From assembly GCA_965240465.1 (NCBI GenBank), contig OZ251219.1:384001-448000 (forward strand): a stretch of 64,000 nucleotides of DNA, in the 5' to 3' direction. The notes beneath the pieces are model-generated. The model was not told the origin of the DNA, did no database searches, and saw nothing but the letters and a program-made list of their open reading frames with translations. How positions within the stretch are numbered: position 1 is the first letter of the stretch; every line of letters starts with the position of its first letter. Position numbers and translations under genes: made by a program. Below are positions 1-64,000 of the stretch, piece after piece. The stretch comes from a bacterium (GTDB lineage Bacteria; SAR324; JACQKK01).

Positions 1-354
1 CACGGCGTGAATACCGCTTTGATGTCTAAGACCATAGTTTGGTAGCCAGCGTATGGCTTGCAGATCGGCAGCAATAATTTCCACCAGCAACCGAGATTGC
101 TGCTGGCTCGCCAGACGATCACGTAAAACAACGCTTTGCTGGGAGATAATCCCAAAGGTGCTGTAGGTCAAACCCATCACCACCGAAAGCAATAAAATGG
201 CGATCAGCACCTCTAGCAAGGTGAAAGCTTTATAGCATCCCTGATTGCGTTCCCCTTTGCATGCCCATTCGCATGCCCCTTTGCGTTCCCCTTTGCGTTC
301 CCCTTTGCATGCCCCTTTGCATGCCCCTTTGCATTTACATTGCCTAGACCACAT
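1..354 (-). CDS. gspJ: Type II secretion minor pseudopilin GspJ-like (5' part; runs off the window)
   Basis: Manual translation from ATG at 354: MWSRQCKCKGAC...YKAFTLLEVLIAILLLSVMGL, a class III (prepilin) N-methylation motif; lies downstream of gspI. Confidence 0.75.
   Translation of the reverse strand, partial: MWSRQCKCKGACKGACKGERKGERKGACEWACKGERNQGCYKAFTLLEVLIAILLLSVVMGLTYSTFGIISQQSVVLRDRLASQQQSRLLVEIIAADLQAIRWLPNYGLRHQSGIHAV
247..335. repeat. 12-bp tandem repeat (cccctttgcatg/cccctttgcgtt), about 7 copies, encoding KGAC/KGER in the GspJ leader
   Basis: Directly visible. Confidence 0.9.
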
Positions 355-380
355 TTTTTCCGACCTCAATTCCAGCCGCT

Positions 381-776
381 TTATAAATTAGGCAACAGCA
401 CTTCACTGCGATAACTCTGAGATTGAGAGCCATTTTGCCAATTCCATTCTAATTCTACATATCGTAGCTGTAGCCCCGGGATCAACTCTCTAAGCTCCAC
501 CTTCCGACTCCATTTCATACCCGCCAAAGGATGCTCTTCATCATAGGTTCCAGCTTGACTGATAATGCTTGCACTGGAGCGTTCCAATTGCATTATTTCA
601 TTGTGAGCGTGTGTCATCACCCGTTGTAAATCAACCGTGTTCAAACGAGCCCGCAACACAGTGGAAAAACCCTGATGCAAAGCCACTAGGGCGGTAGCCA
701 TAATCGCCAAAGCCACCAACACCTCCAGCAGAGTAAAACCATCCCCTGCCTTGCTATGTGAAAAAACTCTCCCCAA
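381..776 (-). CDS. gspI: Type II secretion minor pseudopilin GspI
   Basis: GFTLLEVLVALAI prepilin motif, 131 aa, position between gspH and gspJ. Confidence 0.8.
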   Translation of the reverse strand: MGRVFSHSKAGDGFTLLEVLVALAIMATALVALHQGFSTVLRARLNTVDLQRVMTHAHNEIMQLERSSASIISQAGTYDEEHPLAGMKWSRKVELRELIPGLQLRYVELEWNWQNGSQSQSYRSEVLLPNL

Positions 777-826
777 AAACTGCTTATCCTTTCTGCTCCT
801 GAACGACCTGCTCTTAAAAAAAGATG

Positions 827-1477
827 CTAGGGCAAGTCCTCATTTACTAATTCAATGCCGCTGGTAAATCCCTTACTTTGAAGCACATAAGTTTCACCGC
901 GGTAGTCCGCCCAAAGACGGAAAGAATCCGAAAACCCCGAAGGGTCAATGTAGATAATACCACTATTTCCTAATACCCGTTGCTCCAATATTTCCATATG
1001 CAGCAATTTGATGCCCTTAGGCAACTCCCGCGGCTGTAAATACTTGGGTTGTTGTAATACCTCCACCCGACCATCCCTACTAATACGCTCCACCTGCCAT
1101 CGGGACTTCGGCAACTCAAACACCATCCGATAACTATGCCTACGCAATACCGCCTCATTACGCAGCAAACGCAAGACTCCATTTAAGCGGCGCGCCTCTT
1201 GAACCATCCCACTCTCCAGCAATGAGCTAAATGACGGCACCGCCAACGCCGCCACCACCGCCAACAAAGTTAGCACGATCAACAATTCCAGCAGGGTGAA
1301 ACCTCTGGCTTTGCCAAGCTGAGCAGAATGCCTACCAGAGTGACCGCCTCCCCCAGAGTGATCGCCTCCACCAGAGTGACCGCCTCCCCCAGAGTGACCG
1401 CCTCCCCCAGAGTGATCGCCTCCACCAGAGTTCGTTGCCCGCTCTGCGAAACAGCAGGACCCTTTAGCAAAAAACAT
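827..1477 (-). CDS. gspH: Type II secretion minor pseudopilin GspH
   Basis: RGFTLLELLIVL prepilin motif, follows gspG; long repeat-containing leader, start uncertain. Confidence 0.8.
   Translation of the reverse strand: MFFAKGSCCFAERATNSGGGDHSGGGGHSGGGGHSGGGDHSGGGGHSGRHSAQLGKARGFTLLELLIVLTLLAVVAALAVPSFSSLLESGMVQEARRLNGVLRLLRNEAVLRRHSYRMVFELPKSRWQVERISRDGRVEVLQQPKYLQPRELPKGIKLLHMEILEQRVLGNSGIIYIDPSGFSDSFRLWADYRGETYVLQSKGFTSGIELVNEDLP
1335..1431. repeat. 18-bp tandem repeat, about 5.4 copies, encoding GGG(D/G)HS in the GspH leader
   Basis: ccagagtgaccgcctccc units at 1335, 1353, 1371, 1389, 1407. Confidence 0.95.
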
Positions 1478-1520
1478 CGGAAAGAGCCTTTTAAGTACCG
1501 AGGACTAAAACTCTCCCACC

Positions 1521-2081
1521 TTAGAAATCATTACTGGATATATCTGCTGATTCCTCATCGCCTCCTTGGCGACCATCAGCACCGTAAGAAACGATCTCAT
1601 ATTCTCGGCCATCGGAGGAGGAGTACACAAAGGGTCGTTTCCAGCCGTCTGCAGGCAATTTACGACTTTTTAGGTATGGTCCTTGCCATTGTTCGGCGAG
1701 GGGGTCAACCGCGGGTCTTTCCAGCAAGGCATTTAATCCTTGCTCAGTGGTCGGATAAAAGGAGTTGTGCAGGCGATATAAATCCAGCGAGGTTTGTAGG
1801 GAACGCATTTGCAAACGGGTGGTATCCACCTTGGCTTTATCAACTTCCCCAAAGATCTGCACGCTCACGATGCCAACCAGCAGGGCTAAGATTACCAGTA
1901 CCACCAGAATTTCAATAAAGGTGAAGCCTGTTGCTCGTCCCAGTGGTTTTTCCGAGCTTTGCTTATTTAAGGGCTGGGACCACCATTTATTTTTTTTAAT
2001 CACTCGTTTGGCTTTGGCTATCGCTCCCAGTATTTCTAATCCAGCGGTTACTATTGTAAATATGATTACTATTTTTTTCAT
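1521..2081 (-). CDS. gspG: Type II secretion major pseudopilin GspG
   Basis: GFTFIEILVVLVIL, YPTTEQGLNALL, WQGPYL, DGW, SYGADG motifs typical of GspG. Confidence 0.95.
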   Translation of the reverse strand: MKKIVIIFTIVTAGLEILGAIAKAKRVIKKNKWWSQPLNKQSSEKPLGRATGFTFIEILVVLVILALLVGIVSVQIFGEVDKAKVDTTRLQMRSLQTSLDLYRLHNSFYPTTEQGLNALLERPAVDPLAEQWQGPYLKSRKLPADGWKRPFVYSSSDGREYEIVSYGADGRQGGDEESADISSNDF

Positions 2082-2127
2082 TTTTTCACTCCATAAGAAA
2101 CATATTTTTGCTACCGAAGAGGGATTT

Positions 2128-3339
2128 CTAAGACAGCAATTGATTAAGTTGAAACAAGGGAAGCAAAACAGAAATCACAATAAATCCTACCAATACTCCC
2201 ATGATTAATATCATAGCTGGTTCCATCAAGGAGGTAAGAGCACTCAAGCGGTCTCGCAGTTCATACTCCAGACGGCGGGCAGCATTTGACAGCAAGGAAT
2301 CTAAGGCCGCAGTTTCTTCTCCGATGGCGGCCATCTGACAAATATCCTCTGGGAACACTCCCGTAGAACGCATCGCGGCGGATAAAGAAGCTCCACGATT
2401 TTGTACGTCAAAGATAACATGTTCTGCAGCTTGGATGTAAACATGATTTTCTAACACCTGTTTCGACACTTCCAAAGCTTCTTTCATTTCCACCCCATTT
2501 TGCAGCAGAATGGATAGACTTTCTGTAAAACGCTGCAATAATTGTTGTTTCAACAAGGCACCATAAATAGGAATTCTCAGCTGATTCCGATGCCACCATT
2601 GCCGACCCTTATCAGAACGGACAAACCTAATCCAAAGACGCACCAATGATACTATTACAATCAGCACCAACCACCACCAATTGGTTAAAACATTGCTACT
2701 CCCAATTAATATCCTAGTAGGCAGAGGCAAGGTACCTCCAAATTGGTCAAACAAAACCGCCACCTTAGGAACCACAAAACTCAGCAAAAAAGCGACCACT
2801 CCAAAACCAAATAGCATCATAAAAACAGGATATACCAAAGCGGAAGTTAAGCGATTTTTTAACTTATTTAGTTCTTCATAATATCGTGCTAGCCGCTCCA
2901 TGATGTGGTCTAGGCGGCCGCTGGTTTCTCCGCTACGCACCATGCTGATAACTAAGGGCGGAAATTCTTTGGGTTCTTTAGCCATTGCATCGGCCAAATA
3001 TACTCCTTCTGCTACCTGTTCTCGGACTCTCCCCAGCATTTCTTTGGTGTGTGCGTGGGAGGATTCATTTTGCAACATTCCCAGAACCGCATCATAAGCA
3101 ATCCCCGCTTTTAGCAGGATAGACATCTGCTGACAAAAATTAGCCAGACGTCCTAAGTTAAAACTTTTGCGTCTAGACTTAAGCCAAACCCGCCAAGAAA
3201 ACCAAGACACCCGTAAAGACAACGTTTGAATTTGACGCTCGCTCAATAGCAGGTAGGCCTGCTGCTTGTTACGAGCAGTAATAGCCCCGTGGACGGTGCG
3301 TCCTTCTTTATTTATTCCTTTATAGGTGTAGTTTTGCAT
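2128..3339 (-). CDS. gspF: Type II secretion inner-membrane platform protein GspF
   Basis: SGETSGRLD, ALVYP, IGEET, EPAMIL motifs; 403 aa. Confidence 0.95.
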   Translation of the reverse strand: MQNYTYKGINKEGRTVHGAITARNKQQAYLLLSERQIQTLSLRVSWFSWRVWLKSRRKSFNLGRLANFCQQMSILLKAGIAYDAVLGMLQNESSHAHTKEMLGRVREQVAEGVYLADAMAKEPKEFPPLVISMVRSGETSGRLDHIMERLARYYEELNKLKNRLTSALVYPVFMMLFGFGVVAFLLSFVVPKVAVLFDQFGGTLPLPTRILIGSSNVLTNWWWLVLIVIVSLVRLWIRFVRSDKGRQWWHRNQLRIPIYGALLKQQLLQRFTESLSILLQNGVEMKEALEVSKQVLENHVYIQAAEHVIFDVQNRGASLSAAMRSTGVFPEDICQMAAIGEETAALDSLLSNAARRLEYELRDRLSALTSLMEPAMILIMGVLVGFIVISVLLPLFQLNQLLS

Positions 3340-3350
3340 CGGAAAGCTAC

Positions 3351-4577
3351 CTAGCGTTTTGGACGGCGAATCTGATAACGATAAACAGCCTTAGAATGAG
3401 TGGCAAAATCTTTAGAAAAAAAGTGACTACCATCACCCTTGGAAACAAAATAAAGATAATCGCTTTCTTCAGGCTCTAAAACTGATCTCAAGCTCGCCAA
3501 GCCCGGACTAGCAATGGGAGTGGGCGGTAATCCTTTAATAATGTAAGTATTGTAAGGAGTCCAAGCTCGCAAATGAGAACGCTTAATGTTGCCATCAAAA
3601 TTAGTCAGTCCGTAAATCACGGTGGGATCAGTCTGCAATTTGATATCCTTACCCAAACGATTATGAAACACCGACGATATCAAATGGCGTTCCTTAACAT
3701 TGCCAGTTTCTTTTTCCACAATGGAGGCTAATATAATCACCTGATAAGAACTAAGATTGTTAGGACTGGGCTGTCTAAAAATAAAGCGGGCTTGTCGCAA
3801 AAATTCCCTCGCCATGGATCGCAAAACCAACTCTGCAGAGCTATCCACCGTAAAATAATAAGTCTCCGGTAATAACAAACCCTCTAAAGACAACGGAGAT
3901 TGCTCAAAAGGAAGTCCCAAAGAAGCAATGAAAGTTGCATCATAGGCTAGTCTTAAAAACTCGGTTTTAGTAGTGATCCCTTTATCACCAAATTGCTGGG
4001 CAATTTCTCTTAGGTTAAATCCTTCTGGAATGGTCATCCTGACTAACTGCACATTCCCCTGCACCAGTCGCTGAACCAATACTCGCACCGAAGGACGCTC
4101 ATTAAAAACATACTCCCCAGGCTTCAAATTCCTATCCCCTCCATGCAAACGAGCCCATAAATGCACCCAGTCTGGATAAGGCATCTCACCCCGAGATACC
4201 AAATCAACAGTCACTCCAGCTAATGAATCCCCACGCTGAACCTCAAATTGTATTGCTCCATTTAACCCCGGCAATACCGAAACCCATACCCATAAACCAC
4301 CATATCCCAACCCCAAACAAAGCAACACTGCCAAAATCCAGCCCAGACATTTATGTCTTAACCACCTCGCTAAGAAGACCGGTGCCGATATAAATTGCCT
4401 ACCCTTATGCCAAATATACTTAAAACCCTTCTTTGGCCTATCCATTAAGACCTTCCACCATCTCTGTTCTAGATTTTTTACCTCATTTGGCAAAGATAGC
4501 TTTTTAGCTGGGCTGGATTTTGCCGACTGTCTCTTACGCCTAATGACTGCTGGTGAAGGGGAAGTTTTTTTTCGCAT
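3351..4577 (-). CDS. mltG: Endolytic transglycosylase MltG (YceG family)
   Basis: TIPEGF, LEGLLLPETY, ASIVEKE (catalytic Glu), LQTDPTVIY, PYNTY, GLPPTPIASPG. Confidence 0.95.
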   Translation of the reverse strand: MRKKTSPSPAVIRRKRQSAKSSPAKKLSLPNEVKNLEQRWWKVLMDRPKKGFKYIWHKGRQFISAPVFLARWLRHKCLGWILAVLLCLGLGYGGLWVWVSVLPGLNGAIQFEVQRGDSLAGVTVDLVSRGEMPYPDWVHLWARLHGGDRNLKPGEYVFNERPSVRVLVQRLVQGNVQLVRMTIPEGFNLREIAQQFGDKGITTKTEFLRLAYDATFIASLGLPFEQSPLSLEGLLLPETYYFTVDSSAELVLRSMAREFLRQARFIFRQPSPNNLSSYQVIILASIVEKETGNVKERHLISSVFHNRLGKDIKLQTDPTVIYGLTNFDGNIKRSHLRAWTPYNTYIIKGLPPTPIASPGLASLRSVLEPEESDYLYFVSKGDGSHFFSKDFATHSKAVYRYQIRRPKR

Positions 4578-4641
4578 ATTGATTTTTCCTGCATTAAATT
4601 GCCGATCTAACTATGACAGATAGCCTCATTCTGCTAAATTG

Positions 4642-5499
4642 CTAGATACGCAATCGGGGTTTAGCCAAGTGTCCTTCCAAATAAAAACGCAACTGACCTT
4701 GCTTAAGATAGCCTTCTAACAAAGGACGAATCCCTCCTAATTTTTCCATCCAATTTTGCCGAGGAGTCAATTGTGCCTGCAAACTTAAAACGCTATTTCG
4801 TGGATTACTGGCATTCCATTGGATGCTACCACTGATTTCTCCTTCCCAATCTCCCTCTACTCGTAGCTCCCGTAATTGCACTGTTCCATCCGATTCAATC
4901 CTTAACTGAACCCGTCCAATCTCCAACTTAGGCACTGAAAACCCTAGTACTTGCAATCCTCCTAGGCTCAAATCATCCACCATAGCTTCCAGACTTCCTT
5001 GGGGAGCCACCTTTCTATTAGACCATGATACCATCGCTTTCGCCCTGAGATCACCACCGACTACCATCCTGCCAAAACCTTGCTCTTCTAAAACCTGCCA
5101 GATTGATAACTCTTCTAAAGGTAACTTCATCCGCAAGCGAAACTTACCCGAAGATGACCACGGTAACCGCACCCGAATACGACCTCGTTTTCCAGTACGC
5201 AACCGCAACAAAGGACCTCCAAATAGAGACTCCAACAATGACACATTGGCACTCTTTAACGAAACTACCGGTGCTTTGACCTCACTCAAACGAGCAATTA
5301 ATCCTGAACTCCCTATCCCATTCCATCTAATTCCCACCTGCTTAACCTCCCAACTCCAGCCTGTAGCACGCTCCAGCTCGTGGCGTATGGTATCGGTCAC
5401 CACTCCCCGAGGAAAATTCACTACCAACCCCACAAACATAGAAGCTGAGAATAAACCCAGTCCCCACAGCAAATAGGTTTTTCTACTGTGCATCTGCAT
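4642..5499 (-). CDS. gspN: Type II secretion protein GspN-like
   Basis: N-terminal TM followed by FP, beta-rich body, C-terminal LEGHLAKPRL; follows gspL-gspM. Confidence 0.6.
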   Translation of the reverse strand: MQMHSRKTYLLWGLGLFSASMFVGLVVNFPRGVVTDTIRHELERATGWSWEVKQVGIRWNGIGSSGLIARLSEVKAPVVSLKSANVSLLESLFGGPLLRLRTGKRGRIRVRLPWSSSGKFRLRMKLPLEELSIWQVLEEQGFGRMVVGGDLRAKAMVSWSNRKVAPQGSLEAMVDDLSLGGLQVLGFSVPKLEIGRVQLRIESDGTVQLRELRVEGDWEGEISGSIQWNASNPRNSVLSLQAQLTPRQNWMEKLGGIRPLLEGYLKQGQLRFYLEGHLAKPRLRI

Positions 5500-5567
5500 G
5501 CTAATCTACCTTCTCTTTATCCTTCCAAAACTAACTTCCTAAAGTAATTACAACCATCCACCTAAGA

Positions 5568-6080
5568 TTACAAACCCACCACCTGCAACCGCAACCGTAG
5601 TAAATCCGGATTGTTAAATGCTCTGCTAACCTCTGATAGTCGTATCACCATCGGCACAGATGATGACTCTATCAAATAGATCATATAAACCACTTCGTCC
5701 CATGGTAGGGCATCTATCTGTACTTCTACGCTGGCAACGCTTCTTGTGTTGCTGGCTATTTCCTTTATTTTTACCTGCTCTTGCAATCCCAGCTGCCCTA
5801 CCAATAATTCCAAATGACTTAAAATATTTATCTCTCTCCTTTTGTTAACCAAAGCCTGTAAACGTTTCTTTTCAACCTTCAATTGTTGAGCACTGCGTAA
5901 ATTGAAACGCTGATTCTTCAATTCAACCTCCATATCGTGAGATCGCCTTAATACCCCGCCAATCGTCCAGTACATCAACAACCCCAACAACAATGCCGTC
6001 ATCCCTCCCAACAAAAATCTCTCCCGCCTAGATAAAGAATCCCAAAGTGCAACCACCACCTGCCAGCGTTCTCCATTCAT
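5568..6080 (-). CDS. gspM: Type II secretion protein GspM-like
   Basis: WDSLSRRERFLL then TM, coiled coil, ferredoxin-like C-terminus; overlaps the gspL stop. Confidence 0.75.
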   Translation of the reverse strand: MNGERWQVVVALWDSLSRRERFLLGGMTALLLGLLMYWTIGGVLRRSHDMEVELKNQRFNLRSAQQLKVEKKRLQALVNKRREINILSHLELLVGQLGLQEQVKIKEIASNTRSVASVEVQIDALPWDEVVYMIYLIESSSVPMVIRLSEVSRAFNNPDLLRLRLQVVGL

Positions 6081-8095
6081 TTCTTCTCCTCCTTTGATTC
6101 TTCCCTTACTGGATTGAATAATGATCCTTCAATTTGTATGGGATCAATCTTCAATTCTTTCAGCTGCAATATCTTATCACTTGGCTTAATAATCTTTGGC
6201 TCAGTGATATTCTTGGGAAGCTTTGGCTCAGTGATATTCTTGGGAAGCTTTGGCTCAGTGATATTCTTGGGAAGCTTTGGCTCAACCTTTAGATTACCGC
6301 CTGTTGGCTTATCCTCTGCTGATTTGCCTTCTGCTGATTTGCCCTCTGCTGATTTGTCTGCTGGCTTATCGTCTTCTAATTCCGTTTTAATTAATTTATC
6401 TCCTAAGTTGCTCTTTACTAATCTGGCACTGGGAGCAATCCCTGAACGATCCAAATTCAACTGAAACACGATCCCTTCCTTATTCCGACTATGAGTTAAA
6501 TTGGCTTTTGATCCAACCCATCCTGGTATTGCCATCAAGCTATCCCTTAGGAATTCTGAATCTGTATAGACCTTCACTCGCCCTCCCAGCACTAATTCTG
6601 ATCCTGTATAGCGAAAATTATCCACCTGAGTACCTATTCTTCCTTTGAGGGATTTTGATATTTCTTTAAATAGTCTAAGTACCTCATATTGATATATTCC
6701 CAGGAGCTCTACCTCCTTATATTGCGACCTTAGGTCGCCTACTTCCTTAGCTAGACGTCCCAGGGCATCATCTATTGCCAAGGGAGATAAATTTCCTTGC
6801 AAGCCCAGATTCTTTTGTACTTCGGTACTTAATATATCTAGCTTCTTTTGCCGACCTTGCAACTGATGACTTAAATTCTTCCCTCCAAAGAAACACACCA
6901 ACAGAAACAATCCCAAGGTGGTAGCCAAACCCACCCGATGCTCACGCAGCCAAGATGCCCACACAGCTTTACCCCGATAAAAACTAGTACCTGTCATCCC
7001 TATCATGGGGTGATTTCCCCTTACCAAGTACTTCAATAGGCCTTGTTGCTCTTTAATTTTTGTCTGCTTTGCCTTAGTATTTTTGGTTAGTTCCAATCCA
7101 TTTTCCAGGGACCATTGCAATTTATCAGCATGATCTCCATGCAACGATACCCGACAATTCTTAGCTATTCCCTGTAATCGCATCCAATTGACTACCGCCA
7201 GACAGACAGCTCTTAAATCCTTATCAGGTGGAGAATCTGCCAGCTGCGATGGCAAAACATAGCTCCTATACAAGCTTCCCGCCAAGATATGATTAACCAA
7301 ACATTCACCTTGACCTAGGTACACCTGTACGTATTCATTGGTTTTTGCTGCTGGCAAGCTTTCATATAATGCTTGTGCCGAGAAGGTCACTCTCCGTACA
7401 TGCAGCCTTTTTTCTTCACATACACCCACCCACTCCATCAATGGTTGCTTAGCCAGTAAGCGTACCAACACTTCGTTACTGCCTTCTTTGGCAGAAATCG
7501 GCAAAGAGGAAAAATCGTACACTAAATTATCTAGACCTTCTAATAGCTCGCTGTGCAGTTCAAAGCTGAGCACACTACGTATTTGATGTACCCTCTTCAC
7601 CCGTACCTCCACTACCCGATGGCGAACCCCAGTCGTTGCAACCACTAGTAGTAGACTGCCATGCGTCCACCCTAGGTAATTAATGAACGCTTTCAATCTA
7701 GCTGGAGAACACCATTCTAGTTCTGCCGATTTTTTATCATTATGTTGTTTCAGAGCAGATACTTCATTCACCGCAGTTTGAAACCGAAAACGAGCTCCTT
7801 CAGTAGAATCAAAATCAAGACTTTCAATCCTGTTTTTTGATACATACAAAATTCGCATACCTGCCCGCATCACCGGCTGAGATTCCGTACGCTGTTTAAT
7901 CACCTCTTTCCAGTGCTTAGCAAAGCTTTGCATCAGGCCATAGATTTTCAGCTTGGATATTTTTTGCAGACAAGATTGTCCCCGTGATTTTAATATCTCC
8001 CAAAACTTTCGCCCGTTTTTCCAAGAGGAAAGACAGAGGCCATTTTTTAGAATCTTGGCAAGGTTCTTTATTCTGTGGTGTCCTACAAATTTCAA
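6077..8095 (-). CDS. gspL: Type II secretion protein GspL/PilM-PilN-like, with repeat-rich C-terminal tail
   Basis: Actin-like cytoplasmic region (VLSFEL), single TM, coiled coil, PilN-like domain; position before gspM. Confidence 0.65.
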   Translation of the reverse strand: MKFVGHHRIKNLAKILKNGLCLSSWKNGRKFWEILKSRGQSCLQKISKLKIYGLMQSFAKHWKEVIKQRTESQPVMRAGMRILYVSKNRIESLDFDSTEGARFRFQTAVNEVSALKQHNDKKSAELEWCSPARLKAFINYLGWTHGSLLLVVATTGVRHRVVEVRVKRVHQIRSVLSFELHSELLEGLDNLVYDFSSLPISAKEGSNEVLVRLLAKQPLMEWVGVCEEKRLHVRRVTFSAQALYESLPAAKTNEYVQVYLGQGECLVNHILAGSLYRSYVLPSQLADSPPDKDLRAVCLAVVNWMRLQGIAKNCRVSLHGDHADKLQWSLENGLELTKNTKAKQTKIKEQQGLLKYLVRGNHPMIGMTGTSFYRGKAVWASWLREHRVGLATTLGLFLLVCFFGGKNLSHQLQGRQKKLDILSTEVQKNLGLQGNLSPLAIDDALGRLAKEVGDLRSQYKEVELLGIYQYEVLRLFKEISKSLKGRIGTQVDNFRYTGSELVLGGRVKVYTDSEFLRDSLMAIPGWVGSKANLTHSRNKEGIVFQLNLDRSGIAPSARLVKSNLGDKLIKTELEDDKPADKSAEGKSAEGKSAEDKPTGGNLKVEPKLPKNITEPKLPKNITEPKLPKNITEPKIIKPSDKILQLKELKIDPIQIEGSLFNPVREESKEEKK
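6194..6357. repeat. 27-bp repeat x3.4 (EPKLPKNIT) and 15-bp repeat x3 (KSAEG) in the gspL tail
   Basis: ctttggctcagtgatattcttgggaag at 6194, 6221, 6248; tctgctgatttg units at about 6312-6357. Confidence 0.95.
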
Positions 8096-8241
8096 GTGGT
8101 TATCCTTTGCCTGTTATTCTTTGCCTGTTATTCTTTATTTGCCAATGATAGCACAGGGCATTTTCATAAATTACAGATGTAAACCATCCATATAATTTTG
8201 ATAGATTAAATCTTTTATTGCAATGATTGGTTGCAAGCCAC

Positions 8242-8279
8242 AAAAGAAAAACCCCGCCCGGATGAAACCGAACAGGGTT
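8242..8279 (-). terminator. Probable rho-independent terminator after cfpA-1
   Basis: Minus strand AACCCTGTTCGG-tttcat-CCGGGCGGGGTT (12-bp stem with G-U pairs) followed by TTTCTTTT, about 40 nt after the stop. Confidence 0.75.
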
Positions 8280-8316
8280 AACAAAAATAGCTATCAGAAG
8301 TTGGACTCCTCTAGAA

Positions 8317-10254
8317 TTATTCCTCTTCAGATACTCCTCCAGCAACAGCACTGGCAAATTCACCCGAGAAGTCATCACGAACAGTAGAACGACGCCTAGA
8401 GAAGGTAGCAAAAGCCTGATCTTGGAAGCCTGATGAAATAGAATACAAGAATTCATTTAACACATTGGCCATGTTCATCATGGTTGCCCCCTTGCGTTTG
8501 ATGGTTACGATATTGACATCTAAGACCAACCCAGCATTGATATGGAAAGGATTCACCTGAGCAGTAAAGCGGCGATATTCTTTGAAGAGGAATTCCAAGC
8601 GATTACTTAACAGTACTCCGACGGTATTATCGGGTCGGTTATCAAAGACGCGTGCGAGGATTGTTTCCATTGGAGCAAAGCGATTTTGTATCTCTCTAGT
8701 ACGATTTTGTAGGGTAGGATTAATGGCAGCAAATTCAGTTTCATCAGCTTCAACAAAGACCAGTTCGTTCCATTTTCTGCCTTTATCATCAGTATTATCG
8801 TCAGATTTTGCTTGGACATTTTCCAGTTCTCCTTCTTCTTCTTCTAAATCAAGTTCTTCTTCTTCTTCTCCTCCTAGTAGGTATTTCAACCAGCCGGGTC
8901 TTTTATCTTGCAATCGTCCTCCGAGCAAACGACTGGAAAAACCTTCCCAGTTTTCTTCATTTATATCTTTTAAGTACTCGTTGTAGACTTCATCTATGAC
9001 ATTCCACAGTTCAGTAATGGTGCGTTCAAATTCATCTAGTTGTTGAAGATAGGCTTCTTGCAAGGCTCGCAATTGAGCGGTGGTGTAATGAGTTAAGCGT
9101 AATTCATAGCGTTCATCTGGCAGGGATTCCTCAAAGGTGTTCTCATATTCACGAATAATGAGATGACGGGAGGATTTATAGTTCTCAATATGCTGGTAGC
9201 CCATACGGCTCCAATCCAACACATGAGTGATAGAGTTGACAGCTGTGTTCCAGCCTCGGTTACGTAAATCTTCGCTATTAAGGATTTTTTCAACATTAGC
9301 CCGGATATCTAGGGGATCTGCCATATAATCTGCACTCATTCCCTCTACCAGCTGGTAAAAGTGCTTAGGTAACATGTTGTAGCGAGGAGAATTGTCTTCT
9401 TTTTCATCGGACACATATTTTTCCATCATACTGATGCGTTCAAAGATCATTTCTTCTGGATTCATTTCTGGTTTACCCTCATCCACCAGTTCATAGTTGG
9501 CACGTTCTACTTCTCTGTCGATCACCTCCCTAATACGCTTGGCGGTCAATTCTTTGAGCAAGAATCCCGCTGTTGCCTGATAAGGATAGACACGACTAAT
9601 AAGTTCTGCATCCAAGATATTGAGTGCCAGTTTCAATTCATAGACGGTAGTGGGTCTGGCGACCGAGTCTCGGAAGGAGCATTTAGCGATGGCATAAGCA
9701 TTTTCGCCGCGTACAAAGGCACCCACATCGGTTTTGCGTCTGAGCAAAGAGTTAGTATGGGTTTCTATGTCATTAATTTCTCTTTGTAGGTGTCCTTGCA
9801 AGTGTCCATAAACATTGGCGATGGATTTTTCAACTTCTCCGGTATTGAATTTTTCTGCACCGGCAATGCGATCCAGCAGGAAAGATATTGGTCGTGGGCT
9901 ATAGCGATTAAGGTTGCGATGTTCTTCGCGATCGACCAGATCTCGGACTTTTTTTCCTAGTTCATCTTCCACAGTGGTGAGATAGCGGTTCACCATATTT
10001 TGCAACGCCTGATTGTAATAGCTGTGCAATTTGGATTTAACTGTAGCTGAGACGTTCAAGCGTCCCAGTATTTCTGGTGGCAATTTGGCGTGGATATGGT
10101 TGAGGATTTTGTCTACTTCTTCGTCCATGAAGAGGCGTCCTTCGGCGTATTCATCACGTCCATCACGCATGATACTATTTCTAGAACCTACCGCGCTGGG
10201 GATTTCGGGGTGCATCACATTAGGTCCGTGGACAAGTGCTATCTGTTTATCCAT
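8317..10254 (-). CDS. cfpA: Cytoplasmic filament protein CfpA homolog (copy 1, canonical-like)
   Basis: Motifs recalled from Treponema CfpA: PNV.HPE.PSAVGSRNS, KFNTGEVEKS, YGHLQGH, DVGAFVRGENAY, RNRG.NTA.NSIT, LPDERY, MANVLNEFL, FSRRRSTVR; AAGGA RBS upstream. Confidence 0.9.
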   Translation of the reverse strand: MDKQIALVHGPNVMHPEIPSAVGSRNSIMRDGRDEYAEGRLFMDEEVDKILNHIHAKLPPEILGRLNVSATVKSKLHSYYNQALQNMVNRYLTTVEDELGKKVRDLVDREEHRNLNRYSPRPISFLLDRIAGAEKFNTGEVEKSIANVYGHLQGHLQREINDIETHTNSLLRRKTDVGAFVRGENAYAIAKCSFRDSVARPTTVYELKLALNILDAELISRVYPYQATAGFLLKELTAKRIREVIDREVERANYELVDEGKPEMNPEEMIFERISMMEKYVSDEKEDNSPRYNMLPKHFYQLVEGMSADYMADPLDIRANVEKILNSEDLRNRGWNTAVNSITHVLDWSRMGYQHIENYKSSRHLIIREYENTFEESLPDERYELRLTHYTTAQLRALQEAYLQQLDEFERTITELWNVIDEVYNEYLKDINEENWEGFSSRLLGGRLQDKRPGWLKYLLGGEEEEELDLEEEEGELENVQAKSDDNTDDKGRKWNELVFVEADETEFAAINPTLQNRTREIQNRFAPMETILARVFDNRPDNTVGVLLSNRLEFLFKEYRRFTAQVNPFHINAGLVLDVNIVTIKRKGATMMNMANVLNEFLYSISSGFQDQAFATFSRRRSTVRDDFSGEFASAVAGGVSEEE

Positions 10255-10389
10255 TATAATTCCTTAATAAATCACTACAATAAGAGGTCGTCCATGTTTT
10301 CACATTTAACAAAATAAGCCAAACAATTATTTATCAGCGTACACCTAGACCACCATTTTCACTCATATACAAATATTTTTCAAGTATTT

Positions 10390-12993
10390 TTAAGATTTTT
10401 TATTATAGCCATTTCTTTTGACTACATATTGGGCTATCGCCAATCGTGCTACTGGTATTCCCTGTGGCCTAGTAGCAACGAAATGCACCTTACTTTGGAA
10501 TGCAAACTCCATATTTTTAGTATCCTGGATGTTATCACTAGAGATACCAATTTGTAGATCAGGACGAGTTAATCTGCCCAAGTGAACCACAATGGATATT
10601 AATTCTTTTACTGGAGTAGAAAAAATTTCAAATGGATTGCCTTGCCAGATGTCATACTGAGTAAAAGCAGGCAAGAAAACATTCAAATCTTCGATAGTTA
10701 TTCCCGAGGCATTTTGAGTAAGTTTCATGGCATCTATCAGGAAGAAATCGGATTGCTTGGCTAAGTGGCCAGCCATCATGGCAGCTGCGGGTAGTTCAAT
10801 CACGGATCCGATGCGAAAATTGAAGGGCAATTCATTTAGTTTCCATTCTTTAAGCAGATCATCGATTACATTACGCATACCATCGATCACCGTACTTTCT
10901 ATGCTACGCCCGTATCGCAAGAAACGAAGTTCCGCATCTCCGACCACTCCTGGCACACACACACCTAGACAAACTTTTTTGTTTTTACTAATTTCATAGG
11001 CTGCCTTCAGCAAGGGGATTAATTGAAGCGTGTATAAATGCGGGTAATTTATTCCCATTCGACTACCACGCATACCCATCAAGGGATTAATGCTCTGCAT
11101 TTGATTTATTAAACTTAAAAGGCACTCCTCGCTGAGGTCGTCATATTTGCGAGCCACTTTTTCTACAAGTTTTTGGAGTTTTTCCTTATCAGAAGGGAAG
11201 AACGTGGTAGGCGGACCCTCCAACAGTCGTATCACCAACTGATTACCATCCAGCTTATTCAGCAATTCCTCAAACAGGGGCTGGATGGTTTCAGAAAATT
11301 GATCAGCAACCTGGTCAAAATGTTTGGGAGTATTCACCAGCAGTAGTAGCTCCTGAAATGGCTCCAGAGCAATAGAATCCTTGATAACCAAATCCATTGG
11401 ACACATGCCAATCCCCTGAGAGCCCAAACGCATGGCTGTGTCAATATCTGACAATTTAGACATCAAAGATGTAACGCGAAGATCACATGTTAGGTCAGAA
11501 ATATTTTTCACGTATTCTTCCAGCCCATTTTTGGATGTATCAGGGAAGATGAGATTAGCTTCCCCGATCCATATGGTGGGACTGGTATAAGTGGGTGCTT
11601 CCACCGAAATCGTATCCATTTCATTGATGCGATGTCCTCCTAGGGTAACATAGCCATCACCGAATTCAGCATCTGGGAATAGTACACAAGTTTTTTGCAA
11701 GCTGCGAGAAACCACTGGTGCATGAGAAGAATATCCACCTTCCGAGGCAATCACTCCGCGGCCCAGTTCAATGGATTCCACATCTTCTACATCAGTATGA
11801 GGCACCGCTAGGATCAGGGAAGGGGTTTGCCCTGCGAGTAGCATGTTGCGATGTTCGGCTAGTAATTTCTTAGTACTAAAACAGATTTTTCCCACCACCG
11901 CTCCCGGAGAACCGGTTAATCCACCAACGATTTTCTCAAGATTTTCAGCACTGGCATAATCAATAATCGGATGCAGTAGATCCTGAATTTGCTTGGGAGG
12001 TACAGACATAGCTAATTTTTCTTTGCTTATCAATCCTTTGGCGTATATATCCAACAGGGTACGGATTTCGGCTTGGGTAGATTTTTCTTCTACCGGCGAT
12101 TGATCCAACAACCACACCTTCTTTTCCTCAATGATAAATTTAATCTTGCGGATATCTAGATATTTTTCTTCCAGTTGTGTAGTTAACGCCTTTAGCTGCT
12201 CAAAATAATGGTTGTCTATTTTAGACAGCGGCATACCTTTATCCACGTCGATATCAAATTCGTTGTGCCCAAAGATTCCGTGTATTTGGTCTTTTCCAGT
12301 GACAATATCGCGAGAATAAATATATCCATTATAAGAATGCTCGCCGCTATTGCCATAGACCATGGCTTGTACTATCAACCCGGCTTCAATATCCTCATTC
12401 ACCCCACCTTCAGTATATTTAGACGCCATAGAGGTCAGTACTAGTTGCAGTTGCTGATAGCCGTCCTGAGGGAAATCGGGGACTAATTGTTTCCGACAAA
12501 GCTGGCAGATTTCTTGGATTGACCCTTGGGAAGATTTTTTAATTTCATCAAAATCCTCGCTATTTTTGTTCATAAAGCGGCTACCGATGGAACGCATTAG
12601 GTAGAAATACTCACCGTAGGCAAATTCACTGCCACAGCAATCAGAAAAACCCTTCACCACTTCATCGCTTAACCCCAGTGCATGGATGGAAGGCATAGTA
12701 ACAATTTGAATGGAAGGAGAAAGTACTACCTTGAACAGCATGGGATTGGCTGAAGAATTAAATTTTTTGTCAATACTACCCTCTATTTTTTCAACCGCTT
12801 CCTTGATGGCATCGATAGAGAAATCTTCTGCAAAATTTTTACCCCAAATCACCTCAGACGGAATTATAAATCCCGGTGAAATGGGAGCTTTGAGTGCTGC
12901 AAGCTCCATGAGATTTTTTCCACGAATACCGATCTGGTCACGAAGGTCAGTGCCTTCTTGGTATTCATTTTCGCTAAAGTGTAATATGTTCAT
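10390..12993 (-). CDS. Pyruvate,phosphate dikinase-like protein, probably catalytically degenerate
   Basis: PPDK architecture: PGFII, VQAMVYGN, LLHP, GSPGAVVGKI, GGYSSHAPVVSR (His424), IRLL, NPLMGMRGSR, IELP; many catalytic residues are substituted. Confidence 0.9.
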   Translation of the reverse strand: MNILHFSENEYQEGTDLRDQIGIRGKNLMELAALKAPISPGFIIPSEVIWGKNFAEDFSIDAIKEAVEKIEGSIDKKFNSSANPMLFKVVLSPSIQIVTMPSIHALGLSDEVVKGFSDCCGSEFAYGEYFYLMRSIGSRFMNKNSEDFDEIKKSSQGSIQEICQLCRKQLVPDFPQDGYQQLQLVLTSMASKYTEGGVNEDIEAGLIVQAMVYGNSGEHSYNGYIYSRDIVTGKDQIHGIFGHNEFDIDVDKGMPLSKIDNHYFEQLKALTTQLEEKYLDIRKIKFIIEEKKVWLLDQSPVEEKSTQAEIRTLLDIYAKGLISKEKLAMSVPPKQIQDLLHPIIDYASAENLEKIVGGLTGSPGAVVGKICFSTKKLLAEHRNMLLAGQTPSLILAVPHTDVEDVESIELGRGVIASEGGYSSHAPVVSRSLQKTCVLFPDAEFGDGYVTLGGHRINEMDTISVEAPTYTSPTIWIGEANLIFPDTSKNGLEEYVKNISDLTCDLRVTSLMSKLSDIDTAMRLGSQGIGMCPMDLVIKDSIALEPFQELLLLVNTPKHFDQVADQFSETIQPLFEELLNKLDGNQLVIRLLEGPPTTFFPSDKEKLQKLVEKVARKYDDLSEECLLSLINQMQSINPLMGMRGSRMGINYPHLYTLQLIPLLKAAYEISKNKKVCLGVCVPGVVGDAELRFLRYGRSIESTVIDGMRNVIDDLLKEWKLNELPFNFRIGSVIELPAAAMMAGHLAKQSDFFLIDAMKLTQNASGITIEDLNVFLPAFTQYDIWQGNPFEIFSTPVKELISIVVHLGRLTRPDLQIGISSDNIQDTKNMEFAFQSKVHFVATRPQGIPVARLAIAQYVVKRNGYNKKS

Positions 12994-13102
12994 GGATCAT
13001 ACTTTAATAAATAATATTCATGTTGTTCAGGAATTTAAGATGGATTAGACGGTAAAAACGTTCAAAAAACCAGGATTATACTTTATGGGATAACCATTCT
13101 TC

Positions 13103-13432
13103 CTAAAATAGAGGCAGAATCTTGTTCACATCTCTCTTGATGAAATTCTCATAACGCTGACTAGCCCCTTCAAATAGATAGCGTTTTAACTCAGCCACCC
13201 CTTTTATATCCTCACCGGACACGCTAATAAGGATTACATCTCCGTGTTTAACTTTTCCCCACTTAAAAAGAGCGTTGATGTTATTAATTTTTTGTCCATC
13301 ATGGAAAACATGTACATCTAGCCCAGCATATTCTTTTCTATAACTTTCAATGATATTTTTCCAAGCTTCCACATTTCCGTTGTGGAACAGTTCGTTGGTG
13401 ACTTGCACACTATATTTTGGTGTTACACGCAT
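13103..13432 (-). CDS. Small CfpA-cluster protein with apparent HPr-like fold
   Basis: VQVTNELFH ... DVHVFHDGQKIN ... VKHGDVILISVSGED parallels HPr V.NE.GLH ... DG..VN ... V..GD.I.I...G.D; in-frame stop just upstream of the ATG. Confidence 0.75.
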   Translation of the reverse strand: MRVTPKYSVQVTNELFHNGNVEAWKNIIESYRKEYAGLDVHVFHDGQKINNINALFKWGKVKHGDVILISVSGEDIKGVAELKRYLFEGASQRYENFIKRDVNKILPLF

Positions 13433-13580
13433 ATTTTGTTATATCCATGGTGGGAAAACCGGGTTTCTGGTGTTGCCGAAATTTTTCCTTAGGTTGGATA
13501 ATAAAATTTGCAACACGTACCAAAAACCACTACCAGCCAAGCAAAACCGCCATAAAATCAGTTGATGAACAAGGAAAGAA

Positions 13581-14087
13581 TTATAGGGTGGCCTCGCTTG
13601 CCTTTAAGCTACCATTAAATATTTGTGCTAGGACCCGAGCTGCTTTTTTTCCTTGCTTATTGTCTTTTTTTCTAGATTTAACATAAATCACCATTAATTC
13701 TTCATCATAAACATCCTGGACTCTTTCCCAGTGGTCATTGTTTTTAGGATTAATCAAGGTAACACCCTGTTGCGGATGATGATATGCCAATATAATATCT
13801 AAATCTTTCCAATCCAAGGTAGTTTTAGAAATGCCTTTGAAATCAGAGAATCTAATCGGCAGGTTTAGGGAAAGGTTTGCGTAGTTGGAGCGTTCGATCA
13901 ACACTGAATTGAGGATAGGACCGATTTGGGCTTTGTTTATTTGTCGTTCGTCCTCCAGTTTCATAACGATGTCAGCTAAGTTTTTCCCTTCTTTCATGCT
14001 TTTAATAATACCAGTCACCACTCGGAGGTGTTCCACTGATTTATTGAAGCCTGTAAGCGTACTTAGAGACAAGTAATCGTTAATCAT
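13581..14087 (-). CDS. Hypothetical protein of the CfpA cluster
   Basis: Open frame, co-oriented between cfpA-2 and the HPr-like gene; likely start MINDY at 14087; contains YHHPQQG.TLINPKN. Confidence 0.7.
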   Translation of the reverse strand: MINDYLSLSTLTGFNKSVEHLRVVTGIIKSMKEGKNLADIVMKLEDERQINKAQIGPILNSVLIERSNYANLSLNLPIRFSDFKGISKTTLDWKDLDIILAYHHPQQGVTLINPKNNDHWERVQDVYDEELMVIYVKSRKKDNKQGKKAARVLAQIFNGSLKASEATL

Positions 14088-14253
14088 AAGGTTGTCAATT
14101 TCCCTAAAAAGCAATAAACCTGCCTGAAAAAGGTTTTAGGTCCCTTTTTCGATCAGGTTATTGAAGAAGTTCATAAGTGCCTATTTCTTCTATTTTTTTT
14201 GAGTTGATGTTTTAGAATTTTTTTATCGGCAAAAGATTAACCTTTATCGGGCA

Positions 14254-16077
14254 TTAACCTTTAGCATCCGCGCTTTGTTCAAATACCTGAGAGAGTATTC
14301 TTTCTCCTATGACATTGGAGTGTCTATTTACACGGGCGACATGAGGATCAGTAAAGCCTTTGGAAATGAGGGTAAAGAATTGATTTAGGACATCACTCAT
14401 AGCATCTATGGTAACTCGGCGTCGTTTTACGCTGGTGATGCGGATTTCCAACAAGACACCCGGCTGTACTTGATAAGGATTAGCCTGTTCATTAAAGGAG
14501 ACGACACTATCCTCTAAGAAGTTGATACGATTTTCGGTAATTTCACGCTGTTCTGGGTGCCTGATACTGAAAGCATCTATCAATTGAGAGCGCAGGTATC
14601 GGAAGCGGATTTTGAAATCTTGGGTAAAATCTTCGTAGGTGCGGTGTATTTCTTCCATTTTACTGAGTTTACGTCGTACGAAAGTAATTTCATCCCATTG
14701 TTTTACTTGTTTTACAGGTTCTATAACACTTTCAAAGCGTCCGAGTGTACCTTTGACTACATCATTCCAGCCGTTCACATTTTGGGCACGCCTTTCTTCT
14801 TCACAGATGTCCAGTACGACGTTCTGCAAGTTGGAGATTTCTCTTTGCAATTCCAGCAATTGAGCGGTATAGGCGGATTTCAGTTCTCTAATTTGAAGGG
14901 CTCCGAGATAACGCATATCTATTTCGAAATGTTCATCTGGTAATAGGCGGGGGTTATTTTCTTCGTATTCACGAATAATCACATGTCGTGCCAGCTTATG
15001 ATTTTCTATTTGCTGGTAGCCCATTTGGCTATTATCCAGAATGGAAGTGATTGTGTTAACTGCGGTATTCCAGCCTCGGTTGCGCAGGGATTCTTTATCA
15101 AACAATTGATATAGACCTGCCGAGAAGGCTAGCGGATCATAATCAATGTCATTTCGGTTAATTTCGTGTTGTAGCATACTGATGCGTTCCATTAATTGTT
15201 CAGAGAACATTTTCTTACTTTTCTTGGAGCCGTGTCCTTCCACGAAGTTTTCCACATGTTTAATTTTTTCCATGACGGTTTCTTCAGGAGATAAGGACTC
15301 GTTTCCTTCTTTTTCAAGTTGTTCATTGATGGCATCGATTTCTTTATCTACTAGTTTTTGGATGTGCTGAGCAACAATGGTTTTCACCATAATTTGTGAC
15401 ACTATTTGGTAGCCATGGACGGAGCTAATGAGTTCAGAATCAAGGATATTGATGGAGAGTTTAATATCCACCACCTCTTCTGGTTTTCTATAGTTGTCTC
15501 TGATAGAGCCCTGTACTAGTCCGTAGCTATTGTTGCCGCTGATGAACTTGGCGATATCGGCTTGGCGAGTAAGGATACCGACTGTAGAAACCTCGCATTC
15601 ATTGATAGAGCGATGTATATGGCCTTGCAAGTGTCCCATGATGTTGACCATGGATTTTTCCACTTCGGCAGTGTTGAACAGGTTGGGATCACCTATTTGA
15701 TTAACCAACTCAACGATCTCGCGTGAGGTATATCGTAGGAGACCGCGATGTTCTTCTTTGTCAATCAGGTCGCGGACCTTCTTGCTCATTTCATCTTCGC
15801 TGGTGGTCAGGTAGCGGTTGACCATGTTTTGCATGGCTTGGTTGAAATAATCATGCAAATAAGACTTTATATTTCCCTGTACGGTCAGATCGTCTAGTAC
15901 TTCAGGGGGTAGACGGCTCTGGATATGGTTGAGTATTTTTTCTACTTCTTCATCAATAACCAATCTGGATTCGGTATATTCATCTCGTCGGTCGCGGTTT
16001 AGACTGTTGCGGGAGCCAACTGCACTGGGGACCTCTGGGTGCACATAATTAGGACCTTTTCTAAAATCACTAGACAT
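14254..16077 (-). CDS. cfpA: Cytoplasmic filament protein CfpA homolog (copy 2, divergent)
   Basis: PNYVHPEVPSAVGSRNS, QNMVNRYLTT, MGHLQGHI, NILDSELIS, RNRGWNTAVNTITSILD, LPDE; collinear with 8317..10254. Confidence 0.88.
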   Translation of the reverse strand: MSSDFRKGPNYVHPEVPSAVGSRNSLNRDRRDEYTESRLVIDEEVEKILNHIQSRLPPEVLDDLTVQGNIKSYLHDYFNQAMQNMVNRYLTTSEDEMSKKVRDLIDKEEHRGLLRYTSREIVELVNQIGDPNLFNTAEVEKSMVNIMGHLQGHIHRSINECEVSTVGILTRQADIAKFISGNNSYGLVQGSIRDNYRKPEEVVDIKLSINILDSELISSVHGYQIVSQIMVKTIVAQHIQKLVDKEIDAINEQLEKEGNESLSPEETVMEKIKHVENFVEGHGSKKSKKMFSEQLMERISMLQHEINRNDIDYDPLAFSAGLYQLFDKESLRNRGWNTAVNTITSILDNSQMGYQQIENHKLARHVIIREYEENNPRLLPDEHFEIDMRYLGALQIRELKSAYTAQLLELQREISNLQNVVLDICEEERRAQNVNGWNDVVKGTLGRFESVIEPVKQVKQWDEITFVRRKLSKMEEIHRTYEDFTQDFKIRFRYLRSQLIDAFSIRHPEQREITENRINFLEDSVVSFNEQANPYQVQPGVLLEIRITSVKRRRVTIDAMSDVLNQFFTLISKGFTDPHVARVNRHSNVIGERILSQVFEQSADAKG

Positions 16078-16440
16078 AATTTGCTACCTTTTTAATAGTG
16101 ATAAATTTTAATAAACTGTTGGAAATAGGGGCTCTACAGCATTGATGGTAATACACGATAGGTTACAAGTGATAAACGCTAGAGCTAGTATATTTCTAAT
16201 GGTGCTGTTTATCACTATCATTTAACATTGGAGAAATTCTCTAAATCAAACCTACCATAGAGCATTATACATAATCTGTGCTTATCTTTACTATAATTAA
16301 AGTAAAAAACAAATTCTTCAATCTCGTTTTACCATTTCTAGCAGGGTTTGGCTATACTTTATTAGGTTTTTGTGTTCGCTAAATCGGTTCTGATATTACT
16401 CTAAATACTTTCCTCACCGCACCCACCTATTCACCCTTCG

Positions 16441-16529
16441 CCGCACCTTCTCCACCGCACCTTCTCCACCGCACCTTCTCCACCGCACCTTCTCCACCGC
16501 ACCTTCTCCACCGCACCTTCGCACCTTCT
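16441..16529. repeat. 14-bp tandem repeat (ccgcaccttctcca), about 5.7 copies, in the divergent cfpA-2/ugd intergenic region
   Basis: Directly visible. Confidence 0.95.
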
Positions 16530-16789
16530 ACGCTGGCTCTCTACATTGTACCGTTTATGTAGAGCAATACAAGCATTTTATTAGAATTCTTATCTTTAAT
16601 TTCGGTAAATAATTTATTAAAACCCTGTCGTTGTCTATGAGGCAATCACCCACCTCCACTGATGAGGAACATTGTATCTTATCTTAATTATTAATAAACC
16701 TTAGACTTTCCTGTCTCTTGCTATACCCTCACAAAGAAATCTTGCAACAAAGATATTGAATAAATCATCCGTAAAACTTTCCTACAACC

Positions 16790-18193
16790 TTGGCGAGGTC
16801 TAAAAAACCATTGAAGACCTGGAAAAACATCCTTTGCATCGGGGCTGGACATGTAGGGGGGCCCTCCATGGCTGTTTTTGCCGATAAATTGCCTGATATA
16901 AATTTCTGCGTCCTGGATACCAATGCCGACCGCATTGCTCAGTGGAATTCATCTGCGTTGCCCATTTTTGAGCCTGGACTTACTGAGATTATCAATCGTA
17001 CTCGGGGTCGCAATTTATTCTTTGAAGTTCCATCTGCCAAAGCCTTTACGGATGCTGACATGATTTTCATCAGTGTTAACACTCCGACCAAAACTAGCGG
17101 GGAGGGAGCCCACCTGGCCAGCGAGTTGTGCTATTGGGAGCAAAGTGCCCGTAGCATAATGGAACACACCATCAAAGATGTCGTGGTAGTAGAAAAGAGC
17201 ACCGTACCCCTTTATACCGCCAATGCCATTGAGAAGATTTTTAAGACCGATACTAAGAAACGTCGTTTTGTGGTGCTATCCAACCCCGAATTCTTGGCAG
17301 AAGGTACCGCCATAAAAGATTTGGAAAACCCAGACCGAGTACTAATCGGTGGTAACCAAGACCATCATAGCCAACAAGCTGTCAGTTTATTAAGTAGCTT
17401 ATACTCTCGCTGGATCCCTAAAGAACGCATCCTGCACACCAATGTGTGGAGCGGTGAACTTTCCAAATTGACCGCCAATGCTATGCTCGCCCAGCGTATT
17501 TCCTCTATCAATGCCATTTCCGCTCTCTGTGAAAAAAGTGGAGCAGTCATAAATCATATTAGTCGTGTCATTGGCATGGACCATCGGCTAGGACCACATT
17601 TTCTGGAAGCTGGCATAGGATTCGGAGGCTCCTGTTTCCGTAAAGACATCCTCAGTCTGGTGTATATCCTATCCCAGCACGGACTTAGTGCCGAATCCGA
17701 CTACTGGAAACAGGTGATAACCCTCAATGACCACCAACTGCATCGCTTCTTCCAACTTATCCTCAGCACACTCTTTAACACCATTACCAATAAAAAAATC
17801 GCTGTCTTGGGAACTTCCTTTAAGCCCCATACCAATGATACCCGCGACTCACCCGCCATTAACCTCTGTAGGAAACTCCTAAAAGAAAATGCCAACCTAT
17901 CCATCTGCGACCCCCAAGCCATAGATAATACCCAAACTGAACTCGGCTTAACTGCCGATCATCCCCAACTTTCCTTCACCACCGATCCCTACCAAGCCAC
18001 TAAAGACGCCCACGCCATCATCCTTATGACCCACTGGCCTCAATTTGAATCCCTCAACTACCAACGTATCCTCCAAAAAATGACCCCCCCACCCTTCTTC
18101 TTTGACGGACGAGGAAAAATGCCTCTTGCTAAACTCCAGCAACTAGGATTTCACGTCCATGCCATCGGTCACCCCCCCTTGCTACCATCCTAA
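16790..18193 (+). CDS. ugd: UDP-glucose 6-dehydrogenase
   Basis: IGAGHVG, VNTPTK, EKSTVP, SNPEFLAEG, ELSKL, GFGGSCFRKD, FKPHTNDTRDSP. Confidence 0.95.
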   Translation: MARSKKPLKTWKNILCIGAGHVGGPSMAVFADKLPDINFCVLDTNADRIAQWNSSALPIFEPGLTEIINRTRGRNLFFEVPSAKAFTDADMIFISVNTPTKTSGEGAHLASELCYWEQSARSIMEHTIKDVVVVEKSTVPLYTANAIEKIFKTDTKKRRFVVLSNPEFLAEGTAIKDLENPDRVLIGGNQDHHSQQAVSLLSSLYSRWIPKERILHTNVWSGELSKLTANAMLAQRISSINAISALCEKSGAVINHISRVIGMDHRLGPHFLEAGIGFGGSCFRKDILSLVYILSQHGLSAESDYWKQVITLNDHQLHRFFQLILSTLFNTITNKKIAVLGTSFKPHTNDTRDSPAINLCRKLLKENANLSICDPQAIDNTQTELGLTADHPQLSFTTDPYQATKDAHAIILMTHWPQFESLNYQRILQKMTPPPFFFDGRGKMPLAKLQQLGFHVHAIGHPPLLPS

Positions 18194-18605
18194 GACCAGT
18201 CTGGTTCCCGTTTTACGCTTCTTCTTTGACGGACGAGGAAAAATGCCCCTTGCTAAACTCCAGTAACTAGGATTTCATGTCCATGCCATCGGTCACCCCC
18301 CCCCCCCTTGCTACCATCCTAAAACCAGTCTGGTTCCCATTTTACGCTTCTTCTTTGACGGACGAGGAAAAATGCCTCTTGCTAAACTCCAGCAACTAGG
18401 ATTTCACGTCCATGCCATCGGTCACCCCCCTTTGCTACCATCCTAAAACCAGTCTGGTTCCCATTTTACGCTTCTTCTTTGACGGACGAGGAAAAATGCC
18501 CCTTGCTAAACTCCAGTAACTAGGATTTCATGTCCATGCCATCGGTCACCCCCCCCCCCCCCCTTGCTACCATCCTAAAACCAGTCTGGTTCCCATTTTA
18601 CGCTT
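18094..18605. repeat. Four tandem copies (124-132 bp) of the ugd 3' end plus downstream sequence, pattern A-B-A-B, with variable poly-C tracts
   Basis: Units start at 18094, 18218, 18347, 18471 (cttcttctttgacggacgagg). Confidence 0.95.
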
Positions 18606-19554
18606 AGGCAGGAGCATCCTGTCTATGCTCCATGGTTGCAATTAATTGACTGTTTTCAATATCTTCACCATGAGTCCTAATGGCATAAGTAAAAAACACC
18701 AAGCCCACTGACAATAAATACAGCATTGAACCCATAGTCCACATCAAGGCAGCCCCTAAGCGTTGATCTTCTAACACGCTAAAACCCCAGCTGCCATTTG
18801 TCACCGTTTCATAGCCATATAGGGAAACCTCGGCAAAAACAATCATGGCACTTATAATTGAATTGATGATCGTAGCTCCAAATATCCCGAGGCAGATCAC
18901 CAAAGGATGCAGCTTCTTCTTAAGAGGATAAGGCTGTACCACGTTCAACCAAAAGAAAAAGGCTCCAAATATAAAACAAAAATGCTGCAAATAATGAAAT
19001 CCCTCATTAAACAAAGCTAATTTATAAAAAGTCGGAAAATGCCACCCTATCTGTACCACCTCAAATAACACCAAAGAAGGCAGCATCAGCATCAGCAATT
19101 TCCAAGTGCCCCGCAAAGGACCCCAACGCGCCAAAGAAGGTATTAAACTCCTGCGTACCCGCTCAGGCAAACCATATAACACCGCCAACAAAGGTGAACT
19201 CAGCATCAATAAAGGAACAATTACCAGCATCATTAGCATGTGCTGAACCATATGCGCGGAAAAATAATAGCCCGCCAAATAATCAATAGGGCCAGCCAAA
19301 GCCATCACCGATAACAAAACCGACAACCAAAACGAAACCTGCCGCCAACCATTCCAAATCGCCCGATGCCTCAAACTGCCGCGTCGCAAACGATAACTAC
19401 CCCGCATATAACAAATCGCTACCAACAACACCAACAACAGTGAGGGGTCAAAACCCCAATGACTCCATAACGCACCCCCCATAGAATCAACCACCCCTTC
19501 AGTTTCTAGTCCCCCATGTGCATACGCCAACATTAATCGTATTCTCCCGATCAA
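18604..19554 (-). CDS. ctaG: Cytochrome c oxidase caa3 assembly factor CtaG (Caa3_CtaG family)
   Basis: FSAHMVQHMLM, WHFP, HYLQH, DQRLGAALMW; end of the cta operon. Confidence 0.9.
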   Translation of the reverse strand: MIGRIRLMLAYAHGGLETEGVVDSMGGALWSHWGFDPSLLLVLLVAICYMRGSYRLRRGSLRHRAIWNGWRQVSFWLSVLLSVMALAGPIDYLAGYYFSAHMVQHMLMMLVIVPLLMLSSPLLAVLYGLPERVRRSLIPSLARWGPLRGTWKLLMLMLPSLVLFEVVQIGWHFPTFYKLALFNEGFHYLQHFCFIFGAFFFWLNVVQPYPLKKKLHPLVICLGIFGATIINSIISAMIVFAEVSLYGYETVTNGSWGFSVLEDQRLGAALMWTMGSMLYLLSVGLVFFTYAIRTHGEDIENSQLIATMEHRQDAPA

Positions 19555-19596
19555 GAAGCGATTTTAACTAACCAGACAACCCCGCGATCGCCTATC

Positions 19597-19914
19597 TCAA
19601 GCAACCGCAGGACGAACAACAGGATGAGCAATTAAAAAGAGGGACATCAAGGCAAGTAGCAAGCCTAATCCGATCAGCACCGCAATGCTGAGTAAGCGAT
19701 AAAAAATAGGGTGGTCAAATTTCAGGTGCATGTAGAACATCACTACCAGCAGAAACTTAGATCCAGATAACACCAGCAGCAAAGGCACAAAGAATGGCTT
19801 AACAGCCTCCACATAAAATAAAACAAACTCGGCAAAAGTAACCAAACACAAAATAACCGCCACCCTAACATAAGTAATCATCCTCGGATGCTTATGAGCA
19901 ACTTTAACATTCAT
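19597..19914 (-). CDS. ctaF: Cytochrome c oxidase subunit IV
   Basis: 3 TM, KF.LVVMFYMHLKFD. Confidence 0.9.
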   Translation of the reverse strand: MNVKVAHKHPRMITYVRVAVILCLVTFAEFVLFYVEAVKPFFVPLLLVLSGSKFLLVVMFYMHLKFDHPIFYRLLSIAVLIGLGLLLALMSLFLIAHPVVRPAVA

Positions 19915-19953
19915 AGCAAATACCCTCAGTCATTCAGCAAAAATCTACCAGTC

Positions 19954-20553
19954 CTAAACAAAAACAAATAAATAAACTACGGTGAAAATTACAATCCAAA
20001 TAACATCCACAAAGTGCCAGTAAAGAGCCATTGTCTCCACCTTAATAGCTCCGTCTTCAACCAAGCCACCCCGTAAAGAAGTCACAAACAATGATAATAA
20101 CCAAATCACCCCCACCGTCACATGAACTCCATGGGTACCCGTCAGCAAAAAGAAACTTCCCCCAAATACATTGGTCGATAAACCTAATCCCTGATGCACA
20201 AACTCAGTAAATTCATAAGCCTGAAAACCTAAAAATATCAGCCCGCCCAAAGCAGTAACCAGTATCCAGCGGCGAAAAGCCACCATATTGCCAGCCTGTA
20301 TGCTCGACAAACCCAGCACTACCGAAAAAGAACTCATCAGCAGTACGAAAGTACTAATGGTGGTAATAGGAATGTTCAAAACATCTTTGGGATGCGGACC
20401 CACCACGCTGGCATTGCGATAAATCATATACGTGGCAATCAGAATGCCAAATAATATGCACTCCGAAGTGATTAAAATCCACATGCCCAGTTTGCGATTG
20501 TCTACTCCGAGGCTGGTGTGATGGTCGCTCAAAACATTCTCCTTAATATACAA
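19954..20553 (-). CDS. ctaE: Cytochrome c oxidase subunit III
   Basis: GMWILITSE, TGTHGVHV, LYWHFVDVIW. Confidence 0.95.
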   Translation of the reverse strand: MYIKENVLSDHHTSLGVDNRKLGMWILITSECILFGILIATYMIYRNASVVGPHPKDVLNIPITTISTFVLLMSSFSVVLGLSSIQAGNMVAFRRWILVTALGGLIFLGFQAYEFTEFVHQGLGLSTNVFGGSFFLLTGTHGVHVTVGVIWLLSLFVTSLRGGLVEDGAIKVETMALYWHFVDVIWIVIFTVVYLFVFV

Positions 20554-20619
20554 TTCTGTTGTGGTTACAATTAATATACAATTTCTACCCTGCTAAGAGG
20601 CACTGCCGAAACCGATTAT

Positions 20620-22419
20620 TTAGTCTTCAAAAGGCTGGAAAGCCCAAGCATAAACGCCTATAAAAATAAATGGTATCCCCACAAAGCTCAGCCAGAATCC
20701 ATAGATAAAGCCACTAGCTAACATTCCTAATCCCAGGGCAGTGACCAGCGGCCAAATGCTGGGATTAGGCAATTTAACTTGGGCATTTTTTGGTTCGGGC
20801 TTAAAGTTTTTCAGTTGGTATTTGCGATGCCAGAACTCATCCAAGGTGGTGACTTGAGGAAGTTGGGCAAAATTATAGACTGGCGGAGGAGATGCAATAG
20901 ACCACTCCAGCGTGCGAGCATCCCAAGGATCGGCAGGAGATAATTCCCCCTCTTTTAGGCTACGCTTAAAATTATAAAGGGTCAGTAAAAAACCAGCCAT
21001 GGTCATATAAGCCCCGATGGATATCCAAAAATTCCAGAAATCTAGCCCAGCCTCAGCTGGGTAAGTGAACACCCTACGAGGCATGCCTTCCACTCCCAAG
21101 AAATGCATGGGGAAGAAGGTGAGGTTCACGCCCAAAAGAACTACCCAAAAAGAAAGATTACCCAAGCGTTCACTGAGTAAACGCCCAGTAAACTTGGGAT
21201 ACCAATAGTGTAAGCCAGCTAAAATTCCCATCAAGGCTCCCCCCACCAGCACATAATGAAAATGGGCTACCACAAAATAAGAATCCTGTTGCTGAGAATC
21301 TATCGGAGGAGAAGCATGCATAATACCGCTAAGACCCCCCACAGTAAAGGTCACAATAAAAGCCACCGCATATTTACAAGCAGTAGTAAAACGAATGTTA
21401 CCACCCACCAAAGTAAAGATCCAATTGAATATCTTAACCCCCGTAGGAATGGCAATTAACATGGTCGCAGAAGCAAACAAGGCATCCGCCCAGGGGCCCA
21501 TGCCAACAGTAAACATGTGATGCGCCCAAACGCTAAAACCCAAAAACCCAATCGCAATCACCGCCAATACCATAGTGGGATAGCCAAATAATGGCTTGCG
21601 AGCAAAAGTCGGTAGCACCTCTGAAACCATACCCATAGCTGGTAAAATAAGAACGTACACCTCAGGATGTCCAAAAACCCAAAACAAATGCTGCCACAGC
21701 AATACACTGCTCCCCCCAGTAGCATCAAAGAAATGAGTGCCAAAAAAGCGGTCAAAAGTAAGCTGCACTAAGGCAATCGCAATCACTGGCAGGGCTAGCA
21801 ACAATAAAAAATTGGTGATGAGAACCGTCCAAGTGAAAATAGGCATCCGCATTAGGCTCATCCCCGGAGCCCGCATGTTAAAAATAGTCGCAATAAAATT
21901 GATGGAAGCAATCAACGAAGCCAACCCCAGCAACTGTAAGCCCATCATCCAGTAGTCGGTGCTTGCCCCAGGAGAATACTCCAAAGAAGTCAAATTAGCA
22001 TAGCCAAACCAACCTACATCGGGAACATTACCCGACAAAAATCCCAAATTTAAGAGCACCCCACCAAAAATAAAAATCCAATAACTCAAGGCATTAAGAC
22101 GCGGAAAAGCCACATCCCTAGCCCCAATCTGCAAGGGAACAATATAATTAAACAAAGCCGCGTTAATGGGCATCACGAACAAAAAGATCATGGTAGTCCC
22201 ATGCATGGTGAACATGCTGTTATAAAAATCGGCACTGAGAAAATCGTTGTTGGGTACTATCAACTGAGTCCGAATTAGCACCGCTTCCACCCCACCTATG
22301 AAAAAAAACACCAGGGCACTCAAACCATATAACCAGCCAATCCGCTTGTGATCCACCGTGGTCAACCAGCTCCATACACAGCTGTCCCTGAGTACTCTAT
22401 TTAAGACCATCTTGCTCAT
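20620..22419 (-). CDS. ctaD: Cytochrome c oxidase subunit I (A1 type)
   Basis: TVDHKRIG, TMHGTTMIF, FGHPEVY, WAHHMF, VAHFHY, GMPRR. Confidence 0.97.
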   Translation of the reverse strand: MSKMVLNRVLRDSCVWSWLTTVDHKRIGWLYGLSALVFFFIGGVEAVLIRTQLIVPNNDFLSADFYNSMFTMHGTTMIFLFVMPINAALFNYIVPLQIGARDVAFPRLNALSYWIFIFGGVLLNLGFLSGNVPDVGWFGYANLTSLEYSPGASTDYWMMGLQLLGLASLIASINFIATIFNMRAPGMSLMRMPIFTWTVLITNFLLLLALPVIAIALVQLTFDRFFGTHFFDATGGSSVLLWQHLFWVFGHPEVYVLILPAMGMVSEVLPTFARKPLFGYPTMVLAVIAIGFLGFSVWAHHMFTVGMGPWADALFASATMLIAIPTGVKIFNWIFTLVGGNIRFTTACKYAVAFIVTFTVGGLSGIMHASPPIDSQQQDSYFVVAHFHYVLVGGALMGILAGLHYWYPKFTGRLLSERLGNLSFWVVLLGVNLTFFPMHFLGVEGMPRRVFTYPAEAGLDFWNFWISIGAYMTMAGFLLTLYNFKRSLKEGELSPADPWDARTLEWSIASPPPVYNFAQLPQVTTLDEFWHRKYQLKNFKPEPKNAQVKLPNPSIWPLVTALGLGMLASGFIYGFWLSFVGIPFIFIGVYAWAFQPFED

Positions 22420-22529
22420 ACCTTCTCATACCTTCTCATACCTGCTCATTCTTGCTCATACCTTCTCATACCTGCTCATTCTTGCTCATACCTTCTCATA
22501 CCTGCTCATACCTCTCATACCTTCTCATG
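22411..22529. repeat. 10-bp tandem repeat (ccttctcata and variants), about 12 copies with a 30-bp higher-order period, between ctaC and ctaD
   Basis: Directly visible; the minus-strand unit is TATGAGAAGG. Confidence 0.9.
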
Positions 22530-22555
22530 AAGTATCACCTAGCTGGAAATAGCAG

Positions 22556-24040
22556 TCATAGGGAAAGCAAATAGCTAGCTAATTCATCTATTTCCGCCTC
22601 CGACAAAGCAACCGCCGCTGGCATGCCAGTCCCCGGCTTGATGGACTGAGGGTCCTTGAGCCACTTCTTTAGATTATCAGCATTTAATTCCAGCAAGCCC
22701 ACTATCTTATCCCTAGACCCAAATCCAGCCAAAGATGGACCTATTATTCCTTGGGCCTTGGGAATATCGGGAATGATATGACAAGTCCAGCAAATCCCCT
22801 TTTCAATGATATTCTGAACCTCCCCCCCCACCCCCTCAGTAGCTGCACCTTGCCCCTGCACCTGCTCTTGATCTTGATCTTGCCCCTGCTCTTGATCTTG
22901 GCTTCTAGCAACCAAATCCGAGGCATTTTTCTGGGCTTTGGCACCCCCCGGGAAACTAAGCAGATAAGCCGCCAGCTGATCGGCTTCCACAAAGTTAATA
23001 TCCAGCCTCTTATAACTGATAGTGCCTTTTTCGTCTTTGGTAGCCAAACCCATTTTCACCTTAGGCTTGATCACCTGAGGATTATGAATCCAGCGAGCTA
23101 AGTTCTCCCGATTGTTCACCAATACCCCACCTGATAAATACCTCCTAGTGGGTAAATTGCTTAAATTAGGACCCAACTTCCCCACCGCAGCTGGATTCCC
23201 AGAAATGCTATGGCAAGTCACGCAAATTTTCTCGGTGAATAACTGCTCTCCCCTACGAGCATCCACGGTGACCGCTACTGGTGGCTGTTGCTGTTGAATG
23301 ATCCATTGCTCGTATTTTTTTTCTGGTACCACATGCACCACAAAACGCATCAATGCATGGGAAGTACCACAATACTCGGCACATTGACCATAATACGTGC
23401 CTTCTCTCTCGGTGGTGAACCATAGACTGTTCACTCTACCGGGAATGTTATCCTTTTTGCCCTGCAACTGAGGAACCCAAAAAGAGTGGATCACATCATT
23501 GGTGGTAGTCTCCACTACCACCGTCCGATGAAGGGGAAGGTACATCTCATTGGCAGATCTAACCCCCGTATCAGGATACTCAAACTCCCACCACCACTGA
23601 TTCCCTATCGCCCGTACCAATAAAATATCCTCATCTGGCGGGTAAGCCGCCCGAAAAATAGCCTGCCAAGTAGGCACCGCAATGAAAATCAAGATCACAG
23701 TGGGAATGATGAACCAAGCAATCTCCAACTTGGCTGAGCCATGCACCTGCTTAGGAATATCCTTCTCCTTCCCCTTCCTAGCCCGAAAACTAAACCCAGC
23801 CCAGCCCAATAAGACCACCACCACCACAAAAATCACCACCGTGATGTAAGTCACCAGCACATAAAGATCATGGATAACCCAAGCCGAATCAGTCTGAGGC
23901 TCAACAGTCGTCTGAGGAGTACCCCCAAAGCAACTCCCCAACCACAGGACGCAAATCCCGCTGATCCCCATCCATAATCCGTTAAGTACGTATCTCAAGA
24001 ATAGCAAGGCCGCAAAGAAAATTCTGGGGTACAAAGACAC
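22556..24040 (-). CDS. ctaC: Cytochrome c oxidase subunit II with two C-terminal cytochrome c domains
   Basis: QWWWEFEY, DVIHSFWVP, CAEYCGTSHALM (CuA), CVTCH and CWTCH haem motifs; start uncertain. Confidence 0.95.
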   Translation of the reverse strand: MSLYPRIFFAALLFLRYVLNGLWMGISGICVLWLGSCFGGTPQTTVEPQTDSAWVIHDLYVLVTYITVVIFVVVVVLLGWAGFSFRARKGKEKDIPKQVHGSAKLEIAWFIIPTVILIFIAVPTWQAIFRAAYPPDEDILLVRAIGNQWWWEFEYPDTGVRSANEMYLPLHRTVVVETTTNDVIHSFWVPQLQGKKDNIPGRVNSLWFTTEREGTYYGQCAEYCGTSHALMRFVVHVVPEKKYEQWIIQQQQPPVAVTVDARRGEQLFTEKICVTCHSISGNPAAVGKLGPNLSNLPTRRYLSGGVLVNNRENLARWIHNPQVIKPKVKMGLATKDEKGTISYKRLDINFVEADQLAAYLLSFPGGAKAQKNASDLVARSQDQEQGQDQDQEQVQGQGAATEGVGGEVQNIIEKGICWTCHIIPDIPKAQGIIGPSLAGFGSRDKIVGLLELNADNLKKWLKDPQSIKPGTGMPAAVALSEAEIDELASYLLSL

Positions 24041-24060
24041 TTATAGATAAATAGTGAAGG

Positions 24061-24144
24061 CTACTTTGTCAAGTATATTTCTGCTTTGTCAAATATATTT
24101 CTAATTTGTCAAGTATATTTCTAATTTGTCAAGTATATTCCTAC
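24061..24144. repeat. 20-bp tandem repeat x4, each carrying TTGACA on the minus strand, upstream of ctaC
   Basis: ctaatttgtcaagtatattt units at 24061, 24081, 24101, 24121. Confidence 0.9.
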
Positions 24145-24158
24145 TCAAGTACACCACC

Positions 24159-25424
24159 CTAGCGTACCTTTAGATATATCACCATAGCTATTACCAGCAA
24201 CCACAGCGACCATACGTGCAAATGCCAAACTACTCGGCTATTGACCTGAGTAGGATCACGTAAGCGGTCTTCGGGCTGGGGAGATCGTAATCCCACCACC
24301 TCTAGCATATTAGCCCAGAGCGATCGCACTCCGTTTTGTTCGCTGGAGGCACTCCAAAGCACCTGCAAATGATGATGATAAGGAGCTCGGTAGAAAAAAC
24401 GGAGTTGCTCGGCGATTTTTCGTCCGCGGGTGCGAAGCATAATTTGAAAGAAGACCCGTTGAATAATGGAAGACAAGGTGATCAAGACAAACACTCCTCC
24501 CACTAAGGGCAAAAATAACTCCGTCTTGGTGAATATAAACATGGTCGCCAAGGCACTGCCAAATGACAAGGCCCCCGAGTCGCCCAAGGTAATCATGGCA
24601 GGAGGAGCATTAAAGCGTAAGAAAATCAATCCTGCACTGAACATCGCCGCCGCAAAGACGACCACTTCACGTACCTCAACCGGCAACGGAGGCAACAACA
24701 GGCGTTCTTGAATAGAAGGATTGGTACCCGCATAGGCAGCCACCACCACAAATAACACTGCCGTTAAAAATGGTACAATCGCCAAGGAATCCAGACCATC
24801 GGTAAGATTAACCGCATTGGCACAACCAACAATCATGAAAATCATGAAGGGAATAAATACATAGCGAGGTAAATAAGGATACCACCATTTCAAGGGGATA
24901 AGCGGCACTACCAAATGTCCATCCACATCCACTTGATGATAGAATACCACCACCACCACCGATGCTAGAAAAAATTGCAACAAGATACGCCACCAGCCTC
25001 CCAAACCGTCTGCCTTGCTAGTGTAAGATTTCTTATTCGCCAAACCGCTGAGAACCCGACGACGATGGCGTACCTTGCTCCAATCATCCAGAGCCCCTAC
25101 TCCCGCAAAAGATACCAACACCAACACCAATGCCAAAGTGAACTGATTCACCTGCATCCACAGTAACGCGGAAAATACTACTCCCAATACTAAAACCACT
25201 CCCCCGCCCAACGGCTTGGGACCCATATAAGGCTCGGGCGGAACACTAGGAGGAACAGCAACTTGGAGATCCCCAAAAATCTCGTTCAGGCGTAACCAGC
25301 GAATAAAGGAAGGCATTAGCACAGACACCAATACATAGGTGGACACAAATGCCATCCCACCCCTAAATGATACCGAACGAAAAATCTGGTATGGCCAAAA
25401 AGAATATAATAACTCCGCCAACAT
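24159..25424 (-). CDS. mraY: Phospho-N-acetylmuramoyl-pentapeptide transferase MraY (divergent)
   Basis: GALDDWSK, NAVNLTDGLDSLA, FNAPPA, GDSGAL, APYHHH, LKVR C-terminus. Confidence 0.85.
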   Translation of the reverse strand: MLAELLYSFWPYQIFRSVSFRGGMAFVSTYVLVSVLMPSFIRWLRLNEIFGDLQVAVPPSVPPEPYMGPKPLGGGVVLVLGVVFSALLWMQVNQFTLALVLVLVSFAGVGALDDWSKVRHRRRVLSGLANKKSYTSKADGLGGWWRILLQFFLASVVVVVFYHQVDVDGHLVVPLIPLKWWYPYLPRYVFIPFMIFMIVGCANAVNLTDGLDSLAIVPFLTAVLFVVVAAYAGTNPSIQERLLLPPLPVEVREVVVFAAAMFSAGLIFLRFNAPPAMITLGDSGALSFGSALATMFIFTKTELFLPLVGGVFVLITLSSIIQRVFFQIMLRTRGRKIAEQLRFFYRAPYHHHLQVLWSASSEQNGVRSLWANMLEVVGLRSPQPEDRLRDPTQVNSRVVWHLHVWSLWLLVIAMVIYLKVR

Positions 25425-25492
25425 TTCACTTCTTCCTTATCACAATAATACCATCATATGCCCTACTGGCAAGCTCATAACCACCTCCACCC

Positions 25493-26068
25493 CTATCCCG
25501 ATAACAAAACCTCCTCCTTTTGCTTGATTATCTTTTCTGCAGTATCAATCCATTTATCGGTGGCTTGTTGATTCTCCACTTCCAGATCATGCAACTTGTC
25601 TTTGGATAACTGCTTGTCGCGCTCCAGCTGTTTCAGATGTTCATTGCTATCGCGGCGGGCATGGCGAATGGAAATTTTGGCGTCCTCACCCAATTTGTGT
25701 ACATGCCGAACCAGCTCCTTACGGCGTTCTTCGGTCAGCATCGGCACCTGCACCCGCACCAAACCATTGTCTACCAAAGCATCCAAACCCAAGCCCGCTT
25801 GATTAATCGCTTTGGCAACCTCGGGCAAAATGGCAGCCTCATAGGGAGATACCACCAGAGTTTGAGCATCAGGGGAACTAAAATTAGCTAACTGACGCAA
25901 TGGAGTCTGCTGCTCATAGTAAGTAACCATCACCGAACCCAGCATATCAGGAGCAAGACGTCCACTGCGTACCATTTCTAGCTCTTGCTTTAGATAATCC
26001 ACTGCCTGCGACATTTTTTTAATGCTCTCATCAAGCAATAAAGTCGTTTCAATCTCATCCATCATCAT
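25493..26068 (-). CDS. frr: Ribosome recycling factor
   Basis: VRSGR, PMLTEERRKELV, KISIRHARRD; rpsB-tsf-pyrH-frr order. Confidence 0.95.
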   Translation of the reverse strand: MMMDEIETTLLLDESIKKMSQAVDYLKQELEMVRSGRLAPDMLGSVMVTYYEQQTPLRQLANFSSPDAQTLVVSPYEAAILPEVAKAINQAGLGLDALVDNGLVRVQVPMLTEERRKELVRHVHKLGEDAKISIRHARRDSNEHLKQLERDKQLSKDKLHDLEVENQQATDKWIDTAEKIIKQKEEVLLSG

Positions 26069-26103
26069 CTCCTATGTAAAAAATTAATCAGGGCAAATTG
26101 GCA

Positions 26104-26859
26104 TCATCGGTCTTTATCCAGCCGAGTGCCTACCTCTTCGCCATTTACCAAGTGCAATAGTACATCGGGAGCATTAATATCAACCACCGCAATGGGAATA
26201 TCATGCTCACTACAAAAAGCCACCGCGGTAGCATCCATCACCTTAAGATCCCGAGACAATACTTCGCGGTAGCTGATGCGAGAAAACTTGCGAGCTGTTT
26301 TATTGGTGATTGGGTCGCTATCATAAATTCCGTCTACTTTGGTGGCTTTCACTAGCAAGTCGGCTTTCATTTCCGAAGCCCGCAAAGCCGCGGCGGTATC
26401 GGTGGTGAAGAAGGGATTCCCCGAACCAGCCGCGAACACCACCACTCTATTTTTGTCAAAATGCCTATCAGAGCGACGCTTAATGTAAGATTCAGCAATG
26501 GAGCGTAATTCAATCGCGGACATCACTCTGGTTTCTACCTGCAAGCGTTCCAAAGCCGACTGCAAGGCTAGGCTATTCATAACCGTAGCGAGCATGCCTA
26601 TTTGATCTGCTTGTTTTAAGAGATCAATACATTCTTCGCTTCTAGCTACCGCATCCATTTCTGGGGGGGCGTCTTTGGTACCCCGAAAAATGTTGCCTCC
26701 TCCCACCACTATCCCCAGTACCACCCCCATTTTATGAATTTCGGCTATTCGGACTGCTAACTGAAAAATAGTGGGATGATCAAAACCCCACTCCTTATCA
26801 CCAGCGAACATCTCACCGCTGAGCTTTAACAGCATGCGCTTAACAGGAGGAAAACCCAC
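26104..26859 (-). CDS. pyrH: UMP kinase
   Basis: LLKLSGE, VVGGGNIFRG, GMLATVMN, GNPFFTTDTAAALRA, KVMDATA. Confidence 0.97.
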   Translation of the reverse strand: MGFPPVKRMLLKLSGEMFAGDKEWGFDHPTIFQLAVRIAEIHKMGVVLGIVVGGGNIFRGTKDAPPEMDAVARSEECIDLLKQADQIGMLATVMNSLALQSALERLQVETRVMSAIELRSIAESYIKRRSDRHFDKNRVVVFAAGSGNPFFTTDTAAALRASEMKADLLVKATKVDGIYDSDPITNKTARKFSRISYREVLSRDLKVMDATAVAFCSEHDIPIAVVDINAPDVLLHLVNGEEVGTRLDKDR

Positions 26860-26904
26860 TTACAAAGCCACAATAAAGAACCACATCACCTACAAAAATA
26901 AGCC

Positions 26905-27105
26905 CATCTCGCAACCCCCCTCCTCGCACCTTCTCTCGCACCCTCTCCTCGCAACTGCACCCCTCAATACACCCCCCCCCCCACGCCCCTTTTTCTACCC
27001 ACGACTCTCGGCACCCGAAGCCCGCTCTCCCCTTTACACCAGCTCCCTCACACCAGCTCCCTCACACACGCTCCCTCACACACGCTCCCTCACACCAGCT
27101 CCCGT
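26905..27105. repeat. C-rich low-complexity intergenic tract with tctcgca and ctccctcacac repeats and a poly-C run
   Basis: Directly visible between tsf and pyrH. Confidence 0.75.
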
Positions 27106-27211
27106 AGCTACCCGCAGGCTATCTTTACACTCTCAGCCTGAACTTGCAATGCCAAAATACAGAACAAAATACATAGCTCCTCGCCAGATATATCCACTCG
27201 CCTCAGCAAAC

Positions 27212-28135
27212 TTAAATTCGTAGTTTGATAAATGAATTCACCCTTATAGAAGCCCCCCACTGCCGACCCACCTCACCCAGCCATTGTTCCACCGATAACT
27301 GAGCATCCTTGACAAAAGGCTGTGCCAACAAAGCCACCTCTTTGACAAATTTTTGGAGGTGTCCAGAAATCATTTTTTCCAAGATTTCTGGTGGTTTATT
27401 GCTTTTTGCCACTTGAGAAATAAAGATTTCCTTCTTCTCAGCCAGCAGATTTTCATCTATTTCATCAGGATGAATGGCGATTATATCACTAGCAGCAATA
27501 TGCATGGCTAAATCGCGTCCTACTTCACGCAGTACCTGAGTATCAACGACATTGGTCACGACATTGGTCGCAGAAGCAGCTCGCTCCCCAAGGGATTGTC
27601 CCTCGAGAGATTGTCCCTCAGCAGGAGCTACCGACAGATTCACCAGCACCCCTATCTGCCGATCGGTATGTACATAAGACTCCACTATTCCTTCGGGAGT
27701 AGCCTCCAGCCTTTGAGTTTTTACCAGCTCTAGGTTTTCGCCCAGCCTGTGAGCAAAGCGAACTATGTACGACTGCACACTGCCATCGCCATCTGGAGCT
27801 GGCTGATCGGTAATATTGGCAGTATTTTCTAGAGCTTGTTTAGCCAGACCATCCAGCAATTTCACAAATTCTTCGTTGCGAGCCACGAAATCGGTCTCGC
27901 ACCCCAGCTGTATCATTACTCCCACTTTACCATCGGAGCTTAGAGCTACTGCCACCCCACCTTCTTGAGCAGACCTGCTAGACCTCTTTTGAAAAGATGC
28001 CAATCCCTTTTTCCGCAGATAATCTTTAGCACTTTCTATTTCTCCTTTGGAACTCAACAGGGCTTGCTTACATTCCATCATTCCTGCACCTGTTGCTATC
28101 CGTAGCTTTTTTACGGTTTTAGCATCAATGTTCAT
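27212..28135 (-). CDS. tsf: Elongation factor Ts
   Basis: VKKLRIATGAGMMECK, CETDFVARN, AMHIAA, LLAQPFVKD. Confidence 0.97.
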   Translation of the reverse strand: MNIDAKTVKKLRIATGAGMMECKQALLSSKGEIESAKDYLRKKGLASFQKRSSRSAQEGGVAVALSSDGKVGVMIQLGCETDFVARNEEFVKLLDGLAKQALENTANITDQPAPDGDGSVQSYIVRFAHRLGENLELVKTQRLEATPEGIVESYVHTDRQIGVLVNLSVAPAEGQSLEGQSLGERAASATNVVTNVVDTQVLREVGRDLAMHIAASDIIAIHPDEIDENLLAEKKEIFISQVAKSNKPPEILEKMISGHLQKFVKEVALLAQPFVKDAQLSVEQWLGEVGRQWGASIRVNSFIKLRI

Positions 28136-28155
28136 TTTTTAGATCTCTCCATCCA

Positions 28156-29298
28156 CTAGGCATCCGCAGCTTTAGAGGATACCTTGGGGGACGTTTTCTT
28201 AGTCTTAACAGCTTTTCCATCCTCTGCCTTGCCTGTTGCCTTACCTTCTTCTGCCTTGCCTTCCTTTGCCTCGCCTGTTGCCTTGCCCTCTGCCTTGCCC
28301 TGGACTGATTTTTCCTCTACCGCCTTCTTTTGGATTGCTGGCTTCTTATCCTGGGCGGTCTTTTCCTCTACCGCCTTCTTTTGGACTGCTGGCTTCTTAT
28401 CCTGGGCGGTCTTTTCCCCTACCGCCTTCTTTTGGACTGCTGGCTTCTTATCCTGGGCGATTTTTTCTAAGTCCTCAATAATTTTGGCGGCTTCAGTTAC
28501 CTTGTCCTTGACTGCACTCAGGTCTACCGATGCCCCTTTAGCCGAGGACGATGCATTTTTTGGGTCGCCTAGGTCTGTTTTGTCGGTCAGCCCCAGTCTT
28601 TTTTGCTCGTCAAATATGGCACGTCCCTCCAACACCGCACTGGATATAACAAAGCTGTAAAGGCGAATAGCCCGTATGGAATCATCATTGCCAGGGATCG
28701 GATAATCAACCTCACAGGGGTTGCAATTGCTATCCACCACTGCCACCACTGGAATACCCAATACAGCCGATTCCTTAAGAGACAAATGCTCCTTTTTGCA
28801 GTCAATCACGAACAATAATTTAGGTAGCTTACGCATCTGCTTAATGCCCCCCAATACCATCTCTAGCTTTCGGCGTTGCTTTTCCAACAGCACTGCTTCC
28901 TTCTTGATAATCCCAGGCCAGCTGCCATCTGCTCCCCTTCTTTGATCCAGATTTTTTAGGCGAGTAATAGATTGCTTGACCGTATTGAAATTGGTCATCA
29001 ACCCCCCCAGCCAACGCTCATTGATATAAAAAGCTCCACAACGCTGAGCCTCTTCTGCGATGACCTCCTTAGCCTGATTCTTGGTAGCCACAAAAAGTAC
29101 CTGATTGCCCGTAGCACATTGCTCCCGCACAAAGGCATGAGCCTCCTTTAGACATCGCAAACTCTGCCTAAGATCAATGATGTGAATGCCGTCCTTAACC
29201 CCAAAAATATAGGGGCTCATTTTGGGACTCCAACGATGAGTGCGATGTCCAAAATGAACACCAGCCTCAATAAATTGTTTCACCGAAATAACAGTCAT
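28156..29298 (-). CDS. rpsB: 30S ribosomal protein S2 with long repeat-rich C-terminal extension
   Basis: EAGVHFGH, IHIIDL, RWLGGLMTN, PIPGNDDSIRAI. Confidence 0.97.
   Translation of the reverse strand: MTVISVKQFIEAGVHFGHRTHRWSPKMSPYIFGVKDGIHIIDLRQSLRCLKEAHAFVREQCATGNQVLFVATKNQAKEVIAEEAQRCGAFYINERWLGGLMTNFNTVKQSITRLKNLDQRRGADGSWPGIIKKEAVLLEKQRRKLEMVLGGIKQMRKLPKLLFVIDCKKEHLSLKESAVLGIPVVAVVDSNCNPCEVDYPIPGNDDSIRAIRLYSFVISSAVLEGRAIFDEQKRLGLTDKTDLGDPKNASSSAKGASVDLSAVKDKVTEAAKIIEDLEKIAQDKKPAVQKKAVGEKTAQDKKPAVQKKAVEEKTAQDKKPAIQKKAVEEKSVQGKAEGKATGEAKEGKAEEGKATGKAEDGKAVKTKKTSPKVSSKAADA
28310..28459. repeat. 51-bp tandem repeat x3 (AQDKKPAVQKKAVEEKT) in the rpsB tail
   Basis: Units at 28310, 28361, 28412. 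Confidence 0.95.
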
Positions 29299-29426
29299 AA
29301 ATTCACCATCTTAAATCCATTCACCGACAACCCAAGCAATTCGCCAGCACCAGTTGATAACAGTGAGCCAAATTGGCTATGAAAGCAAGTGTTTTTTAAG
29401 GGAGTGGAATGCTGGAGTACAAAAGT

Positions 29427-29705
29427 CTATCGCTCGCTTGCTTGTTGATTAAAAACAAAAGGGTCATACCAATAGCAACCGATACAAGTACCGTTATAGT
29501 CGCCACCACCTTTTACTTGTGCTTTTTCATATCCGAGTTTGGTAGCATCAAAACGCTTGCCTGTTTCCCTACATTTTTTGCAATGCTGTCGCTTGGCAAC
29601 ATTGACAGCTTTTGAGAGAGGCTGAAAATCACTTATTTTTACCTTATTGGCCATTTAAGCGGGGGTCATCCCGCCTGCCGTCTTTATGATCAATTTCAAC
29701 ACTGC
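29427..29705 (-). pseudogene. Truncated, frameshifted HNH restriction endonuclease remnant (NlaIII/IceA1-like)
   Basis: SSVEIDHKDGRRDDPRL in one frame, then one extra A, then MANKVKISDFQPLSKAVNVAKRQHCKKC...RFDA...CIGCYWYDP; N-terminal part absent. Confidence 0.75.
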
Positions 29706-30470
29706 TTATACATAATTTAACTTATCCTTTGCACTTTTCACATATTTAGAATCTTTATCACACCCCGCAAAGCGTCTGTCTTTGTTATGGCAAGCAATGG
29801 CAGTGGTGCCACCTCCTAAGAAGGGATCAATTACTAGATCGCCTTGGTTGCTGTGTTTTTCCACCAGATTTTCAAATAGCCCCAAGGGTTTTTGAGTAGG
29901 ATGTACCCGTTTTCCGTTGTGTCTGGGGATTGGTAGTCGGTACACTCCATTATCATAAGAGCCATGGAAGGTGGGTTTGCCTCCCTTCACCCCGACCACC
30001 GCGATTTCCCGCGGGTTTGATAGATAAGTACTTCCCATATTAAGAGGCACGGGATTGGTTTTTTCCCAGATGAGTACTCGTAGCATTTTGAAGTTTGCCT
30101 TTTGCATTGCCTCTGCCAGATGGGATAATTTCCAAAAGTCATACCACACGATGGCAGTTCCCCCAGTTTTCAGGACCTGCATTAGATCCGTGCATAGGAT
30201 ATCAAGATTGATGGGTTCTAGGTCCCATTTACCGAATTCCATGTTCACCGCGAAACGCTTTACTCCGTTTTTCACCTGTTGGAAGCCGGTTTTTTTGCTG
30301 ATGGTATAGGGTGGGTCGGTGAGTACTAGGTCGGCTGTGCTTGGGGGCAGGTTTTGCATAAATTGGTGGAAGTCGTTTCTTTCAATGATGCACTGAGTAG
30401 CTTGGCGATGTTTAAGTAGTTCAGGATTTTGTTTGCCTAGTGCTTCTTTTTTGTTCGGTTTGCGGTTCAT
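29706..30470 (-). CDS. Site-specific DNA methyltransferase (N4-C/N6-A, beta class)
   Basis: LTDPPY, WEKTNPVP, HPTQKP, DPFLGGGTT. Confidence 0.93.
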   Translation of the reverse strand: MNRKPNKKEALGKQNPELLKHRQATQCIIERNDFHQFMQNLPPSTADLVLTDPPYTISKKTGFQQVKNGVKRFAVNMEFGKWDLEPINLDILCTDLMQVLKTGGTAIVWYDFWKLSHLAEAMQKANFKMLRVLIWEKTNPVPLNMGSTYLSNPREIAVVGVKGGKPTFHGSYDNGVYRLPIPRHNGKRVHPTQKPLGLFENLVEKHSNQGDLVIDPFLGGGTTAIACHNKDRRFAGCDKDSKYVKSAKDKLNYV

Positions 30471-30475
30471 AGCGA

Positions 30476-33211
30476 CTACCTACGCCTTTTGTTCTTTTTT
30501 CCCCAGTTAGGCAATTTGCTGGTTTGACTAGGAGCCGTACCAGTTGCCGAGCCTTCAGTTAGTTGAGCTTTGGCAGCGATGATTGGACCTGGGGATTCTG
30601 AGTCTGGTAGTTTTGGATTTAGGTTTGGATCGAAGTTTGTAGGGGTATCGGAGGGTTCACTGTAGACCAGTTTTTTGGAGGGGGATTTGGGTTTTGCGGG
30701 CAGTCGTATGCTGGGTTGGGTTCTGAAGCAGGCGGTGACGGTTTCTTCACTGATGCGTAGCATTAAGTTTTCAAAGATTTTAAAGCCTTCCCTTTTGTAT
30801 TCATCCAGGGGTTTTTTTTGAGCATAGCCGACCAGCCCGATGGCATCGCGTAAGTGATCCATGGACAGCAGATGATCTTTCCACAAGTGGTCGTGGATGC
30901 TGAGCATTATGTGTCTCAGGAAGTCGGAGGAGATTTCTTTTAGTTTATCATCGGAGGGTATTGACTGGGATATTTCAGTTAGGAGTCTATCTAGTTGGGA
31001 GCGTTTTTCTGCATAGCAGGTTTCCATTTGCTGTACTAGGGATTTACGCAGGATTTGGTCATCGTGGAGTGCGTTTTCATCCAGTTTTGGTGTTAGGCCG
31101 AATATATTCAGGAATTCCTCGGATAGTTCTTGCAGTTCCCATTCACTGGGAGAGATGCCTTCGGTATGCTGAAGTACCAATTGTTCCATCAGTTCATCTG
31201 CCATATCCAAGAAGGTATTTTCCACATCGGGACTCAGAATTTGGCGGCGTCGGGCATAGATGATTTCTCGCTGTCGGTTCATCACATCATCGTATTCCAG
31301 CACGTGCTTACGAAGTTCAAAATTATGGGCTTCCACTTTTTTCTGAGCGTTTTCGATTGCCCTGGACACCATGCCATGAGTAATTGCTTCATCATCGGGC
31401 ATGTGCAGGCGATTCATAAGGTTGGCGATTTTTTCTCCGCCAAAGATACGCATCAGATTGTCTTCCAACGAGAGATAGAAACGTGAGCAGCCTGGGTCTC
31501 CTTGCCGTCCTGAGCGTCCTCGTAATTGGTTATCAATACGGCGGCTTTCGTGCCTTTCGGTGCCCATGATAAACAGCCCTCCTACTTGGTTAACCTGTTT
31601 CCCGAGCTTGATGTCCGTCCCTCGCCCTGCCATGTTGGTGGCAATGGTCACCCGATTTTTTTCTCCTGCACTAGCAACGATGCTGGCTTCTTGTTCATGG
31701 TACTTAGCATTAAGCACGGTGTGTGGTACTCCCCGTTGTTTGAGCATGGCTGACAGTTCTTCTGAGGCTTCAATGGAAATAGTTCCCACTAGTATTGGTT
31801 GAGCGGTTTTATAAACTACCTCAATATCGTTCACTAGGGCGTCTTGCTTGGCTTTGTTGGTTTTGTAGACCAAATCTGGCTGATCTTGACGTACCATGGG
31901 TTTATTGGTGGGGACTACTAGTACGGGCATATTATAGATTCGGATAAATTCTTCTTCTTCGGTTTTGGCAGTGCCAGTCATGCCGCTGCGTTTTTTGTAC
32001 ATGCGGAAGTAATTCTGGAAGGTTACTGAAGCATAAGTTTGACTTTCTCGCTCTATTTTAACTTTTTCTTTGGCTTCAATCGCCTGATGTAAGCCATCGC
32101 CAAAACGACGACCCGCCATCAATCTACCCGTGAATTCATCTACGATGACCACCTGACCACTGCGTACGACGTAATCTACATCACGTTTGAACAGATACAC
32201 TGCCTTTAGGGCTTGATTCACATGATGTAGCCAGTCCATGTTTTCAAAATCAAACAATCCGCCTTGGGGCATTAGTTTTTTTTGTTTTAGTTTAAGTTCC
32301 AATTTATGTGCCCCTAGTTCACTGAGGTGAATGCTGCGAGCTTTTTCATCCATGGTGTACTCGCCGGGTCGTACTACTGCTTTATCTTCCTCAAGTTTGT
32401 TCCAATTTTCTGGGATTCCATGGCGTTCTGAGGCAGGCAGGTTGACTACCTCTTCCTTTCGGATCTCTCTATCTAGGCCCCTGATAATTTCATTTACTTG
32501 GGGGTATTTATCGGTGGATTCTTCACTAGCACCAGAAATGATTAAAGGAGTACGGGCTTCATCCACGAGGATGCTATCCACTTCATCAATGATGGCGTAG
32601 TTAAGTTCTCTTTGTACGTAGTCGGTCAGGCGAAATTTCATGTTATCGCGTAAGTAATCAAATCCATATTCATTGTTGGTGCCATATGTTATGTCGTTTT
32701 GGTAGGCTTGTTGTCGTGATATATCATCCATGCCGTGCTGGATTAGTCCCACTGTTAGGCCCAAGGCCTTATAGATATCTCCCATCCATTGCTGGTCTCG
32801 GCGAGCTAAGTAATCATTAGGAGTAACCAAGTGTACTCCCCTGTTACTGAGGGCATTCAAGCAAGCAGGGGCAGTGCTAGCTAGGGTTTTTCCTTCCCCA
32901 GTTTTCATTTCAGCGATCATCCCCCGATGCAAAGCCATACCTCCGAGTAATTGAACATCAAAATGACGTTCGCCATTGAGACGACGACTGACTTCCCGCA
33001 CCAAGGCGAACACGGGTGCTAGTTGTTCATCCAGACTGGAGCCATTATCAATTTGGGTGCGTATTTCACCCATGCGACTGGCGAGCATTCCCTGTTCTAG
33101 GCCCTGTATTTCTTGTTCCAGGTCATTTATTTTTGAAACAAGAGGACGAAATTCCTTAAGTATCTTTTCGGTATTGGAAGAAATCTTTCCGCTTAATAAT
33201 CGCTTAAACAT
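30476..33211 (-). CDS. secA: Preprotein translocase ATPase SecA (no C-terminal SEC-C zinc motif)
   Basis: AEMKTGEGKT, IDEVDSILVDEARTPLIIS, TIATNMAGRGTDI, QLRGRSGRQGDPG. Confidence 0.98.
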   Translation of the reverse strand: MFKRLLSGKISSNTEKILKEFRPLVSKINDLEQEIQGLEQGMLASRMGEIRTQIDNGSSLDEQLAPVFALVREVSRRLNGERHFDVQLLGGMALHRGMIAEMKTGEGKTLASTAPACLNALSNRGVHLVTPNDYLARRDQQWMGDIYKALGLTVGLIQHGMDDISRQQAYQNDITYGTNNEYGFDYLRDNMKFRLTDYVQRELNYAIIDEVDSILVDEARTPLIISGASEESTDKYPQVNEIIRGLDREIRKEEVVNLPASERHGIPENWNKLEEDKAVVRPGEYTMDEKARSIHLSELGAHKLELKLKQKKLMPQGGLFDFENMDWLHHVNQALKAVYLFKRDVDYVVRSGQVVIVDEFTGRLMAGRRFGDGLHQAIEAKEKVKIERESQTYASVTFQNYFRMYKKRSGMTGTAKTEEEEFIRIYNMPVLVVPTNKPMVRQDQPDLVYKTNKAKQDALVNDIEVVYKTAQPILVGTISIEASEELSAMLKQRGVPHTVLNAKYHEQEASIVASAGEKNRVTIATNMAGRGTDIKLGKQVNQVGGLFIMGTERHESRRIDNQLRGRSGRQGDPGCSRFYLSLEDNLMRIFGGEKIANLMNRLHMPDDEAITHGMVSRAIENAQKKVEAHNFELRKHVLEYDDVMNRQREIIYARRRQILSPDVENTFLDMADELMEQLVLQHTEGISPSEWELQELSEEFLNIFGLTPKLDENALHDDQILRKSLVQQMETCYAEKRSQLDRLLTEISQSIPSDDKLKEISSDFLRHIMLSIHDHLWKDHLLSMDHLRDAIGLVGYAQKKPLDEYKREGFKIFENLMLRISEETVTACFRTQPSIRLPAKPKSPSKKLVYSEPSDTPTNFDPNLNPKLPDSESPGPIIAAKAQLTEGSATGTAPSQTSKLPNWGKKNKRRR

Positions 33212-33455
33212 TGTACTAGTTTGATATATCTTGAATGCCTCAAGTTGATACTCATAGCAGGGTACTAGAAATTTATCTTGATTGTGTATATAATCATTAT
33301 ACTATCGGTGTGCTTCCAATATGCTCAAATGTCCGCAATGATAAGGTATGGTGTGCTTAAGATCCTGTATGCTTGCGTCCATTAAAAACATATAAGCAGG
33401 CATGAAAAAGATGCCTTTCCTGCAGGTATACATATCATAATAGTATCAAGGATAC

Positions 33456-35006
33456 ATGTTGCGCCTCTGTTATCAGCCATTTTTATCATCCTGTTGCTCA
33501 GCGATTTTTAGGATAGTAATCAAATTCCCTGTGGCGATGAGTATTGTGCCTATCGGCTTATTGGTTTGTGGCATGGCAGATGTAGTTTGGGCTGGGGCTA
33601 TTGTTCATCAGGGAAATTTTGTACCTCCTATTTGGGCTTTGTTTCCATTTGCGGGGATTTTGTTATCCATCGCCATTATGCCCTTGGTCTCACCGCACAT
33701 TTGGGAGAACAATTATGGCAAGATAAGTTTCTTTTGGATGGTAGTTGGTTTTTTGGTGATGTTTGTTTCTGTGCCACCTCAGACTTTTTCAGCTAGTTAT
33801 GGTCCTCGGTTGTTTTCCATTTACGAGGAGTACATAGCCTTTATAGTTTTGCTGGGTTCTTTGTTTATCATATCGGGTGGAGTTCACATAACTAGAGATG
33901 CCTCGGCTACCCCGCTGGTGAATACTGTTACCATGCTGATTGGTTCGGTTTTGGCGAGCCTGATTGGTACTACTGGGGCTGGCATGTTGATTATTCGTCC
34001 ATTACTTCGTGCCAATGAGTTGAGGCGTCACAAGGTACATGTGGTATTATTTTTCATTTTCTTGGTTTGCAATGTGGGGGGATTATTGACTCCTATTGGA
34101 GATCCGCCCTTATTTCTAGGTTTTTTGCAAGGAATTCCCTTTACTTGGACCTTAAAACTTTTTCCGCAGTGGTTATTTGCGGTGGGTTTGATATTGGTGA
34201 TATTTTTCCTGCTGGATAGTTTGCTAGCACATCGGGAAAGTCGTTACGCTCTGCATTCTCATGAGGCTCGCACCAGTACTGGGATAGAGATGGAGTTGGA
34301 ATCAGTTGGGGGGGGGATTATTTTTCGGCCGTTGAAAGGGGTAGTTGTGGGGATTGAGGGATATTATAATCTACCATTACTTTTAGGGGTGGTAGTTGCA
34401 GTCATTCTTAGCGGAGCCGTTCACCTGCCTTATTCCTTGGATTTTTTTAATTTAGGTAGCCTGCATCTTACTTCCATATTACGAGACCTTAGCTTAGTGT
34501 TACTGGCGGTTATTTCCTTGCTGATTACTCCTAATCTCACTCGGGAACGCAACCAGTTTAACTATGAACCCATTCGGGAAGTAGCTTTGCTTTTCATCGG
34601 GATTTTCACCTGCATGACTCCAGCCCTGATGTTACTCAATGCTCGCGGTGATGAGCTGGGACTGGGATCGGCAGTTGATTACATGTGGATCACTGGAATA
34701 CTTTCTGCGTTTTTAGACAACGCCCCTACCTACCTTACCTTTTTAGCTACCGCTATGGGTTCGCTGGGGCTGAACGAGGCTATTCAACTAACCGAATCCC
34801 CGGAGGCAGAAAGCATCTTAAAGGGAATTTCCATCGGGGCAGTATTTTTTGGTGCCCTGACTTATATTGGCAATGGGCCTAATTTTATGGTGCGTTCCAT
34901 TGCTCAGAGTTCGGGAGTAAGAATGCCTAGTTTCTTTGGCTACATGCTCTGGTCTACCGTCTTTTTGCTACCGGTATTCGCCTTGGTGGGCTGGCTACTG
35001 CTTTAA
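33456..35006 (+). CDS. Ion transporter superfamily permease (putative Na+/H+ antiporter or citrate transporter)
   Basis: Multi-TM; GTTGAGM, NVGGLLTPIGDPPLFLGF, SAFLDNAPTY, TYIGNGPNFMV; start uncertain. Confidence 0.85.
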   Translation: MLRLCYQPFLSSCCSAIFRIVIKFPVAMSIVPIGLLVCGMADVVWAGAIVHQGNFVPPIWALFPFAGILLSIAIMPLVSPHIWENNYGKISFFWMVVGFLVMFVSVPPQTFSASYGPRLFSIYEEYIAFIVLLGSLFIISGGVHITRDASATPLVNTVTMLIGSVLASLIGTTGAGMLIIRPLLRANELRRHKVHVVLFFIFLVCNVGGLLTPIGDPPLFLGFLQGIPFTWTLKLFPQWLFAVGLILVIFFLLDSLLAHRESRYALHSHEARTSTGIEMELESVGGGIIFRPLKGVVVGIEGYYNLPLLLGVVVAVILSGAVHLPYSLDFFNLGSLHLTSILRDLSLVLLAVISLLITPNLTRERNQFNYEPIREVALLFIGIFTCMTPALMLLNARGDELGLGSAVDYMWITGILSAFLDNAPTYLTFLATAMGSLGLNEAIQLTESPEAESILKGISIGAVFFGALTYIGNGPNFMVRSIAQSSGVRMPSFFGYMLWSTVFLLPVFALVGWLLL

Positions 35007-35124
35007 CGATGTGCTTAATATCGCCTAGTTACCATTCCAATATCACTTGACAATAACTCTTTCTTGTGCAATGGTGGCATAGCATATTTGGCTTGTTCAG
35101 AGAAGTGCTAAACATGCAGTGTGA

Positions 35125-35601
35125 GTGGAGATGATAGCAGTCAAAGATACCAGTACCTTAGTGAATACCATCATAGTTGGTGCAGGGAGAGAGTCTATCC
35201 CTGTACGACCTATGAAGCTCCAAAAGCTTCTCTATTTTTTTCAAGGCTGGTATCACAACAGATATGGAGGTTGGCTACTAACCGAAGACTTTGAAGCCTG
35301 GCCTTATGGTCCCGTGATTCCTTCTGTCTACGATGAATATAAGGAACTTGGAGAAGAAATTATTTATGGTTTGTCAAAGACAAGGGATGGGGAAGAATAT
35401 GTCTATTCAGGTGATAACAAAAAAATAGGCGATATTTTACAAGACATTGTAGAGATATATGCCCCATGTACCGATTTATCCCTTTCAGACTTTTCGCATA
35501 AAAAAGGCGGGGCTTGGGATAAAACACAGCAACATGGGTGGGGTAAAACAATTGATAAAGAAGATATTGAAAATGAGTTCAAAGAAAGAATCCTCCGATA
35601 A
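35125..35601 (+). CDS. Panacea-domain (DUF4065/SocA/GepA-like) antitoxin PanA
   Basis: MKLQKLLYF.QG, FEAWPYGPV, L..FSH...AW motifs. Confidence 0.88.
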   Translation: MEMIAVKDTSTLVNTIIVGAGRESIPVRPMKLQKLLYFFQGWYHNRYGGWLLTEDFEAWPYGPVIPSVYDEYKELGEEIIYGLSKTRDGEEYVYSGDNKKIGDILQDIVEIYAPCTDLSLSDFSHKKGGAWDKTQQHGWGKTIDKEDIENEFKERILR

Positions 35602-35914
35602 ACCCGAGACCGATGCCGAACGTGCGTCAAAAGCAAGTCGGTTGGGAACCGTAGGATATACCAAGACCGAACTTATGTCGGAAGGAAGATTACATCGCCA
35701 TGCTAGAAAAACACATCGGTTGAAAACTGCAAGATACACTGTTTGGGGTGGTGGGGTTTGTATTGTTTTTTTCGCGATTGTGATAGTAATTTCTCACGTC
35801 TTTTCTGATGATGCTGAGTGCAAATTGCTAGACTATGGAAGTGACCTTATTATAGCTTCCTTCAGTATCATAAGTATTGCACTTGGGTTTATTGCAGGAA
35901 GTTCTGTAGAATAA
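35573..35914 (+). CDS. Small two-TM membrane protein, putative cognate toxin of PanA
   Basis: ATG at 35573 overlaps the panA end by 29 nt; 113 aa; charged N-terminus then two hydrophobic helices. Confidence 0.6.
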   Translation: MSSKKESSDKPETDAERASKASRLGTVGYTKTELMSEGRLHRHARKTHRLKTARYTVWGGGVCIVFFAIVIVISHVFSDDAECKLLDYGSDLIIASFSIISIALGFIAGSSVE

Positions 35915-35974
35915 ACACCCTGATTTCAATTCCCGCCAGAGCATGAAACTACTTATAATGGTAACATCGGTTCC

Positions 35975-36124
35975 TTATAATTCTTTTAGATAATTTTTCA
36001 AGTACTCCATTGGTCTTTTGCCCTTGATGGCATTGCAGCTCTGGCACAGCGATTGTAAATTTACCCTTTCATTACCACCACCGCTTATCCGCGGGATAAT
36101 GTGGTCTAGCTGTAGATTACGCAT
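35975..36124 (-). pseudogene. HNH endonuclease C-terminal fragment (49 aa)
   Basis: Manual translation: MRNLQLDHIIPRISGGGNERVNLQSLCQSCNAIKGKRPMEYLKNYLKEL; DH..P...GG...NLQ.LC..CN..K HNH motif; begins right after the ahcY stop. Confidence 0.75.
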
Positions 36125-36131
36125 GTCAAAT

Positions 36132-37463
36132 TTAATAGCGATAATCAGCCGATTTATAAGGGCCGTTCATTGAGACCCCTAGATATTCTGCCTGCTCTGC
36201 TGAGAGTTTTTGCAGCTTGATGCCCAGCTTTTCCAAATGCAAGTGGGCGACTTGCTCATCCAGGTGGCGAGGCAAAGTGTAGACCTTATTTTCATATTTT
36301 CCCTGATTTTGAAAAAGCTCCAGCTGAGCCAGTACTTGATTGGTAAAACTGGTAGACATCACAAAGCTAGGATGCCCAGTGGCACAACCGAGATTAACCA
36401 ATCTGCCCTCTGCCAGTACGGTCAATTTTTTACCGTCAGGATAGATATACTGATCCACCTGAGGCTTGATGTTTTGCTTATTAATCTGGGGGTCTTGGTT
36501 CAGGGCTTCCACTTCCACTTCCGACTCAAAATGCCCGATGTTGCAAACGATTGCCTCGTTCTTCATGCAGTCCAGATGTTGCTTGGAAATAGCCTTGACA
36601 CAGCCCGTTGCGGTGACAAAAATATTGCCGAGCTTAGCCGCTTCGTCCATGGTTACCACCCGATTCCCCTCCATAGCCGCTTGTAGAGCACAGATGGGGT
36701 CAATCTCCACCACCAGCACATGGGCGCCCAGTCCCCCGAAGGCAGATACACAACCCTTGCCCACTTCACCATAACCTACCACCACTGCTATTTTGCCCGC
36801 TATCATCACATCCGTAGCCCGTTTGATGCCATCCAGTAGCGACTCGCGAATGCCATAAAGATTATCAAACTTGCTCTTGGTGACCGAAGCATTTACATCC
36901 AAAGCCGGAATTTTCAGTTCCCCGCGTTTTTCCATTTGCCTTAATCTCATGGATCCCGTGGTGGTCTCTTCTGATACCCCATGAATACGGCTCAACAACT
37001 GAGAAAACTTGCCATGTACCGTCGCAGTGAGGTCGCCGCCGTCATCCAATAACATATTTGGCTCATTTCCATCAGACCAACGCAGGGTTTGCTCAATGCA
37101 CCAATAATATTCTGCGTCTGTTTCTCCCTTCCAAGCAAACACCGCTACTCCCCGTTGAGCCAAGGCTGCCGCCGCATGATCCTGAGTAGAAAATATGTTG
37201 CAAGAACTCCAACGAACCTCGGCTCCTAAGTCCAGCAAGGTTTCTATCAACACCGCGGTTTGAATGGTCATGTGAATACAACCCGCTATCCTTGCCCCTT
37301 GCAAGGGTTTTTGGGAACGATACCTTTTCCGCAAAGCCATCAAGCCGGGCATTTCATTTTCGGCAATCTCTATCTCCTTGCGTCCCCATTCAGCAAGGGA
37401 GATATCAGCTATTTTGTGGTCTGGTAAGGGGGTGGGTTTTTTGTCAGCCAGCATGAAAGGCAC
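36132..37463 (-). CDS. ahcY: S-adenosylhomocysteine hydrolase
   Basis: [61 protein letters not shown]. Confidence 0.98.
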
Positions 37464-37606
37464 TCATAAAAAGGTTAGAAAGATGGCATTACTTACAGAT
37501 TGCTAATATATTGCCCCCAGTAGCATTATAAAGTTAATGGAATTTAAATTCTTCTTCAAGTACTTGTAGTGATATACCGATTGGTTACCACTTTTGTAAA
37601 AAATCC

Positions 37607-40600
37607 TCAGGGAGTAAAATCCCAGCTTTCTAGGTGCTTGATAAGAGGAAAATAAAGGGCGAGTTTTAAGGGTATTGTTGGCTCTAAGCGATAGAATAAG
37701 TTAGCATAACGCTCTAATTGGGGTTTATGCTTTTCTCTTTGTTGAACTAAAAAGGATGCTAAATCTTGCTGCTGGGGAGTAGCAGTTTTGAAATCCACCA
37801 CCCAGCGAATATTATCTGCGGCTACAAAAGTGCGATCCACAATGGATTGGGATAGAGTGGAATTTTTATTCGCCAAGGCGAAATGATCCAGTCGCAATTC
37901 ACTTTCGGCAGTGGCATGCCGTTGCAATATCCAACGCCCTTGGGGGTCTTCAATGGTATTGAGCAGGGCTTGTATCACCCGTTCGGTAGCAAAATCAAGT
38001 GCCTGAGCAGTGATCTCCAACTGACAAAGATTAGCCCTCACGCACTTTTTGGCTTGCTGGATGATGCTATCCCAATCTTCACTTCGTCCCAGCACCTCCA
38101 GCCAGCGATGGATCTCCACTCCCACCCCACGAGGAACGATGGATCGCGGGTGATTACCCATCTTGGCTAAAGATTGAGATTCTAGCAGTGGCAGTTCTGG
38201 CGATGGCAGTTCTGGCGATGGGGATGCGGTAGTTTGAGATTGCTCGGGGTTGTTTTCGCTTTCATCATCTGAGCCGGGTTTGGCAGCCCCACTGAGTTGT
38301 TCTTCGGTGAGAGGTTTTCCTTGAGGACGGACGTTTTTCAGCGGAGGCGGAGCTTCCCACTGCTGCGGTAATCTCCACAACCAGCCTTCCTTTATGGAGG
38401 AAGCCTCTTCGGTAGCCTCAGGGTTTTTTTCTGTAGAGATGGTAGGGTTATCCTCTGCAGCTCCAGCGTCATGGAGCAATTTCAGCATGGTGCCTGATAT
38501 TGGATTGCCCTGTTTAGCAGTGGTGAGCAATAATCGCTGGCGAGCTCGGGTACAGCCCACATATAGTAGGCGAGCGAGTTCTTTGTCATTTTTGCCCTTA
38601 GATAATTGCTGGATGAATTTATAGACACAGCGATCTTCTTCCTCGCTGGTGACTGGGGCTGGGGCTAGCAATAGGTGTGATTCACTTTTGGTTAGGGCAG
38701 GATATTCCTCCCAGCAGAGCATGTGGTTATAATCATTGCGGCTTCTTCGTTCCAGAGCTGGCAACACGACCCAATCAAATTCCAAGCCCTTAGCTTGATG
38801 GATGCTAAGGACTGCCACCTTTCCAGTTACATTTGGAGGCAATTCCGAGGGTGGTATTTCTCCTAGGCAATCTTTCAGGCGTTCAAAGAATCCTACTGTG
38901 GTTTCCAGAGGGATTTGCCTCAGTTGTTCTAAGAATAGATTGATGTATTCCAAGCCTTTATCGGTAGTTAGGCAGGCGGGACCTCTCAGTTTTAGCCACA
39001 CTTGTTCCAGCCAATCTGTCAGTGATAGGCGTCCCTGTTGCTGCCAAGCCCATTCAAAGGCTACCTGTAGGTGCATCAAAGCCGTTTTTTCTGGGGAGCT
39101 CAGTTGCTTTTTCACGGCAGGGTCTTGCAGGATCTCCCAGATGCTATTTGCAGGCGGATGAGAGCCATTAGCTTTGGAGGGGGGGGTATCCGAGTCAATT
39201 TCAGCCGTATTTACCTCAGTGGCAGCGGATAATTTTTCTGCCAGCATAGTAAGGGTAGCCAGTGAAAAGCCACCCCAAGGAGCCCGCAGAACGCTCATCC
39301 AAGCGAGGGTATCGTGCCGCAGCAACAGAGCTCGGAGCAAAGCTAGAATATCCAGTACTTCTTGTTGTTCTAGCAGACTCGCCCGACGTTCATATTGAAA
39401 AGGTACTCCATGCTCTCGCAAGGCAGATACAATAGTTTCCACATGCTTTTTGGACCTAAACAGAATTGCTATTTGGGCTTGCTTTCCTGAAGCTTGCTTT
39501 ATCCATTCCACAATAGCTTTGGCTTCCTGAGTACTATCATCAGCTAGTTTCCATTCCACCCCTGAGTCCTCATCGGGAGGCTTCACCGCCCGAGCAAAGA
39601 CATGAGCTGCCGTTCCCTCCAGCAAATTGCTCTGCTGGGGGAACACTTTTTGAAACACCCGATTGTGCCAATCCACTAAGGCGGGGACACTGCGGAAATT
39701 AGAGCTCAGTTTGAGTACTTGTGGCTTTAGTTTTCCCAGACCGCGTTCCATCACTCTAACAAACAAGCCAGCCTCCGCCTTGCGAAAGCGATAGATAGAC
39801 TGCATGGGATCTCCCACCAAGAACAAGGTCTGCCTTCCATCCGCTTGCCAGCCCTGCACCAACAATGACAGCATGTCAAACTGAGCGATTGAGGTATCCT
39901 GAAATTCATCCACCAATAAATGGACCAATCGGGCTTGCTCCACATGATTTCCCAGCTGCAAGCAAGGCCGAGCCGATAGCATGATCTCAGTATAATCCAC
40001 TCCTCCTACGGCTTCAAATTCCTGCTTCAGAGCAAGAGATAACTGCCTAAGTACTAGCTGTAAAGTTTCCAAGCTTTCTCTTTCCCAAGGTTGTAAGTTC
40101 ACCCTGCACAAATTGCGTACCTCAGCCAATAAGTTTTCCAGCGATGCTGCCCCCGAGTTGCTAGTTCCCTGGTTATCCCAATCTTTAAGATGTCCTAATA
40201 TCTCGGTCATATCCTTTTTAGCTTCTTCGCTGGTGGTAGGGAATCCGATATTTTTATCCAGCTTCTTACGGAATGTTTCATTTGTTTTAGTTAGCAATAG
40301 TTTACCCAGGGCACGCCAGTATTCCAGTTGTTCTGGTTCTGCGGTGGGTAGCTTTGTCAGGTTAAGCAGGGGTTGGAGGGCCGCGCTATTTGGGGCATTG
40401 TGAGCTGCATGAACCACCAGATTCACCAATGACTGCGATTTTATGCCTTGCTGTAAGAGATATTTCAGGGCGAGCTGCATTTTATTTTGCAGCTGGCTCA
40501 GTTTGACCTGAATGACCTGTTGCAAGACGTTTTCCAAAGCATCCAAGAATTTTGCTGTTGTTTTCGGCGGTTTGGATTTTCCCTTATGGGCAGGGTTATC

Positions 40601-41245
40601 ACTGATGAGGGGGAGCCATTGTTCGCGTTTTTCCAGCAGTTCAACCAGTTGTTTTTCGCATTCGCGGTGGCGATTATTAGAGCGACGTACCAAGCTTTTT
40701 AGAGCCTCAGCTAAGTTAGAATTGCCATCCATTTGGGACATCAAGTTCCGAGCTGCTTGCAGGTAGATTAACTTTGGGTGGGGCAACAAATTTTCTTCTC
40801 CTGAGAGTCGGGCTGTCAGCGGAGTTTGACGCACAATATCCTTCCAGAAGGAATCCATGGTCTTAACTCTGATACTCCAAGGAGCTTTAAGCAGTTGCCA
40901 GCCGTGTTTATGATCATTTTCCAGCACCCTTAGAGCCAGCTTTCGGGTTTGCTCTTGATACCGTGAGTTGATTGGTTGTTTTTGTGCTGCGGCTTGTAAT
41001 TCTTGCCATAGGCGAGAACGCATTTCCCCAGCGGCCTTGCGAGTGAAGGTTATCGCCAACACGGCTTGGGGACGTTCAACTTCTGCCAGCAGTACGAGCA
41101 TACGCTGTACCAGTAGGCTGGTTTTGCCTGCTCCCGCAGGGGCTTGTACAATAAAGGACTGGCGAGGATCTAAGGCTCGCTGGCGGATAGCCTCATCGGG
41201 ACTGCTGGAGGGCGGGCGATTTTCTTTTGGAGAAGATTTATTCAT
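37607..41245 (-). CDS. AddA/RecB-like UvrD helicase with C-terminal PD-(D/E)XK nuclease
   Basis: QAPAGAGKT, AITFTRKAA, LVDEFQDTS, VGDPMQSIYRFR, IHQAKGLEFD, YVGCTRA, VDFKT; likely start 41245 overlapping the partner's stop. Confidence 0.9.
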   Translation of the reverse strand: MNKSSPKENRPPSSSPDEAIRQRALDPRQSFIVQAPAGAGKTSLLVQRMLVLLAEVERPQAVLAITFTRKAAGEMRSRLWQELQAAAQKQPINSRYQEQTRKLALRVLENDHKHGWQLLKAPWSIRVKTMDSFWKDIVRQTPLTARLSGEENLLPHPKLIYLQAARNLMSQMDGNSNLAEALKSLVRRSNNRHRECEKQLVELLEKREQWLPLISDNPAHKGKSKPPKTTAKFLDALENVLQQVIQVKLSQLQNKMQLALKYLLQQGIKSQSLVNLVVHAAHNAPNSAALQPLLNLTKLPTAEPEQLEYWRALGKLLLTKTNETFRKKLDKNIGFPTTSEEAKKDMTEILGHLKDWDNQGTSNSGAASLENLLAEVRNLCRVNLQPWERESLETLQLVLRQLSLALKQEFEAVGGVDYTEIMLSARPCLQLGNHVEQARLVHLLVDEFQDTSIAQFDMLSLLVQGWQADGRQTLFLVGDPMQSIYRFRKAEAGLFVRVMERGLGKLKPQVLKLSSNFRSVPALVDWHNRVFQKVFPQQSNLLEGTAAHVFARAVKPPDEDSGVEWKLADDSTQEAKAIVEWIKQASGKQAQIAILFRSKKHVETIVSALREHGVPFQYERRASLLEQQEVLDILALLRALLLRHDTLAWMSVLRAPWGGFSLATLTMLAEKLSAATEVNTAEIDSDTPPSKANGSHPPANSIWEILQDPAVKKQLSSPEKTALMHLQVAFEWAWQQQGRLSLTDWLEQVWLKLRGPACLTTDKGLEYINLFLEQLRQIPLETTVGFFERLKDCLGEIPPSELPPNVTGKVAVLSIHQAKGLEFDWVVLPALERRSRNDYNHMLCWEEYPALTKSESHLLLAPAPVTSEEEDRCVYKFIQQLSKGKNDKELARLLYVGCTRARQRLLLTTAKQGNPISGTMLKLLHDAGAAEDNPTISTEKNPEATEEASSIKEGWLWRLPQQWEAPPPLKNVRPQGKPLTEEQLSGAAKPGSDDESENNPEQSQTTASPSPELPSPELPLLESQSLAKMGNHPRSIVPRGVGVEIHRWLEVLGRSEDWDSIIQQAKKCVRANLCQLEITAQALDFATERVIQALLNTIEDPQGRWILQRHATAESELRLDHFALANKNSTLSQSIVDRTFVAADNIRWVVDFKTATPQQQDLASFLVQQREKHKPQLERYANLFYRLEPTIPLKLALYFPLIKHLESWDFTP

Positions 41246-44072
41246 CGCTGGCAAATTCAGTTTGGGTTGGCTCAGTTTGGGTTGGCTCAGTTTGGGTTGG
41301 TTTGGCTGTGCTAGAAGCAAGGGATTTATGTTGATGGATACGACAAAACATTTGTAAGCAGCAGCGATCGCAGGCTTGCTGCTGGGGAGAGACGGTGGCT
41401 GTGCCTATGATAAATTCGGATACCAATACTCTGAGTACCGCTTGGATTTCTTCCATTTGATCAACAAAGGAAATTTTTAGAGTACTTTTACCTTGGCTGA
41501 GTATTTTTTGTGGTTGGGACTCCCAGACATCAAATTTCATTTCTTTTTCGCTGATCTTGGCAAATCCAAAGCCTGCCAGAGATTGTTTTTCAGTAAGTAG
41601 TTTTTGGGCATACAGGGGAAGCTGAGGATCTTGGGGGCGTTCACCCATCCAATGTTTGCTATTAGCAGAGCGGCCTATTTTATAATCCAGCAGTACCAGC
41701 GAGCCATCTGATAGCTTGTCCACTCTATCTATGCGACCTGTTAGTTGGAGTTCTCCGATTTTAATTTCCTGCTCTTGTTCCAGCTGCTTAATTTCAAAGG
41801 GGGCATGCTGACGACGCCTCAATTCTTCTTTTAGCCAGAGCAGCATGAGCTTTTCCAGTCTTTGTTGTTCCTGTTCTTTCAGCCATGGGGACAGATTATT
41901 AGGCCAGTCTTGCTCTAGAGCCTCTTTAATGGCATGATGAACAGCAGTTTTCAGTTGTTTTTCTGGTTCCAAGTTGGCAGAGCTTTTGGCTGTTTGCCAA
42001 AACAAATGCAACGCCCGATGCATAAATTTTCCTTGGATTTGGGAATGCAGTCCCGAGATAGCTAGGGGGTCTGACTTGATTTTCAAGCGGTGGTGGGCAA
42101 AGCCTTTGAAGGGACAAGCCGATTGATCCCGCAGTACTGAGACTCCTCCCTTGAGGTTAGTGCCAACGAATTGCGGGGCTTGGCTATCTTTGAGTACCTC
42201 CAGCTGCGGACGCTCCAAGTACATGCGATTAGGCACCCGACTTTCCGCCTTTCTTTCCATTTCTGGCGGGGCAGACCGCGATAAACGTTGCGGATGTTTT
42301 TCCACCACCGACTGCAATAACAAGCTCGGAGTAGTAGGCACTCCCTGCACCTGAGCGGGGGTGCTGAAGACCACCTTTGTAGCACTGCAACACAGACGGG
42401 CAGTGAGTCGCTGGGCGGTTCTTAGGCTGGATTTAGTACTGCTGAATGGTACTCCCCATTGTTGTTGTAGCTTGGCATCTAAGAAGGGATTTAGTTTTTC
42501 TGGCTGAGGCCAGTTTTCGCCATGCACTCCCAGCACCCACAGATAATCAAATTCTAAGCCAGCTGCTTCCTGAATATCCACCACGCTTATGGGTCCCGCT
42601 GGACTGTTAGGGAGAAATCTCTGCTCTTGTACTATTCCTTGTAAGGCTCGCCAAGCAGATTGCCAATCTAGGGATTCCCCTGATACCAGCCCTAAACTAC
42701 TAAATTTATCCAAGCATTCTTGCCAAACCTTCGAGGCTTGAGAAGTACTATTATCCCAATCCGAATCATCACCCATCCACCCCAATAGCTGCAACGATTT
42801 GTGAAATCGCAGTCCCCACTCGGCAAAGCTGGCAGTCTCAGAAATACCTTCCGCCCAGCCCTGCCACTCCTCCATCCGCTTGGAAAGCTCTTCTTTCAGC
42901 AAATAGGGCAATCTGGATACCGACACATTCTCAAAATTGTTTCTCTGTTCCAAGCGTCGCCAGTGTTCCAAGCGTCGCCAGCGTTCTATCTTCCAGCCAG
43001 CTACCTTTCTGGAAGTCAACAAACAATACCAAACCTCAGGAGATACCTTCCCCCCAGGGTGCAACTGGAGTAGCTGCATTGCCCCCCGTACCAAAGAATG
43101 CTCTCCCAGCGGATCCCCCAAAGACATATGAAAAGCCGAACCAGCCGCATCATTAGGCAATTTGCTGGGCTGCAAAACCGACCCCAATAATCGCCTTACC
43201 AAAGGCTCAGCTGGATTAGACATCGCCAAACCAATACGAGCCTCAGAATTATCCAAAGCCAAACCCCTTGCCCAGCGTACCGCTGCCAGTAACTCCTCCT
43301 CCTCATTCTCAAAGGCATCCCCCCTAATCAAAGAAACTCGCCCCCACCGACCACGAGGAATCACCCGTAATTGCACCCCGCGTTCCCGCAAGGCATTCAG
43401 CAACCCTATTTGCACTGGATATAATTGCTCGGCAAATCCTGCCAGCCACAATACCTTTATATCCTTATCTCCCAGACCCCTCCAACCATTTGCCCCCAGA
43501 TCCCTTGCCCCCAGCCCTTTTACTAGCCAGTCCCGTAATCGGTTCTCTAAGCATGCCCTATCCAGCCACCCCTGCTGGCGTAAAAGAACCTCAAAATCTC
43601 GCTTACAGCTCAGAAATAATCGCTGCTCTCTACTACCAGATCCTCCCGATCCAACCTTGCCTAGCCGCTCTTCCGAAAAACCCCAGCTCTGATATAACTT
43701 CCAAGCCTGCCAAGCTTGCCGAGCCTGACCCCCCTCCCCCAAGTTTTCTAACTCCCCAAAACTACCCCCATTCTCCCGCAATATCTGCTGCCACAACCAC
43801 TTGCTCTGAGCACTATTCAAGAGCCAATCCTCCCGAGTATTCTCACTAACAGAAAATCCATAGCAACACGACTGCCATAAATCATCTAGCCAGCCCGCCC
43901 AAGACCAAATCCGAGGAGCTCGCCAAACCCCTGCCGAACCACCCAACTGCTGATACTCACCAAATCGCTGCCGCCAAACGCGTCTAAGATCCACCGATCT
44001 CGTCAAGAGAACATTCCCCTCCGCCAATGAATCGCATACCCGCTGTACTACTTGATTCACTCCTTGCTCCAT
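41238..44072 (-). CDS. AddB/RecC-like protein with PD-(D/E)XK nuclease and Fe-S staple cysteines
   Basis: QSACPFKGFA, GRIDRVD, LDYK, PQLPLY, CDRC....FC; translationally coupled to the AddA-like gene. Confidence 0.88.
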   Translation of the reverse strand: MEQGVNQVVQRVCDSLAEGNVLLTRSVDLRRVWRQRFGEYQQLGGSAGVWRAPRIWSWAGWLDDLWQSCCYGFSVSENTREDWLLNSAQSKWLWQQILRENGGSFGELENLGEGGQARQAWQAWKLYQSWGFSEERLGKVGSGGSGSREQRLFLSCKRDFEVLLRQQGWLDRACLENRLRDWLVKGLGARDLGANGWRGLGDKDIKVLWLAGFAEQLYPVQIGLLNALRERGVQLRVIPRGRWGRVSLIRGDAFENEEEELLAAVRWARGLALDNSEARIGLAMSNPAEPLVRRLLGSVLQPSKLPNDAAGSAFHMSLGDPLGEHSLVRGAMQLLQLHPGGKVSPEVWYCLLTSRKVAGWKIERWRRLEHWRRLEQRNNFENVSVSRLPYLLKEELSKRMEEWQGWAEGISETASFAEWGLRFHKSLQLLGWMGDDSDWDNSTSQASKVWQECLDKFSSLGLVSGESLDWQSAWRALQGIVQEQRFLPNSPAGPISVVDIQEAAGLEFDYLWVLGVHGENWPQPEKLNPFLDAKLQQQWGVPFSSTKSSLRTAQRLTARLCCSATKVVFSTPAQVQGVPTTPSLLLQSVVEKHPQRLSRSAPPEMERKAESRVPNRMYLERPQLEVLKDSQAPQFVGTNLKGGVSVLRDQSACPFKGFAHHRLKIKSDPLAISGLHSQIQGKFMHRALHLFWQTAKSSANLEPEKQLKTAVHHAIKEALEQDWPNNLSPWLKEQEQQRLEKLMLLWLKEELRRRQHAPFEIKQLEQEQEIKIGELQLTGRIDRVDKLSDGSLVLLDYKIGRSANSKHWMGERPQDPQLPLYAQKLLTEKQSLAGFGFAKISEKEMKFDVWESQPQKILSQGKSTLKISFVDQMEEIQAVLRVLVSEFIIGTATVSPQQQACDRCCLQMFCRIHQHKSLASSTAKPTQTEPTQTEPTQTEFASDE

Positions 44073-44132
44073 CTCTTACTACATATCCAATAGCTTCGTT
44101 TCAGTATCTCTCTCCCAACCCCCTATCCTCTG

Positions 44133-45551
44133 CTAACAAGCATTCTTACGAGAAATAACCACCCCCAGAGTCTTGAATAAGATAACAAAATCAAACCATA
44201 GCGACCAGTGCTTGATGTAATATAGATCATACTCAATTCGGGTAGCAATTTTTTCTGGGTGGTCGTTATCTCCCCGATACCCATTCACTTGTGCCCAACC
44301 CGTGAGCCCTGGCTTAATGCGATGTCTGAGCATATAGTTGCTAACTTGGCGTTGATATTGATCATCAAAGGCTTCTGCATGCGGACGCGGGCCCACCAAG
44401 GACATATCCCCTTTTAGGACATTCAATAGTTGCGGCAGTTCATCCAAGCTGAAAGAGCGTAGCCATCCCCCAATGGAGGTGAAGCGTTCATCCCCTTTAT
44501 GAGCATATTTTAAGGATTGACCTTTTTTTTCCTTGTGTAACTCCATGGTGCGAAATTTATACAACCAGAAAGAACTGCCCTTCAGTCCCACCCGCTTTTG
44601 AGTGAATAATACCGGCCCCTTAGAAGTCGCCCATACCGCCAAAGACACCAACAACCATAACCACGATAATGATAACAACAACAACACCGCTAATACCTTA
44701 TCCATCAGCCACTTTAGCACGTGCTGAGTACCCTCCAAAGGCGAGTCCGATAAACATAAAACCGGCAGTCCACCTAATTCTCTCACGCTCTGAGTTAACA
44801 AATTAAGCATCCCCATCTTTGGAACCCAATGCACGCTGACATTCGCCCGTAGTAAGACTGGCATCCACTTTAAGAGCAGTCCACTTTGTGGTAGCGGCAA
44901 ATGCAAATAAACCATGTTCACTGGAAATCGCTGCAGAGTTTCTTCCAGCTGCTCGATCCCTCCCAAGCATTTCAATCCCCCCTTGCTAACCTTCACCCCC
45001 AACGATGACTTTACCTCCAAATAACCCAAGGGACGAATCCCATACCACCAATTAGCCTCCAGACGCTCAGCTACCTCAATCGCACCCGAGCTAGATGAAA
45101 TAATCAAAGCCCCCCTAAGATTGTACCCCATACGACGCATCAAGTACAAAACCAACGTGATCACATAATAATCAAGTACCTGAAACACAAATGCCATCAC
45201 CACCCAAACCGATAACGCCTGACGAGAATAAAGTGCCGTACTCTTGGTTCCCCAACCCACCAATAACAATACCCCCAATACCAATAACCAAGCCCTGAGC
45301 GTCTTCCCTACCTGATACACCAAACTTCCCAGCCGCAAGTTTTGGTACACCCCCCCCACCCGATATATCAATAACAGCAACAGAATGCTCAGTACCACCA
45401 ACGGATAATACTTCTCATGGAATTCTCCATCGCGCCAATAAACTGCCCCATACAATATCCCCATGGTGACTACCAGATCCAATAGCTGCTGCAGCCCTCC
45501 AATGGAAGGCTCGTAGCTACGCCTTAAAAATCCCTTTGTTGCTATTTTCAT
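44133..45551 (-). CDS. wcaJ: Undecaprenyl-phosphate glucose phosphotransferase (WcaJ family)
   Basis: N-terminal TMs; YKFRTM, SLDELPQLLNVLKGDMSLVGPRP, KPGLTGWAQVNG, DLYYI. Confidence 0.9.
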   Translation of the reverse strand: MKIATKGFLRRSYEPSIGGLQQLLDLVVTMGILYGAVYWRDGEFHEKYYPLVVLSILLLLLIYRVGGVYQNLRLGSLVYQVGKTLRAWLLVLGVLLLVGWGTKSTALYSRQALSVWVVMAFVFQVLDYYVITLVLYLMRRMGYNLRGALIISSSSGAIEVAERLEANWWYGIRPLGYLEVKSSLGVKVSKGGLKCLGGIEQLEETLQRFPVNMVYLHLPLPQSGLLLKWMPVLLRANVSVHWVPKMGMLNLLTQSVRELGGLPVLCLSDSPLEGTQHVLKWLMDKVLAVLLLLSLSWLWLLVSLAVWATSKGPVLFTQKRVGLKGSSFWLYKFRTMELHKEKKGQSLKYAHKGDERFTSIGGWLRSFSLDELPQLLNVLKGDMSLVGPRPHAEAFDDQYQRQVSNYMLRHRIKPGLTGWAQVNGYRGDNDHPEKIATRIEYDLYYIKHWSLWFDFVILFKTLGVVISRKNAC

Positions 45552-45684
45552 CTATCGTGCTTTAAGGAGGATTATTCTCTAAAAGTTCTAAACATTCTAC
45601 AATGATTGATGCTACTTTTTCAAAGTCCCCAAAGCTATGTTTGCTAAGCCCTCATGCAAACCGAGGTCTTGCTCTCTGCTCCCC

Positions 45685-48624
45685 TCAAAGAGAATCTAAA
45701 TCTGGCTCATCCAATTCTGCCAGCATTGCCTCACGCACCTGAGCCGAAAGTTTCACCGTGGCTTGCCAATCCTTTCCACTAGGCTGGATGCCCGTCAGCA
45801 ATTTAACTTGCAATTTGGAGAATTGTGGTTGCCAGCGTCCTAAACGGAGCATATCTCGTACCCCTTTCAGCACCACCGGGATGACTGGTACTCCTAATCG
45901 GGCGGCGGCTGAAAAAGCTCCCAGCCGAAATTGCTTCAGCCCAGGCTGACGCGTAATAGCACCTTCGGGAAATACCATTAATCCACCGCCTTCTTGCAAT
46001 ACCGAATCCAGTAAGACAGCTTGAGTACCTTTTTCCGAGTCAAGTTGTGCTACAAACACCGTCTGCAGGCGACCCAAAAACCAGCCCAAAAAAGCCGACT
46101 TAGTTAAATCTGCCTTGGCAACAAAACGCACCGACCGCGATAAAACTGCGACCAATACTAGGCTATCCAAATAACTAGTGTGATTACTTACCAGCACAAA
46201 AGCCCCCGTTTTAGGAACATTCTCCTTACCCTGCACCCGAGGAAAAACCCCTCCTAGCTTCAGCAAAATGCGTGATAACCAGCTTAAGCAAGCATAACGC
46301 CAAGAAACTCGCCCTAGTATTCCAAAGCATGCCATAGGCAAAAACAAGCACCCCCATAGCCATACATAAGACCCATAACTCCATCTCAATAACCCCGAAA
46401 AAACACGATGAACATATCGCCTTCTCGTTCCCAAAAAAGTACCCCTACTACTGCCCCCTAAGCTGCCTCTTAGGCGTCCTTGAAGATACAATTCCCGCAT
46501 AGATTGACGGCGAATCTTACCACTGGAAGTCTTTAACACTGACTTCGGCTTGAGAAACAAAACCTCATCCACTCCGCTATCCCAAACACTAAGAGCCAAA
46601 GCACTCACCTGCAACCGCAATTTATCTAGCTCTATTTCATCGGAAACCCGCGTTTCCAGGGCGGCTATCACTCGCTCGCTGCCGATGGCCGTATCTAAAA
46701 CTCCAAACACCACCACGCAACCCCTCCGTACCCCCTTTAATCTTCCCAAAGTCACCTCCAGCAAATGAGGATGTAAATTACGCCCCGCCCGTACAATAAC
46801 ATCCTTATCCCTTCCCGTGACATAAACCTCGCCCCCAGACAAATAACCCCGATCGCCAGACTGCAACCAGCCATCCTTACCATATAAACCTGCCGTCTGT
46901 TTCGGATTGAGATAATATCCCTCCGTTGCCGAAGGCCCCCGAAATTGTAACAAGCCCTCCCGCCTTTCTGCCAATTCTGCCCCCCGATAATTCACCACCC
47001 GTACCTCATGTCCTGATAAGGGCATCCCACAGCTGACTACCTCCATCGCTCCCCTCTCCAAAGGAACTTCCAAACCCCCCGCCGCTCGCAAACACGCCAA
47101 ACCCCTAGCCTCAAAAACCTCCTTATCAATCTGCTCTACCCGCACTCCCCGCTCCGCCCCAGAAAAAGCCAACCCCACCGAACACTCTGCCAAACCATAC
47201 ACCGGCATCAAAGCCCTAACTGATAAACCACTATCAGCAAAACGATGCCAAAATCGCCTCAGTGTATCCGCCAAAACAGGCTCCGCTCCGTTGAACGCAT
47301 AACGCCAACTTTTCAAGTTTAATCCAGACACCATTCTATGCTTACCCACCGTCTGGCGTAAGCATAACTCATAAGCAAAATTAGGGCCCCCAGAAATGGT
47401 ACCGCCAAAGGAACTGAGAACCTCCAGCCACCGCATCGGGCGTGTTAAAAAACTAAAGGGAGACATCAAACCCAAGGGAATGCCATGGTAAAGACTGCCT
47501 AGCCAAGCTCCAATCAATCCCATATCATGATACAAAGGCAGCCAGCTCACAAATCGGTCTGAGGGGCTAACCTGCAAAGCCTTCCCCATTGCCCGAATGT
47601 TTGCCAGCAACTGAGCATGAGTCAACATTACTCCCTTAGGATCCCCCGTACTACCAGAGGTGTACTGCAAATGTGCCAGTGAATTAGCACTCGGTTGCTT
47701 CCAATCTCCCAACTGCCACTCTCCTCGCTGACTACCGCCCCGAGATTTGCCTCCCCGAGATTTGCCTCCCCAAGATTTGCCTCCCCGAGATTTGCCTCCC
47801 CGATTTGCCTGCGTCATCAACCGCTGCGGAGTAGTCAACCTCCGTAAAAACGGACTTAAATCCTTCATGACATTTCCCAAATCCAAGTTTTCAGCTGGGG
47901 TGATCAGCATCCCGATCTTAGCCTGATGCAATATCTGACCATGCCTTTTAATGTACTCGGCTGCCTGATTAGCCCTAAAAGGAGGATACAAGGGTACTGG
48001 GACGCCCCCCGCCAGCAAAACCCCAAAAAAACAGCAGAGATATTCCCGCCCAGTCGGAAGCATAATGGCAACTGGTTCAGCATCCCGTAAGCCCTCCATC
48101 CTTAAGCCCCAAGCCAACTCAACCGCGCCATCCCACAAACCCCGATAACTCAAATCCTCTCCCGCACCATCAAAAAAACGTACATGCAAATGCTCGCCCG
48201 AATGCTCCACCCGCCACCGCAAGACCTCCACTAAGGTGCCCGCCCGATGCGGTGACTTGCTACTCCCTACCTCCAAAAATGCCCGTGTTTCTCCCGATTG
48301 CCTACCCAGCTTCCCCTGCTCTGATGGCTTCATTTGTGCCGTTCTCGCCCGTAGCCCCGAGAGCAAATCTCCCGGAGTACGGGCCTCAGCCAGAATCTCT
48401 GATGGTGGCAGAAAACCAAATTCGCCCTCTATCCTTTGCCACAACTCCACCCGACCGAGGCTATCGAGCCCTAGTTCTTCATCCAAGTGGGTCCCTAAGT
48501 CCACTGCCACTGGCAGTCGCTGAGGATGTAATTGACGCGATAATTCAGTGATCAAGCCCAGCAAAATTTCTGCCTCGGAAGCCGGATTTTTTTTATTTTT
48601 TTCGCTAGCTGAAGAATAAGCCAT
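45685..48624 (-). CDS. Fused acyl carrier protein / fatty acyl-AMP ligase / PlsC-type acyltransferase
   Basis: [11 protein letters not shown] (Ppant Ser), [50 protein letters not shown]. Confidence 0.9.
47738..47810. repeat. 15-bp tandem repeat (GGKSR) x4-5 inside the AMP-ligase domain
   Basis: ccccgagatttgcct units. Confidence 0.9.
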
Positions 48625-48696
48625 TTAGTCTTACACAGCCACTTGATGAAATTTTAGCTAAACCCATTAAATTAAACCAATTGATAGTCCATGATA

Positions 48697-48770
48697 TCGG
48701 GGTGAGAGGATTCGAACCTCCGACCTCTTCGTCCCGAACGAAGCACGCTACCAGACTGCGCCACACCCCG
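48697..48770 (-). tRNA. tRNA-Pro (anticodon CGG), CCA not encoded
   Basis: Minus strand CGGGGTGTGGCGCAGTCTGGTAGCG...CTTCG-TTCGGGA-CGAAG...GGTTCGAATCC...CACCCCGA cloverleaf. Confidence 0.95.
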
Positions 48771-48826
48771 TAATTTGATGTAATGCTAGTAGAAAATACC
48801 GTTGGCAAGCAACCTGCAAAAACATC

Positions 48827-50260
48827 TTAATCATGTTTTAGCTTATTCTCTTCTAAAAAAGGTAGTATCTCTCCCATTAGCCAAAAAGAGCCTGTCGCCA
48901 CGAGGGGTAGCTGCGGTCTGTGAAAAGCTTCTTTCAGGGTTTCTGCAACGCTGTCAAAAGTGAGTATCGGTACTGGCAAAGACCCGAGGAATTCTTTTAA
49001 TTGGCTCGGGGATGCTATTTTATCTTGGTTTATGGGGCTAGGGAGCAGGGCTGGAAGCAGAACCCGTTCAGAATGTCGCAGCACATTGTTGAGAGAACGG
49101 CGAATAGAGCTGGTGAGACGCTCCTTAGCTAGCACCAGTAAAATTTGATTAGGGATCAGTTTCCATTGTCGTAGTTGGCGTGCTAGGGCTGCCAGTGCTT
49201 GAGGATTGTGAGCTCCATCCAGCAGAATGGATTTAAGAGGCTGGGGTGGGGGCTGAGCTGCTGGGGGCTGAGCTGCTGAGGACTGAGCTACTGGTGACCA
49301 CTCTGTCGTAGGCAAACCGAAGTTACACCTGAGGTCAAGGCGAGCGGGTAAATGTACTTGGCAGAGGGCTGGCAGCCATTTTTGTCGTTGTGAGGCATTT
49401 GCTGATTGCCACAGGCTCCAGCCTACTGCCAGAGCATTAGCCAGGGCTGCCTGCCATGGAGGGGTTTGCTGCTGAGAGAAAGCCAGCTTGCTTTTACTAA
49501 TCATGCCATCTGGCCAACGAACACTGATGCGATTTTCCTGCCTTTTTATTTGAATAAGTCGGGCTGGAATCAGGCGACATTTTTGGTGTCTTAGCTGAGT
49601 ACTCATCCAGTTTTCCAACTGAGGGTTTTGGGCTGCCAGCACCACCAAGCCATTGTGAGCAATTCCCATTTTTTGGGTGGCGATCTGTCGCAAGCTATGC
49701 CCCAAGATGGCTTGATGATCCAATCCCAAGCGGGTTATTACTGCCACTTCTTTGGGGATGGCATTGGTAGCATCGGCTACCCCTCCTAGTCCTGTTTCCA
49801 GTACTGCCCAATAAGTTTGATTATCGGTTCGGCAGTTGTCAAAAGCCACCATGGCGGTAGCAGTGAGTAAATCAAAAAACGAGCAATCGGTCTTTAACTG
49901 ACGAGCAGCTACTAACACTGGACGGGCAGCTGCCACAAAATCTGCTCGGCTGAGGCTATGACCGCCCCAAGCAATGCGTTCCCGTAATTCCATCAAATGA
50001 GGAGAAGTGAATAATCCCCCTGGGGTACCCGTGTGGACTTCCAGCAGGCGAGCAATCAGGGTGCTGGTAAGTCCCTTGCCATTGGTACCTGCCACATGGA
50101 TTATCTTAAATCCCTTCTCCGGCGAACCCAATATCTGCAATAGCTGTCGGACTACTCCCAGCCTTTGAGGACCCGCTTGCCTCACCGTCCGAGTAGAAAT
50201 TAACTCTCCCGCAAGCTGCTCATATTCTAAATCGGGCAGTCTACTCCTTCCAACGAGCAT
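48827..50260 (-). CDS. folC: Folylpolyglutamate synthase / dihydrofolate synthase
   Basis: IHVAGTNGKG, FTSPHL, ETGLGG..DATN, GLDH, LDGAHNP, TGSF. Confidence 0.9.
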   Translation of the reverse strand: MLVGRSRLPDLEYEQLAGELISTRTVRQAGPQRLGVVRQLLQILGSPEKGFKIIHVAGTNGKGLTSTLIARLLEVHTGTPGGLFTSPHLMELRERIAWGGHSLSRADFVAAARPVLVAARQLKTDCSFFDLLTATAMVAFDNCRTDNQTYWAVLETGLGGVADATNAIPKEVAVITRLGLDHQAILGHSLRQIATQKMGIAHNGLVVLAAQNPQLENWMSTQLRHQKCRLIPARLIQIKRQENRISVRWPDGMISKSKLAFSQQQTPPWQAALANALAVGWSLWQSANASQRQKWLPALCQVHLPARLDLRCNFGLPTTEWSPVAQSSAAQPPAAQPPPQPLKSILLDGAHNPQALAALARQLRQWKLIPNQILLVLAKERLTSSIRRSLNNVLRHSERVLLPALLPSPINQDKIASPSQLKEFLGSLPVPILTFDSVAETLKEAFHRPQLPLVATGSFWLMGEILPFLEENKLKHD

Positions 50261-51947
50261 AATAACACCTCACCCAGCCCGAACCCATCCAACCCAATAA
50301 CAACAACCAAGCAATGAGTGACAACCGCGACCACCACTGCCGATGACGAGCATAAAAAGACGCTCGCTCGGGTAGACTTAACTGAGCACGCAATACCCCT
50401 TCTGTATACACAGGCAGAATCTCAGTCACCCTCCGACCTTGGGCATCTACCACCAAACTTTCACCATTCTGCGACAATAACACCACCGGTAGACCAGTCT
50501 CAGCCGCCCGCATGCGAATGAATAACTCCATCAGGCGACTAAGACCAGTATCGCCAAACCAAGCCAGATTAGCCATCACTACTATGACATTGGCACCAGA
50601 GCCAACCATACCCATAGCTACCCCCCGATTAGTCAAGTCAAAGCAAATTATCGGAGCTACCCGTATCCTATCTGTTAGCCGAAACACGGTGTATTCCTTG
50701 CCAGCTTCAAAATTGCTAATTTCGGGTACTAATTTTTTCACCAGCTTTCCCCAAGCTGGAAAATAATCAGCAAAAGGAATGGTCTCGCCAAAGGGCATCA
50801 GGGAAATTTTGTCATAGCGTTCGCCCGTCTCCCCATTCGGCAGCACATGAACCGCTGAGCCATAATAGCGATTATCCGCCTTGGTCTTCCCCAGATCCGC
50901 GTGCATGGTACTTAAGATGATATTGATTTTCAATCGCCTTGCCAAATTCTCCATCTGCTCCCGCCCAGAACGATTGAGAAAATACCAAGGTCCAAACACA
51001 GATTCTGGCCAAACCAATAACTCTGTACTAGGTGGATTTTCTCCGCTTGCCTCTTGGCGTGTCAGCTGCACTGCTCCTTCAGAATCGGCTACCAATTCAG
51101 TCAAGTTCTGAAAGCGAGCTTGGGGAAGCAACTCTGGATTAGATGTCAAATGTGCCAAAGATAAATTAGGCTGCAAACCCACCAATTGCAGCTTGGCAGA
51201 ATCATCATGCTCTGGGGCGGTAGCAGTTCGTCTTAAGACCAGCTCGCCATCGGCTGCCAGTAAAAGCAGCACCCCCGCCAAGGCACTCCCCATGAGGACT
51301 AGCGGGAGAACTGGCGGTTTCGGGGGCGTACTTTTTTCCTTCCACCACCACCGTACCATCAAATACAACCATAACTGCCACCCCAAAAATACCGCGTCTA
51401 GTCCCTCCGTCCCCAGCCAACGCTGCGACTGCACCAACTGCGGCACAGTGTGCATTAGATAACCCGGACTCCACACGAACCACCCCGAACTCAGCTGCTG
51501 AATGCCAATCACCCAAATAGGAATCGCCCACCAAATGACCCTCCCCCGCGACCAAAATAAAGCAAATGGCAAGCCAAAATACATCCATAACTGCAAGGAC
51601 ATCAATAATCCGCCCAGACATACCACCAACTTAGCCAAGAAAAATGGTAGCCCTCCAAAAATATGAGCAGAATGTACCAACCACTCAGCATTGAAAAATA
51701 CAAAAATCATCCCCACCGGTAACATACACAGCCAAGAACGCCATAACCGTCCCCCTAGTCCCACCCATACCTCAGTCTCTTTCTGGAATACCAAATCCAA
51801 CAAGAGCCAAATAGGTAGTAAAACCACCAGCCAAACTCCCGCAATACTATACGGAGGACAAGCCAGCACCAAAAGCAACCCCGCCAACAAAATCAATAAC
51901 AAAATAACCCCAGAACGCAGGGATAGGCGGATATTCAATAACTTCAT
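50241..51947 (-). CDS. lnt: Apolipoprotein N-acyltransferase
   Basis: Multi-TM N-terminus; QPN, VWPES, YDKISLMPFGE, IICFD (E-K-C triad). Confidence 0.9.
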   Translation of the reverse strand: MKLLNIRLSLRSGVILLLILLAGLLLVLACPPYSIAGVWLVVLLPIWLLLDLVFQKETEVWVGLGGRLWRSWLCMLPVGMIFVFFNAEWLVHSAHIFGGLPFFLAKLVVCLGGLLMSLQLWMYFGLPFALFWSRGRVIWWAIPIWVIGIQQLSSGWFVWSPGYLMHTVPQLVQSQRWLGTEGLDAVFLGWQLWLYLMVRWWWKEKSTPPKPPVLPLVLMGSALAGVLLLLAADGELVLRRTATAPEHDDSAKLQLVGLQPNLSLAHLTSNPELLPQARFQNLTELVADSEGAVQLTRQEASGENPPSTELLVWPESVFGPWYFLNRSGREQMENLARRLKINIILSTMHADLGKTKADNRYYGSAVHVLPNGETGERYDKISLMPFGETIPFADYFPAWGKLVKKLVPEISNFEAGKEYTVFRLTDRIRVAPIICFDLTNRGVAMGMVGSGANVIVVMANLAWFGDTGLSRLMELFIRMRAAETGLPVVLLSQNGESLVVDAQGRRVTEILPVYTEGVLRAQLSLPERASFYARHRQWWSRLSLIAWLLLLGWMGSGWVRCYYARWKE

Positions 51948-51994
51948 ATTTGGAGATCCAAAGGAGCTAAAATCGCAAATGCCTATTAAGAATC

Positions 51995-53299
51995 TCAGGA
52001 ACGCTGCACGCGGGAGTGCACCCAGCGAAGAACACCAGCCACTACCGATGCCATCAAGCCCCCCTTCATGGGCATGTCTTTATAGGGAGTCCAGCCGCAA
52101 AGGCTATAGACTTCATCATCTCCTTGGGAGATACGCCACTTCCAGTCAGGGTCTATGAGTACCAAATCAGCATCGGCACCTGTTTCTAGGCGTCCTTTGT
52201 TTAATCCGAAATAATGGGCGGCGTTGCCGCTAGTGAGAGCCATCAATCTTTCAAGATCAAACCACCCCCGCTGCCACCAGTTGATGGCATGGGCGAAGAG
52301 ATATTCCACTCCGGGCATACCACTGGGAGCTTGGTGATAGGGGGAATTTTTTTCCATCAGGGTGTGAGGGGCGTGATCGCTGCCTAGGCATCCGTAGCAA
52401 TAGGGCAGGATTCTCAGTAGTTCCTGTTGTAAGAAGCGTTCCCGCAAGGGAGGATTAACCTTGAAGCAATTAGGGTTCACTTGGGGAATATCCTCCACGC
52501 TAAACAATAAATGATGAGGACAAAATTCCATCATTATCTGCTCCTCCATCTTTAAGGCCGCGATCCAATCCCGAGGTTCTGCACAAGTGGTATGTGCCAA
52601 ATATATTTTCACTCCCAGTTCCCGAGCCCACATCAGTACCAATTGAACCGCTCGCAGTTCCGCCCGAGCAGGACGTAGCTGGTGATGATGAAAAACACTG
52701 GGAGGAAATCCATCCCGACAAGCTTCCAGAGTCTCAGCATCTTCGGCATGCACCATGACCGGCAACTGCAACTCTGCCGCCTGACGCATATGCTCCCGAA
52801 TAGCCTCCAAGGGCAACCCCGATTCAGCGGTGGTGGCCCCCATGTATATCTTCAATGCCCGCACTTCTGGCATTTCGGCTGCTTGCTTTACCTCTGCCAG
52901 ATTATCTTCAGTAGCCCCAAAATTATAAAACATGTGGCAAGGAGTATCTTGTCCTAAGGCTATCTTTTCCTTCAGAGCCGCTACGGTAATGGTCTTCGGA
53001 ACGGTATTGGGCATATCCGCACAGGTAGTCACCCCGCCCTTCACTGCTGAAATTCCTCCTGAACGAATGGTCTCTTTATGTTCTCCCCCCGGGGTACGAA
53101 AATGCACGTGCATATCTATCGCCCCTGGTAGCAGTAGCCAGCCCCGACCATCCAGTACTTCTTCCGCGGCGGTAGCTGGCAATTCGGGAGTAGCCGCGAT
53201 TTCGGTTATCACCCCTCCTTCACAACGAACACAAGCCTGCTGCCCATCAGGTAGCCAAATGTCCCTAATTAGCAGAGGATGTTCTTGGACAAGGGACAT
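51995..53299 (-). CDS. pyrC: Dihydroorotase family amidohydrolase
   Basis: PGAIDMHVHFR, DMPNT, VHAED, CPHHL, KVNPPLR, SDHAPH. Confidence 0.85.
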   Translation of the reverse strand: MSLVQEHPLLIRDIWLPDGQQACVRCEGGVITEIAATPELPATAAEEVLDGRGWLLLPGAIDMHVHFRTPGGEHKETIRSGGISAVKGGVTTCADMPNTVPKTITVAALKEKIALGQDTPCHMFYNFGATEDNLAEVKQAAEMPEVRALKIYMGATTAESGLPLEAIREHMRQAAELQLPVMVHAEDAETLEACRDGFPPSVFHHHQLRPARAELRAVQLVLMWARELGVKIYLAHTTCAEPRDWIAALKMEEQIMMEFCPHHLLFSVEDIPQVNPNCFKVNPPLRERFLQQELLRILPYCYGCLGSDHAPHTLMEKNSPYHQAPSGMPGVEYLFAHAINWWQRGWFDLERLMALTSGNAAHYFGLNKGRLETGADADLVLIDPDWKWRISQGDDEVYSLCGWTPYKDMPMKGGLMASVVAGVLRWVHSRVQRS

Positions 53300-53340
53300 A
53301 ATAACCGTACATTCGGCTAGACTACAGAAATCTATACCTT

Positions 53341-53408
53341 ACACAATGCCAGTCTTAATACAATACCAGTCTTGATACAATACCAGTCTTGATACAATGC
53401 CAGTCTTA
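53341..53408. repeat. 17-bp tandem repeat x4 (atacaataccagtcttg) in the divergent pyrC/rdgB intergenic region
   Basis: Units at 53341, 53358, 53375, 53392. Confidence 0.9.
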
Positions 53409-53526
53409 AATTGGGGTAGCTAATTTTTTACTAGCCAGGGACACCTAAGTCCAACTATACAATTAAGCTTAAGGGAGAGCATTGCCTCATAAGATTAAGG
53501 GAGAGCATTGCGGTACTAAGGTCATT

Positions 53527-54117
53527 ATGAAATTGATATTCATAACTGTCAACGCGGGCAAATTACAAGAAGCTCGTCACTGGCTATTGCCGATCCTCCC
53601 CGAGGGCAGTCAGGTAGAAGGTAAGGTGATGAGCTTAGCAGAACCCCAGACCTTAGACCTAAATTATCTGATAGAGAAAAAAGCCGAACAAGCTGCCCAA
53701 CGAATTAAATTTCCGTTTTTGGTGGACGATACTGCCCTTTGTTTTAAGGCTTGGCAGGGTTTGCCAGGGACCTTTGTTAAATTTTTTGTAGATAAAATAG
53801 GCACTCAAGGCTTATTTGACGCCCTAGCAGCTTTTCCCAACCGAGAAGCTACCGCCATTTGTAGCTTGGGTTATCGGGATGCTCAACAGACGCATTATTT
53901 TCAGGCGGAGCTACATGGCAGAATCGTCCCTCCCAGAGGAGGAGGAGGTTTCGGCTGGGATGCCTTATTTCAGCCTGAGGGTAGCCAACAAACCCTAGCC
54001 GAGATGGACCAATCTACCCGCCGTCAATTCTCTATGCGAGCCCGTGCCTTTGAGCAATTAGCGCGTCATATCAGCTTATCCAGCCAGTTCAATAATCCTC
54101 CTCCGCCGTGTAGCTGA
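53527..54117 (+). CDS. rdgB: Non-canonical purine NTP pyrophosphatase (RdgB/Ham1)
   Basis: FIT.NAGK, VDDT.L, GLPG...K, PRG..GFGWD..F.P, SMRARA; likely start 53527. Confidence 0.88.
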   Translation: MKLIFITVNAGKLQEARHWLLPILPEGSQVEGKVMSLAEPQTLDLNYLIEKKAEQAAQRIKFPFLVDDTALCFKAWQGLPGTFVKFFVDKIGTQGLFDALAAFPNREATAICSLGYRDAQQTHYFQAELHGRIVPPRGGGGFGWDALFQPEGSQQTLAEMDQSTRRQFSMRARAFEQLARHISLSSQFNNPPPPCS

Positions 54118-54740
54118 AAAAATCGCACCAGCACCCCACCCGCTCCCAAGAATAATGCAAAGGGCAACGGCGATCCCCATAATGGCTTCCGTTGCAACAA
54201 CAACCAAAATGGCCCCACCAATAATGCCAAACTACTAGACACTAACACCACCCACCAAATTCCCAAAACCCCCACATGAACCCCAATCGCAGCCAGAACC
54301 GCAGCATCGCCCTCGCCCAAACCTGCCCGTCCTCGCAACCAACGATAAAAAAAACCCACCAAAAACAATCCCCCCGCCCCCAATAACGCCCCTGTTAAGC
54401 CATCCAGCAATAATCCTAATCCCCCATCTTCCAAACCCAGCCATAGCAAACGGGATACCAACGAAATCGCTATAAGCCATGGTTCCACCTGTAGGGTCTT
54501 AAAATCCATTATTGCCAATAAATACAAGGGCAACACCATGGTCACCGCCTCAAAACGACCAGCCGGCAACACCAAAACCCACCCCAGCATTATTAGCCCC
54601 AACCCCAACGGATGTCCAAAAAGCTCCACTCTACTAAGCATCACCCCCATCCGAATCAGCCACTTACACAACCATACCCCTGCCAACCCACCGCTACTGG
54701 CATAGCAAAACACCAGAAAAAAATTCCAGCCGCTGATCAT
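54066..54740 (-). CDS. A24 family prepilin peptidase (peptidase domain only)
   Basis: Two catalytic Asp motifs AIMDF and GLGEGD, and LPFALFL; lacks the N-terminal CxxC zinc domain. Confidence 0.8.
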   Translation of the reverse strand: MISGWNFFLVFCYASSGGLAGVWLCKWLIRMGVMLSRVELFGHPLGLGLIMLGWVLVLPAGRFEAVTMVLPLYLLAIMDFKTLQVEPWLIAISLVSRLLWLGLEDGGLGLLLDGLTGALLGAGGLFLVGFFYRWLRGRAGLGEGDAAVLAAIGVHVGVLGIWWVVLVSSSLALLVGPFWLLLQRKPLWGSPLPFALFLGAGGVLVRFFQLHGGGGLLNWLDKLI

Positions 54741-56455
54741 TTGTTCTTCCTTGCCGATTCGGTGTTCCTAAGCCTCATTAAAATCCTCTCTTGTTGCCAC
54801 TTAAACCATCCCACTACCAGCAGTAGCAATATCATATAAAACCCCAGCAAACCCTGCAACGACCAACCTAACTGATGCTCAAACACAAAAGGTGATCCCT
54901 GCTTACGCAGAAATTGCACCAACACCAGCCAAGCATCCAATATCCACTGCAAACTCCCGAAAAGCATCCACTCCACCCAACCTCCAACCGAAATATGAAA
55001 GAGCATCAAGCCCAAACTCAGTACCATTGCCATTAAACCGACAGGCAGTACAATCAATCCCAGCAAGGGAGCAATTAGTAAATTACCCGCAAAAGCTAAT
55101 AAACTAATCCTGCCAAATACATAGCTGGTCAAAGGCCACAAACCCAAAATGATAAAAGCACTTACCCACAAATTCATGCCGATAAACCTTCTACCGCTTT
55201 TAAGCAGTTTGAGCCACCATCTCCTCGGAATGTTCTCCCTCCTGTCCCTAGGAAAACACCCTAAACCCAAAGTTAGAAAAAAATATGCCAAAAAAGAAAG
55301 CTGAAACGATAACTCATAAACCACACTGGCATCCCACCACAGCAAAAGTAAGGCAGCTACTCCCAATAAATGCAACTTAGCAATACGCAAACCCGCTAAA
55401 CCACTCCCCAATAACATACTACCCATCACCCCCGCCCGCACCGCCGGAGGAGGCCAACCAATCATGGCAATCTGAGCCCAAACCAAACCCATCGCTAACC
55501 ACCTTTGCCACATCCTTCCCGCTTCAGCATTGCTCCAAGCAGGACAAAAACGACGCACCCAGCCTAAAACAAACCAAAATACTCCAAAAAATAAACCCAC
55601 ATGCAAACCACTAATAGCCAGTAAATGTGCCACTCCCGCATCCCGAAAACCACGTAATACCTCACGACCCTCCGGCGTTTCTACCCCTCGTAGACCCAAT
55701 AACACCGGCCGATATACCGCATGAGCCCCAGCATCCAAATAATAACCCGCCCGTAAACTCAACTGCCTCTGCAAACTACCTCCCCAACCAACCGCCGCAG
55801 GCAACGGACGCCATACCGCCTCCTTAGCACTAATCACTAATCGCCCCCAACCAGAAGATATATCCAAACCCCTAACCCCCAATCCTAAGGGCAATCCCTT
55901 CCTCACCCGCCACTGCTGCCGAACATCTACCGGTAACCGAATTCGCAACTCCACCGCCCGCTGTTCGGCTTCCCCTCCCAAACTCAAACGAACCTTGCCT
56001 AGCAATACCCACGCCTCCTTCTCATTATGTATCGCCAAACTAGAACTATCACCTGCCCTCTCACTTGCTTCGTTACTTGCTTTGTCATTTGCCCTGATTT
56101 TGTCTATCCCCCGTACCACTCCCGATATCCACAGCCAATCCTTACTTCCAACAGCCTGCCGAATAAGAACCTCTGCTCCCCCATGCCACCACCACAATTG
56201 CCAAAGCAAGGGCCCTACTAATATGCTGACCCATAAACCCTGCCTGCCAAAACCACTAGCCCATAAACCCAGTGCTAAGGATAATCCTCCTACCGCTACC
56301 AAACGTAAATCTACTTCTTCCCGCACCCATAGTAACCAACAAAATATCCCTGCCAACCCCATTAAAGGCAACCACCGAACGAAATGCACCCACCGAACAA
56401 AATGCACCCACCGCATCCGAACATTTAGCGTGAATAGCACCTTTTTTAGTTCCAT
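54737..56455 (-). CDS. comEC: ComEC/Rec2 competence channel protein (no metallo-beta-lactamase domain)
   Basis: GVAHLLAISGLHVG, PAVRAGVM, SFQLSF, GNLL. Confidence 0.88.
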   Translation of the reverse strand: MELKKVLFTLNVRMRWVHFVRWVHFVRWLPLMGLAGIFCWLLWVREEVDLRLVAVGGLSLALGLWASGFGRQGLWVSILVGPLLWQLWWWHGGAEVLIRQAVGSKDWLWISGVVRGIDKIRANDKASNEASERAGDSSSLAIHNEKEAWVLLGKVRLSLGGEAEQRAVELRIRLPVDVRQQWRVRKGLPLGLGVRGLDISSGWGRLVISAKEAVWRPLPAAVGWGGSLQRQLSLRAGYYLDAGAHAVYRPVLLGLRGVETPEGREVLRGFRDAGVAHLLAISGLHVGLFFGVFWFVLGWVRRFCPAWSNAEAGRMWQRWLAMGLVWAQIAMIGWPPPAVRAGVMGSMLLGSGLAGLRIAKLHLLGVAALLLLWWDASVVYELSFQLSFLAYFFLTLGLGCFPRDRRENIPRRWWLKLLKSGRRFIGMNLWVSAFIILGLWPLTSYVFGRISLLAFAGNLLIAPLLGLIVLPVGLMAMVLSLGLMLFHISVGGWVEWMLFGSLQWILDAWLVLVQFLRKQGSPFVFEHQLGWSLQGLLGFYMILLLLVVGWFKWQQERILMRLRNTESARKNK

Positions 56456-56553
56456 CTCTACCTATCTACTTGCTTGAAAAAAACTTCTCACCATAAAATG
56501 ATATGCTAATGTAAATAAAATAATTCGCTGGACAAAAAACAGATAAAATCCAA

Positions 56554-57387
56554 ATGAGAACATTACTGCTAACCCTATCACTTGTATTCACTACTACTGC
56601 CATCGCCCAAGATGCAGAGATCAAACTGCTGGAAAAAATTGCCCAGCAAGGAAATGCTGCCATGCAATTTATCTTGGGACTACAGTATGAAATGGAAGCC
56701 CAAGATTATGAAAAAGCCGTTGAGTGGTATCAAAAATCTGCCGAGCAAGGCGATTCCGATGCTCAATCCAGACTGGGTAAGCTATATGCCACTGGCAGGG
56801 GAGTCCCCAGGGACTACCAAAAAGCCCTAGCTTGGCTAGAAAAAGCCGCTCGTCAAAATGATGCCGAAGCCCAGTTCAATTTGGGAGTAATGTATCAATT
56901 TGGCTTGGGGGTGCAAGAGAACTATCTTAAGGTTGAGAAATGGTGGAAAGCAGCTGCCAAACGAGGCTCTGCCAAAGCTCAATTTAATTTGGGGGTGTTG
57001 TACAGTCAGGGCGATCATTTGAAGCAGAATTATCGCCTAGCTGCCAAATTATTTAAAAAGGCAGCCCGCCAAGATGTCTCCGAAGCAGCCTTTAATTTGG
57101 GGGTGATGTACCGCAACGGTCAAGGGGTTTCCAGAAATCTTGTTCTGGCTCTAAGTTTTTTTTATATTATCCACCCAAAAGGAAGTGAATTTGCACCAGA
57201 AAACCTAGCCGAAGAAATAGGAGCAGAATCAAAGCTACGATTAAAGGAGAAACTACCAGAAATACTCCTAGCAACAGTGCTGACTGAAGTAAAACTTTTA
57301 GAAAGTGAGCTTAATCAAAAAGCAATCGCCAAAGCCAAAAAATATGCTTATAAGTTCCGTAAAAAGTATCTATTAAAAAGCACCTGA
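56554..57387 (+). CDS. Secreted Sel1-like repeat protein 1
   Basis: Signal peptide (AIA-Q); repeats of AQFNLGVMY..G.GV, W..KAA.QG. Confidence 0.92.
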   Translation: MRTLLLTLSLVFTTTAIAQDAEIKLLEKIAQQGNAAMQFILGLQYEMEAQDYEKAVEWYQKSAEQGDSDAQSRLGKLYATGRGVPRDYQKALAWLEKAARQNDAEAQFNLGVMYQFGLGVQENYLKVEKWWKAAAKRGSAKAQFNLGVLYSQGDHLKQNYRLAAKLFKKAARQDVSEAAFNLGVMYRNGQGVSRNLVLALSFFYIIHPKGSEFAPENLAEEIGAESKLRLKEKLPEILLATVLTEVKLLESELNQKAIAKAKKYAYKFRKKYLLKST

Positions 57388-57498
57388 TAAAGAAAACTTG
57401 AGCATACTGGCTTAAATTAGAGACCGCCCGCCCATCTGCTCCAGCTTAGTTAAATCATCCCGATCCAGCTTTTCTTAACCTTCACTGGAACGCAAAAA

Positions 57499-59040
57499 AT
57501 GTACCTCTGGTGTCATCCTGTAAAATCATCAAAAACCAGGACGCAAAAAACCAGGACGCAGAAAACCAGGACGCAAAAAACCAGGACGCAAAAAACCAGG
57601 ACGCAGAAATTCCTGCTCCAGTTCCTGCTTCCAGGAGCATTGCTAGTAACTGCAGCGGGGGTGAGAGCTCAAGATACAAAGCTTAGCTACCAAGCTAGTC
57701 AGGGTCGTGCTCAAGCTCAAGCTGATCTGGGATTCATCTACGCCACTGGTTCGGGAGTGAACCAAGATTATGTTCTAGCTCGGGAATGGTTGAAAAAAGC
57801 AGCTCAACAGGGGCATGCCGAAGCTCAATACAACCTAGGCATGTTGCATGCACAAGGTCTGGGAGTGCCACAAAGCTACTCTGAAGCCTACTATTGGTAC
57901 CAAAAGGCAGCCCAGCAAGGCCACCCCGAAGCACAGACAAGTCTAGGATTGCTGTATCAAAAAGGGCTGGGTATTACTCCTAGCTACGTACCCATGGCTA
58001 GCATTGTTGTAGCTAGTGATTACCTCCAAGCCCGCCGCTGGTACCAAAAAGCCGCCCGTCAAGGACATCCTCCAGCTCAATTTAATCTGGGATTATTGTA
58101 TGCACTCGCTCTAGGAGTGCCTCAGGACTACACCACTGCAGCCCGTCTTTTCACCCTGGCAGCCAAGCAAGGACTGCCTGATGCCCAATACAACCTCGGT
58201 CTCTTGTACGCCAAAGGTTTAGGAGTAACTGAAAATTCCCGCCGAGCAGAGACCTGGTTTAGAGCTGCTGCTAATCAAAATTTTGCTAGAGCACAGTACA
58301 ACCTAGGATTATTGTTAAGCCCAGGATTAGGAACCTCCCCAAATAGAGTGAAAGCTGCTACCTGGATCATCCAAGCAGCCCAACAAGGATATCCCCCTGC
58401 CCAGCACCGCCTTGGCATTCTATACCTCAGAGGACTCGGAGTACCCCAAAATCGTCCGCTAGCAATCCAATGGATTGAAAAATCCGCCCAGGGAGGCTTC
58501 CCCGAAGCCCAATATGATTTCGGAGTGCTTTATCAAAAGGGCCTAGGCGTACCTGAAAATTTATCCCAGCTCCGTAAATGGCACCAAAAAGCAGCTCAAC
58601 AAGGGTACGACAAAGCCCAATACAGCTTGGGACGACTACTCCAAAAAGGCCAAGGAGGATTGAAAAACGTCCCCCGATCTGCCAAATGGTACCAAAAGGC
58701 CGCCCAACAAAAACATCCCAAAGCCCAATACCAGCTGGGTCTACTGTATGAGCTCGGCCATGGCGTACCCAAAGATGAAAAAAAGGCTACCCAGTTATTC
58801 AACGCCGCAGCCCGACAAGGAGATCGCAACGCCCAATACAAACTCGGCTTGCTTAGCTACATAGATAAAAACCAACCTGATAATGAATCTCAGGCCTTAA
58901 GCTTCTTTTATCTGGCTGAAGAACAAGGCAACCCTCAGGCAAAAAAAGGAGTCACCATACTGGAAAATAAACTGGACTATCAAAAAATCCTCCAAGCTCA
59001 ACGATTGTCTGCCAAATTCCAAACTCATTACCTAAAATAA
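57499..59040 (+). CDS. Secreted Sel1-like repeat protein 2 (about 11-12 repeats)
   Basis: Signal peptide ending VRA-QD; AQYNLG..Y..GLGV repeats. Confidence 0.92.
   Translation: MYLWCHPVKSSKTRTQKTRTQKTRTQKTRTQKTRTQKFLLQFLLPGALLVTAAGVRAQDTKLSYQASQGRAQAQADLGFIYATGSGVNQDYVLAREWLKKAAQQGHAEAQYNLGMLHAQGLGVPQSYSEAYYWYQKAAQQGHPEAQTSLGLLYQKGLGITPSYVPMASIVVASDYLQARRWYQKAARQGHPPAQFNLGLLYALALGVPQDYTTAARLFTLAAKQGLPDAQYNLGLLYAKGLGVTENSRRAETWFRAAANQNFARAQYNLGLLLSPGLGTSPNRVKAATWIIQAAQQGYPPAQHRLGILYLRGLGVPQNRPLAIQWIEKSAQGGFPEAQYDFGVLYQKGLGVPENLSQLRKWHQKAAQQGYDKAQYSLGRLLQKGQGGLKNVPRSAKWYQKAAQQKHPKAQYQLGLLYELGHGVPKDEKKATQLFNAAARQGDRNAQYKLGLLSYIDKNQPDNESQALSFFYLAEEQGNPQAKKGVTILENKLDYQKILQAQRLSAKFQTHYLK
57531..57609. 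repeat. 15-bp tandem repeat x5 (KTRTQ) in the signal-peptide n-region
   Basis: aaaaaccaggacgca units. Confidence 0.95.
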
Positions 59041-59103
59041 CCACCAGCAAAATACTCCCTCTAGCACCTCCTCCCAAATAAAATACATTAAGTAAAATAC
59101 ATC

Positions 59104-60168
59104 ATGAAATTATTGCTGTTCTTCATCCCCCTAGCCTGCTTCGCCCTAGGAGCATTCGCCCAAGATATTGAACTCGTTAAAAAAGCCGCCGCCGGAGATG
59201 CCAAATCTCAGTACTTTCTGGGAACCGTCTATCATCAAGGTCAGGAAGTACCTTGGAATCACACCAAAGCCGCCGAATGGTACCTAAAAGCAGCCCAGCA
59301 AGGACACGCAAAAGCCCAGTACAACTTGGCATTACTTTATGAAACAGGTATTGGAGTACCCCAAAATTATTCCCAGGCCGCTAAGTGGTACCAAGCATCA
59401 GCCAAAAGAAAATATGCCCCCGCCCAATACAACCTAGGACGATTCTATTTGCAAGGGCTCGGAGTAAGAAAAAATGCTAAATTAGCCCTCAGGTGGCTGA
59501 AAAAAGCTGCCAAACAGGGACATATTAAGGCTCAAGCTACCTTGGGTAATTTATATTCCGAAGGGCAAGACGTTAAGCAAAGTGATAAAAAAGCTGCCAA
59601 ATTCATGGAGAAAGCTGCCAAACAAGGCGATGCCGATACTCTGTTTAAGCTAGGAACAATCCATGAGTTCTCCCCTGATGAAGATAACCGAGCTCGCGAA
59701 TTGTACCAAAAAGCTGCCGAACAAGGACACGCCGATGCCCAATTCTACTTAGGAAGATTATATGCTCAAGGATCCCGAGTGCCTAAAAATATCCGAGTGG
59801 CCCGCATCTGGTACAAAAGAGCTGCTAATCAAGGTCACGCAGAAGCCCAACTTAACCTAGCCCTGCTGTATCTGGTAGGAAAAGACGTACTGAAAAACGA
59901 TTCCCAAGCCGCCAAATTGTTTGAAAAAGCAGCCCGTCAAGGTTTGTCTACCGCCCAATACAACCTGGGATTGCTCTACAGCCAAGGTCGGGGGCTTAGA
60001 AAAAGTAATGTCCGCGCCCTGAGTTTCTTTTACTTAGCTCAACTCCAAGGACATAACAATGCCAAAAATGCCGTCCTAGAACTGGAGGCTAAACTAGAAA
60101 ACCGATATATTATTAAAGCACAAAAAAAAGCCAACTCTTTTCAAAAAAAATACCTGAAAAGGAGATAA
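59104..60168 (+). CDS. Secreted Sel1-like repeat protein 3
   Basis: Signal peptide ending AFA-QD; about 8 Sel1 repeats. Confidence 0.92.
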   Translation: MKLLLFFIPLACFALGAFAQDIELVKKAAAGDAKSQYFLGTVYHQGQEVPWNHTKAAEWYLKAAQQGHAKAQYNLALLYETGIGVPQNYSQAAKWYQASAKRKYAPAQYNLGRFYLQGLGVRKNAKLALRWLKKAAKQGHIKAQATLGNLYSEGQDVKQSDKKAAKFMEKAAKQGDADTLFKLGTIHEFSPDEDNRARELYQKAAEQGHADAQFYLGRLYAQGSRVPKNIRVARIWYKRAANQGHAEAQLNLALLYLVGKDVLKNDSQAAKLFEKAARQGLSTAQYNLGLLYSQGRGLRKSNVRALSFFYLAQLQGHNNAKNAVLELEAKLENRYIIKAQKKANSFQKKYLKRR

Positions 60169-60207
60169 ACACCATAAATCCTCTCCCCTTAGCCCAATTC
60201 CCCCTTC

Positions 60208-60813
60208 ATGACCCGCCACCACCATAATAACTACACCAACGACCTCTACTCCAACCAAGCTAAACTAATGGGATATGCCGCTCGCTCGGCTTTCAAACTA
60301 ATAGAAGCTAACCAGAAGCATCGCTTGCTAAAATTAGGCATGCACGTGCTAGACCTAGGTTGTGCCCCAGGATCCTGGTGCCAATACGCCGCCCAACAAG
60401 TCGGCTCCCAAGGACAAATTATCGGCATTGACCTCAATCCAATAACCACTAAAATGCCTCCCCAAGTCACCTGCTACCAAGCCGACATCACCACCGATAT
60501 AACACCCCTGCTACATCCTCACGCCCCCTTTGATGTTATCCTCAGCGACCTCGCCCCCAATACCAGCGGAATACCAAAAGCTGATGCCGACCGCTCCCAC
60601 AAACTAGTGGAAACCGTACTGGAACTGACCGCCCTCTGGCTAAAACCACAAGGAACACTATTCGCCAAAGTATTTCAAGGCTCACATATGCCCGCACTCT
60701 ATGCTAAAATTCGGCAATGCTTCCAAAAAACTCGCACCCTCAAACCCAAATCATCACGCCCCCAAAGTGTGGAAATCTTCCTGCTGGGACTAAAATGGCA
60801 GGGGAAACTATAA
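60208..60813 (+). CDS. rlmE: 23S rRNA Um2552 methyltransferase RlmE/FtsJ
   Basis: RSAFKL, LDLGCAPGSW, SDLAPNTSG, KVFQG, KPKSSRPQS.E. Confidence 0.95.
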   Translation: MTRHHHNNYTNDLYSNQAKLMGYAARSAFKLIEANQKHRLLKLGMHVLDLGCAPGSWCQYAAQQVGSQGQIIGIDLNPITTKMPPQVTCYQADITTDITPLLHPHAPFDVILSDLAPNTSGIPKADADRSHKLVETVLELTALWLKPQGTLFAKVFQGSHMPALYAKIRQCFQKTRTLKPKSSRPQSVEIFLLGLKWQGKL

Positions 60814-62066
60814 CCTCCCTGCTCCTTGAACCACTGGGCGGCATCGCTGGCGATATGACCATCGCAGCTATTTTGCAGCTGGGAGTTGATCCCCATCGGC
60901 TAAAAACAGCCCTGGCAAGCCTGAAAATTAAAGGACTGGATTTCGAAACCAAGCTTGAATCCAGGCATGGCATCCAAGGATTACACTTCCGTCCATTACT
61001 AAAACAAAAATCAGGGCCGTCTAAGCCCAAACCCGATGCCACTAATCATCAGGGAAGAGCCGCGGCAGAACTATTGGAGGTGCTTGACCAATCTCAGCTG
61101 GAAAAGACTATCAAACAGCAGTCTCGGGCGGTTTTACAAAAATTAGCTGCCGCAGAAGGACGGGTGCATGGTATTTCTCCTGAAAAGGTGATCTTCCACG
61201 AGCTGGGAGGTTGGGATACGCTGGTAGATATTGTTTCGGTTTGTGTTGGCTTGGCAGCTCTTAAGGTAAGTCAGGTATACTGTGCTACCGTTCCTCTTGG
61301 ATCGGGTTGGGTGAATACTGCCCACGGTCGCATGCCCATCCCTGCCCCAGCTACCTTAGAACTAATGCAAGGATTTCTTGTGAGCAAGGGCGGTCCTGAA
61401 ATGGAACGCACTACCCCCACTGGAGCCGCCATCTTAGCAGCTCTAGCCCGACCAATTCCTCAGCCCTTTGTATTTACTCCCATCAAAATCGGCTGGGGAG
61501 TGGGAAGTACTCATCACCCCGATTTTCCCAATGTGCTACGAGCAATCCTTTGTCAGTCCCAGCAACCCGCCCCCTCAATCCCTCAACCCGCCCTCTCAAC
61601 CCCTCAACCCGCCCCAGACTGGCAGGAGGAAACCATCACTTGTGCCCAAACCAACCTAGACAATGCCAACCCCGAATGGCTAGGATGGCTCATGGAAAAA
61701 CTTTTTCAGGCGGGTGCTTTGGATGTCACCTACAGCCCCCTGCAAATGAAAAAAAACCGCCCCGGAACCTTGCTCCAAATTTGGTATCCCCCTCAAAAGC
61801 AACAGGAAATACTGGCTATCGTATTCACTGAATCCTCCACCCTAGGTATACGATACCAACATTGCCAGCGAGCCTTCCTCAACCGAACTTCCCTCACCCT
61901 GAATACCAAACTAGGAAAAATTAAAGGCAAACTCATCCACTGGCAAGGACAAAACCGCTTTACACCAGAATTTGAAGCTTGCCGACAACTGGCTCTAACC
62001 CACCAACTGCCCCTGCCCGAAATCTACGCTCAGGCACAACAAGCCTTTCTGAAACAACAAAAATAA
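60795..62066 (+). CDS. larC: Nickel pincer cofactor Ni insertase LarC
   Basis: GIAGDM, AEGRVHG, FHELG..D, AHGRMPIPAPAT, TPTGAA, TNLD, MKKNRPG, TLGIR, PEFE; likely start 60795. Confidence 0.92.
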   Translation: MAGETITSLLLEPLGGIAGDMTIAAILQLGVDPHRLKTALASLKIKGLDFETKLESRHGIQGLHFRPLLKQKSGPSKPKPDATNHQGRAAAELLEVLDQSQLEKTIKQQSRAVLQKLAAAEGRVHGISPEKVIFHELGGWDTLVDIVSVCVGLAALKVSQVYCATVPLGSGWVNTAHGRMPIPAPATLELMQGFLVSKGGPEMERTTPTGAAILAALARPIPQPFVFTPIKIGWGVGSTHHPDFPNVLRAILCQSQQPAPSIPQPALSTPQPAPDWQEETITCAQTNLDNANPEWLGWLMEKLFQAGALDVTYSPLQMKKNRPGTLLQIWYPPQKQQEILAIVFTESSTLGIRYQHCQRAFLNRTSLTLNTKLGKIKGKLIHWQGQNRFTPEFEACRQLALTHQLPLPEIYAQAQQAFLKQQK

Positions 62067-62087
62067 GTCCCCGCTAAGCCTAAATAC

Positions 62088-63779
62088 ATGACCCATCAAA
62101 AAAAATCTGACCGCAAACTGCTCCTAGCTAAGACCTCCGTCTTCCTGCTAGTACTACTGCTAGGATGGAAAACACAGCTCCAGGGACAGCAATTAGAAAA
62201 ATCACCCAAAAAAACCTTGCCCGTCCAAACCTTGTCCGTCCAAACCTTGTCCGTCCAAACCTTGTCCGTCCAAACCTTGTCCGTCCAAGACTTGTATCAG
62301 CAGGGCTACCGATTGCAGCAACAGCATCAAACAAAAGCTGCCATCAAGCTATACCTGCAAGCCCTGAAAAAAAATCCCCTACACCCACTCACTCACTATG
62401 AAATAGGATGGAGCTACTGGGTACTGGAAAATTGGAAATCCGCTGCCCAACATTGGAAAATAGCCCTGAAACTGAAAGCCCCTCACCCAGGACTGCCCGA
62501 TTATATTAAACGTGCCCTAGAAAATGATAATTCTGAAAAACTCAAGCGTCCCAGCATCAATACCAAAGTCAGTAAAAATGGAGTCTCCCTCCAACTCACT
62601 GCCCGACTCCAGCATCACACTCCCCAGCCCGAAAACCCCCTAGACCACTTTGATCCCCACCTGTTCTCACCTAAATCGGTGCAAATTCACCCCTCCAAAA
62701 AGAAAATCTACGTCCAAGCCCTAGAGGCTCAAGCTACCTTAGTCTACAACTCACACACCTTGGCTAAACTTAAGGTCATCAAACACCATTTTGGCAAAAA
62801 AGATGCCTCCCTATTTGATAACTCCGAAAATACTCAACTTTGGCAACGACTCCAAAAAGATGCTCCCCCTAATCTCAACCACTTCTCTGCTAAACCAGTA
62901 GAGGGAGTCTTTTCTCACCAGGGGCGTTATCTGTGGGTCTCACTCTATCGCCGTGACTATGATATCCAAGCTGCCCTGCCCTCGGCAGTTAGTATCATTG
63001 ATACTCGCACCGATAGCATAGTTAGAGTAATGGCTACCGCAGCCATCCCCAAGGCACTAGCAGTATCTCCCGATGGACTCCAACTCGCCATCGTACATTG
63101 GGGAGAAAATACCGTCGGGCTGGTGGACATCAGCCATAGCAACCCCCAACAATTCAAATACACAGCCATGATCGCAGTGGAAAAACCCTTCCGAGTTAGC
63201 ACCCAAGGTAAAAAACTCAACCGAGATCGCCACTGCGGACTCTGCCTCAGAGGAACAGTCTACAGCCCCGACGGTCGGTACTTGCTGGTATCGCAGATGA
63301 AAACAGGGGGAATCGCCATCTTGGACTTAAAAACCAAGCGATTAGTAAGTCAGGTCATCGGCATGCCCCATGCCCCAAGGCACTTGGTGCTTTCTCCCGA
63401 TGGTCAGTGGTTATTCATAGCTGCCAGCCGTAGCGGCACCATCAGCAAGTATAGATTGTCATCCTTGCTGGAAAACACCGCTCAAAAGCAGCAAAAACTA
63501 AAACCATGGGCTAATCTATACCTAGGATTGGGTATACGCACTCTTTGCATCACTACTGATGGCCGTTGGCTCTTGGCTGCGGTGAACCAAGAAAAACGCC
63601 TAGCGGTCATCAGTGCTACTCGTCTGGAACACCTGCTAAACATTGATGCCGACCCCTATCCTGTAGGGCTAGCAATCTCCCCAGATAATTCCCAAATATG
63701 GGCTACCGCCCAAGGACGAAATCTAAAAGGAGGAAACTCGGTGATGCGTTATCAGCTTACCATCCCCGACAGTCCTTAA
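62088..63779 (+). CDS. Exported TPR + YVTN/YncE-type beta-propeller protein
   Basis: Signal-like N-terminus, TPR pair (AIKLYLQALKKNP...HYEIGWSY), repeated SPDG blades. Confidence 0.8.
   Translation: MTHQKKSDRKLLLAKTSVFLLVLLLGWKTQLQGQQLEKSPKKTLPVQTLSVQTLSVQTLSVQTLSVQDLYQQGYRLQQQHQTKAAIKLYLQALKKNPLHPLTHYEIGWSYWVLENWKSAAQHWKIALKLKAPHPGLPDYIKRALENDNSEKLKRPSINTKVSKNGVSLQLTARLQHHTPQPENPLDHFDPHLFSPKSVQIHPSKKKIYVQALEAQATLVYNSHTLAKLKVIKHHFGKKDASLFDNSENTQLWQRLQKDAPPNLNHFSAKPVEGVFSHQGRYLWVSLYRRDYDIQAALPSAVSIIDTRTDSIVRVMATAAIPKALAVSPDGLQLAIVHWGENTVGLVDISHSNPQQFKYTAMIAVEKPFRVSTQGKKLNRDRHCGLCLRGTVYSPDGRYLLVSQMKTGGIAILDLKTKRLVSQVIGMPHAPRHLVLSPDGQWLFIAASRSGTISKYRLSSLLENTAQKQQKLKPWANLYLGLGIRTLCITTDGRWLLAAVNQEKRLAVISATRLEHLLNIDADPYPVGLAISPDNSQIWATAQGRNLKGGNSVMRYQLTIPDSP
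62212..62288. repeat. 15-bp tandem repeat x5 (TLSVQ) after the signal peptide
   Basis: aaaccttgtccgtcc units. Confidence 0.95.
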
Positions 63780-63926
63780 TCACTCCCGCCTTAATCACTT
63801 CTGCCCTAATCACTCCTCCCTAATCACTTCTGCCCTAATCACTCCTCCCTAATCACTTCTGCCCTAATCACTCCTCCCTAATCACTTCTGCCCTAATCAC
63901 TCCCGCCCTAATCACTCCCGCCCTAA
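63776..63926. repeat. 14/15-bp alternating tandem repeat (ctaatcacttctgcc / ctaatcactcctcc), about 10 units
   Basis: Directly visible, beginning at the stop codon of the upstream gene. Confidence 0.95.
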
Positions 63927-64000
63927 GTCAATTGATCCCTGATTGTTTCCTTTCAGGCGACCGATGATTTGTTTTTGGGGATTGCTATCCTTTTCTGGAA

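Follow-up and report, generated by a model that had tools for sequence, protein, structure and literature searches.

Although the CfpA filaments of treponemes were discovered decades ago, we know of no described partners or regulation for them. In T. pallidum, the genes of the locus presumably run in the order TP0748, TP0747, TP0746. The T. denticola genes TDE0842 (cfpA), TDE0843 (conserved hypothetical) and TDE0844 (putative PPDK) are repressed together, as listed in Table 5 of PMC3914990. The same order of cfpA, a gene that we call X, and a PPDK-like gene recurs in the Treponema-labelled loci L079 and L092, and X corresponds to TDE0843 and TP0747 by gene position only. The literature that we searched yielded a single mention of X, under TDE0843 in an expression table that calls it a ‘conserved hypothetical’, and none under the name TP0747; X has no Pfam family.

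The locus described here lies in the genome of a SAR324 bacterium, within the 64,000-nucleotide stretch of DNA that was analysed (the window). Its ORF 13103..13432 is a real gene, and it is the second predicted HPr-fold domain of the conserved cfpA-linked protein X, split off as a gene of its own. The features of the locus, with the evidence for each in brackets, are as follows.

6077..8095, minus strand: ORF of 672 aa without a Pfam family, conserved on the downstream side in SAR324-labelled loci
8250..8279, minus strand: terminator-like hairpin after the second cfpA, 12 pairs followed by a T run
8317..10254, minus strand: second cfpA, following the PPDK paralog, 645 aa (NF040882 686 bits, cut-off 500)
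10390..12993, minus strand: cfpA-linked PPDK paralog, 867 aa (family scores, alignments to PPDKs)
13103..13432, minus strand: C-terminal predicted HPr-fold domain of X, here a separate ORF, 109 aa (ORF list, AlphaFold2 model, Foldseek and VIA-align, conservation)
13433..13580, no strand: non-coding spacer of 148 nt replacing the Pro/Ala/Lys-rich interdomain linker (three-frame translations, spacers of two genomes)
13581..14087, minus strand: N-terminal half of X, four helices and the first predicted HPr-fold domain (identity to P0121, model, VIA-align, Foldseek)
14254..16077, minus strand: cfpA copy directly upstream, 607 aa (NF040882 570 bits, cut-off 500)

The initial annotation had taken the ORF for a stand-alone cryptic HPr, but it turns out to be the detached C-terminal domain of a protein with two HPr folds. 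The N-half and the C-domain are fused into one chain in 76 of 78 loci, a count in which L074 and L075 are taken as fused, their stop sitting upstream of the true start, and in which the L036 record shows frame breaks in many places, neighbouring genes included. Relatives of the 109-aa ORF number 201 proteins at E<=0.01 among 203 candidates, and 119 cluster representatives match it at E<=0.001; most representatives are 300–360 aa long, with their match to the ORF at the C-terminal end. In its fused form, X comprises a four-helix N terminus, a first HPr-fold domain without a His, a disordered linker of 29–132 aa and a second HPr-fold domain with a His. The upstream ORF in the window is listed as 13581..14114 (177 aa, TTG start at 14114), although translation probably begins at the ATG at 14087, in line with the first residues of relatives (MINDYLSL). 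This N-half shares 50% identity with residues 1–150 of the 350-aa relative P0121 (E 8e-52) and, in the numbering of the 177-aa ORF, contains four helices at residues 6–75 and an HPr-fold domain at residues 78–170, whose beta1-alpha1 loop lacks a His.

When the window and its congener L013 were translated in three frames and compared with the fused loci L014, L019 and L022, the ORFs of the two halves fell in different frames; the spacer is non-coding in both genomes of the genus, and the congener carries the same split. A non-coding spacer has taken the place of the linker, leaving the halves as two cistrons. Since both are present, the locus holds a split member of the X family, though the single chain is absent here, and the persistence of the two halves as separate genes suggests that the tether is dispensable. 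Could the ORF simply be a functionless remnant, left to decay after its gene broke apart in a reduced genome? The split itself and the genome size of 1.6 Mb would fit, but the congener shows the same split at saturated synonymous sites (pS 0.73) with a pN of 0.078 for the C-half, the lowest of the four genes compared, and the ORF has a start of its own, an ATG with an in-frame stop two codons ahead of it. We disfavour this reading and regard it as extremely improbable. For the N-half, pN against the congener is 0.21, with pS for the halves at about 0.73–0.76, and both halves (13581..14087 and 13103..13432) are under purifying selection.

The AlphaFold2 model of the C-domain (pLDDT 80.3, pTM 0.77) has the element order b-a-b-b-a-b-a-a, with DSSP assigning E7-10, H19-34, E39-44, E47-49, H52-56, E66-73 and H79-89. 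Every Foldseek match from rank 1 to 27 is an HPr or a Crh (E 5.9e-3 to 3.1e-2, target-normalised TM 0.48–0.66). HPr also takes the top four places in VIA-align against 48,161 representative chains (Z 7.8–6.8, rmsd 2.1–2.9, 78–80 residues aligned of 84–88) and the first 29 rows of a second VIA-align look (Z 7.9–6.6), at Z values below 8, which according to the tool’s note can mean merely a common arrangement. The HPr-like fold put forward by the initial annotation, to be checked by Foldseek on an AlphaFold model, thus comes out first with both aligners, and a beta-alpha-beta-beta-alpha-beta-alpha open-faced sandwich of the HPr type is supported for the C-domain by these models. In the ESM Atlas, the C-domain matches, in third place and at 0.81, a cluster named ‘HPr domain-containing protein’, which we treat as no more than a lead. 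The model of the N-half (pLDDT 93.1, pTM 0.86) matches HPr and NPr in VIA-align at Z 9.8, 9.7, 8.3, 7.8 and 7.6, with the next unrelated chain at 5.3, and its top Foldseek match is the HPr 7x7h_B (target-normalised TM 0.77).

The likeness to HPr sequence motifs that had been read from the C-domain proved statistically undetectable. In hhalign, the family alignment reached a probability of only 1.2% and 1.9% against 15 and 19 HPr sequences of relatives; PF00381 was not matched by the 109-aa ORF at E<=0.1 or even at E<=10, and a PDB sequence profile search returned no HPr among its 7 matches at E<=10. The N-half scored 0.2% against HPr and 0.4% against the C-domain in hhalign, with no homology seen at the sequence level. 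Several other candidates were set aside. The best PDB profile match, the Phytophthora RxLR effector 5zc3_B (E 2.8e-4), covers 45 residues around helix 1 and, like folliculin (E 0.06), was deemed a chance or compositional match whose context is not shared; an NCBIfam ‘bilirubin reductase’ assignment reached 17.6 bits against a cut-off of 750. For the N-half, the ESM Atlas offered the phage family DUF6433 (0.95), with a recognition of 1994 below the mark of 2300, and Pfam gave nothing at E<=10.

Might the likeness to HPr, then, be convergence on a common small alpha/beta sandwich, with a nucleotide, a metabolite or a nucleic acid as the ligand? The hhalign probabilities below 2% point this way, as does a C-domain Z of 6.6–7.9 in the range that the tool calls common, with aIF2-alpha C-terminal domains following at Z 5.4–6.2 and ferredoxin-like designs at about 5. 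However, HPr comes first in two independent aligners for both halves, the HPr match of the N-half leads the first unrelated chain by 4.5 Z units, and the genomic partner belongs to the EI/PPDK family, so that convergence seems to us quite improbable.

The strings quoted in the initial annotation, YSVQVTNELFH with His17, DVHVFHDGQKIN and VKHGDVILISVSGED, are all found in the ORF. His17 (codon 13382-13384) lies within the motif NELFHNGNVEAWK, in the beta1-alpha1 loop of the model and two residues ahead of the DSSP start of helix 1, in a segment (residues 11–20) with an average pLDDT of 61. From the aligned ranges (model residues 3–5 against HPr 1–2) and DSSP, it would sit within about one residue of His15 of HPr, at low loop confidence; the proposed equivalence of the two residues is drawn from these ranges. 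Among homologs, His17 is present in 80/80 loci and kept in 50 of the 52 full-length cluster representatives, the two divergent exceptions carrying Ser or Gln. The reported loss of the Arg17 and Ser46 equivalents (residue numbers that we take from HPr) likewise holds: N-G-N follows His17, and the helix-2 N-cap region reads N-N-I-N, lacking a conserved Ser. Among 77 sequences, 27 of the 109 positions are invariant and cluster at residues 11–24, 55–62 and 82–91; the invariant motif V.NELFHNGNVEAWK and the invariant C-terminal L.LF are both present in the window’s ORF. The best-conserved patches of the C-domain, at the loop and helix 1 and at helix 2, correspond to what we take to be the partner-binding face of HPr. 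Across phyla, identity to the window is 61–69% for the C-domain, 27–40% for the N-half and 29–36% for the PPDK paralog. Distant stand-alone paralogs of the C-domain mostly lack the His. In relatives, such paralogs are flanked by a purH-like gene and ubiE, with genes for an SLT-LysM protein and a PBP1 close by, and their neighbourhoods showed no PTS or PPDK context.

The genes next to the ORF are as the initial annotation had described them, a PPDK-like gene and cfpA genes, and the linkage of cfpA, X and the PPDK paralog extends over two phyla, being conserved in Spirochaetota and in one SAR324 family. In the window, cfpA (14254..16077) is followed by the N-half and the C-half. Across loci, cfpA is directly upstream of X in all 72 that are testable, while the PPDK paralog lies at most 800 nt downstream of X in 70 of 80, is 5.3–6.2 kb away in a further 7 and is absent within 8 kb in 2/80. 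A second CfpA match follows the PPDK-like gene in the SAR324-labelled loci L013 and L015–L026, and relatives of the 672-aa ORF (23–49% identity) lie downstream in L013, L015–L017, L019, L020 and L022–L026. The hairpin at 8250..8279 may mark the end of the transcription unit, but it is weak evidence, because a promoter and terminator scan of the region gave site counts no higher than in shuffles. Within one family (f1), X was found in 17 and cfpA in 18 of 18 genomes; in its sister family (f2), both are absent (0/22 genomes).

X is linked more tightly to cfpA than to the paralog, suggesting that CfpA could be the real partner. X might then be a CfpA-binding adaptor, a bridging or anchoring part of the filament ribbon, with the PPDK paralog as a separate passenger of the operon. 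The constant upstream position of cfpA, the displacement or absence of the paralog in 9/79 loci and the shared presence and absence of X and cfpA in the two sister families all fit such an adaptor, as does the strong constraint on the SAR324 C-domain despite the decaying catalytic motifs of the paralog. Yet two HPr folds beside the only enzyme family known to dock HPr would be an unlikely coincidence, and the paralog is still adjacent in most loci of two phyla, with its His motif invariant. We consider the adaptor possible, though on the unlikely side.

What kind of enzyme is encoded next door? The paralog at 10390..12993 scores 404.5 bits against TIGR01828 (cut-off 843.45) and aligns end to end with a solved PPDK, Flaveria 5jvn (E 1.8e-79, residues 6–858); linked paralogs across loci score 403–718 bits against TIGR01828 (cut-off 843) and 37–113 bits against TIGR01417 (cut-off 342). 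The window’s copy retains the phospho-His motif GGYSSHAPVVSR (His424, codon 11722-11724), whose His is invariant in 38/38 linked copies. The PEP-site and nucleotide-domain motifs are degenerate in the window’s copy: by alignment to 5jvn and a 13-sequence alignment, it reads CPMDLVI for CRTEHMF, DAMKLTQ for GTNDLTQ, ATRP for CSP and SSDNI for GEHGG, motifs that presumably include the catalytic residues of PPDK. Of the 105 PEP-domain columns invariant in canonical enzymes, the window’s copy keeps 40%, SAR324 copies 52% and spirochaete paralogs 83%. PF02896 gives 63.6 bits in the window’s paralog and 212–242 bits in spirochaete paralogs, whose nucleotide domain (PF01326) reaches only 17–31 bits against 61 in a canonical copy. 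With an intact PEP domain and a barely recognisable nucleotide domain, the spirochaete paralogs would be left with the half-reaction set of Enzyme I.

A second, near-canonical PPDK is encoded elsewhere in this genome. Higher-scoring PPDKs outside the locus occur in 5/5 SAR324-family genomes (750–1053 bits, one of the five over the cut-off) and in 4/5 spirochaete genomes (960–1422 bits, all four over the cut-off). In a quick IQ-TREE search, read without the wrong-frame row canon_SPI_G041 (branch length 9.7), 7 canonical PPDKs split from the 38 linked copies on a branch with an SH-aLRT of 99. By these comparisons, the cfpA-linked gene is a paralog distinct from the housekeeping PPDK.

The initial annotation had joined the ORF and this neighbour in a private PTS-like relay. 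In the genomes G000, G001 and G008, no TIGR01417 match over the cut-off was found for Enzyme I, and HPr was not found; to judge from these searches, the window’s genome has neither EI nor HPr, which leaves no obvious phosphoryl source. As the proposed donor has lost its PEP-site motifs, a relay driven by PEP is doubtful here. Spirochaete paralogs keep the PEP-binding domain, making transfer from PEP via the paralog’s His to His17 plausible there. Phosphotransfer thus looks plausible in spirochaetes and doubtful in this genome, and the equal invariance of His17 and of the paralog’s His in SAR324 copies with a decayed PEP site argues for a conservation that PEP-driven transfer does not explain. 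A working phosphocarrier in this genome, with His424 of the paralog passing phosphate to His17 and the phospho-state controlling CfpA, would draw on the predicted HPr fold, on the two unvarying His residues and on the intact PEP domain of spirochaetes; the replaced PEP-site motifs and low PF02896 score of the window’s paralog, the searches for EI and HPr and the missing Arg17 equivalent all count against it. We regard it as unlikely.

We favour, with a probability of roughly 40%, the reading that the C-domain is an HPr-type docking domain of a module formed with CfpA and the PPDK paralog. Domain 2 would be a small docking module acting as HPr does, its docking face probably made up of the His loop, helix 1 and helix 2, the two most conserved patches of the domain. 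We infer a partner among the module’s other proteins, most likely the PPDK paralog next door, through its swivelling His domain, as in a pair of the Enzyme I/HPr type, and such docking of X to the paralog would tie the latter to the CfpA filament. In spirochaetes, phosphate may pass from PEP to the paralog’s His and from there to His17; in this SAR324-type genome, the pair would most likely have been kept as a phospho-independent binding or regulatory complex. In a more elaborate scheme, which we consider unlikely, the paralog would be an Enzyme-I-like His kinase derived from PPDK that phosphorylates domain 2 of X at the expense of PEP, and X in turn would govern CfpA assembly or anchoring, with the relay of SAR324, in this genome as well, decayed to a docking-only pseudo-enzyme scaffold. 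If true, Spirochaetota and one SAR324 family would share an undescribed three-part module, in which a PTS-style relay serves a cytoskeleton, not sugar transport.

A tandem HPr-fold protein beside a non-canonical PPDK paralog offers a hypothesis for the coupling of metabolism and filament, and the link of X to CfpA hints at a docking or phosphate-signalling tie to the filament. That the gene annotated as PPDK beside cfpA is a separate paralog matters for metabolic reconstructions of treponemes. With its occurrence in SAR324, the module extends beyond spirochaetes, and two natural experiments come with it: the split at the linker position, and a PEP site that has decayed while the His residues stay.

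How does the locus compare with known systems? HPr (PtsH, PF00381), NPr (PtsO) and Crh are, like the C-domain model, open sandwiches of about 85 residues (77–85 residues superpose at an rmsd of 2.1–3.2), and like the C-domain they carry a His in the loop before helix 1. Unlike them, the C-domain lacks profile-level similarity and equivalents of Arg17 and Ser46, has an extra C-terminal helix with the invariant L.LF, and is normally the second of two such domains; it occurs in genomes without EI and HPr and, elsewhere, beside a canonical HPr. The Enzyme I/HPr pair likewise sets a protein of the PEP-utiliser family with a mobile phospho-His domain beside an HPr-fold protein, and spirochaete paralogs likewise keep the PEP domain while their nucleotide domain is poorly recognisable. 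In contrast to Enzyme I, the neighbour here is a full-length PPDK paralog, presumably without the helical HPr-binding subdomain of Enzyme I; no Enzyme II genes take part, the constant neighbour is cfpA, and the PEP site is degenerate in SAR324 paralogs. Pyruvate, phosphate dikinase itself (TIGR01828; 5jvn, 1kbl, 1vbg) aligns with the neighbour end to end and shares its phospho-His motif, whereas the linked paralogs form a separate clade and have lost the PEP-site motifs in SAR324. The Treponema cfpA loci are a further close system; here, in a SAR324-type organism, the gene for X comes in two pieces, and the paralog is followed by a second cfpA and has decayed further.

The open reading frame (ORF) at 13103..13432 on the minus strand encodes 109 amino acids with a histidine at residue 17, and every string quoted from its translation in the initial annotation, His17 included, is found there. 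An in-frame stop lies two codons 5' of its ATG, and a Pfam search returned no family at E ≤ 0.1 and none at E ≤ 10. The neighbouring genes all lie on the minus strand:

14254..16077, minus strand: cfpA (NF040882, 570 bits; cut-off 500)
13581..14114, minus strand: N-half, a 177-aa ORF between cfpA and the C-domain ORF
13103..13432, minus strand: C-domain ORF, 109 aa, with His17
10390..12993, minus strand: PPDK-like gene (TIGR01828, 404.5 bits; cut-off 843.45)
8317..10254, minus strand: second cfpA (NF040882, 686 bits)

A perfect tandem repeat (14 nt x 5.7, 16441-16520) occupies the gap upstream of cfpA. Downstream of the second cfpA, a 672-aa ORF (6077-8095) that matches no Pfam family is conserved in SAR324-labelled loci at 23-49% identity; it contains a perfect tandem repeat (27 nt x 3.4, 6194-6284) encoding a repeated PKLPKNITE.

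Judged by its homologues, the C-domain ORF is a real and very conserved gene, though it amounts to just half of the full one. Among the 203 candidates (59-191 aa) from a word-indexed search, 201 proteins reached E ≤ 0.01, and an exhaustive search gave 119 cluster representatives at E ≤ 0.001, most of which are 300-360 aa long and match the C-domain at their C terminus. In relatives, a single chain, here called X, has the C-domain joined by a Pro/Ala/Lys/Gln-rich linker to an N-terminal half; the N-half of the window matches P0121, a relative of 350 aa, over residues 1-150 at 50% identity (E 8e-52). Both halves are present in 78 of the 80 best loci, drawn from named genome records, and fused in 76 of these 78, a total that includes L074 and L075, whose stop precedes the true start. 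Only L013 and L036 are not fused: L013 comes from a congener of the window's genome, and in L036 the neighbouring genes have frame breaks as well. In both the window and the congener, the two ORFs are in different frames and separated by a non-coding spacer of ~150 nt. Synonymous sites between the two genomes are saturated (pS 0.73-0.78) and pN is low, indicating that both halves are maintained. Of the four genes compared, the C-half is under the tightest constraint, its pN of 0.078 standing below that of cfpA (0.17), the N-half (0.21) and the PPDK-like gene (0.22).

What kind of domain is under such constraint? The motif resemblance to HPr described in the initial annotation found no statistical support: hhalign gave the C-domain probabilities of 1.2% and 1.9% against two HPr alignments from relatives' genomes, the N-half 0.2% against HPr, and the two halves 0.4% against each other. 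Support for HPr likeness comes from the levels of fold and context, not from sequence. The AlphaFold2 model of the C-domain (mean pLDDT 80.3, pTM 0.77), built on a 26-sequence alignment, has the element order b-a-b-b-a-b-a plus a short extra helix; its least confident part is the His17 loop (residues 11-20 average pLDDT 61). In a Foldseek search of the PDB, ranks 1-27 are exclusively HPr or Crh (E 5.9e-3 to 3.1e-2, with no match at E ≤ 0.001), and the predicted structure thereby supports an HPr-like fold. VIA-align, which is independent of Foldseek, placed HPr in the top four positions among 48,161 representative chains (Z 7.8-6.8, rmsd 2.1-2.9, 78-80 residues aligned), with NPr at Z 6.1 and aIF2-alpha C-domains at 6.2-5.4; in a second look 29 HPr entries led at Z 7.9-6.6, although a Z below 8 can reflect an arrangement shared by many folds.

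The HPr match is stronger for the N-half, whose model (pLDDT 93.1) comprises four helices (residues 6-75) and an HPr-like domain (residues 78-170). This domain matches HPr/NPr at Z 9.8, 9.7, 8.3, 7.8 and 7.6 (rmsd 1.7-2.2, 79-81 residues aligned), with the first unrelated chain only at Z 5.3, and its best Foldseek match is HPr 7x7h_B (target-normalised TM 0.77). With both models HPr-like, family X is a tandem HPr-fold protein. The N-half domain has no histidine in its beta1-alpha1 loop (NLPIRFSD). It carries a conserved motif of its own, YHHP..G....NPKN (residues 105-125 of the 177-aa ORF), which covers the hairpin of strands 2 and 3 together with the helix 2 N-cap, the region where HPr carries Ser46.

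His17 of the C-domain is kept in 26/26 aligned close homologues and in all 80 best loci; of 52 full-length cluster representatives, 50 have it and the other two carry Ser and Gln. VIA-align pairs model residues 3-5 with HPr residues 1-2, and by DSSP the helix begins at residue 19, so that His17 is predicted to lie within about one residue of the HPr His15 position. N13, N20 and E22 are each found in 52/52 of the full-length representatives, and 27 of 109 positions are invariant among 77 distinct C-domains. The invariant positions cluster in residues 11-24, which run from the end of strand 1 across the loop into the opening turn of helix 1, in residues 55-62, where helix 2 ends and the next loop follows, in residues 82-91 and in the C-terminal L.LF. 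In HPr, the face that meets partners is formed by the loop with helix 1 and by the region of helix 2. In stand-alone C-domain paralogs (about 30-40% identity), the histidine is mostly missing. Those of SAR324 relatives (L118:6037-6405, L117, L116) have unrelated surroundings: they are flanked by a purH-like gene and ubiE, and genes for an SLT-LysM protein and a class A PBP are close by.

CfpA is regarded as a spirochaete protein. By record title, the loci closest to the window belong to the SAR324 cluster, Candidatus Lambdaproteobacteria or 'Deltaproteobacteria', and the remainder to Spirochaetota (Leptospirales, Spirochaetales, Treponema, Alkalispirochaeta, Oceanispirochaeta, Salinispira). 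Among 41 relatives' genomes, cfpA is present in 18/18 of the window's family and 0/22 of the sister family, and X in 17/18 (the one miss being a 61% complete genome) and 0/22, respectively. The window's genome has three cfpA copies: two flank the X and PPDK-like genes (14254-16077, 8317-10254), and the third, best-scoring one lies elsewhere (G000:C1:111673-113490, 877 bits). Canonical HPr occurs in 35 of the 41 genomes, with none found in the window's genome (G000) or G001; Enzyme I (EI) exceeds the cut-off in G004 and G009 and not in G000, G001 or G008. Since HPr and EI are present in some X-containing genomes and missing in others, X and its histidine are kept regardless of the PTS core.

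In 72 of the 80 best loci, cfpA is found ≤2 kb upstream of the C-domain; a contig end truncates the remaining eight, and no locus lacks cfpA. A PPDK-like gene begins ≤800 nt downstream of the C-domain in 70 loci. In seven more (L028, L032, L033, L043, L056, L059 and L067, Leptonema- or Leptospiraceae-labelled) this paralog lies about 5.3-6.2 kb downstream, with other genes in between; in two (L048 and L083, Leptonemataceae-labelled) none was found within 8 kb, and one locus is cut by a contig end. The absolute linkage to cfpA, compared with 70/80 for the PPDK paralog, makes X as a candidate CfpA-binding adaptor a serious rival reading. In T. denticola, TDE0842 (cfpA), TDE0843 ('conserved hypothetical') and TDE0844 ('pyruvate phosphate dikinase, putative') are listed as jointly repressed in Table 5 of PMC3914990, and cfpA and ppdK expression is among the matters treated in PMC8525777. 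In the open-access literature searched, we found no paper on TP0747 and no link of CfpA with HPr or a phosphocarrier in spirochaetes.

Sequence comparison marks the cfpA-linked PPDK-like gene as a dedicated paralog, one that has decayed in the window. Each of the five SAR324-family genomes checked carries two genes of the PPDK family, the linked copy at 403-514 bits and another elsewhere at 750-1053 bits, and four of five spirochaete genomes have a canonical PPDK (960-1422 bits) beside the linked copy (626-718 bits). The window genome's other, near-canonical PPDK (G000:C1:1245705-1247978) scores 750 bits, below the TIGR01828 cut-off; its match begins only at profile position 106, and its N-terminus looks odd when aligned. 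A quick IQ-TREE search, with one mis-framed row ignored, set seven canonical PPDKs apart from all 38 linked copies (SH-aLRT 99) and grouped the SAR324 linked copies as a single long-stemmed clade. All 38 linked copies keep the phospho-His motif unchanged. Counted over the columns that do not vary among the seven canonical PPDKs, conservation of the PEP domain (105 columns) is 83% in spirochaete linked copies, 52% in SAR324 copies and 40% in the window, whereas the His domain (39 columns, 49-51%) and the N-terminal domain (23 columns, 58-61%) do not differ among the three. Compared with the solved Flaveria enzyme and canonical copies, the window paralog reads CPMDLVI for CRTEHMF, DAMKLTQ for GTNDLTQ, ATRP for CSP and SSDNI for GEHGG, motifs that carry PEP-site and Mg-site residues in PPDK and that spirochaete linked copies retain. 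Pfam scores for PEP-utilizers_C are 212-242 bits in spirochaete copies, 143 in one SAR324 copy and 64 in the window; for PPDK_N, all linked copies reach just 17-31 bits against 61 in a canonical one. With its PEP-site motifs replaced and its phospho-His motif invariant, the SAR324 linked paralog resembles a pseudo-enzyme.

How might the tandem HPr folds and this paralog work together? Two HPr folds beside a member of an HPr-docking enzyme family, across two phyla, are unlikely to be a coincidence, and we therefore take the C-domain to be a putative HPr-type docking module. In the window's genome, we favour a putative phospho-independent complex, as the PEP site has decayed and neither EI nor HPr was found, yet His17 and His424, the phospho-His of the paralog, are invariant under strong constraint. 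In spirochaetes, where the linked paralog keeps its PEP domain and histidine and its nucleotide domain is poorly recognisable, the paralog looks like a putative functional analogue of Enzyme I, which would make His-to-His transfer plausible there.
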